The translations under genes were made by a program, and so were the position numbers. Positions 1-33,568 of a stretch of DNA of 33,568 nt are shown one piece after another (the first letter of the stretch is position 1; every line of letters starts with the position of its first letter). Below the pieces are notes generated by a model. It was given only the letters and a program-made list of their open reading frames with translations. It was not told the origin of the DNA and searched no databases. Source of the DNA: a plasmid; assembly GCF_988242995.1 (NCBI RefSeq), contig NZ_OZ547045.1; one strand, 5' to 3'.

Positions 1-398
1 TTTTCTTCCGGTGTCAGTTCCTTTTTCTGGTTATTCAACGATTGCCGGGCAACCTGTTGCTGCTGCTGCTGCTGCGACGTCTGCAACGGCGGAACCACAT
101 CATTTTTCGGCGTGTTGTCGATAGTCGGCGGCACATCATCGAAAGACTGGCGCGGTAATGAGCTGGTCATAACCTGCTCTTTGTCCTTTTTGGGATCGTC
201 GGCCAGCTTCTTAACGTGCATCTGGTTATAGACGAACCATCCCACCATTGCCGTACCTATCAGCACCATCAGACCGACAAAGGCCCGCGCACCGGCAATA
301 CGCTTTTTAGGTGAGCCACTAAAGCCCTGGCGCTCATCCTCGATGCCGGTATCTTCTTCATCGAGGTAATCTAAGTTTTCCTCTCTGTCTTTGCTCAT
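1..398 (-). CDS. virB10: VirB10/TrbI-family T4SS core protein, N-terminal part; continues across the window ends into 32809..33568
   Basis: The minus-strand ATG at 398..396 overlaps the virB9 stop (ATGA). Translation is MSKDREENLDYLDEEDTGIEDERQGFSGSPKKRIAGARAFVGLMVLIGTAMVGWFVYNQ..., with a TM helix followed by a Gln-rich linker. Joining base 1 to base 33568 reads ...[13 protein letters not shown] in frame. Confidence 0.85.
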   Translation of the reverse strand, partial: MSKDREENLDYLDEEDTGIEDERQGFSGSPKKRIAGARAFVGLMVLIGTAMVGWFVYNQMHVKKLADDPKKDKEQVMTSSLPRQSFDDVPPTIDNTPKNDVVPPLQTSQQQQQQQVARQSLNNQKKELTPEE

Positions 399-1282
399 GA
401 TTTATCCCCCTCATCTTTTTTTACGCGCTTAACGTCTGGTGACGTAGTGCCGGTATTGATCGCCCCAAGATTTGGGTTGTAATTCATATTCAGGACGCCG
501 ACGACTTTATTCCCGTAACGAACACGCCATTCTTTAGCTACCGTTTCAGCAACAACAACGTTGTTATATTCACCGGCAGGGTGCTGATTAGGGGTATGCT
601 CTTTGCCATCAGCGCCAATATAAAACACAACGGGTAAATCTGCGTTTGCAGGGAATTTAAAATAGGTGAAACGGAAATTATCCCAGACGTTTACCGGGGC
701 CAAAGACCGCGATTCATCCTCATCGGACATTTTATAAAGCAGGTTGTAAGGCCCATTCTGAAGGTCTTTTAACGCCTTTTTCACGCGGTTGCTTTCCAGC
801 GTTTTATTTGCTTTTTTCATATCCTCAAACGGATAGAGATAAGTAAGCTGGAGAGTGGCATTTTTCATGCTCCACGGGGTTTTGATAAAGTTGGCTTTAA
901 CATTACCCTGGGCGTCTGTCGTGGTGTAGTCACCTACATAGTGCAGCACGATGTTATAAGTGCGCTTATTTGTGACCAGCACAAGGTTGGTGTCGCTGGG
1001 TACTTCCCCCTTCGGTTTGATGAACATGTTATTTTCTACATGGGTAAACGCATAACTATTGCTGTCACCAAAAGCATGTGTCACATAGCTTTCATCAGGC
1101 GCAACCACTATATGAGTGGCAACACCGGCAACGGAATCAATGCGCACCACATCAACCGGGTTATACACCACAGATTTAATCCGGTAGTCATATGGGCTAC
1201 CTTTCCCCACTTCCAGCGCCAGCGCCTGACCAGAAAGGCCAAGACTGACCAGAATTAAACCGGCAATTAATTGTTTTTTCAT
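395..1282 (-). CDS. virB9: VirB9-family T4SS outer-membrane core protein
   Basis: 295-aa ORF with a signal peptide (MKKQLIAGLILVSLGLSGQALA). It sits between virB8 and virB10 with overlapping or adjacent stops and starts. Confidence 0.9.
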   Translation of the reverse strand: MKKQLIAGLILVSLGLSGQALALEVGKGSPYDYRIKSVVYNPVDVVRIDSVAGVATHIVVAPDESYVTHAFGDSNSYAFTHVENNMFIKPKGEVPSDTNLVLVTNKRTYNIVLHYVGDYTTTDAQGNVKANFIKTPWSMKNATLQLTYLYPFEDMKKANKTLESNRVKKALKDLQNGPYNLLYKMSDEDESRSLAPVNVWDNFRFTYFKFPANADLPVVFYIGADGKEHTPNQHPAGEYNNVVVAETVAKEWRVRYGNKVVGVLNMNYNPNLGAINTGTTSPDVKRVKKDEGDKS

Positions 1283-1284
1283 GA

Positions 1285-2007
1285 TCAGCCCCCCACAGCG
1301 CCAACGTTCTCAGCGTTCTTACGGTAACTCGTTACACGGAAGCCAAGCGGATTGATATAGCGCTGCTGCGCGGTCATTGGTAACGCTTTGTACTCATATG
1401 CAATCGTGGCAATCCAGTAGCGCGGAGGCTCAGGGTTTGGACGCTGGCGAATGCGCTGCTGCGTGGTGAAGCGAACGGTGGCAACGCCGTGTTCGCGGTC
1501 GGTTATGACAGAGTTGATATGAACGGTCGTCCTTTCCGTGTCGCCCAACCGCTTATCAATGCGGTTAGCGCCTTTGAACATGGAAAGATATTCATCTGCT
1601 ACATCACCGGCAGCCATCAGGCTCATTGCGTCATAATCAACCTGAATGCTGTTGTAGTCGTAGGACTCGCGGTGAATAACAAATTGTGAGATCCAGTATT
1701 GGTCTATCACATCGCCATAAGTGGCCTCATCGCGGGTAATTTTTACCTGCGATACTTCGCCAGTGTCTTTGTTAATCGTTGTGAGGTATGCCGGTAACGG
1801 CTGCGCAAAACGGATAATTACTCCGACCGCAGTAACCATGCTCACAACTGCAAAGACGAAAAAGGCCGTGGCAATCTTCCAGGCGCGTGAACGTGAATTA
1901 AGGATCTCATTAACCATATCGCGCTCAAGCCCTTGAGTTTCCTCATGGTACTTATTCAGCTCATCCCGCGATATTGCCTGATTTTTGTTTTTCTTAAACA
2001 TTGTCAC
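1285..2007 (-). CDS. virB8: VirB8-family T4SS inner-membrane protein
   Basis: 240 aa with an N-terminal cytoplasmic segment, one TM helix (WKIATAFFVFAVVSMVTAVGVII) and a periplasmic domain. Synteny supports the call. The start is GTG at 2007 or ATG at 2001. Confidence 0.88.
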   Translation of the reverse strand: MTMFKKNKNQAISRDELNKYHEETQGLERDMVNEILNSRSRAWKIATAFFVFAVVSMVTAVGVIIRFAQPLPAYLTTINKDTGEVSQVKITRDEATYGDVIDQYWISQFVIHRESYDYNSIQVDYDAMSLMAAGDVADEYLSMFKGANRIDKRLGDTERTTVHINSVITDREHGVATVRFTTQQRIRQRPNPEPPRYWIATIAYEYKALPMTAQQRYINPLGFRVTSYRKNAENVGAVGG

Positions 2008-2174
2008 TCTCCGTTATTAGCGGCATCTGCACGATACAGCTCTGCGGGATACGTCTTGTTAACATCAACCAGCTTTCTCATGTTGGGTTCTGGCGGCGGC
2101 TTCGGGCTACTGGAACATGCGGCTAACATCAACCCGATAAGGGCCATTGCCGTGTATTTGAAGAAATGCACCAT
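2004..2174 (-). CDS. virB7: VirB7-like small lipoprotein
   Basis: A start at 2174 (MVHFFKYTAMALIGLMLAAC...) is preceded by a GGGAG SD. The protein has a lipobox (LAAC) and a Pro-rich segment. Its position between virB6 and virB8 fits. The ORF-track start at 2219 lacks start signals. Confidence 0.7.
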   Translation of the reverse strand: MVHFFKYTAMALIGLMLAACSSSPKPPPEPNMRKLVDVNKTYPAELYRADAANNGE

Positions 2175-2269
2175 CTTTGTCACTCCCTTTGAGTCAGTCA
2201 CAAAAAAATAATAAGTCATCGAAATTACAATTTCAATGACTTATTAGAAATTTATTTCTACATCGTTTT

Positions 2270-3310
2270 TTAGCGCCGTGAACCCTTTGCGAAACCCTGC
2301 ATTTGAGAGGTCGCAGCGGAGGCCGCACCTGCGCCGGGGCCACCGGCAGCGGTAGCCGCCGCAGTCTTAGCACCAGAGCCGCCACCGGCACCCGCAGAGC
2401 CTTTTTGACCACCATCGCGGAGAGCGCCACCCCCACGGCTACCACCACCACCGTTGTTAGGAACCAGCTCCTGAATGCCCGCAGAAACACCATCCCCCCA
2501 ACGAGCGGCAATTTCAGGTACTCGCTGAAGGATCAGGTAAGAGACAATCATTATCAGCAGACACGCGAACACCGGCCCTAACAGGCTGGTATCAGCCCCG
2601 GAAGCGGTGACGGCATCGAGTGCCTTTTGATAGAACTTAATCATCAAGCCAAACAGCATCGACAGCAGGATTGTAACCAAGCCATAGTTAATCAACGAGC
2701 CAAGCCATTTATTGAACATGCCATGCAGCGGCTTGAATAACAGGCAGAAAATAAAGACAGGCCCAAAGCACACAGTGATTGCCAACAGTAACTTCGCCAT
2801 CAATATCAGCCCGGCCCCGATACCACAGATCAGCACCGTGGAGATAATGACGGCACAAGCCAGGAACAAAGACGCCAACCCGGAACCGCTATAAATATCG
2901 GCGTTATCAAATGCAGTACGTGCAACCTGCATCCCGTCATGAATAGCCTTGTCAATGTTGTTACCCATTGCATCTTCAGTGCCACCAGTCGAACCGTTAA
3001 TAACCAGCACCGAGGAAAACTCATCGGGGATCTTCATGGCCGCATCAGCCAGTTGGGTTTGATACAGCCCGCCCGCACTGGCAAAGCTGATTATCATCGA
3101 CCACACAATGAATTTTTTTATCAACGATGAGAGCGGATCACCATGTGGACGCGCTAATGTAAAAAGCCCGTCCAGGGTTAGTTTGCAAATCAACGCTAAC
3201 CCGATTACCGGTGAAATGGTGGATATAACAATTCCAAGATTAGAGGCCACAAATTCCTTTGTGACCGTATCCATGTAATTGAAAAGATCCGTTGTAAATG
3301 AAAAGGCCAT
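2270..3310 (-). CDS. virB6: VirB6/TrbL-family polytopic T4SS membrane protein with a Gly/Ala-rich C-terminal tail
   Basis: 346 aa with multiple TM helices. The last ~60 aa are GGGGSRGGGALRDGGQKGSAGAGGGSGAKTAAATAAGGPGAGAAS. Synteny supports the call. Confidence 0.88.
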   Translation of the reverse strand: MAFSFTTDLFNYMDTVTKEFVASNLGIVISTISPVIGLALICKLTLDGLFTLARPHGDPLSSLIKKFIVWSMIISFASAGGLYQTQLADAAMKIPDEFSSVLVINGSTGGTEDAMGNNIDKAIHDGMQVARTAFDNADIYSGSGLASLFLACAVIISTVLICGIGAGLILMAKLLLAITVCFGPVFIFCLLFKPLHGMFNKWLGSLINYGLVTILLSMLFGLMIKFYQKALDAVTASGADTSLLGPVFACLLIMIVSYLILQRVPEIAARWGDGVSAGIQELVPNNGGGGSRGGGALRDGGQKGSAGAGGGSGAKTAAATAAGGPGAGAASAATSQMQGFAKGSRR

Positions 3311-3330
3311 GCTTTCCCCCTACGCCCTGT

Positions 3331-3567
3331 TCAGGGCGTGACTTTTGGCAATGAAAGGCCATCGTCATTTTTGCCAAACACTTTTAAATCTTTCTCTGCC
3401 TCCATCGCGTTCTGACAATCTGGCTTCACTTTGAGCGCCGCATCATCACGGCACTTTTCCACCATTGCTTTACGCTCTTTATCGTGCTCCTTGTACCAGG
3501 AAACAGGATGCTCAGAGTCGCAACCGGCCAGCAGGAAAAGAGCTAAAGGTAAAATCAGTTTTTTCAT
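3331..3567 (-). CDS. eex: Small lipoprotein at the entry-exclusion (Eex) position between virB5 and virB6
   Basis: 78 aa with a lipobox (LLAGC). It occupies the same position as eex in pKM101-type operons, as I recall them. Confidence 0.6.
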   Translation of the reverse strand: MKKLILPLALFLLAGCDSEHPVSWYKEHDKERKAMVEKCRDDAALKVKPDCQNAMEAEKDLKVFGKNDDGLSLPKVTP

Positions 3568-3570
3568 GGT

Positions 3571-4278
3571 TTATTCCGTTACGTTAGGCATGGAAAGATC
3601 TTCACCATCAGCACCGAGTACAAAGCGCTTCTGGGCGTATTGTTTTTGTTCCTGCAACATCTTGTCTTGCGAGGTTTGCAGCATTGCCATCAGTTGCAGC
3701 TTCGTTTGCTCCCCCTGAATAGCACCTTGCGCGGTCTGGATACGCGCCTGAAGGTCAGCGATTTGTTTCATATCCGTTGTTGAGTCAATTTGATTGGTCA
3801 GCTCCTGAATGTTGTTCAGCTCTGCCATTTCATTGTTATAAGCGGTCTGCGCCATCACGCGGTCATAAGCCCCTTTTTCAGCCAGTTTCTGCTTAATGAA
3901 ACTCATCGCTTCGGAACGGTTCATACCGTCAATCTGCGACTGAAATTCCTTCAGCATGGATTGAGCCGATGAAGTGATACCGGAATTGCTGTTCATGGCA
4001 TCGCTGTAAACCTGCGTCCAGTCAGACGGTAAATTTCCTTTGAGCTTACTAATGTCGCCATTCAGCAAATTACCAATGCCGGAGTTGCCGGTTAACGAGG
4101 CAAGGGTTTGCTCCTGCCTCAGCAATTGAGATTTGAGTTGTTCAATTTGCTGCGTCATTAACGAAACCTGTTCAACAGCCTGGGCCAGATTAGTAGGATC
4201 GTTAACAACCAGTTGCGCATTAACGGCAACCGGTGAAATAGCCAGAGCTAAAAAAACGCTAACAAGTGTCTTTTTCAT
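3571..4278 (-). CDS. virB5: VirB5-family minor pilus/adhesin protein
   Basis: 235 aa with a signal peptide, followed by a helical, Gln-rich sequence. Located immediately downstream of virB4. Confidence 0.85.
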
Positions 4279-4287
4279 GTCGTTACC

Positions 4288-6924
4288 TCACGCTGCGAGT
4301 ACAGATTTAAAGTAGGATTCGAGCCATTTATCAGGGGTATCATCCCCAATTTGCTCAATGATTTTCGCCAGTGTTTCGGCGTTTTGTGGTTCCCCTGACA
4401 GGATGCTAAGTATCTTGTCCAGCTTCCTGAAGTTCTCAGGCGTCTTAACGCGCGGGGCCAGGTTGAATTGCGCCATCGCACTTTGACTACCTTGTTTCAC
4501 AAGGAACTGGCGGGAGTTCTCAGGAATAGACAACAGCGCGTCAAACTCTGCCGGTGTCAGCTTGAGACGGGTTACGTAGTCCTCATAATCCGCATCCGGG
4601 TTTTCCAGAAGAATTTTAGTTACGCACTGCTGCATGATGGTTTTGCCAATGGCACTATCCAGCGCATCGTTTGGCTCTTGCGTGGAGAATACGTAAACCG
4701 CGTCTTTCTTACGGTCTGTTTTCAGGCCGCGTTTCACTTCCACCCGCATAATGGGATCGTCAAGGTACTGGTGAAACTCGTCGAATATCTGAATAACCCG
4801 GCGGCGGCCATCAATAGACTGACGCACACGGAAATTGAGATACATCAGCAGCGGTGTACGTGTTGCAGGAGGTATTTCATTATCTGCAACAATGAAATCA
4901 GTCAGGTCAAAACCGTAAATATCGTACTCACCGAGATTGAGGGAATCCGCGTCGTTATCGAACAACCACCCGTTTTCATGGCCGCGAGTCCACGGAACAA
5001 GCAACGATGCCAGCGTTTGTTTGCTACCCGCTGTTTGATATGGGTTAGGCATCTGACGCATCAACATATCCACGGTACGTAAATCCGTAGGGATAAGGGA
5101 GTTCTCATCCATCAAAGCGTCAACAGCGCGGTTAAGGTCATTCACCTGATCAGCATCGAGCACACTGCCTTTGGTAATTTCAGCACACAGGCGCATCAGG
5201 CGCTTACAAAACGCAATGTTAACTTTAGTGCCTGGCATCTGTAGAGGTGCCCACCCGGACGCAACACCTTCTTTCAAAACTGTATAGTGACCGTGTAACG
5301 CTTTAATCAGCGGCATCATGCCCTGATCACGGTCATAGGCAAAAATGCGCGGGTTATACTTCATTGATTGCGTCAGCAGGAAATTAAGCAGCGTCGTTTT
5401 ACCGGCCCCCGAACGGCCAAGCATTAACGTATGCGCCAGCGGGCGCTTACCGAAAGACATTTCATCTGCGGGCGTTACATGAAAGTTCATATACAGCGGC
5501 GTATTTGCCACAGTCTTGAACAACGTCAGTGCTGGCCCCCACGGATTATTGTTTGCTTTCCCGGACATAAAATTATGGAAAGGAGAGAAACAAAGAAAAT
5601 TCCAGCTATTCAGCGGGCAAGGGCGCGGCGATAAATGTTGATTAGCCGGGAGTTTTGCATAATAGGCCGCTTCGGAAGCTAACCCTACCTGGCTGGCGAT
5701 CAAGCCGCAATTGTTCAGCATATTTCTGGCTACACCGGCGTTTGAACGGGCCTCTTTGAGAGACTTGCCAAAGGTGTGTACCGTCAAATGATGCCAGCCC
5801 ATGATAAAGGTACGTGAAACCACGCCATCAACGGCGTCACTCATCTGGTTTATCTGCGTAAAGGACGGATCGCCTGTTTCCAGCAGCGCTTTTTGCTGGT
5901 TAGTAAGGTAAGTTCTTGCCGCTTGCTGGGACATACAGCAATACGTTTGAGTTAATACAAACTCAAACGGTGCTTCCATCAGGATATTGATTTGACCTGG
6001 TTCTGTATCAGAATCGTAATCCCGGATTTCAACGGCAGACGTGTAGCGGCGTTCGTCAGTACCGCGAATCTCGATACCATCCCCCCAAAATGAGGATATT
6101 GGGCGGGTAGTAGCTAAATATTCACGGATTCGGCCACGACAAACCGGCACTGGTGCCCACTCACCGTTAACCAGGTAATAGAGCCACTCAAGCGCTTTAG
6201 AATAGGTGTGTTGAGCACCACTAAAGACTTCTTTATCTTCCTGAATGTCCTGATATTCCACATCAGCCAGTAAATCCTCACGCAGATCGATAATGTCCTC
6301 ATCATCATCTTCTTCTGCATCTTCCTTTTTCTGCTCAGGAATGACATTCCCTCGCTTGTCGCGGAAGTAATAGCCTAAACGGTCGATGCCATAAGGACGC
6401 AGGGAGTTCATGACCTGCTCACAAACATCTTCCAACGCACCAATAGCATCAGTTTGCATTTCGCGCAGCTCGTCAGCCGATGGCTTATCAAACTTTGCCA
6501 GCATTTTTTGAGCGGCATCCCCTACCGGGTTATAAACAACCGTTAGGTAGAGGTCATTTACCATCATAGGAGTATCATCAAACTGATCGCGATAGTATTC
6601 ATTCACCATGCGCGGGAACGTCATATTGTAATGCGTGTCAGGATAATTATTAATTTCGCGGTGGTGTAAGTGAGTCCATAACTTAATATGTTCACTACCA
6701 ATACCCTTTAAAAGCTGATTTAAATCGGCATGCCACTTAATAAGTTCGGCATCAGAAGCGCAATCATGAGTTCGCCCCCGAATTTTAAATACAGAAAGGT
6801 ACTCCCCATTTACCGTACTGATAATATGAGGTGTTACATGGTAGGAGTAAGGAATATATTTTAAAGAGGATGGTTCTTTTCTGTAATCTTTAACCCCCCT
6901 CTTTTTCATTTCCGCTACGGCCAT
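4288..6924 (-). CDS. virB4: VirB4-family T4SS ATPase
   Basis: 878 aa with Walker A GRSGAGKTTLLNFLL. Length and synteny are typical of VirB4/TrwK/TraB. Confidence 0.95.
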   Translation of the reverse strand: MAVAEMKKRGVKDYRKEPSSLKYIPYSYHVTPHIISTVNGEYLSVFKIRGRTHDCASDAELIKWHADLNQLLKGIGSEHIKLWTHLHHREINNYPDTHYNMTFPRMVNEYYRDQFDDTPMMVNDLYLTVVYNPVGDAAQKMLAKFDKPSADELREMQTDAIGALEDVCEQVMNSLRPYGIDRLGYYFRDKRGNVIPEQKKEDAEEDDDEDIIDLREDLLADVEYQDIQEDKEVFSGAQHTYSKALEWLYYLVNGEWAPVPVCRGRIREYLATTRPISSFWGDGIEIRGTDERRYTSAVEIRDYDSDTEPGQINILMEAPFEFVLTQTYCCMSQQAARTYLTNQQKALLETGDPSFTQINQMSDAVDGVVSRTFIMGWHHLTVHTFGKSLKEARSNAGVARNMLNNCGLIASQVGLASEAAYYAKLPANQHLSPRPCPLNSWNFLCFSPFHNFMSGKANNNPWGPALTLFKTVANTPLYMNFHVTPADEMSFGKRPLAHTLMLGRSGAGKTTLLNFLLTQSMKYNPRIFAYDRDQGMMPLIKALHGHYTVLKEGVASGWAPLQMPGTKVNIAFCKRLMRLCAEITKGSVLDADQVNDLNRAVDALMDENSLIPTDLRTVDMLMRQMPNPYQTAGSKQTLASLLVPWTRGHENGWLFDNDADSLNLGEYDIYGFDLTDFIVADNEIPPATRTPLLMYLNFRVRQSIDGRRRVIQIFDEFHQYLDDPIMRVEVKRGLKTDRKKDAVYVFSTQEPNDALDSAIGKTIMQQCVTKILLENPDADYEDYVTRLKLTPAEFDALLSIPENSRQFLVKQGSQSAMAQFNLAPRVKTPENFRKLDKILSILSGEPQNAETLAKIIEQIGDDTPDKWLESYFKSVLAA

Positions 6925-7238
6925 TATTTTTTATCTCCATAATCGGTAGGTGAGTAACTAGAGCCGCCCCATAGCTTAGTAAATGGGGAGTTAATCATAT
7001 TTAGCCCTTTCGTCATGATAGCGAGCCATATAATGCGAAACATACGGTCGTCATGCTTGCTGATACAAAATTCAATAAACCACAGCAAGCCAAAAAGAAC
7101 TAAGGCCCAAAGGTGGATCGTCATAAATAACGTCGCACAAAATATGAAGGTGGCAATAATCACTGTTCGCGGAACACCGGCAAATGTCGGCAGTCGCGTA
7201 GCGCCTTTAAATAATGGATATTTACCGGATAAATTCAT
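6924..7238 (-). CDS. virB3: VirB3-family T4SS membrane protein
   Basis: 104 aa containing LFKGATRLPTFAGVP followed by two TM helices. Its stop overlaps the virB4 ATG (TAATG). Confidence 0.88.
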   Translation of the reverse strand: MNLSGKYPLFKGATRLPTFAGVPRTVIIATFIFCATLFMTIHLWALVLFGLLWFIEFCISKHDDRMFRIIWLAIMTKGLNMINSPFTKLWGGSSYSPTDYGDKK

Positions 7239-7260
7239 CGTTTCCTCCCGTTAGATACGG

Positions 7261-7279
7261 GCCGGGGGAAACCCCCGGC
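7261..7279 (-). promoter_or_regulatory. Intercistronic GC hairpin between the pilin gene and virB3
   Basis: GCCGGGGG-AAA-CCCCCGGC forms an 8-bp stem. No T-run follows on the sense (minus) strand. Confidence 0.4.
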
Positions 7280-7287
7280 AAACCTTC

Positions 7288-7578
7288 TTAACTCAGCCCA
7301 AACAGGCCAACCAGGTAGGACGCGGAACCGACGACAATCAGACCGACAACAATACGAACCGCCCAGCTAGCAGGGAGCATATGAGCGATCCACGCGATAG
7401 CACTGACGATAATCAGAACGGTGGCCGCAACCGGAATCCACGTCATTAACCAGGAGTTAACCGAACTCATGGAGGATTCACCGGTATCTGCACCGGCGGC
7501 AAGCGCCAGCTCAGGAGCACACAAAGCAACCATCATGAACATTGCCACCGGGAAATAACGTTTAATCGCTGTATTCAT
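7288..7578 (-). CDS. virB2: VirB2/TrbC-family pilin precursor
   Basis: 96 aa with a long leader ending in ALAAGA and two hydrophobic helices. Synteny supports the call. Confidence 0.88.
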   Translation of the reverse strand: MNTAIKRYFPVAMFMMVALCAPELALAAGADTGESSMSSVNSWLMTWIPVAATVLIIVSAIAWIAHMLPASWAVRIVVGLIVVGSASYLVGLFGLS

Positions 7579-7879
7579 CTTTGTCTAACACTCCATCATC
7601 AGGAAAAATAAAATCAGGCTCATCCAGGAAAAGCCCCACTTCTTTTGCATCAAAATCGTCTCTCAGCATTTCGGCCAGTATCCTCAGATCGGCCCACGTT
7701 CTAACCCCCTCTCCAGACTGGACTCGCAGGGAGCACGTAATTACTCCCCCCTCGCTATTTCTCACATCAAAAAGCGGTATCCATTTCTTTTTATCCATCC
7801 GTTGAATAGCGATACGAATTACTTTTTTTTGATTAAAAACTTCCTCTAACTGCTTCAACAAGATGAGATAAACGCGCAT
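7562..7879 (-). CDS. Small acidic protein between virB1 and virB2; positional equivalent of pKM101/R388 korA, function not recognisable from sequence
   Basis: 105-aa ORF with an AGGAG SD 9 nt upstream. It overlaps the virB2 start by 17 nt. The korA assignment rests only on remembered synteny. Confidence 0.5.
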   Translation of the reverse strand: MRVYLILLKQLEEVFNQKKVIRIAIQRMDKKKWIPLFDVRNSEGGVITCSLRVQSGEGVRTWADLRILAEMLRDDFDAKEVGLFLDEPDFIFPDDGVLDKDEYSD

Positions 7880-7906
7880 TGAGCGAACTCCTGTTACTCC
7901 CTGCTT

Positions 7907-8641
7907 CTACCGAAAAGCGTCACCATCAGATGCACCAAAAGCGTCTTTATCCGAGCCACCAAAGGCATCAGTCATACCGGCATCTTTTGGTTTTTCTTCA
8001 CCAACAGCAGCATCTACCGGCACAGCATCAATAGCAGCATCAACACTTTCTATATCAGTGGAACCATCATCGGCTTTCAGAGCAGGGATTACGGGTTTTG
8101 ATTGCCCTATTTGAGCAACCACCTTCGAAACATAACCGTTTGTAAATCCGGCGGTTAATGAACCCGTATTATAGCAAGACAATGCGTGTCTCAAAGCTGA
8201 CTGCCCCGGCGCATATTCCTTTGTTGCGAGCTGGTAGCAGTAGTTAAGTACCGTTTGTGCAGCTTCAAGATTTTTACAGCCATTAAACAGGTCAGCGGCT
8301 GAAACATTCAATTTTGAGAAATTCGCAGAGTTGATTTGCCCTAAACCTACGTCAAAGTTATAACCATGAGCCGTTAACCATTCGGTCGTTTTCACAGCCT
8401 CATCAAGTGATCGCGGTTGTTTAGCTAGCGGTGATTTCGTACCTTCAGGAACGTTAACGTTTATCGCGTATGGGTTGTTGCGCGATTCATGGCTAACCAA
8501 GTAACCAACAGTTAATGGGTGTACTTCTGGCGCACAACGTTTCGCCAACGCCATAACTGGCGCAGACAGCTCCGCAGTTGCGGGCGTGGCACCCATAAGA
8601 CCAGCAATTAACAGTGGGAAAAGGCTAACAACCTGCTTCAT
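7907..8641 (-). CDS. virB1: VirB1-family lytic transglycosylase
   Basis: A start at 8641 gives the signal peptide MKQVVSLFPLLIAGLMGATPATA. The protein contains an SLT-like core (VSHESRNNPYAINVN ... GLGQINS). The ORF-track start at 8755 would run through the divergent promoter. Confidence 0.85.
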   Translation of the reverse strand: MKQVVSLFPLLIAGLMGATPATAELSAPVMALAKRCAPEVHPLTVGYLVSHESRNNPYAINVNVPEGTKSPLAKQPRSLDEAVKTTEWLTAHGYNFDVGLGQINSANFSKLNVSAADLFNGCKNLEAAQTVLNYCYQLATKEYAPGQSALRHALSCYNTGSLTAGFTNGYVSKVVAQIGQSKPVIPALKADDGSTDIESVDAAIDAVPVDAAVGEEKPKDAGMTDAFGGSDKDAFGASDGDAFR

Positions 8642-8652
8642 CTCTTTTTTCC

Positions 8653-8670
8653 TTGAAATTGCAATTTCAA
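8653..8670. promoter_or_regulatory. Perfect 18-bp palindrome (operator) in the divergent virB1 / H-NS-like promoter region
   Basis: TTGAAATTGCAATTTCAA is its own reverse complement. It overlaps the plus-strand -35 and lies between the minus-strand -10 and the virB1 SD. Confidence 0.6.
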
Positions 8671-8687
8671 TGATTAACTGGTATAGT
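8659..8687 (+). promoter_or_regulatory. Candidate sigma70 promoter for the 8704-10026 operon
   Basis: TTGCAA-N17-TATAGT. A minus-strand TTGACA (8710..8705)-N16-TACTAT shares the same -10 bases and would drive virB1. Confidence 0.5.
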
Positions 8688-8703
8688 AAAGGTAAATTAG
8701 AAC

Positions 8704-8940
8704 ATGTCAAGACAAGATGAAAAGAAGCACAAAACAGAGCAGGAGCGCAAAACATCAGTGCCTAGACGAAAAATCATATTCGTACCCTTGCAGTCAGAAA
8801 AAAGCCCCAAAGGGGAGCCGCGCTACAGAGATCCCACCAATCCATTCAACACATGGGTTGGGAGGGGAAAGCGCCCTGACTGGCTAAAAAAGTATCTTGC
8901 TGAAGGCCGCGAGCTTTCGGAGTTTGAGATAACAGAATAA
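8704..8940 (+). CDS. H-NS-family C-terminal DNA-binding-domain protein (short, lacks the usual oligomerisation domain)
   Basis: 78 aa. RYRDPTNPFNTWVGRGKRPDWLKKYLAEGRELSEFEI matches the H-NS C-terminal motif (TW-GRG-P-W). The N-terminus is short and basic. Confidence 0.7.
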   Translation: MSRQDEKKHKTEQERKTSVPRRKIIFVPLQSEKSPKGEPRYRDPTNPFNTWVGRGKRPDWLKKYLAEGRELSEFEITE

Positions 8941-8951
8941 GGAGTTGACGG

Positions 8952-9404
8952 ATGAGTAAAGTTATTGATTTTCCTACCGGGAAAAACAGGGAGAGAAGGG
9001 CTAAGGCGATCCGGGCGCGTCGTAATAAGGCGCAGCAGCGGAGCGGAATAACCCCCTCCCAATTTTGGTGGGTAAAGAAAATAAAGTTTCTCACCGTTAT
9101 TAAAGGGTCGGCACGTTTACTTTTGATACATTCAGGGTTATTAGTTGCCGACATCCTTATCTATCTCATCTTTATTTTAGGAAAACTCCTAAAGGTATTT
9201 ACGATAATTGGCATCATCGCGGCGCTTCTGTTTCTGGTCGTGGAATATAGGAAGGATTGGCAATATACGCAATCCGCAATCCACGTCGCAGCACTATTTG
9301 TTGGCCTGGTAGTAATACGTATCGGGCATGACAAACTACTGAATGGCCTGATAAGGCTTAAATCCTACCTATCCAGAAAAGGGCAACAACAATGCGGAAG
9401 ATAA
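8952..9404 (+). CDS. Membrane protein with a basic N-terminus and 2-3 TM helices, unknown function
   Basis: 150-aa ORF with a GGAG SD (aaggagttgacggATG). Hydrophobic segments lie at roughly aa 60-125. Confidence 0.6.
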   Translation: MSKVIDFPTGKNRERRAKAIRARRNKAQQRSGITPSQFWWVKKIKFLTVIKGSARLLLIHSGLLVADILIYLIFILGKLLKVFTIIGIIAALLFLVVEYRKDWQYTQSAIHVAALFVGLVVIRIGHDKLLNGLIRLKSYLSRKGQQQCGR

Positions 9405-9709
9405 TACTTGCGTCCGTGGTGATACTGGCATCGTCTTATTCGGCTGCCAGCCTTGCAAAAGATCCATGTAAGACATTAGCTTGCATGGCTGCAAAATCAG
9501 GTGGTGAGTTTGGGAGTGTTGGCGATAGTGATTGCTCTGGTGCCATAGCTGACTTCTTCAACATTGTGAAGAAAAACAAACACGGCTTCCTTCCTAACCA
9601 TACCGCCGATGCTCGCAAAGAATTTATTATGAGTTGTCCAGGAGCGGCGCAGAACACCGCCGCAGTTAACCGGGTTATTTCAATGTTTGGACGTATCAGG
9701 AAAGGTTAA
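9392..9709 (+). CDS. TrbM-like secreted Cys-containing protein
   Basis: 105 aa with a signal peptide. The conserved Cys pattern (DPCKTLACMAAK ... FFNIVKK ... ARKEFIMSCPGA) resembles the TrbM family. Confidence 0.6.
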   Translation: MRKIILASVVILASSYSAASLAKDPCKTLACMAAKSGGEFGSVGDSDCSGAIADFFNIVKKNKHGFLPNHTADARKEFIMSCPGAAQNTAAVNRVISMFGRIRKG

Positions 9710-9711
9710 AC

Positions 9712-10026
9712 ATGAAACTTAAAAGCATGATCTTTACCGCCGCTCTTTTACTGACAGGTTGCGCCAGTCAATCACAGGTTGAGCAGCTAACCAAGCAGGT
9801 GAACACGCTCAAAACAGATATGTATAACCTACAGATTCAACAGCGTAACGATACTAAGGCACTTCAGCGCGAGGTACAGAAATCTCGCCCAATCGGTGTT
9901 TGCTACCTTGACGGCCAGCCCTATTCACAGGGAGCGGTCATTGCTGGCCGCATTTGCGCCAGCAATGGCGTTATTGTCAACGACAGGCCCGCAGAAGTTT
10001 CATGGCAGGTTTATCACCGCCGCTAA
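9712..10026 (+). CDS. Lipoprotein with an Lpp-like coiled N-terminus and a Cys-containing C-terminal domain
   Basis: 104 aa with lipobox LLTGC. Followed by a strong terminator. Confidence 0.65.
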   Translation: MKLKSMIFTAALLLTGCASQSQVEQLTKQVNTLKTDMYNLQIQQRNDTKALQREVQKSRPIGVCYLDGQPYSQGAVIAGRICASNGVIVNDRPAEVSWQVYHRR

Positions 10027-10035
10027 CAGCAAATC

Positions 10036-10057
10036 CGGGGCTTCGGCCCCGTTTTTT
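10036..10057 (+). terminator. Rho-independent terminator
   Basis: CGGGGC-TTCG-GCCCCG followed by TTTTTT. Confidence 0.8.
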
Positions 10058-10071
10058 ATGGTACAGGTAGC

Positions 10072-10725
10072 ATGGACATACTTTCTCTTTTCCCGTCTAA
10101 CCTCATCGCATTATGGGCCGTCTCATTCGGTTTTCTGGCCGTCCTGTATTGGTGGAAAGTCACCGGCAGAAAACGCAGACACAAGCGCAAACAGCAACAG
10201 GCCCGGCGTGTACTCGCAAAAATTCAGACTCTACCGGGGTTCGGCTACAAGATCGCGTATCTCAGAAAGATAGACCCTTTCACCTTTGAAGAATTATTAC
10301 TGGAGGGGTTTGAATCGCATGGCTTCAGAACTATCAGAAACAAGCGCTATACCGGCGATGGAGGCATTGACGGCCAGGTAATCATTGGAAAGGATCGCTA
10401 TCTCATCCAGGCCAAACGCTATGGCGGTCATATCGCTTTACAGCACGTTCAGGAGTTCGATAAGTTGCTTAAACGTCATAATTGTCGCGGTCTGTTTTGC
10501 CATACCGGAAAAACCGGCGCAGGTTCAAAATCAGTTAGCCTTGCCAGTGATCGGATGGAGATTATCAGCGGCCAGCGCCTTATTGATTTACTCACGCCCG
10601 GCAGCTCCTTCACCATCGCAACCGCACCGCAGACAATGATGAGGCGTACCGCAGCAACGCGAGGAACGAACACCATTGTCGAGGAAGCGGATAAAGAAAC
10701 AACCAACAGCATGAGAGTTAATTAA
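10072..10725 (+). CDS. Membrane-anchored Mrr_cat (PD-(D/E)xK restriction-endonuclease-like) protein
   Basis: 217 aa with an N-terminal TM helix and a basic stretch. FTFEELLLEGFESHGF...YTGDGGIDGQVIIGKDRYLIQAKRYGGHI matches the Mrr catalytic-domain pattern (D...Q-x-K). Confidence 0.75.
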   Translation: MDILSLFPSNLIALWAVSFGFLAVLYWWKVTGRKRRHKRKQQQARRVLAKIQTLPGFGYKIAYLRKIDPFTFEELLLEGFESHGFRTIRNKRYTGDGGIDGQVIIGKDRYLIQAKRYGGHIALQHVQEFDKLLKRHNCRGLFCHTGKTGAGSKSVSLASDRMEIISGQRLIDLLTPGSSFTIATAPQTMMRRTAATRGTNTIVEEADKETTNSMRVN

Positions 10726-11127
10726 ATGAAGTCTGTAACTATAGAAGCTAAAGCGTTTGCTGAAATGTTGGGAATAACAGAGGGTGAGTTAGTTATTGCT
10801 ATCAAGACAACTGGAAAATTTAAAAACAAGACTATTCCACAGCCTCATACTCCCCATAAATCGAAGAACAGATTTTTATATTCTGACGTGGTGAAGTTTA
10901 TGGAATCAATAAAGCAAAAAGAAAATCTACATAAAAGTTACTTGATGCGTTTTCGTCGGTGCAGGTCATTAGATACTCTTGAAAAGGTATTTGAAAGTTT
11001 GCGCGAAAAGTTAACGGGTAACGAACTGGACGCAATGATGAGCGCGTCAGACCATCGCAGAGCCGAAATTGCTCACAATACTTTATGGGATAAAGTCCCG
11101 GCATCTGCATGGAGAAATGTAAAATAA
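10726..11127 (+). CDS. Hypothetical protein, possible N-terminal HTH; start abuts the nuclease stop
   Basis: 133 aa. The ATG follows the TAA of the upstream gene directly (TAAATG). FAEMLGITEGELVIAI is HTH-like. A terminator follows. Confidence 0.55.
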   Translation: MKSVTIEAKAFAEMLGITEGELVIAIKTTGKFKNKTIPQPHTPHKSKNRFLYSDVVKFMESIKQKENLHKSYLMRFRRCRSLDTLEKVFESLREKLTGNELDAMMSASDHRRAEIAHNTLWDKVPASAWRNVK

Positions 11128-11132
11128 ACAAG

Positions 11133-11155
11133 GCCCGGCACCGGGCTTTGTTTTT
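11133..11155. terminator. Bidirectional rho-independent terminator
   Basis: GCCCGG-CA-CCGGGC is flanked by A-rich and T-rich runs. It lies between two convergent genes (ends at 11127 and 11159). Confidence 0.75.
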
Positions 11156-11158
11156 AGT

Positions 11159-11485
11159 CTATCCAATCAGCACTTTTATTTTAGCCCTAACCTCAGCTAA
11201 TACGACAGGAGGCACTTTTCCCTTTTTAACCGCGCCACGTTCCCGCCAATCAAGGCTTTTCACCTGGTCAGCCAGTACAGCGCTCCCCTCCCCGCTCATA
11301 ACCTCAAACGGATAACCTTTTATTTTTGTTGTCATAGGGCAGCACAGCAACAACCCTATTCTGCCGTTATATACCGCAGGGCTTAACACTAAGGCTGGTC
11401 TATGCCCCGCTTGTTCATGCCCTGCTTGCGGATTAAAATCCATCCATACAATATCACCGGCATCAGGAATATAGTCATTCGCCAT
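11159..11485 (-). CDS. mazF: MazF/ChpB-family endoribonuclease toxin
   Basis: 108 aa. YIPDAGDIVWMDFNPQAGHEQAGHRPALVLSP...KGYPFEV...LADQVKSLDWRERGA...IKVLIG is closely colinear with E. coli MazF. Confidence 0.92.
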   Translation of the reverse strand: MANDYIPDAGDIVWMDFNPQAGHEQAGHRPALVLSPAVYNGRIGLLLCCPMTTKIKGYPFEVMSGEGSAVLADQVKSLDWRERGAVKKGKVPPVVLAEVRAKIKVLIG

Positions 11486-11753
11486 TTTCTAACTTCTTCC
11501 TTCTATAGCCAACCCAGATAAACGTCAAAATGATAACGCCGCAAAGAATAAACATCAGTGCAACTGGAGTTGTATCGAGCACAGAAATAACTTGCTTACC
11601 ACCCTGATCGTCTAATGAAAAAGATTTATCATTAAACAACCTGTCTATACCCAACCATATTGAGTAAACGGCAATCCAAACCCATGCAACCTTACCGGCT
11701 ATATCCAGTAAAGCCACCACTCTTTTAAATATTTTTTTCATTGCAGGAGACAT
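11475..11753 (-). CDS. Two-TM membrane protein inserted between mazE and mazF
   Basis: 92-aa ORF with a GAGGTG SD inside the mazE 3' end. Its start lies 1 nt after the mazE stop. Its stop overlaps the mazF start by 11 nt. Confidence 0.65.
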   Translation of the reverse strand: MSPAMKKIFKRVVALLDIAGKVAWVWIAVYSIWLGIDRLFNDKSFSLDDQGGKQVISVLDTTPVALMFILCGVIILTFIWVGYRRKKLENGE

Positions 11754-11754
11754 A

Positions 11755-12000
11755 TTACAACACCTCTTTTCCTACTGGTGCGCCGAAAGAAATTTCCTCA
11801 TGAATATTCTCGTTAGTAACACAGGCCATCAAAGCATCCAGTGAATATTCCTTCGTTTTAACCGGCACAATAGTAATTTTCCCGTCCTCAACAGACAGCT
11901 CCACTACATCATTCACGCTTAAAGAAGCCTCCCGGATAATCGAAGAAGGGAGACGAACGGACGGGCTGTTACCCCATTTTTTAATAGTTACTTGAGTCAT
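11755..12000 (-). CDS. mazE: MazE/AbrB-fold antitoxin
   Basis: 81 aa. KKWGNSPSVRLPSSII...DGKITIVPV...NENIHEEISFGAPVGKEV is colinear with E. coli MazE. Confidence 0.9.
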   Translation of the reverse strand: MTQVTIKKWGNSPSVRLPSSIIREASLSVNDVVELSVEDGKITIVPVKTKEYSLDALMACVTNENIHEEISFGAPVGKEVL

Positions 12001-12030
12001 TACGCACCTCAGTTAAAAGCAGTTAGCCGG

Positions 12031-12237
12031 TTATCGGCTATTTAAGATGTACCAGGTTTCTTTAGCTTTAAAGAAAGCCCATACCCACGCCAGAGCTGAA
12101 GCTATACACAACGCCGTCATATTGACGAAGTTTCCCGGCGTGTATTCAGGGCCATGTAAAACAAGACCCGCCAGAGAAGCCAGGCTAATGACTATGAAAA
12201 TCAGTCCAAACATGATGTGAAAAATAAGCCAAAACAC
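12031..12237 (-). CDS. Two-TM small membrane protein, first gene of the mazE operon
   Basis: 68 aa with a GTG start preceded by GGAGGTG. It lies 30 nt upstream of mazE and downstream of the paired palindromes. Confidence 0.6.
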   Translation of the reverse strand: MFWLIFHIMFGLIFIVISLASLAGLVLHGPEYTPGNFVNMTALCIASALAWVWAFFKAKETWYILNSR

Positions 12238-12249
12238 TCACCACCTCCC

Positions 12250-12313
12250 GTATCAACCTTGTTGATACATTAACGCTACACTCTGTAGATTGACGTGTCA
12301 ACATTGTTGATAC
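12250..12313. promoter_or_regulatory. Two related palindromic operators upstream of the orf68-mazE-orf92-mazF operon
   Basis: GTATCAAC-CTT-GTTGATAC (12250..12268) and GTGTCAAC-ATT-GTTGATAC (12295..12313). The second contains a minus-strand TTGACA. Confidence 0.6.
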
Positions 12314-12337
12314 AGGTAGTGTCTCATAAACGATGAG

Positions 12338-12442
12338 TTTTGTTACACCGCTCCCGACCTATCCAAAAGCATCAAAATGTATGTTGCCAGTGTAACAAAA
12401 CTCGTTACAATAGTATGTGTAACAAAAACGGTGTAACAAAAA
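12338..12442. promoter_or_regulatory. res-like repeat cluster upstream of the serine recombinase
   Basis: GTGTAACAAAA occurs as a direct repeat at 12390, 12417 and 12431 and inverted at 12338..12348. There is also a TGTAAC-N7-GTTACA dyad at 12391..12409. Confidence 0.6.
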
Positions 12443-12451
12443 GCAGGACAT

Positions 12452-13036
12452 ATGAAGATAGGCTACGCCAGAAAGTCAACTAAAGAGCAAGACACATCGC
12501 TTGAGTACCAGATTGAGGCTTTACAAAAAGCCGGGTGCGAAAAGTGGTATGCGGAGCAGGTATCGAGAAGCGGTAGTAAACGGCTTAAAGCAGGTACACC
12601 AGAGTTAGAAAATTGCATCAAAGCGCTTCGCCCTGGTGACACGCTGGTTGTGTGGGCGCTAGATCGGTTGGGCGGGACTCTATTACAGCTTTTGCAGCTT
12701 ATGAATGAGCTACGCAACAAAGGCATTCATTTTGAAAGTATTAAAGAACATATCGACACACAAAGTCCAATGGGTGAAATGTACTATTCGCTCATAGCTA
12801 TTTTTTCCAATTTCGAGGTAGCCAGAAACCACGAAAGGACAATGGCCGGGCTTGCGGCTGCAAAGAAGAAAGGGCGCATTGGTGGCAGAAAACCAAAGCT
12901 ATCACCACAAGACATAAAAGAAATTAACGCGCTTGTTAAATCGCCAGAAGTTACGGTAAAAGAGATCGCGGCTCGTTTTAACGTGTCACGGCCAACGATT
13001 TACAGACACATTACCCCCGATAGTAATACTGATTAA
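12452..13036 (+). CDS. Small serine recombinase (resolvase/invertase family), probable multimer resolvase
   Basis: 194 aa. It has the catalytic N-terminus MKIGYARKSTKEQ, then LVVWALDRLG, GRIGGRKPKL and a C-terminal HTH (VSRPTIYRHI). Confidence 0.9.
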   Translation: MKIGYARKSTKEQDTSLEYQIEALQKAGCEKWYAEQVSRSGSKRLKAGTPELENCIKALRPGDTLVVWALDRLGGTLLQLLQLMNELRNKGIHFESIKEHIDTQSPMGEMYYSLIAIFSNFEVARNHERTMAGLAAAKKKGRIGGRKPKLSPQDIKEINALVKSPEVTVKEIAARFNVSRPTIYRHITPDSNTD

Positions 13037-13068
13037 CCGGCGGCAAACGGTAGCGAAGGAGCTAAACA

Positions 13069-13953
13069 GTGACAGATAAATCAGTACCAGCGAAGCAGAT
13101 AAAAACGGTAAACACCGGAATCGCGATTAAAGAGAATCCCCCCAAAGGGGATGATATGGCATTCACCCATTCGATATTGTGTCAAGTTGGCCTCCCCCGC
13201 TCTAAAGTGGATGGCCGGGAGTTCATGAGAAAATCAGGCGATGCCTGGCTAGTTGTCCAGGCCGGCTGGCTTGATGAAGGAAGCGGCCCGGTAGAACAAC
13301 CGATCCCCTACGGCTCAATGCCCCGTTTAGCGCTCGCCTGGGTATCGTCGTATGCACTCCGCAAAAAGACCCGCGAAATACCGATCGGTAAGAGTGCTAA
13401 TGAGTTCCTGCAATTAATGGGTTTATCAGGCGGCGGCAGACAATACAAAACACTACGCGAACAAATGCACGCGCTGGCAGCTTGCCGGTTGCAGTTAGGT
13501 TTTAAAGGTCGTTCTTTCAACGGCCAGCCTGTAGAGCAATTCGATGCCTGGCAGAAAGACGACCAAAGCGGCCAGCTAAGTTTATGGCCGGGCGTAATGA
13601 CCCTTTCAGAAGGGTACTTTAATGGGCTGATTGATAGCGCCGTTCCTCTCGATAACCGCGCTCTGTACGCGCTAAAGGGTTCGGCATTGTCGTTAGATGT
13701 TTATACGTGGCTTGCGCATCGTCTACACCGCATCCAGGGCCGACCGATTAAACTTCACTGGATGAATTTACGGGAGCAGTTTGCGCAAGAGTATATGGGT
13801 AAAGACCCTGACAAAGATTTTAAGAAGAAATTTCTTCCAGCTCTGCGCGACGTACTGACTGTATACCCACAGGCGAAGGTGGATAAAGTCACCGGAGGGA
13901 TATTACTGTATCCGTCTCCCCCACCTATCCCGTTCAAGGAAGGAAAAAAATAG
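13069..13953 (+). CDS. repA: Replication initiator RepA
   Basis: 294 aa with a GTG start and a GAAGGAG SD. FTHSILCQVGLPR... resembles the replication initiator protein A family, as I recall it. An iteron array lies immediately downstream. An alternative start is M30 at 13156. Confidence 0.75.
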   Translation: MTDKSVPAKQIKTVNTGIAIKENPPKGDDMAFTHSILCQVGLPRSKVDGREFMRKSGDAWLVVQAGWLDEGSGPVEQPIPYGSMPRLALAWVSSYALRKKTREIPIGKSANEFLQLMGLSGGGRQYKTLREQMHALAACRLQLGFKGRSFNGQPVEQFDAWQKDDQSGQLSLWPGVMTLSEGYFNGLIDSAVPLDNRALYALKGSALSLDVYTWLAHRLHRIQGRPIKLHWMNLREQFAQEYMGKDPDKDFKKKFLPALRDVLTVYPQAKVDKVTGGILLYPSPPPIPFKEGKK

Positions 13954-13975
13954 GCCCATACGGGCCTTTTTTTTA
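13953..13975 (+). terminator. Rho-independent terminator after repA
   Basis: GGCCC-ATAC-GGGCC followed by T8. Confidence 0.8.
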
Positions 13976-14056
13976 TTCACAGCAATTCCACTGCGATTTT
14001 CTGACCAGATCGGGGTAATGTGAACAAACCTGTAAAAAACCTGTTGAAACATGAAG

Positions 14057-14400
14057 TTATCCACGTACATCCGACCCCCCTGATTACCGTACATCCGACC
14101 CCCCTTGTCGTACATCCGACCCCCTAGCTTTGTACATCCGACCCCCTAAGTCGTACATCCGACCCCCTTTTTTTGTACATCCGACCCCCTATTTTTTGTA
14201 CATTAGACCCCCTGAAAATACGTACATCAGACCCCCCCTAAACCTATAAGGTGATCTCCTGTAGGTTTCCTGTAGTTTGACCGATAGCACTTAACCTATA
14301 AATTTTGCTTCTAAGAGATCAGCCTGTATGAATGCCCTCCGATAATTTATTCAATAAAATCAGTGGATAAAATAATAAATCGAATAATTTAAGTTCAGTG
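14057..14400. other. oriV region: DnaA boxes flanking the iterons plus an A+T-rich segment
   Basis: TTATCCACG at 14057..14065 abuts iteron 1. GTGGATAA (the box on the minus strand) is at 14363..14370. The stretch 14330-14400 is strongly A+T-rich. Confidence 0.7.
14065..14238 (+). repeat. oriV iterons: 8 direct repeats of GTACATCCGACCCCC
   Basis: Copies start at 14065, 14089, 14110, 14132, 14153, 14175, 14198 (GTACATTAGACCCCC) and 14222 (GTACATCAGACCCCC). Spacing is 21-24 bp. Confidence 0.9.
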
Positions 14401-14713
14401 TGTACGTGCCAATATCAGCAGCGGGAGCCTTTGCGCTTCCTCGCTTTTGTTGTTCGTTCCTCGCGTTGCTGCGGTACGCCTCAACAAAAGACTGCGGCGA
14501 GCGCTGCGATCTCTCAGGTAACAGATTGGGATTTAGTGCAAAGGGGGGAGGTAAAAAAGAGTGAGGCCCATCACCGGCAAGTAATGGGCCTCTGTCTTTC
14601 CTGCGAAGGAGCAGATTAGACGTTGTAAGAAGTATAGACGAAAGCAGTGTGGTATTGAAAGGGGATTCAGAGCGCCCTATATTTAATCATCAATACATCA
14701 ATTTTGGTGACTT

Positions 14714-15133
14714 ATGAAAAAAACGCTATTGAGCCTAACCCTGTTAGCTACCACCTGTCAGGCAAGCGCCCAGCCTTGCACAGTGATCTTTGAAAATGGT
14801 CAGTTAATTACGTTACCGGCGGCTGTCACTCAGGCAGACCAGGTGAAAGGGCTATCTGGTGATAATCACAACACCGGCTTAATCCTGGCATGGAACACAG
14901 CAGAACCCCGCGCAGTCTGGATGAAAAACACACCGAATCCACTTACAGCGGCGTTTATCAGTGCAAATGGCGTAATCCAGAGCGTTCAGGATATGCAGCC
15001 CAACAGCGACACCGCGCATTCATCCCTCCACCCGACCATAGCAATCATTGAGATGAGGACGGAAAAATTTAAACAGTTCAAATTATCAAAAGGCGACAAA
15101 GTCATTTCCAGCCAATGTTTCCCCCTCAAATAA
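14714..15133 (+). CDS. DUF192-family secreted protein
   Basis: 139 aa with a signal peptide. The pattern GLSG...LILAW...AVWMKNTPNPLTAAFISANGVI...IIEM...GDKV fits DUF192 (COG1430), as I recall it. Confidence 0.65.
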   Translation: MKKTLLSLTLLATTCQASAQPCTVIFENGQLITLPAAVTQADQVKGLSGDNHNTGLILAWNTAEPRAVWMKNTPNPLTAAFISANGVIQSVQDMQPNSDTAHSSLHPTIAIIEMRTEKFKQFKLSKGDKVISSQCFPLK

Positions 15134-15579
15134 CGCCTCAGAACCCCGTAGAGCCATTCAATCAGAAAAAAGCGGCCTCATGTACAGCTCAACCAAAATA
15201 GCCGCTTACAGAGCCATACAGCGCGTATATAACCAATATCGCCCGGCGGCACCGGCGCTAACGTGCCTGTAGGGGCGCTGGCCGCGCTGCGGCCATCCCC
15301 CCAACACCCGGATAAATCGCGCCCGGCCCGTCGCTACGCGCCAGCCCGCCCGCTCAACCGGGCCGTTGTGACGGGCCACTGTTCCGGCAGCGGCATCGTG
15401 TGACAGCCCGCTAAAACCGGCTTTGCAGGGAGGGGGTGGGCGCGTCTCCCGGTTTGATCCCGCAAGGCCCGGCAATTTGACCACGTCGCCCAGGTTGAGA
15501 TCGGCGCAGTTGCCTTTTATTTGTCGGCATCGGCGCTAAATTTAAGTAAATTTATCGTACTATATAATGATACTTAAAG

Positions 15580-15608
15580 TTGACTTTTGAGGGGGAAAAG
15601 CCTATACT
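15580..15608 (+). promoter_or_regulatory. Promoter P1 (TTGACT-N17-TATACT)
   Basis: -35 at 15580..15585, -10 at 15603..15608, exact 17-bp spacer. AATGATAC lies just upstream. Confidence 0.75.
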
Positions 15609-15615
15609 TTATTTA

Positions 15616-15690
15616 CGGTTAGCAATGGTGCTGACCGACCCGGAACCAGTGGCGGCAACCGCTCCGGGGAACTTGCGAAGGGGGCAAGAA
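15616..15690 (+). promoter_or_regulatory. Structured leader L1 (hairpin 1 + hairpin 2 + TGCGAAGG SD block)
   Basis: CGGTTAGCA-ATGG-TGCTGACCG, then CCCGG-AACC-AGTGG-CGGCAA-CCGCT-CCGGG, then TGCGAAGG 10 nt before the ATG. Confidence 0.7.
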
Positions 15691-15960
15691 ATGAATTTAA
15701 CCACACTGCTTAAAAAGCATTTTGATATTGAGGAATGTACAGATGTAGACCCTATGGTAAACCGGGAGGTTTACGCCATATGGGTTTATGAAAAAGGCGA
15801 GGATTGCGAGCCGCTTTTAATCCTCAAAGATGCTCAGGATGTTATGGGCGTAGACGGCTGGCTTGTCGGGAATATCTATTCCACGTTGCAACATGGCTTA
15901 TTGCTTCAGCATGAAGAACTGAAAATGATGATCCGAAACGGCGAGATTAAGAGCCGTTAA
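15691..15960 (+). CDS. Hypothetical leading-region protein (89 aa)
   Basis: The ATG at 15691 follows the conserved leader/SD. The ORF-track start at 15580 lies in the promoter. Confidence 0.65.
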   Translation: MNLTTLLKKHFDIEECTDVDPMVNREVYAIWVYEKGEDCEPLLILKDAQDVMGVDGWLVGNIYSTLQHGLLLQHEELKMMIRNGEIKSR

Positions 15961-15969
15961 ATGTTTATG

Positions 15970-16048
15970 CGGTCGGCAATGGTGCCGACCGGCCCGGAAT
16001 CAGCGGCGGCAACCGCTCCGGGCAAACTGCGAAGGTACAGAGGCTAAT
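15970..16048 (+). promoter_or_regulatory. Structured leader L2 (intercistronic, no promoter)
   Basis: CGGTCGGCA-ATGG-TGCCGACCG carries compensatory changes relative to L1. It has a full hairpin 2 and CTGCGAAGG. Confidence 0.7.
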
Positions 16049-16264
16049 ATGTCAGTAAAAGATTTCTCCCCTACCCTGGAAATTAAATTCCATCGTCGCC
16101 GCTGGCGTATCATGGCTGGATGCTCAAGCCTGGCGTCGTTCCGCTCCGAGCAGGACGCGATTGATGCGCTCAATAAGCGGCGCTCATTCTATGAATATTG
16201 GGCCGGTTCTGCCGGTGTCCAGGCAGAGAACACCGAGCCGGTGATAGTCCACATAACCTATTGA
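16049..16264 (+). CDS. Hypothetical leading-region protein (71 aa)
   Basis: The ORF starts after leader L2 and is followed by a terminator. Confidence 0.6.
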   Translation: MSVKDFSPTLEIKFHRRRWRIMAGCSSLASFRSEQDAIDALNKRRSFYEYWAGSAGVQAENTEPVIVHITY

Positions 16265-16274
16265 ACACTTTTAA

Positions 16275-16297
16275 AGCCCGTAAACCGGGCTTTTTTA
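16275..16297 (+). terminator. Rho-independent terminator
   Basis: GCCCG-TAAAC-CGGGC followed by TTTTTT. Confidence 0.75.
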
Positions 16298-16341
16298 GTC
16301 TTTAAAGTACAATTAAAAGTAAAAAATAATGATACCAATAG

Positions 16342-16370
16342 TTGACTTATGGAGGGTGAACACCTATACT
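16342..16370 (+). promoter_or_regulatory. Promoter P2 (TTGACT-N17-TATACT)
   Basis: -35 at 16342..16347, -10 at 16365..16370. AATGATACC lies upstream. It has no GC-rich CUP segment. Confidence 0.75.
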
Positions 16371-16378
16371 TTATTCAT

Positions 16379-16453
16379 CGGTTAGCAATAGTGCTGACCG
16401 GCCCGGAACCAGCGGCGGCAACCGCTCCGGGCAAACTGCGAAGGAGTAATATT
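16379..16453 (+). promoter_or_regulatory. Structured leader L3
   Basis: Hairpin 1 has loop ATAG. Hairpin 2 is full length. CTGCGAAGGAG precedes the ATG at 16454. Confidence 0.7.
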
Positions 16454-17281
16454 ATGTTATCTAGCCGTTTTCGTTCTGCAAATATCCTGCGTTCTGACCG
16501 CCCTCTTAACGATGATCAAATCATGCGTTATGCCCCGTCTATCTTTGCAACTGAAGCGCATGAAAGCCGCTCTGACCGGTACGCTTACATTGCGACCAGC
16601 GAAGTGTTAAACGGTTTGCGTGATAACGGTTTTCATCCGTTTATGGTTTGTCAGACTCGCGTTCGCAACCTGGATAAGCGCGAACACACCAAGCACATGA
16701 TCCGTCTGCGTCATGCCGGGCAAATTAACGGTACAGAAGCGAAGGAAATCATTTTGCTTAACTCGCACGATGGCAGCAGCAGCTATCAAATGCTGGCCGG
16801 TGTATTCCGTTTCGTTTGCCATAACGGTTTAGTGTGTGGTGATACGGTAGCGGATATTCGTATTCCCCATAAAGGCGATGTTACCGAGCGCGTTATTGAA
16901 GGGGCATTTGAGGTGCTGGATCAGTTTGATATGGTTGAAAGCCATATGGAATCTATGAAGTCTGTAACGCTGGATGCGCTGGAGAAGCGTATTTTTGCAG
17001 AAGCGGCGTTAGCACTGCGTTATGACGAACAAAAAGACGGCCCCGCACCAATCGCCGCTAGCCAGCTCCTTGAGGCGCGCCGTTTTGAAGATCGCAAAGA
17101 TGATTTATGGACAACGTTTAACCGCGTACAGGAAAACATTATCCGTGGTGGTTTGAGCGCCAGAACCAAACAGGGGAAATCAACCCGTACCCGCGCCGTA
17201 ACTGGTATGGATAAAGATACGTCTTTAAACCGCGCTTTATGGATTCTCAGCGAGCGCATGAATGAAATTAAAGCCGCTTAA
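16454..17281 (+). CDS. DUF932-family protein (common in plasmid/ICE leading regions)
   Basis: 275 aa from MLSSRFRS... . [28 protein letters not shown]...[27 protein letters not shown] fits DUF932, as I recall it. The ORF-track start at 16349 lies in the promoter/leader. Confidence 0.75.
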
Positions 17282-17289
17282 TGGCAAAT

Positions 17290-17314
17290 GCCCCGCTTAC
17301 CGGCGGGGCTTTTA
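17290..17314 (+). terminator. Hairpin + T-run between the DUF932 gene and ssb (probable attenuator)
   Basis: GCCCCGC-TTACCG-GCGGGGC followed by TTTTAT. ssb has its own SD downstream (AAGGTG). Confidence 0.5.
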
Positions 17315-17337
17315 TCAACCCGAAAAAGGTGATTATC

Positions 17338-17838
17338 ATGGCTTCAAGAGGTGTTAATAAAGTAATTCTGGTCGGCAATTTAGGCCAAGATCCTGAAGTG
17401 CGTTATATGCCGAACGGCGGCGCGGTTGCCAACATTACGCTAGCCACGTCAGAAAGCTGGCGCGACAAGCAGACCGGCGAAATGAAAGAACAAACGGAAT
17501 GGCATCGCGTTGTATTATTCGGCAAGCTGGCAGAGGTCGCCGGGGAATATCTGCGCAAGGGTTCGCAGGTGTACATTGAGGGCCAGCTCAGAACACGTAA
17601 ATGGACAGATCAAGCTGGCGTGGACAAGTACACTACAGAGGTTGTCGTTAACGTTGGCGGCACTATGCAGATGTTAGGCGGTCGCCAGCAAAACGGCTCT
17701 CAGCCAGGTAATAATGAATGGGGCCAGTCGCAGCAGCCGCAAGGCGGCCAGCAGTTCAGCGGCCAGCCACAGAACACCGGCGCAGCGCCAGCGGCAGGAA
17801 ATGAGCCGCCTCCTTTTGATGATGATATTCCGTTTTAG
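17338..17838 (+). CDS. ssb: Single-stranded DNA-binding protein
   Basis: [44 protein letters not shown]..., with a Gly/Gln-rich linker and an acidic tip DDDIPF. Confidence 0.95.
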
Positions 17839-17856
17839 CCCTGATAAATATTTAAA

Positions 17857-17872
17857 TGTAAATTTATTTACA
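17857..17872. promoter_or_regulatory. A+T palindrome upstream of the KorA-like gene, containing TAAATTTA
   Basis: TGTAAAT-TT-ATTTACA. The TAAATTTA core also occurs twice in each CUP copy (for example 18806..18813 and 18816..18823). Confidence 0.4.
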
Positions 17873-17961
17873 GATTTATCTAAATAAATAACCGTTTTAG
17901 AGTTAACCTTCTGTAATTATTGATTAAATCGGCCCGTTTTCGGGCCGTAATGAGGTAAAAA

Positions 17962-18264
17962 ATGGCAGTAGAACGCATTTCCCCTGAAGAATGGCAGCGC
18001 ATCGCACCGGCATTGCGTACATGCAGCCAGGTAACGATCGATATGGCTTATGCCGTACTGGTTGATGGCCGTAAACAAGTAGATGTGGCGTCAGAGTTTG
18101 ACCGGTCAAAGCAAACGGTCAATGCGGCTATCAGGCGCGTTACTGCAATTTTTAACGAGGTTATCCCGGAAGATGAGCAGTTAGAATTTGTACAAGTCTG
18201 GTTGCCGCCAGAGCTGGCGAAGCAGGTAAAAGAAATGGCTAAACCGTATCAGAATAAAAAATAA
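17962..18264 (+). CDS. KorA/TrfB-family HTH repressor (ArdK-like candidate regulator of the leading-region promoters)
   Basis: 100 aa. The protein is colinear with RK2 KorA as I remember it (...TIDMAYAVLVDGRKQVDVASEFDRSKQTVNAAIRRV...). Confidence 0.7.
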   Translation: MAVERISPEEWQRIAPALRTCSQVTIDMAYAVLVDGRKQVDVASEFDRSKQTVNAAIRRVTAIFNEVIPEDEQLEFVQVWLPPELAKQVKEMAKPYQNKK

Positions 18265-18848
18265 CAGGAGTTATCGACATGTGTGAGTACGGATTTAAAA
18301 ACTAACTGAAAAAAATCACTTATGGCGTTCCCTGCGGGGCGGGCTTTCGTGCTGCGCATCGAGCCAGGCAAGCTGTCTCGCCCCTTCGGGCTTCAATCCC
18401 TAACGCCTCCGGGCTGTCGCCCTCCGCGCTCCGCTTGACCCCCACGCCCTGCGCCGGACTTGCCCCGCCTACGGCGGCCCCGCCCCTCCGGGGTGGCTTC
18501 GCCATCCTCTGCCAGCGGCACCGGCGCTAACGTGCCTGTAGGGGCGCTGGCCGCGCTGCGGCCATCCCCCCAACACCCGGATAAATCGCGCCCGGCCCGT
18601 CGCTACGCGCCAGCCCGCCCGCTCAACCGGGCCGTTGTGACGGGCCACTGTTCCGGCAGCGGCATCGTGTGACAGCCCGCTAAAACCGGCTTTGCAGGGA
18701 GGGGGTGGGCGCGTCTCCCGGTTTGATCCCGCAAGGCCCGGCAATTTGACCACGTCGCCCAGGTTGAGATCGGCGCAGTTGCCTTTTATTTGTCGGCATC
18801 GGCGCTAAATTTAAGTAAATTTATCGTACTATATAATGATACTTAAAG

Positions 18849-18877
18849 TTGACTTTTGAGGGGGAAAAGCCTATACT
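18849..18877 (+). promoter_or_regulatory. Promoter P3 (TTGACT-N17-TATACT)
   Basis: -35 at 18849..18854, -10 at 18872..18877. Confidence 0.75.
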
Positions 18878-18885
18878 TTATTTAT

Positions 18886-18959
18886 CGGTTAGCAATGGTG
18901 CTGACCGACCCGGAACCAGCGGCGGCAACCGCTCCGGGCAATCTGCGAAGGTGGGAATT
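18886..18959 (+). promoter_or_regulatory. Structured leader L4
   Basis: Full hairpin 1 and hairpin 2, with CTGCGAAGG before the ATG at 18960. Confidence 0.7.
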
Positions 18960-19268
18960 ATGAATACTTTCAACGCTGACAAAATCCGCTCTGAACTGGA
19001 TGTTTTAGCGAAAGAAACAATGCCCGGTTGTGGTCTTATTTACGAGCTGTATCAGCGTCGTTTGAGCGCTGCCATTGATAACTTTGTCGCTACCCTGCCA
19101 GCAGAACAACACGCCCAGGCATTTGAACTGGCCCGCCAGGAGTTTGATTACCTTTCTGCGGAAGAAATTGCTGATGAAATCCGCCGCGACTCAGAAAACG
19201 GCTATTGCAGCCACGGCATTGATCGCAATTGCTGCCCTTTGGGTTGCGGGGATTTGGACGATTATTAA
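18960..19268 (+). CDS. Hypothetical acidic leading-region protein (102 aa) with a Cys-rich C-terminus
   Basis: The ATG follows leader L4. The C-terminus is CSHGIDRNCCPLGCGDLDDY. Confidence 0.65.
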   Translation: MNTFNADKIRSELDVLAKETMPGCGLIYELYQRRLSAAIDNFVATLPAEQHAQAFELARQEFDYLSAEEIADEIRRDSENGYCSHGIDRNCCPLGCGDLDDY

Positions 19269-19303
19269 TTGACAGGGGGCTATTGCCCCCTACAACCAAA
19301 ACG

Positions 19304-19351
19304 GGCGGCGGCAACCGCCACTATTTAAACAATCTGCGAAGGATATAGATT
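19304..19351 (+). promoter_or_regulatory. Partial leader L5 (hairpin-2 core + CTGCGAAGG)
   Basis: GGCGG-CGGCAA-CCGCC, where the outer pair has changed from A-T to G-C. CTGCGAAGG is at 19334..19342. Confidence 0.6.
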
Positions 19352-19774
19352 ATGAGCGCATACGTGGTATCTGATAAATCCATTTCTACTATCGTTAAAA
19401 CTCTGGTTATTGCCGGTACACTTCAACCTGTCGAAGCTGTTTCTTTTGGTCAGATGATGCTTAATCTGAATACTCATTCCGTTAATATTCGCTATCAAGA
19501 AAACAGCCCGGCGCACCCTTTTGAATACAGCGACCCGGAATTAAATATCCATGACCCCAAAACTCAAATGCAGGTGATTGTCTGTATTGATGAATATGAA
19601 TATCAGTCCTGCGAGTTTGCCGAATACTATGAAACGATGGTGCATACAGTCCTAAAAGCCATCAAATCAGCGCTTATGCAGGCTTACACGGATATGTTGC
19701 CTAACCCATCGCAATGGAAAGAAAAAAAGTCCTATGACTTGCCAGGCTACTCAGAAGCTGAATGGGGTTTATGA
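19352..19774 (+). CDS. Hypothetical leading-region protein (140 aa)
   Basis: The ORF follows leader L5 and is followed by two hairpins. Confidence 0.65.
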   Translation: MSAYVVSDKSISTIVKTLVIAGTLQPVEAVSFGQMMLNLNTHSVNIRYQENSPAHPFEYSDPELNIHDPKTQMQVIVCIDEYEYQSCEFAEYYETMVHTVLKAIKSALMQAYTDMLPNPSQWKEKKSYDLPGYSEAEWGL

Positions 19775-19808
19775 TTGAACGGGGGGGAAATCCCCCCCTT
19801 CTACCTGA

Positions 19809-19829
19809 AGGGGCTACGCCCCTTTTTTT
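19809..19829 (+). terminator. Rho-independent terminator, preceded by a G7/C7 hairpin at 19781..19798
   Basis: AGGGGC-TAC-GCCCCT followed by T7. Confidence 0.75.
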
Positions 19830-19848
19830 ATGCCGGTTTTATGCCGCT

Positions 19849-20003
19849 TACTTATGGCGTTCCCTGCGGGCCGGGCTTTCGTGCTGCGCATCGAGCCAGG
19901 CAAGCTGTCTCGCCCCTTCGGGCTTCAATCCCTAACGCCTCCGGGCTTTCGCCCTCCGCGCTCCGCTTGGCCTCCGGGCTTTCGCCCTCCGCGCTTTGCT
20001 TGG
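19849..20003 (+). repeat. Partial CUP module M1 with an internal 33-bp tandem duplication
   Basis: Matches the first ~120 bp of copies B and C. The unit CCTCCGGGCTTTCGCCCTCCGCGCTCCGCTTGG (19938..19970) is repeated at 19971..20003 with 2 substitutions. Confidence 0.85.
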
Positions 20004-20031
20004 CCTTTCCAGCCGGTGCCAGCTCCGGGCC

Positions 20032-20284
20032 GCGAGGATAACCGGCGGGAGGCGAACTGTCCTCCACAGCTCCCCGTTCCGTTGGATGGTCTGCCGTTCC
20101 TCCATTACCGGTATTCCACACTAGCGCGGTGTGGCGTCAATAGTTCGCTTCGCCGCTTCGCGCTATTGACCCCACCCCTTGCGCCAGTGTTACACACCGG
20201 TTGTCGGAAACGACAAACCCTCCAACTACCCTACAGGTGCTTTATGGCCGAAATTCTCCAACTCCTCCCGCCGGTTATCCTCGC
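20032..20284 (+). repeat. Perfect 21-bp long-range inverted repeat bracketing a structured 211-nt segment
   Basis: GCGAGGATAACCGGCGGGAGG (20032..20052) pairs with CCTCCCGCCGGTTATCCTCGC (20264..20284). Internal hairpins are CCACAC/GTGTGG, GTCAATAG/CTATTGAC and TTGTCG-GAAA-CGACAA. Confidence 0.9.
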
Positions 20285-20348
20285 TATTGCAGCCCTCATC
20301 ACAGCCATCACCGGGCTAATAAAAGTCCTGAAAAGCAAGAAGAAGTAA
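20244..20348 (+). CDS. 34-aa hydrophobic peptide with a Lys-rich tail (type I toxin-like)
   Basis: MAEILQLLPPVILAIAALITAITGLIKVLKSKKK, with an AGGTG SD 5 nt upstream. Codons 7-14 form the right arm of the 21-bp inverted repeat. A strong terminator follows. Confidence 0.55.
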   Translation: MAEILQLLPPVILAIAALITAITGLIKVLKSKKK

Positions 20349-20351
20349 CGG

Positions 20352-20380
20352 AAAGGGGCGGCAAGCCGCCCCTTTCCCCT
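20352..20380 (+). terminator. Rho-independent terminator
   Basis: AAAGGGGCGGC-AA-GCCGCCCCTTT, an 11-bp stem. Confidence 0.8.
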
Positions 20381-21004
20381 GCTCCCCTTGCTTACCCTGC
20401 TGTACGATCCGTGGATTTCACAGTTGAATAATTTTTTGTGGTCGCCGTAATTGGCCCCGCTGCGCCAGTCGCTTACTTAGGGCGTTCCCTGCGGGCCGGG
20501 CTTTCGTGCTGCGCATCGAGCCAGGCAAGCTGTCTCGCCCCTTCGGGCTTCAATCCCTAACGCCTCCGGGCTTCGCCCTCCGCGCTCCGCTTGGCCCCCA
20601 CGCCCTGCGCCGGACTTGCCCCGCCTACGGCGGCCCCGCCCCTCCGGGGTGGCTTCGCCATCCTCTGCCAGCGGCACCGGCGCTAACGTGCCTGTAGGGG
20701 CGCTGGCCGCGCTGCGGCCATCCCCCCAACACCCGGATAAATCGCGCCCGGCCCGTCGCTACGCGCCAGCCCGCCCGCTCAACCGGGCCGTTGTGACGGG
20801 CCACTGTTCCGGCAGCGGCATCGTGTGACAGCCCGCTAAAACCGGCTTTGCAGGGAGGGGGGGGGCGCGTCTCCCGGTTTGATCCCGCAAGGCCCGGCAA
20901 TTTGACCACGTCGCCCAGGTTGAGATCGGCGCAATTGCCTTTTATTTGTCGGCATCGGCGCTAAATTTAAGTAAATTTACCGTACTATATAATGATACTT
21001 AAAG

Positions 21005-21033
21005 TTGACTTTTTAGGGGGGAAAATCTATACT
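21005..21033 (+). promoter_or_regulatory. Promoter P4 (TTGACT-N17-TATACT)
   Basis: -35 at 21005..21010, -10 at 21028..21033. Confidence 0.75.
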
Positions 21034-21040
21034 TTATTTA

Positions 21041-21113
21041 CGGTTAGCAATGGTGCTGACCGACCCGGAACCAGCGGCGGCAACCGCTCCGGGTAATCTG
21101 CGAAGGAAAATGT
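21041..21113 (+). promoter_or_regulatory. Structured leader L6
   Basis: Full hairpins 1 and 2, with CTGCGAAGG before the ATG at 21114. Confidence 0.7.
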
Positions 21114-21395
21114 ATGAATACGACCCTTTTTGTTTTAATCCTTGCCGTAGCTGGCGCGTTGTATCTGCCCTGGCGACTTGTGCGCGATGGTTACAAAGAG
21201 CTTGTACAGATGTGTCTGTTTTGCTCCTGTATCGTCACGCTGGCCGCTGTATATGCCGTGTTGGTCAATCTCAATAACCCACACCCGTTTATGCCTATGT
21301 TTATCGCGGTAACGGCGTTCGGTGCGGTATTTGTGGCTGATTGCGCTTTATCTCTCTGGCTCTATCAGCGTAAAGCTAAGACGGCTAACCACTAA
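21114..21395 (+). CDS. Small polytopic membrane protein (93 aa)
   Basis: The ATG follows leader L6. There are three hydrophobic segments. A terminator follows. Confidence 0.65.
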   Translation: MNTTLFVLILAVAGALYLPWRLVRDGYKELVQMCLFCSCIVTLAAVYAVLVNLNNPHPFMPMFIAVTAFGAVFVADCALSLWLYQRKAKTANH

Positions 21396-21406
21396 CCACT
21401 AACTAA

Positions 21407-21429
21407 ACCGCCCTGCGGGGCGGTTTTTA
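21407..21429 (+). terminator. Rho-independent terminator
   Basis: ACCGCCC-TGC-GGGGCGGT followed by TTTTT. Confidence 0.75.
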
Positions 21430-21449
21430 ACCGTGATACGGGGGCAATT

Positions 21450-21692
21450 ATGGGAAACATCATTTTGATGGCCGAGAAGCTAAAAGGCGCGGTTTCCGAT
21501 GAATATGAAGTGTATGAATTTGAGGGCATGGATGATTTGATCCGGTTTCGTAAGAAATACCCGGAACAAATGAAGTATGAATATTCTTACTGTCTATCTG
21601 GCGGTACGAAAGATTTTCACCATATTGCGCTCGTCGAAGCTGACCATTTTAAGCAGTTCAAAAAGCAGGTTGACCAGTACCAGGCTCGATAA
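21450..21692 (+). CDS. Hypothetical leading-region protein (80 aa)
   Basis: ORF with a G-rich SD (acgggggcaattATG). A terminator follows. Confidence 0.55.
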   Translation: MGNIILMAEKLKGAVSDEYEVYEFEGMDDLIRFRKKYPEQMKYEYSYCLSGGTKDFHHIALVEADHFKQFKKQVDQYQAR

Positions 21693-21699
21693 CCTTGAA

Positions 21700-21727
21700 C
21701 GGCGCGGCAATACCGCGCTGTTTTTTA
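21700..21727 (+). terminator. Rho-independent terminator
   Basis: CGGCGCGG-CAATA-CCGCGCTG followed by TTTTTT. Confidence 0.7.
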
Positions 21728-21746
21728 CCCTCTATTTATGTCTTAT

Positions 21747-21771
21747 TTTAGTATCATATTATGATACTAAA
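21747..21771. promoter_or_regulatory. Perfect 25-bp palindromic operator abutting promoter P5
   Basis: TTTAGTATCATA-T-TATGATACTAAA. The right half (ATGATACT.AA) is the element conserved upstream of P1-P4. Confidence 0.65.
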
Positions 21772-21773
21772 TA

Positions 21774-21802
21774 TTGACTTATCAGGCCGCAAAAAGTATA
21801 CT
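21774..21802 (+). promoter_or_regulatory. Promoter P5 (TTGACT-N17-TATACT)
   Basis: -35 at 21774..21779, -10 at 21797..21802. Confidence 0.75.
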
Positions 21803-21810
21803 TTATTTAT

Positions 21811-21851
21811 CGGTTAGCAATGGTGCTGACCGTATGCGAAGGAGTAAAGTT
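21811..21851 (+). promoter_or_regulatory. Truncated leader L7 (hairpin 1 + TATGCGAAGGAG; hairpin 2 absent)
   Basis: CGGTTAGCA-ATGG-TGCTGACCG is joined directly to TATGCGAAGGAG. Confidence 0.6.
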
Positions 21852-22007
21852 ATGAAAAAATTCATTGGCAACCGTAACGGCAAGGCGGTTTTTCAGGAAG
21901 GTGATCGTGAGTTGGTAGCCGCTTACCAGATGAAATCCTCCCCGATTCCGGTAACGCCACGCAAGCTGAAAGCTGAAATGGATGCTATCGCCGCTACAGC
22001 CCGATAA
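21852..22007 (+). CDS. Hypothetical small protein (51 aa)
   Basis: The ATG at 21852 follows leader L7 and a strong SD (GAAGGAG). Confidence 0.55.
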   Translation: MKKFIGNRNGKAVFQEGDRELVAAYQMKSSPIPVTPRKLKAEMDAIAATAR

Positions 22008-22043
22008 TCATTCACCCGCGCCGTTGGCGCGGGTAACTCTCAC

Positions 22044-22082
22044 AGCGGCGGCAACCGCTTTTTTATGCGAAGGAGCAACGCG
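22044..22082 (+). promoter_or_regulatory. Partial leader L8 (hairpin-2 core + T-run + TATGCGAAGGAG)
   Basis: AGCGG-CGGCAA-CCGCT-TTTTT, then ATGCGAAGGAG before the ATG at 22083. Confidence 0.55.
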
Positions 22083-22265
22083 ATGTATCTATCTTTGATG
22101 GAACAAGCACGACAGGCAGAGGAATTGCGCGACTGGAAAACCGCCGCGCAACTCTACACCCAGGCGATGGCCGTTAGTCCAAAAGCCAGAACTATGCGCC
22201 AGCGCCGCGAAAGGCTGTATCTGCAACAGCGCATTGAGTTTTGCGAGCGTAATTCGAGAATGTAA
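22083..22265 (+). CDS. Hypothetical helical small protein (60 aa)
   Basis: The ATG at 22083 follows leader L8. A bidirectional terminator follows. Confidence 0.55.
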   Translation: MYLSLMEQARQAEELRDWKTAAQLYTQAMAVSPKARTMRQRRERLYLQQRIEFCERNSRM

Positions 22266-22271
22266 AAAACT

Positions 22272-22304
22272 AAAAAAAACCGCCTCAATCCGGCGGTTTT
22301 TTTT
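22272..22304. terminator. Bidirectional rho-independent terminator between convergent genes
   Basis: A8-ACCGCC-loop-GGCGGT-T8. Confidence 0.8.
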
Positions 22305-22306
22305 GG

Positions 22307-23074
22307 TTAGGCTGCCTGGTATTCTGCCTTTCCGCAGTGTTCGCCGCCACAGTACAGAATTAGGCCCGGTTTCCCCCAAACGTTGGTATGGCATTTCGGG
22401 CAGGTGTATTTTGTCCGGTTTGATTTATTAACCGGCGTATCCGGTGGCGGGTTTACCAGGGAAAGGGCTTGCGTGATCTCATCATCCAGCTCGCCATTGT
22501 CGCTGTAACCCTCATCATCATCGCCATCATCAACATAACCTTTGCCGTCTGCGCCGGTTGGCGTTGGTGGCGTTGGTTTGTGCGGTGGGAACCTGTCCAG
22601 CCAGCTCAGTTTAAACTCCGTGGTTAGCAACTCCTTGCAGGCTGTATCAAACGGGCCGCCGTCCTCGATGTAGTGGCTCATCGACTCACCGACGCGCTTT
22701 CCTCCGGGCTGGCCGCTGTCGGATGGTATCAGGCCGATGCGCTCCATCATCGCCGCCCACTCTTTATTGTGGTATCCACGGCGTCCCGGTTGGCCGGTGT
22801 GTTGTTGGTACTGGTGAACCATTTCATGCACAAGCGTGGAAAGTGTGTCGCGTATCGTGCGGATCGAGAAATAGACCGGATTCATGGCGATTTCATCAAC
22901 GATTTGGCCGGTTGTGCGGCCAACAAAACGGGCATTTGAGAAATAGCCAAACGTTCGTTTTTCGCGCTGAAGGGTGATTAGGCAGGGCGGCAGCGTACTA
23001 TCAAACAGCCGCTGATTGAAAAATTCGTATGCGCGTTGAAGCTCGTCGTAAGTTTCCTGGGTAGGGATGATCAT
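22307..23074 (-). CDS. SprT-like zinc metalloprotease with a C-terminal zinc ribbon
   Basis: HEMVH motif in an SprT-like context (LSTLVHEMVHQYQQ...YHNKEWAAMMERIGL). The C-terminus is CPKCHTNVWG...YCGGEHC. The likely start is MIIPTQ at 23074 (GAGG SD). The ORF-track start at 23113 lies inside an operator. Confidence 0.75.
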   Translation of the reverse strand: MIIPTQETYDELQRAYEFFNQRLFDSTLPPCLITLQREKRTFGYFSNARFVGRTTGQIVDEIAMNPVYFSIRTIRDTLSTLVHEMVHQYQQHTGQPGRRGYHNKEWAAMMERIGLIPSDSGQPGGKRVGESMSHYIEDGGPFDTACKELLTTEFKLSWLDRFPPHKPTPPTPTGADGKGYVDDGDDDEGYSDNGELDDEITQALSLVNPPPDTPVNKSNRTKYTCPKCHTNVWGKPGLILYCGGEHCGKAEYQAA

Positions 23075-23096
23075 AGCGGCCTCATAAATTAATTTC

Positions 23097-23140
23097 TGGA
23101 TTGTGCAATCCATTTTATTGCTTATGGATTGTGCAATCCA
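23097..23140. promoter_or_regulatory. Two copies of the 16-bp motif TGGATTGTGCAATCCA flanking a -10-like TAAAAT (minus strand) of the SprT-like gene
   Basis: Copies at 23097..23112 and 23125..23140. The minus-strand TAAAAT corresponds to 23112..23117. Confidence 0.6.
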
Positions 23141-23151
23141 CTTTTATTTTG

Positions 23152-23233
23152 GGCGTTCCCTGCGGGCGGGCTTTCGTGCTGCGCATCGAGCCAGGCAAGC
23201 TGTCTCGACCCTTCGGGCGTCAATCCCTAACGC
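23152..23233 (+). repeat. Isolated copy of CUP module M1
   Basis: GGCGTTCCCTGCGGGCGGGCTTTCGTGCTGCGCATCGAGCCAGGCAAGCTGTCTCGACCCTTCGGGCGTCAATCCCTAACGC matches the M1 segment of copies B and C, apart from one missing base and about three substitutions. Confidence 0.85.
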
Positions 23234-23242
23234 AATCCAGGC

Positions 23243-23270
23243 AAAAAAAAGCGGCCCGCATGGGGCCGCT
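23243..23270 (-). terminator. Rho-independent terminator of the stbABC operon
   Basis: The minus strand reads GCGGCCCC-ATGC-GGGCCGC followed by T8. Confidence 0.8.
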
Positions 23271-23287
23271 TCCGGTCAGGCTTTTTA

Positions 23288-23656
23288 TCAGTGCAGCAGG
23301 AACGTTATAGCCGCCGCGCCGAGCGCTCCACCAACAAAGGAACAGACAACCGTGATAATCAGTATCTGCCTGATAAGCGCTTTCGAAAACCCTGTATGCG
23401 CCCCGGCCAGACGTTCAAAAAATTGTTCGCTAACCTTCTGCTCCTTCTTCAGAGTGTTGACCAGCTCGCGCTGGCTTGCGATCACTTCTGTTTTCGCAGT
23501 CTCCGATGATTTTGCTATCGCGTCGGAGGCTTTATCCAGCCGTTCTATTGCTTCGGTAACGCTTACACTTACACTTTCCAGTTTTGAGGTGATTTCTTTA
23601 GCATCGCCTAAAAACCAGTCCATCAGGACATCTAATTTATCAGGTTGCTTTTCCAT
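23288..23656 (-). CDS. stbC: StbC-position protein with a C-terminal TM helix
   Basis: 122 aa. It is the third gene of the stb-like operon. The assignment is by synteny only. Confidence 0.55.
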   Translation of the reverse strand: MEKQPDKLDVLMDWFLGDAKEITSKLESVSVSVTEAIERLDKASDAIAKSSETAKTEVIASQRELVNTLKKEQKVSEQFFERLAGAHTGFSKALIRQILIITVVCSFVGGALGAAAITFLLH

Positions 23657-23657
23657 A

Positions 23658-24368
23658 TTATTCAGCCGTTAATATTTCAAAGGTGCGATCAAGATTACGT
23701 TTAACCGGTAATGCTAATTTCATCCAGCGATAACGACGCGCAGCCGCCGCACGTTCATCGGCATCGGTGCAAGTTTTAGCTTTTGCTTTAAAGGTTTCTG
23801 GATCTTCTGCCAGCAGTTCTTCAAACGAAATTTTGTGATACGCGAGGTATTCATAAATTTCACTTTCAAAAACGGCGGCATCTTTATGAATAGAGGCTTT
23901 TTTAGAATCTTTCGCCCATTCATATACCGAAGCAATATCCTCCTGCGGAGTCGATTTAATGCGGTTAGGCAGAAGAACAATTTTAGATTTAGGAACGCCA
24001 GCGGCACTTAACGCGAGGGCGGTCTTAATACTTTCCTGCCATGCTTTATCATCCGGGGTGACAGGAATCAGATATTTATCAAATTCGTCAATTGCACCCT
24101 CATATTTTGTCATGGTAGAAAGAAACCGCTCAACGTTCGACGCGCCAATATCCACGATGGCATTATCTTCAAATACGATTTCTTCAACGAGTTGACCAAA
24201 GTTATCGCCGGTTAAGCTCATCACTTCATCAACACCCAAATCCGCAGCCGACATATTGATTGTCTCGATGGCAAAGAATTTAGCGCCAGCCATGCGAGGA
24301 TACAGCAGGTATGACGAAATAATGGTTTTGCCGACGCTGCCACTGTAATTCATTACTGCAATTTTCAT
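23658..24368 (-). CDS. stbB: ParA/MinD-like ATPase (StbB-like)
   Basis: 236 aa with a deviant Walker A at the N-terminus (MKIAVMNYSGSVGKT). AAGGAG SD. Confidence 0.8.
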   Translation of the reverse strand: MKIAVMNYSGSVGKTIISSYLLYPRMAGAKFFAIETINMSAADLGVDEVMSLTGDNFGQLVEEIVFEDNAIVDIGASNVERFLSTMTKYEGAIDEFDKYLIPVTPDDKAWQESIKTALALSAAGVPKSKIVLLPNRIKSTPQEDIASVYEWAKDSKKASIHKDAAVFESEIYEYLAYHKISFEELLAEDPETFKAKAKTCTDADERAAAARRYRWMKLALPVKRNLDRTFEILTAE

Positions 24369-24380
24369 CTGTAAGCTCCT

Positions 24381-24815
24381 TTAGAAACCTTTCTTATTAC
24401 CTACGCTACCTTTGAATGAGGTTGCGACTTTCTTTGCCTCATCACCAATTTTTTTAAAATCGGTATCGGATAAAAATTCTTTGTTCCCGCCCATATCCTC
24501 AACTAATTTTTCTGGTTCTGGATTGTGCAATCCAGTTTCCACCGGTTCCGCTTTCTCCTGCTCTTTTGGATTGTGCAATCCAGTATTTACCGTACTTTCT
24601 GGATTGTGCAATCCACCTTTTTTGCGTTTCAATCTTGCCCGGTACAAGGCCATATCTAACGCTTTCACAGTCACAGAAAAGCTGTATTCACTATCAAGAA
24701 GTTGAGCAATTTCTTGCCTACTAATACCCTTGTCTAACAAACCTTCAATCTCATCAAGACGCGCTCTTACAGCCGCAGCGAGATTGCGAGGTTCCAGTAA
24801 AAGGTCTTTTTTCAT
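24381..24815 (-). CDS. stbA: StbA-like DNA-binding protein (N-terminal HTH, repetitive linker)
   Basis: 144 aa. It is the first gene next to oriT. It has an HTH-like segment (GISRQEIAQLL) and three GLHNP repeats. The assignment is by synteny with R388/pKM101. Confidence 0.65.
   Translation of the reverse strand: MKKDLLLEPRNLAAAVRARLDEIEGLLDKGISRQEIAQLLDSEYSFSVTVKALDMALYRARLKRKKGGLHNPESTVNTGLHNPKEQEKAEPVETGLHNPEPEKLVEDMGGNKEFLSDTDFKKIGDEAKKVATSFKGSVGNKKGF
24519..24615. repeat. Three further copies of TGGATTGTGCAATCCA inside the stbA coding sequence
   Basis: Copies at 24519..24534, 24567..24582 and 24600..24615. All are in the same orientation as the two at 23097..23140. Each encodes GLHNP. 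Confidence 0.9.
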
Positions 24816-24876
24816 ACCACCCCCGCTTGTCGAATTTCACTATATGGCAGCCTGTTTTAGCTGTCAATCGGTTTTT

Positions 24877-25012
24877 GTAGTATTTCAGTAGTATTCCTGT
24901 AGTAATTCAGTAGTAACGCTTGTCGATACCGCTCATTTTTGTAGTATATCTGTAGTAATGGCTATTTCAGTTTGTAGTATTTTAGTAGTAATTCAGTAGT
25001 ATCGGTGTAGAA
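24877..25012. repeat. Phased GTAGTA repeat array (putative StbA-binding, centromere-like site)
   Basis: GTAGTA at 24877, 24888, 24899, 24910, 24941, 24952, 24974, 24985 and 24996, plus GTAGAA at 25007. Within each cluster the copies fall on an 11-bp lattice. Confidence 0.7.
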
Positions 25013-25121
25013 AACTTTCATGCAAGCATGAAAGTGGTGAATGTGAACGCTTTTTGAGCGTTTTATGCGTGTGTAAGACCTGTTTCTCCCTTAAAAAAGG
25101 CGTGTTATGGTATCCCTTAAT

Positions 25122-25160
25122 GGCTATACACCATACGCAATTACGATTTTCATCGTAAAT
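25122..25160 (-). other. oriT core: inverted repeat + predicted nic site (minus strand)
   Basis: The minus strand reads ATTTACGAT-GAAA-ATCGTAAT-TGCGTATGGTGT/ATAGCC. This resembles the R388 site GCGCACC-GAAA-GGTGCGT-ATTGTCT/ATAGCC, as I recall it. The predicted nick is between 25128 and 25127. Confidence 0.6.
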
Positions 25161-25197
25161 GCTTGAAAACAAAACAAATTATTCTAATTTGTGTTTT

Positions 25198-25279
25198 CAT
25201 ATGTAATACACTACGTATTACATATGTGTGTCTAAGCCGCATATATGCTAGATTTAACTGTATTACATCGGTATTACAT
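25198..25279. promoter_or_regulatory. 12-bp inverted repeat plus 11-bp-spaced direct repeats of GTATTACAT upstream of the RHH gene
   Basis: CATATGTAATAC-ACTAC-GTATTACATATG (25198..25226). GTATTACAT also occurs at 25260 and 25271. These are probably binding sites for the accessory protein and part of its promoter. Confidence 0.55.
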
Positions 25280-25290
25280 CAAGGAAACCC

Positions 25291-25638
25291 ATGCCAACAA
25301 TCAGTTTAAGAGTGACCGAAGCGCAAAAAATCGACCTTGAATTTCGTTCGGAGGGCAACGTATCGGACTACATCAAGCAACAGCTTTTTGGACAAAAAGA
25401 GAGTGCCAGCGAAGTGATCTCCCGGCTTGATAAACTTCTGGAACGTCCTGTTTCAGAGCATCAAGCAGCCGGGCGAGATAGGTACATCGAGGCTATGTTG
25501 ATCGAGGTGTTATTGATACTTCGCCAGGTGAGTAAAGCAGATGCGCAGAAAGTAGCCGGTGGTGAAATTCGGCGCTTAGGGCTGGAGCCGTGGTCAGCAG
25601 AACTGGCCCAGGAAAGAGAGGAACAGAGTCATGAATGA
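25291..25638 (+). CDS. trwA: Ribbon-helix-helix relaxosome accessory protein (TrwA-like)
   Basis: 115 aa with an N-terminal RHH signature (PTISLRVTEAQKIDLE...SDYIKQQL). It is the first gene reading away from oriT. Confidence 0.7.
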   Translation: MPTISLRVTEAQKIDLEFRSEGNVSDYIKQQLFGQKESASEVISRLDKLLERPVSEHQAAGRDRYIEAMLIEVLLILRQVSKADAQKVAGGEIRRLGLEPWSAELAQEREEQSHE

Positions 25639-27208
25639 AGCGGATAAGGGTAAAATTTGCCTGGGAGCATTGCTGTTTACCCCTCTAGTTACGTGGTTTA
25701 TTGCTGCAAAATCATTGTATGGATTTACGCCAAAAGATGCGCGTGAACGTCTGGTTTTGCTTATTCAACAGACCTTTGATTTATGGCCGTTATGGGGCGC
25801 TTTATTAGCCGGTGAGATAGTTGCCATTATAGGGCTTGTCATCTTTTTTAAATTTAACCACCAGATATTCAAAGGCGCACCATTTAAGAAAATATACCGT
25901 GGCACACGGCTTGTTTCAAAAAGAGCTTTAGCCTCATTAACCAAAGAAAGGGAGCCGCAAATAACGATTGCTGATATTCCAATTCCTACTAAAGCAGAGG
26001 CTACGCATATTTCTATAGCCGGTGCTACAGGCGTTGGTAAGTCAACAATATTTGCTGAAATGATGAAATGTTGTTTAATGCGCGGCAAGATGGAGCGCGT
26101 AGCTTCAAAGAAAGACCGCATGATAATACTAGATCCAGACGGTGATTTTCTTTCTCGCTTTTATAAGAAAGGCGATAAGATTTTAAATCCCTACGATGCC
26201 AGAACGGAGGGGTGGGTATTTTTTAATGAAATTAAAAGTGATTTTGACTTTGAGCGGTTCGGTGTTTCAATCGTACCTACAGCGAAAGATTCACAAACAG
26301 AAGAATGGAATGGATACGGTCGCCTTTTGTTTACCGAGGTAGCGCGGAAGGTATTTAACACAAGCCGAAATCCAACAATGGAAGAAGTATTCTATTGGAC
26401 AAACGAAGTACCATTAGAAGAACTTGAAGGATATGTCAGAGGAACTAAAGCGCAGGCTTTATTTGCCGGTAGCGGTCGGGCCGTGGGTAGCGCTCGCTTT
26501 GTGCTTAGTAATAAACTTGCCGCGCACCTGAAAATGCCGACAGGAGATTTTTCAATTCGTGAATGGCTAGACGATCCAAACGGTGGGAATTTATATATCA
26601 CCTGGACTGATGAAATGCGTGAAGCACTGAAATCACTTATTTCATGCTGGACAGATAGCATTTTCTCTATTGTGTTAGGGATGAGTTCAAGCCATACCCG
26701 GAAAATCTGGACATTTATAGATGAACTGGAATCCCTTGATTACCTACCTTCATTGCGTGATGCGTTAACTAAAGGCCGCAAAAAAGGGCTTAGAGTTGTC
26801 ACCGGCTATCAATCGTATTCACAGGTTATCAGCATCTATGGCAGCGATGTAGCCGAAACCCTTTTATCTAACCATCGTACATCCGTTGTCATGGCCGCCG
26901 GTCGCCTGGGTGAAAGAACACTGGAATTTGTCTCTAAATCATTGGGTGAGATTGAAGGTGAAAGAGAGAAAACAGGAATTAGCCGCCGCTTTGGTCAGTT
27001 GGGAACAAAAAATACCAATGAAGATCACAAGCGCGAACGGGCAGTAACGCCAACCGAAATCGCTACGCTGGATGATTTGACCGGCTACATAGCGTTTCCG
27101 GGAAGTCTGCCAGTGGCAAAATTTGAGACTCATCACGTTAAATACACTCGTTCTAACCCCGTACCGGGCGTTGTCTTACGTGAAAGCACCGCATTTGCAG
27201 GAATGTAA
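25631..27208 (+). CDS. trwB: Type IV coupling protein (VirD4/TrwB family)
   Basis: 525 aa with two N-terminal TM helices and Walker A GATGVGKST. It overlaps the upstream gene by 8 nt. Confidence 0.92.
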   Translation: MNEADKGKICLGALLFTPLVTWFIAAKSLYGFTPKDARERLVLLIQQTFDLWPLWGALLAGEIVAIIGLVIFFKFNHQIFKGAPFKKIYRGTRLVSKRALASLTKEREPQITIADIPIPTKAEATHISIAGATGVGKSTIFAEMMKCCLMRGKMERVASKKDRMIILDPDGDFLSRFYKKGDKILNPYDARTEGWVFFNEIKSDFDFERFGVSIVPTAKDSQTEEWNGYGRLLFTEVARKVFNTSRNPTMEEVFYWTNEVPLEELEGYVRGTKAQALFAGSGRAVGSARFVLSNKLAAHLKMPTGDFSIREWLDDPNGGNLYITWTDEMREALKSLISCWTDSIFSIVLGMSSSHTRKIWTFIDELESLDYLPSLRDALTKGRKKGLRVVTGYQSYSQVISIYGSDVAETLLSNHRTSVVMAAGRLGERTLEFVSKSLGEIEGEREKTGISRRFGQLGTKNTNEDHKRERAVTPTEIATLDDLTGYIAFPGSLPVAKFETHHVKYTRSNPVPGVVLRESTAFAGM

Positions 27209-27210
27209 AC

Positions 27211-30117
27211 ATGCTGAATATTACGACTATTACCCGTCAGCGAGTGGATAAGGTTGTCGATTACTACTCTGATGGCGCAGACGATTATTATGCAAAAGAC
27301 GGCAACGCGATGCAGTGGCAAGGCGCTGGCGCGGAGGAATTGGGCCTAACCGGAGAGGTTGAGCAACAACGATTTGCAAAGTTGCTCGATGGTAAAATTA
27401 CGGATGATATTTCCGTGATGCGTAAGACGGCCAACAGCGAAAGCAAAGAGCGGTTAGGTTATGACCTCACGTTTTCCGCGCCCAAAGGCGTTACGCTTCA
27501 GGCGCTGGTCGGTGGTGATAAACGTATAATCGAAGCGCATGATCGGGCCGTGGCAAAAGCTATTGAGGAAGCGGAACGGTTGGCGTTAGGCCGCTTTACC
27601 ATCAACAAAAAAACGCACGTTGAAAACACCAATAAGCTGATTGTTGCGAAATTCAGACATGAAACTTCTCGTGAGTTAGATCCTGAATTACATACCCATG
27701 CGTTTGTAATGAACCTCACCAAAACCAGTGATGGTAAATGGCGTTCACTCACTAATGACGGCATTGTTAACTCGCTTACTTTATTGGGTAACGTCTATAA
27801 ATCGGAGCTGGCAAGAGAGCTGGAGCTGGCAGGTTACAACCTGCGTTATGACCGTAACGGCACATTTGATTTAGCACACTTCACCCCGGAACAAACCGCA
27901 CACTTCAGCCAGCGCAGCCAGCAAATTGAAGATGAGTTAGCAAAAGCGGGATTGACCCGCGAAACAGCCAGCCATGAACAAAAAAATGCGGCCGCACTTA
28001 AAACCCGCAAAAGCAAAAGCGAAGTGGATCGCGATGTTCTCTATGAGGGCTGGAAAACTCGCGCTAAAGAGCTTCAGATTGATTTTGATAGTCGTGAATG
28101 GAAAGGCGCAGCCAAAGACGACATAGCGCGTAATAAGCAACCAGAGCTGGAAAAGCCGATTGAGTATCAGGCTGACAAGGTTATGACCTTTGCTATCCGT
28201 TCGCTCACCGAACGTCAGTCCGTGATCACCGAGCGGGAGCTGATGGATGTAGCAATGAAGCATGGCTATGGCCGTTTAACCGTCAATGATATACGGGCAG
28301 CGAGAGAGCGGGCCATTTCCTCCGGCAACCTCATCAAAGAAGAAACCCGATACGCAGCGGCCACAACCAATAAAAAACAACAGAACGTTGCCATGACACG
28401 CGAACAATGGGTAACGGAACTGGTGAAAGCTGGCCGTAATAAAGATGAAGCCAGAAAACTTGTAGATAAGGGCATCACAAACGGGCGATTGGTACAGCAA
28501 AAAACACGCTATACCACGCAGTTAGCCCAACAACGAGAGCGCAATATCCTGAAACTGGAGAGGGAAGGGCGCGGGAAAATCCAGGCGCCATACACCCGCG
28601 AGTTTAGCGAAGGTTGGTTAGCCAGCAGAACACTAAAACCCGAACAGTTAAAAGCGGTCATGGGGATTATCCACACCTCTAACCAGTTTATTTCTGTACA
28701 TGGGTTTGCCGGTACTGGCAAAAGTTATATGACCAAATCGGCAGCGGATTTTCTCAAAGAGCAGGGCGTACACGTCACCAGTCTTGCCCCCTATGGTAGC
28801 CAGGTAAAAGCGCTACAGGCTGAAGGGCTGGAGTCTCGTACACTCCAGTCTTTCCTCCAGGCGTCAGATAAAAAAATTGGCCCCGGATCAGTCGTTTTTA
28901 TTGACGAAGCCGGGGTAATCCCTGCCCGTCAGATGGAGGAAACTATGCGCGTGATCCGTGATGCGGGCGCACGAGCGGTATTCCTGGGCGATACAAAACA
29001 GACCAAAGCCGTTGAAGCGGGTAAACCTTTCGAGCAGCTTATCAAAGCTGGCATGGAAACAGCCTATATGAAAGATATTCAGCGCCAGAAAGACCCGGAA
29101 TTGTTGAAAGCGGCGCTGAATGCAGCGGAAGGAAAAATAAAGGCATCGCTGGCGCACGTAACCAGTATCGTTGAAGAAAAAAACCATGATCAACGCTATC
29201 GCCGGATTGTCGGGGATTATGTGGCAATGGCACCAACAGAGCGGGCAAACTCCCTGATTATCACCGGCACGAACGACAGCCGGAAAAAAATCAATGAGTA
29301 CATTCAGGCCGAGCTGGGGCTGAAAGGGCAGGGCTTGAATTACCAGCTACTGAATCGCCTTGATACCACTCAGGCCCAGCGCCAGCACAGCAAGTATTAT
29401 GAGAAAGGAGCCGTAATCATCCCGGAGCGGGATTACAGTAACGGGTTGAAGCGTGGGGGCGTTTATACCGTTCTCGATACCGGCCCCGGCAATAAACTAA
29501 CGGTAAGCGACAGCAGCGGCGACACTATCGCATTTTCACCGGCGCGATTTTCAAAGTTATCCGTGTACTCAGTAGAAAAAACGGAGCTGGCCGTGGGCGA
29601 CCAGGTAAGGATCACCCGTAACGATGCACACCTTGATTTAGCGAACGGCGACCGTTTTAAAGTTAAGGGCGTCCAGAGTGGTGAGGTATTACTGGAGAAC
29701 GAAAGAGGGCGTCTGGTAAAAATTGATGCCAGCAAGCCTATGTACTTAGGGCTGGCATACGCCTCGACCGTACATAGCGCTCAGGGGCTGACCTGCGATA
29801 AAGTTTTTATCAATATGGATACCCGATCACTCACAACGGCCAAAGATGTTTATTACGTAGCTGTCACCCGCGCTAAACACGAAGCCGTCATTTATACCGA
29901 CGATGAGAAAAAGCTGGATAAAGCGGCCAGCCGTGAAGGGTTCAAAACCGCAGCGCTTGAGCTGGAACAACTCAAACGCTACGCCAAAGAGCAGCAACAT
30001 GATTCCCGCGAAAAAGGCCGCGACAAAGCAGAGCCGACACCGGAGAAAGATAATTCCCGGCGTAAAGGCAAGGGCCATGAAAAAAATAACGACGACAGAG
30101 CATTTAACCCGCTCTAA
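27211..30117 (+). CDS. trwC: MOBF relaxase-helicase (TrwC/TraI family)
   Basis: 968 aa. The N-terminal TrwC relaxase domain has DYYSDGADDYYAKDG and the His triad region HETSRELDPELHTHAFVMN. The helicase Walker A is GFAGTGKS. Confidence 0.95.
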   Translation: MLNITTITRQRVDKVVDYYSDGADDYYAKDGNAMQWQGAGAEELGLTGEVEQQRFAKLLDGKITDDISVMRKTANSESKERLGYDLTFSAPKGVTLQALVGGDKRIIEAHDRAVAKAIEEAERLALGRFTINKKTHVENTNKLIVAKFRHETSRELDPELHTHAFVMNLTKTSDGKWRSLTNDGIVNSLTLLGNVYKSELARELELAGYNLRYDRNGTFDLAHFTPEQTAHFSQRSQQIEDELAKAGLTRETASHEQKNAAALKTRKSKSEVDRDVLYEGWKTRAKELQIDFDSREWKGAAKDDIARNKQPELEKPIEYQADKVMTFAIRSLTERQSVITERELMDVAMKHGYGRLTVNDIRAARERAISSGNLIKEETRYAAATTNKKQQNVAMTREQWVTELVKAGRNKDEARKLVDKGITNGRLVQQKTRYTTQLAQQRERNILKLEREGRGKIQAPYTREFSEGWLASRTLKPEQLKAVMGIIHTSNQFISVHGFAGTGKSYMTKSAADFLKEQGVHVTSLAPYGSQVKALQAEGLESRTLQSFLQASDKKIGPGSVVFIDEAGVIPARQMEETMRVIRDAGARAVFLGDTKQTKAVEAGKPFEQLIKAGMETAYMKDIQRQKDPELLKAALNAAEGKIKASLAHVTSIVEEKNHDQRYRRIVGDYVAMAPTERANSLIITGTNDSRKKINEYIQAELGLKGQGLNYQLLNRLDTTQAQRQHSKYYEKGAVIIPERDYSNGLKRGGVYTVLDTGPGNKLTVSDSSGDTIAFSPARFSKLSVYSVEKTELAVGDQVRITRNDAHLDLANGDRFKVKGVQSGEVLLENERGRLVKIDASKPMYLGLAYASTVHSAQGLTCDKVFINMDTRSLTTAKDVYYVAVTRAKHEAVIYTDDEKKLDKAASREGFKTAALELEQLKRYAKEQQHDSREKGRDKAEPTPEKDNSRRKGKGHEKNNDDRAFNPL

Positions 30118-30225
30118 GTGACACCCCCGGACAGTACCGGCACAACGCACCCTGGATTATTGGGAGCCGGTTTTGTCGGGGGTTTTCCTGTATTTATATT
30201 GCGTCTAACCCGTACAATCTTTTTC

Positions 30226-30255
30226 AGGCAGCTTGAATGACTGCCACCTTTTTTT
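30226..30255 (+). terminator. Rho-independent terminator after the relaxase gene
   Basis: GGCAG-CTTGAATGA-CTGCC-ACC followed by T7. Confidence 0.6.
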
Positions 30256-30330
30256 CGTCGCCGGCAGCTGATGGCCAACGCGGGCGCCCAACCAGCTAAA
30301 TCAATAAAAACAGTATGTTAACGGAGGGGG

Positions 30331-30366
30331 AAATAAAAAAAGGGCATTCAAATAATTTGATGCCCT
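30331..30366 (-). terminator. Rho-independent terminator ending the T4SS-nuc-GNAT transcript
   Basis: The minus strand reads AGGGCATCAAA-TTA-TTTGAATGCCCT followed by T7. Confidence 0.7.
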
Positions 30367-30425
30367 TTGTGGGAATTTGCGTACCGGAGTAGTTAGCGGC
30401 TTTTAAGTTTGTGAACAGCCAAGAA

Positions 30426-30681
30426 GGGGTCAGTTTGGAGATCGGAAATTTTTGTACGTTAAGCGCATTATTTAACCAATCTTGGTTCGTAAGGGGTTGA
30501 TTTTGCGTCAGTGGCTATCGCTTTTAAGTTGTCGCTCTTGCAGTATCGCATTTAGGTTATCCGATTAAGGTCAAACCTCTGAAAATGCCGTATAGCGCGG
30601 GAGTACACCCTATTGCTATAGGTAAGTCTGTTCAAAAAACAGGCTTACCGTACAATAATTCTCTATATCCAAACTGACCCC
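30426..30681. repeat. 14-bp long-range inverted repeat
   Basis: GGGGTCAGTTTGGA (30426..30439) pairs with TCCAAACTGACCCC (30668..30681). The right arm covers the last codons of the 35-aa ORF. Confidence 0.85.
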
Positions 30682-30770
30682 AAGAAGCAAAGCCCCACGA
30701 CCACCACACCGACAAACACACAAAGTGAAAGTGTCAAAATAGCATCATTGAATCTATCGGCTGCTGTCAT
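30663..30770 (-). CDS. 35-aa hydrophobic peptide, start 2 nt after the GNAT stop
   Basis: MTAADRFNDAILTLSLCVFVGVVVVGLCFLGSVWI. The ATG lies 2 nt after the GNAT TAA, and GGAGGG lies 8 nt upstream. Confidence 0.45.
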   Translation of the reverse strand: MTAADRFNDAILTLSLCVFVGVVVVGLCFLGSVWI

Positions 30771-30772
30771 GG

Positions 30773-31267
30773 TTAACCCTCCAATCGGTACGTTTTTTTA
30801 CCGCCTTGCGTTTCATTGATGATAGTAAACCCACTTCCGGCCAGCAATCCCATCATTTTAGTTGATGGAGGCAAACAGGACGCTTCCAGCCGGTGGCCGG
30901 GGGTGGCTTCAATAATGGAGTTGAGCATACTCTTACCAATGCCTTTACCCTGCTTATCGGCTGAAACAGCGAACATGCGGATCTCAAGATGAGACGCAAG
31001 GCCAGCAAAGTTATTGCGTCCGGTTAACAGCGCAAACCCTACCGGTTTACGTGTTAATTGCTCATCAAAGATAAAGAGATAATCCGCAACGGGGATATTA
31101 GCGCTGTATTTTTGAGTGACAGCTTGTAGCTCAGATTTGACCGTTTCCAGGCCATCACCATTAGCATAGAAAAATGCGCCAGATGTAATGCCCTCGCGCA
31201 CCAGATTCATGATAAAAGGAATATCTTTGTCGTTTCCTAACCGCATATCGAGCATAGCGCCCTCCAT
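30773..31267 (-). CDS. GNAT-family N-acetyltransferase
   Basis: 164 aa with an acetyl-CoA motif region (VSADKQGKGIGKSMLNSIIE). The start is ambiguous: 31267 or 31255. Confidence 0.75.
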   Translation of the reverse strand: MEGAMLDMRLGNDKDIPFIMNLVREGITSGAFFYANGDGLETVKSELQAVTQKYSANIPVADYLFIFDEQLTRKPVGFALLTGRNNFAGLASHLEIRMFAVSADKQGKGIGKSMLNSIIEATPGHRLEASCLPPSTKMMGLLAGSGFTIINETQGGKKTYRLEG

Positions 31268-31822
31268 TCAATAAGACGGGGTAAAATCCCGGCCCTGATC
31301 CCAGCGAGATTGCCAGTGCTTCTGATACTGCGCGGCCAGTTCCGGCGCATCCCACATCACAATAGCGTTTTCAGAGTTATATTTTTCGGCGCTGGCCGTG
31401 TAGTTAAAACTACCGGTTTCCACATGGCGACCATCAACTATGATCACTTTGTCATGCTGGATTTTGTAATTACCGTTAACCCGCAGAGGAATACCGGCAC
31501 TTGTAACCAGATTCATTGCCGCACGACTCGCCCGGCCAGTATTACCATTCTCATCAATGACGATTTTCACATCGACGCCCCGGCGTTTAGCCGCAATCAG
31601 CGCTTTCATAATATCGGGGGCGGTAAAGCTGTAGGCCATCATTCTGATGTTCTCTTTTGCCGAACCGATAACGTTGATAACAAGCTCCTGCGCCGTCCCT
31701 TCTGGCGAAAAACCTACTTGCGCCGATGCAGCATAAACAGACGGGGCCGCAGCCCCGTAAAGTACGGCGGCAACCAGTGCCGCTTTAAAGAGAAAGTTGC
31801 GCTTTTTTAAACGCTGGATCAT
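31268..31822 (-). CDS. nuc: Phospholipase-D-family periplasmic endonuclease (Nuc-like)
   Basis: HKD motif (IQHDKVIIVDGRHVETGSFNYTASAEKYNSEN). The signal peptide [31 protein letters not shown] begins at 31822. It occupies the same position after virB11 as nuc of pKM101, as I recall it. Confidence 0.85.
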   Translation of the reverse strand: MIQRLKKRNFLFKAALVAAVLYGAAAPSVYAASAQVGFSPEGTAQELVINVIGSAKENIRMMAYSFTAPDIMKALIAAKRRGVDVKIVIDENGNTGRASRAAMNLVTSAGIPLRVNGNYKIQHDKVIIVDGRHVETGSFNYTASAEKYNSENAIVMWDAPELAAQYQKHWQSRWDQGRDFTPSY

Positions 31823-32816
31823 AAAGAACCTCAACAATCTGGCGGTGTTCCATGTACACAACAATATCTATCGTGGTGTACAGCGTTTTCATAATTACGT
31901 CATAATCCAGCGTCTGGCCGATGCCGGTTTGCTTGATAAGTAGTGCAATGCGGCTGAAAGTCGATTTTGCATCATCGGCATGAGTGGATGTGATCCCGCC
32001 AGGATGCCCGGTATTAAGCGAGTTAATGTAATCCCATGCCGCATCATCCCTAAGCTCTGTCATCATGATACGGTCGGGAGAAAGGCGCATACACGCTTTC
32101 AGACTGACCGCCGGGGCCAGGCGGCCCTCCTGATCGCCGTACAGCATATAAACCATTTCATGATGTAGCTCAGACCCAATTTCGTGAACGTCCTCAGAAA
32201 CCACAATACGCTCTGTATAAGGCACTTCACGAAGCAGAGAACGGGTAAACGTTGACTTACCCGAACTTGTAGACCCCGATACAACGATATTCAGCTTATT
32301 GCGTACCGCTATTTTGAAAAACGAAACAAGGTCGTCTTTATCAAGCAATTCCAGTAATTCTTGCTCGAATGGCAGTAGGGCCACTTCACCCTGAATCTTT
32401 CGTTTCCAGCCAGTAAAACGGCCCTCATCGCGGAGTTGTTCGAGAGACTTATCAACCGGTAAATGCTTACGAAACGCGATTGCTACCGTACCCTCCAATA
32501 CGGCAGGGGGTAAGCAGATAATCCCCCTTGAGCCGTCCGGCAGAAGAACGTTATTAACGGACTCTTTCGGCAGACCGTTGAAGCCACACAGCGTATCGGT
32601 TAATCGGGAGATATACTCAGCGGTGATTTTCTCATTTTCATGGAAAACACGGCCTTTCGATGTTTCACAAACAACCTGCTGATACTTGTTGATTCTCAAC
32701 TCCCACACATCGGGATCGTTCAGGTACATCAGAAGTGGTTCGAGCGTCAGCCATACGCCCTGCTCACGGCGGGGGCGCTGGCGAATATCTTCAATATTGC
32801 TGATTAAATCACTCAT
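31785..32816 (-). CDS. virB11: VirB11-family T4SS ATPase
   Basis: 343 aa with Walker [10 protein letters not shown] and a His box ([11 protein letters not shown]). Its start overlaps the virB10 stop. Confidence 0.93.
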
Positions 32817-33568
32817 TCATTTCTAACCCATAAACAGTGCTGAAATCGAGATCGCGGGCTACGTAGATGGATACAGCATCGCCCTGGGCGGCATAGAGTG
32901 TTGGCGGGATATTGATTTTCGCCCGTAATGCCTCCGTAGCAAGCTGGTCGGTACTGTTTTCCGTTGTGTTAAACGTCACATCAGAGCTGTTGTTGTTTAT
33001 CGACGCGATACCGGCTTTCATCCCATCAGTCAGCACAGAGAAAAAGATTGCATCGCCCATGCGTTCCCAAAAGTGAGAATTAACCTGGCCGGGAATGCCC
33101 GCACTACCTAAAGAGTTAGTGCCGCTGCTGTCGAGGTTAACAAGCGTCTGATCCGGGTTACGCAAGCGTGACCAGAGGACAAACACACGATTCTGGCCGT
33201 TCTGGATACCGCTATTCTGCTCACCCGTTACTACAGCCCCTTTATCAATCAGTTTCACAGTGCCATCGGCAGAGTACACATCACGGCTAACGGTACATTT
33301 AACCTGGCCCGGAACAGTGGTATCCAGTTCGGTATTTGTACCGCAAGGGATCATAGTGCCTTGCGCAATTGTCAGATTGGGATGTGGCATTACAGATGCC
33401 TGGGCGACGGCCATACGCGCCGGTTTCATACGGCTAGCCAGTGCCTGGCTGCTTGAGCTGGTTTCTGTATTGTCCTGACCGGCCCGGCGCTCCTGGTCTT
33501 TCGCTGTCGTGGCCTGTTTTTCAGGATCTACACCGTTGAAAGACACACCTAACCGGGCGCGCATTATT
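32809..33568 (-). CDS. virB10: VirB10/TrbI-family protein, C-terminal part (5' portion lies at 1..398 across the circular junction)
   Basis: The conserved C-terminal barrel region is present ([34 protein letters not shown]...). The reading frame stays open to the window end and continues at base 1. Confidence 0.88.

Follow-up and report, generated by a model that had tools for sequence, protein, structure and literature searches.

The plasmid analysed here raises the question of why one 16-bp sequence is repeated, letter for letter, both upstream of mpr, a gene for a SprT-like protease, and inside the reading frame of stbA, and which protein reads it. In the window, that is, the whole stretch of 33,568 nucleotides of an IncN3-type plasmid, an exact search recovered TGGATTGTGCAATCCA in five perfect copies on the + strand (Table 1), the number of identical matches already given in a preliminary description of this DNA. 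No degenerate copy was detected in the window with 3 mismatches allowed. Shuffles held a mean of 0.46 matches to the 16-bp motif, and none of 100 shuffles reached 10. The motif had been described as a 6-bp dyad, but its arms are actually 7 bp long (TGGATTG/CAATCCA) around a 2-bp centre, forming a 7-2-7 palindrome of the type TGGATTG-YR-CAATCCA. The common orientation of the copies, also part of that description, holds in the window but does not stand as a conserved trait, since it is set by the central TG alone. Indeed, CA, TG and the perfectly palindromic CG are all found as the central 2 bp at the promoter copies of relatives. The site is dyad-symmetric with a fixed length, and all five positions are retained among IncN3 relatives despite changing flanks. 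The flanks of the boxes show neither direct repeats or duplications nor anything like a crossover site, an Rfam search of the window gave no match, and the GC-rich element beside the operators folds as single strand no better than shuffles. The suggestions that the motif could be a partition site or a recombination target found no support.

Table 1. Positions, in the window, of the putative Mpr boxes and of the surrounding genes and elements
Feature	Position	Strand	Remark
Codons of Mpr Ser218-Asn219-Arg220	22415..22423	-	immediately ahead of the C-terminal zinc ribbon; co-variation with bases 4-6 of the box
Codon of Mpr Glu130	22685..22687	-	segment GGKRVG-E-SMSHY; co-variation with base 3 (and 14) of the box
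mpr	22307-23074	-	SprT-like zinc metalloprotease, 255 aa; proposed binder of the boxes
Promoter-proximal Mpr box (putative)	23097..23112	.	TGGATTG-TG-CAATCCA; exact match and locus comparison
-10-like hexamer TAAAAT	23112..23117	-	between both boxes; read from sequence
Promoter-distal Mpr box (putative)	23125..23140	.	overlaps the putative -35 region of the mpr promoter
Intrinsic terminator	23247-23273		between stbB/stbC and mpr
stbC	23288-23656	-	NCBIfam StbC, above cut-off; same operon, downstream of the stbA boxes
stbB	23658-24368	-	NCBIfam StbB, above cut-off; same operon, downstream of the stbA boxes
stbA	24381-24815	-	hosts three boxes; N-terminal DNA-binding domain, variable linker, conserved C-terminal tail
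Intragenic Mpr box 3 (putative)	24519..24534	.	GLHNP; copy closest to stbB, 151-166 nt ahead of the stbB ATG
Intragenic Mpr box 2 (putative)	24567..24582	.	GLHNP, stbA linker
Intragenic Mpr box 1 (putative)	24600..24615	.	GLHNP, stbA linker; overlaps weak promoter-like TTGAAA-18-CACAAT
stbA promoter TTGACA-17-TATAGT	24867-24839	-	outside the box family
stbDR-like 11-bp direct repeats	24874-25012		(T/C)(A/G)GTAGTA, 11-bp period; outside the box family

Two of the copies lie at the putative mpr promoter, 28 bp apart and on either side of TAAAAT. The mpr protein really starts with MIIPTQ, behind a GAGG, whereas the motif itself contains an ATG (23113) that is a mechanical ORF start. The proximal box begins at the last base of the -10-like element and would span the likely transcription start, and the distal box is conserved in IncN3 relatives with diverged flanks. 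A consensus promoter scan made no call at this hexamer. The arrangement of operators around a -10, proposed at first reading, recurs in about 25 distinct loci of other plasmids, where a TAnnnT hexamer stands 0-2 nt ahead of the equivalent proximal box; homologous loci carry TATAAT (several of them), TATTAT or TAGTAT at the -10 place. The span across the putative -35 and -10 of mpr is also the commonest and most conserved position of the box.

As judged by sequence comparison, the five repeats are members of a conserved family of putative operators located ahead of plasmid SprT-like (Mpr) genes in many bacteria. In plasmids of IncN1, IncX3, IncU and Pseudomonas, mpr homologues are closely preceded by this box or by a symmetric variant such as TGTATTG..CAATACA or TGTATCG..CGATACA. 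Across many plasmid families, the box stands 20-140 bp upstream of mpr, often as a pair flanking the -10. Among metagenomic mpr loci, 54 of 77 have a box between -200 and +20, with a density of 3.96 per kb in this interval vs 0.065 per kb elsewhere; about 30% of mpr loci carry no box within 200 nt, and none was found for an Acinetobacter homologue. A genome scan for box pairs yielded 20 loci from very diverse bacteria, with 13 directly at an mpr start and three without nearby mpr. The whole plasmid has a single box, at the promoter of the mpr operon, in IncX3, in a related plasmid and in a Collimonas plasmid. Boxes are also found at other places, as in locus L015, where one follows the mpr terminator between convergent genes, and in pMBUI7 (IncU), which has boxes at mpr and upstream of res. 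A literature search with the motif and its variants returned string matches only to eukaryotic C/EBP sites.

The stb genes follow the StbA-StbB-StbC order of StbABC systems and adjoin oriT, with the RHH gene, the coupling protein and the MobF relaxase all divergent from stbA. StbA itself is matched by NCBIfam StbA_2 with an E value of 3.8e-23, under the curated cut-off, and is 36% identical to IncN1 StbA. Gene layout and alignment agree with the earlier statement that the three internal copies are read as Gly-Leu-His-Asn-Pro. Diversity is 3.6% in the box columns vs 19% in the rest of stbA. Intragenic boxes were identified in the stbA of four lineages, with GLHNP, VLHNT, VDCAIQ or VSYDT as the encoded peptides. 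In IncN1, VLHNT results from two non-synonymous, symmetric changes that match the IncN1 promoter box. The box in Pseudomonas plasmids is read in another frame (VDCAIQ), that of locus L066 as VSYDT, and each matches its own promoter box. As the box is read in differing frames or as differing peptides across lineages, selection acts on the DNA, as had been claimed from the identity of the copies; conservation of the intragenic copies in four lineages indicates that they are functional sites. A search for an internal promoter between the stbA boxes and stbB gave nothing better than a weak 9/12 match. In IncN1, mpr is located about 11 kb away from stbA, and simple looping to the mpr promoter is therefore disfavoured.

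Several features point to Mpr as the probable reader of these sites. Its gene, whose product was not among the candidate binders of the preliminary description, is the only one with constant linkage to the box. With clear similarity, Mpr is the sole non-transfer protein common to IncN3, IncU and the other box carriers, besides resolvase and a weak KorA-family match. It displays a SprT-like domain (PF10263, E 3.5e-11) in which H83, E84 and H87 of the HExxH motif are invariant in 79 sequences. A Pfam search of Mpr, StbA, StbC and small neighbouring ORFs returned no DNA-binding domain, Mpr giving the SprT-like domain alone. The predicted structure of Mpr is confident, with the DNA-bound Spartan SprT domain (6MDX) as best match, and Spartan-family proteases need DNA to act.

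The bases of the box change together with specific residues of Mpr. Residue 220 and base 6 agree in 70 of 70 sequences (R220 with T6 in 53/53, K220 with C6 in 17/17; MI/H 1.0). Glu at residue 130 is found with G3 and Gln with T3 (MI/H 0.82, against 0.52 for the next best column), so that column 130 predicts base 3 at 93% accuracy, Asp130 being found with both G3 and T3. When base 5 is A, Mpr carries GKR or GVR instead of SNR. Both residue rules also account for a recombinant class (locus L091), in which a TGGATCG box goes with E130 and K220, and at six held-out loci the sole exact palindrome present was of the class predicted from the Mpr residues. On the Mpr tree, box classes are interspersed, and 5 parsimony changes at base 6 coincide with 5 at residue 220, the number of independent switches being approximate because the tree was built by neighbour-joining from divergent sequences. 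The IncX3 Mpr (K220, C6) is 70% identical to R220/T6 proteins but only about 46-50% identical to other K220 proteins. Contacts often seen between proteins and DNA would fit the pairings that the co-variation implies, namely Glu with C:G, Gln with A:T and Arg with a TpG step. From the co-variation as a whole, Mpr itself is suggested to read the box DNA, including the sites within stbA.

The 16-mer is on balance probably an "Mpr box", bound by a dimer of Mpr that represses its own promoter, with the stbA boxes as auxiliary Mpr sites. The homodimer would read each half-site through residue 130, contacting the outer base 3, and through Ser218-Asn219-Arg220, contacting the inner bases 4-6. Mpr sitting on 23097-23140 would occlude the -35 and the start site, leading to the autorepression of mpr. 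The three boxes of stbA would be further Mpr sites kept at the DNA level, and the GLHNP repeat a by-product that the variable linker of StbA tolerates. The preferred role for these internal boxes, and the least certain step of the scheme, is that of a transcriptional roadblock or an auxiliary operator. Mpr bound there might lower read-through into stbB/stbC and shift the StbA:StbB balance after plasmid establishment.

The usual readers of palindromic operators are HTH or RHH dimers, and a separate plasmid repressor of this small type (an ArdK/KorA-family protein, StbA, StbC or a leading-region hypothetical protein) could bind the box, Mpr being a mere target. This is unlikely even though IncN3, IncN1, IncU and several other carriers possess a gene of the TrfB/KorA family and two box pairs (L009 and L014) stand upstream of non-mpr genes: Mpr aside, no regulator is common to all carriers, the promoters of regulator genes have no box in the complete plasmids examined, the single box of IncX3-type and Collimonas plasmids is at the mpr operon, and the residue-to-base co-variation within Mpr would be left unexplained. 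The binders put forward in the preliminary description do not fit either. Its KorA-like protein is of the ArdK type, whose published operators are direct repeats with TTGACA adjoining the -35 (PMC9723621), whereas the box is built as an inverted repeat and lacks TTGACA; promoters of the ArdK type exist elsewhere in the window, with repeated TTGACT-type promoters in CUP repeats. The sites of StbA (stbDRs) are short direct-repeat arrays upstream of stbA, by oriT (PMC3098194), represented here by the 11-bp repeats, whereas the box is palindromic, of different sequence and located inside stbA and at mpr. As for the RHH and H-NS-like proteins, they are not common to the IncU and IncX plasmids bearing the same box. 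Other known regulators were rejected as well. RA3 MobC has AGCGTCTG^CCGCCGCT as its operator, and the klcA and korC promoters of pMBUI7 lack the box, which argues against an RA3-type KorC. No ParB/KorB genes are annotated in IncN3 relatives, and pMBUI7, which does have KorB, carries its boxes at mpr and res rather than at the korA or korB promoters. The box upstream of res made resolvase another candidate, but the resolvase promoter of the window is devoid of a box, and resolvase sites differ from it in architecture.

The boxes might also be non-transcriptional cis sites, for docking or activation of Mpr near oriT, for pairing, partition or recombination, with the promoter pair as one use among others. 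Boxes away from promoters do exist (inside stbA, after the mpr terminator in L015, upstream of res in pMBUI7), and Mpr is predicted to share the fold of the DNA-dependent Spartan-family proteases. However, the operator-like span of the mpr -35/-10 as the prevailing position, the flanks free of such repeats or crossover-like features and the box-free resolvase promoter make this quite improbable. Very improbable is a role for a conserved transcription factor or nucleoid protein of the host, which would bind the box and time leading-region expression after plasmid entry. Identical TGGATTG..CAATCCA boxes are found in plasmids of Enterobacterales, Pseudomonas, Burkholderiales, Halomonas and Shewanella, and the class C half-site CTGTAT resembles that of LexA. 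Yet IncN3 (TGG...), IncN1 (TGT...ATTG) and IncX3 (TGTATCG) share enterobacterial hosts and differ in box class, the class tracks Mpr residues and not host taxonomy, and the class C arms, as in the CTGT-N10-ACAG of the IncX3 variant, are 2 bp too far apart for the SOS box (CTGT-N8-ACAG), the arms being TGGATTG in the window. It is highly unlikely that StbA requires the threefold GLHNP peptide, the identity with the promoter sites arising by coincidence or recent gene conversion. The peptide is in frame in every IncN3 variant, including the L006 StbA with only 61% identity, but every copy uses one rare codon set (GGA TTG CAC AAT CCA), and the symmetric IncN1 changes to VLHNT, the VDCAIQ frame and VSYDT do not preserve the peptide.

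Autoregulation by Mpr remains the preferred reading, and an extension of it, rather unlikely as it stands, makes Mpr a site-addressed protease for which the palindromes would also be docking and activation sites, both within stbA and elsewhere in the leading region, at a distance of a few hundred bp from oriT. Such a protease would cleave proteins on the incoming plasmid, for example relaxase remnants, StbA complexes or the restriction and nucleoid-silencing proteins of the host. Changes at one or two residues (E/Q130, R/K220) would adjust its specificity from plasmid to plasmid, avoiding cross-talk.

Thousands of resistance plasmids have genes of the mpr/SprT-like type in their leading or maintenance region, and tblastn matched 2611 PLSDB records, among them plasmids of IncN, IncX3 and IncU. 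The literature on RA3 gives them no assigned function (PMC7414963), and publications searched for Mpr, SprT or leading regions gave no account of DNA binding. If true, the proposed scheme would provide the first concrete property for mpr genes, namely a cognate 16-bp DNA site and autoregulation, together with a simple residue-to-base code. Mpr would then be, to our knowledge, the first protease of the SprT/Spartan family to read DNA sequence. The stbA boxes represent a clean case of a putative protein-binding site kept inside a coding sequence, with a reading frame varying by lineage, and they would link mpr to the stbA/stbB switch between vegetative stability and conjugation.

The layout of the window resembles that of R388 (IncW) and pKM101 (IncN), with a leading-region gene after stbABC that is ardC in R388 and mpr here, the ardC product being, like Mpr, a protein with a metalloprotease domain. 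In R388 and pKM101, leading-region genes (PardC and others) are controlled by ArdK and StbA, with tight repression by plasmid factors (PMC9723621, PMC3937220, PMC3098194); such repression would extend to mpr. Unlike the ArdK and StbA sites, the Mpr box has 7-2-7 palindromic symmetry. None of the window's other leading-region promoters carries it, and its reader is apparently the regulated protein itself. Operator copies within genes or far from promoters, as are the stbA boxes, are exemplified by lac O2 in lacZ and by the remote or intragenic KorB sites of IncP-1 plasmids, and selection at the DNA level keeps such high-affinity copies. Unlike these, the three stbA boxes belong to another operon than the mpr promoter, at about 11 kb in IncN1. 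Mpr has in common with Spartan, SprT and Wss1 (6MDX) the SprT-like Pfam domain, the invariant HExxH and, at the C-terminus, an element that binds zinc. Spartan recognizes DNA structures such as single strands and junctions, not sequence, and is not known to regulate transcription, whereas Mpr would recognize a 16-bp palindrome and regulate its own gene. The combination of catalysis, sequence-specific DNA binding and autoregulation in one polypeptide, as proposed for Mpr, is found in the S24 family of LexA/CI, in PutA and in BirA. Mpr differs from all of them by an unrelated fold and chemistry, that of a zincin metalloprotease, and by the lack of a detectable HTH or RHH, its DNA-reading parts probably being a loop past the catalytic domain and a basic strand before the zinc ribbon.

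The preliminary description had listed five exact copies of the 16-bp box TGGATTGTGCAATCCA, and a motif scan of the window recovers exactly these, all on the + strand, with no further site even at three allowed mismatches. Dinucleotide-preserving shuffles yield a mean of 0.46 matches, none of 100 reaching the observed count. The window represents an almost complete IncN3-type plasmid, a relative of pN-Cit. Two copies, spaced by 28 bp with TAAAAT between them, stand upstream of mpr, encoding a SprT-like zinc metalloprotease, and three are located within stbA, where they encode G-L-H-N-P in the StbA linker. The real start of mpr is MIIPTQ; the motif also contains an ATG, at 23113, that is merely a mechanical ORF start. 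Past stbA, stbDR-like 11-bp repeats are found and, divergent from those, the genes for an RHH protein, a coupling protein and a MobF relaxase. These direct repeats, upstream of stbA and beside the putative oriT, resemble the R388 stbDR sites bound by StbA and differ from the palindromic box.

Boxes, genes and other repeats in the window
Feature	Position	Strand	Remark
Box, upstream of mpr	23097; 23125	+	
Box, within stbA	24519; 24567; 24600	+	
mpr (SprT-like)	22307-23074	-	start MIIPTQ behind GAGG
Small ORF convergent with mpr	22065-22265	+	66 aa, weak TPR-like match
stbC	23288-23656	-	
stbB	23658-24368	-	
stbA	24381-24815	-	
11-bp direct repeats, two clusters	24874-24915; 24971-25012		(T/C)(A/G)GTAGTA
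repA	13069-13953		
~22-bp units just after repA	14064-14196		GTACATCCGACCCCC...; presumably replication iterons
CUP-like repeats, ~400 bp	15148-15640; 18417-18907; 20573-21063		nearly identical; each ends in a TTGACT...TATACT promoter
Partial CUP promoter copies	16302-16444; 21734-21832		
ArdK/TrfB-like gene	17962-18264		
GC-rich repeats, ~125 bp	18318-18443; 19850-19975; 20475-20600; 23145-23270		

In IncN3 relatives (82-95% identical), all five box positions are kept while their flanks diverge. Because the central dinucleotide varies among these relatives between TG, CA and CG, the last giving a perfect palindrome, the box reads as a 7-2-7 inverted repeat, TGGATTG-YR-CAATCCA; the common orientation mentioned in the preliminary description is thus not a conserved property.

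Pairs of boxes separated by 10-40 bp (GGATTGNNCAATCC) were sought in 185,579 species genomes; the 20 loci recovered belong to Pseudomonas, Stutzerimonas, Variovorax, Roseateles, Burkholderia, Halomonas, Shewanella, Photorhabdus, Morganella and others. At 13 of them, the pair directly precedes a homologue of the SprT-like gene (47-60% identity), which is annotated as mpr or mpR, 'zinc metalloproteinase', and which tblastn detects in 2611 PLSDB plasmids. At the corresponding position, other plasmid groups have forms of the box that stay symmetric: TGTATTG-YR-CAATACA is found in IncN1, an 82-kb IncN-like plasmid and pLE43E, TGGATTG..CAATCCA in the IncU plasmid pMBUI7, and TGTATCGTACGATACA in IncX3, a related Salmonella plasmid and a Collimonas plasmid. 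In the IncX3-type and Collimonas plasmids, this is the only box over the entire length, and it stands at the promoter of the mpr-containing operon. A family-type palindrome occurs at -200 to +20 in 54 of the 77 usable metagenomic mpr loci, with a density of 3.96 sites per kb there versus 0.065 per kb elsewhere in these loci. From these comparisons, it is near certain that the box belongs with mpr.

Genes other than mpr may also belong to the box regulon. Box pairs without a nearby mpr are found at comparison loci L014 (233-295), L009 (897-951, and a site at 6503) and L023 (3692-3758); among these, the pair of a Thiomonas contig precedes a DNA methyltransferase gene, and that of a Thauera contig precedes an integrase-like gene, a RecG-like helicase gene of this contig having a third copy at its start. 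Orphan boxes stand just upstream of the recombinase gene res in pMBUI7 (L029, 2988) and, in a Pseudomonas plasmid (L015, 3217), in the gap that separates the mpr terminator from a convergent gene, a place where a promoter would not be expected. The IncX3 box (L035, 20086; L036, 12376) extends to a 26-bp perfect palindrome, TTATCTGTATCGTACGATACAGATAA, whose half-site CTGTAT is that of LexA, with arms 2 bp further apart than in the SOS box.

In two-box loci, the proximal box begins 0-2 nt after a TAnnnT hexamer, in many cases TATAAT or TATTAT, with the distal box overlapping the -35 position. This geometry supports the earlier reading of the upstream pair as operators of a putative promoter, and comparison indicates that the box overlaps the mpr promoter region; a simple promoter scan did not call the mpr promoter of the window. 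One copy of the GC-rich repeat, a family also present at L011/L015/L020 and L032, directly adjoins the operator pair, as does a homologous element in Pseudomonas plasmids and pLE43E; single-strand folding of this repeat is not in excess. The small ORF convergent with mpr appears to be matched by an ORF in the equivalent place of a Pseudomonas plasmid (L015, 3237-3482, - strand), as judged by eye from translations.

None of the known regulators considered as readers of the box fits. The published operators of ArdK are TTGACA direct repeats (PMC9723621), and repeated TTGACT-type promoters are found elsewhere in the window, in CUP repeats, which probably form the ArdK regulon of the leading region. 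StbA-type sites are direct repeats upstream of stbA, the operator of RA3 MobC is unrelated, and the KorC-controlled promoters of pMBUI7 lack the box. A host factor is unlikely because plasmids sharing the same enterobacterial hosts carry different box classes. Mpr alone is common to all box carriers once type IV secretion genes, a resolvase and a weak KorA-family match are set aside. On these grounds, co-variation between Mpr and its box was tested.

Among 92 Mpr sequences, a box could be assigned to 71. Base 6 (mirror 11) is T with Arg220 (53/53) and C with Lys220 (17/17); the two residue types at 220 thus suffice to predict the base without error, and the column that ranks next needs ten types for 94%. 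At base 3 (mirror 14), G accompanies Glu130 and T accompanies Gln130, and Asp130 is seen with both (MI/H of 0.82, versus 0.52 for the next column). An A at base 5 pairs with Gly-Lys-Arg or Gly-Val-Arg replacing Ser-Asn-Arg at 218-220, and the sole TGGATCG locus combines Glu130 and Lys220, as both rules together predict. On the Mpr tree, the classes of box are intermingled; by parsimony, base 6 and residue 220 each change five times, all on the same branches. The nearest proteins to IncN3 Mpr (69%) belong to the other class, and IncX3 Mpr (Lys220) shares 70% identity with Arg220/T6-box proteins versus ~46-50% with other Lys220 proteins. At six loci without a box near mpr, an exact palindrome lies further off, and residues 130 and 220 predict its class correctly in all six; two more homologues from PLSDB fit the rules and two have no box. 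By this comparison, the box co-varies with two Mpr segments, residue 130 preceding strand 133-136 and residues 218-220 preceding the first strand of the zinc ribbon. The pairing of Glu with C, of Gln with A and of Arg with a TpG step is frequent among protein-DNA contacts.

The DNA-level selection proposed earlier for the intragenic copies is likewise borne out. Motif columns in stbA show 3.6% pairwise diversity versus 19% over the remaining linker and gene. Three boxes are present in IncN1 stbA too, of the IncN1 class and read V/G-L/M-H-N-T, the two symmetric base changes from IncN3 both being non-synonymous in StbA. In Pseudomonas plasmids, a single box at the equivalent place in stbA is read in a different frame (V-D-C-A-I-Q), and in the stbA-like gene of a metagenomic plasmid of the third class, TGTATCGTACGATACA is read V-S-Y-D-T. 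Since the intragenic box matches the class of the plasmid's own mpr promoter box in each lineage compared, the peptide repeat is a by-product; the StbA linker has retained the box across at least three specificity changes.

The stbB-nearest copy always lies ~140-155 nt before the stbB ATG, at the end of the variable linker, and a promoter scan reveals no evident internal promoter at the stbA boxes. A protein bound at this end of stbA could lower read-through to stbB and stbC after Mpr has built up. The stb genes enter the recipient first, and in R388 the effects of StbA and StbB on conjugation and stability are antagonistic (PMC3098194). Alternatively, the stbA boxes may be auxiliary operators or protease docking sites near oriT; looping to the mpr promoter is not a general explanation, as mpr lies ~11 kb from stbA in IncN1.

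Mpr itself is, rather more probably than otherwise, the binder of the box; it would bind as a dimer and repress its own promoter. The searchable literature holds no description of the box motif or of DNA binding by Mpr, and the RA3 papers list mpR as a gene without assigned function (PMC7414963). Judged from its sequence, the arrangement at the mpr promoter is that of an ordinary autoregulatory operator. Unusual are the putative reader, a Spartan-type metalloprotease without recognisable HTH or RHH, its specificity, apparently re-tuned through one or two residues, and the predicted operator embedded in the coding sequence of another gene, in several frames.
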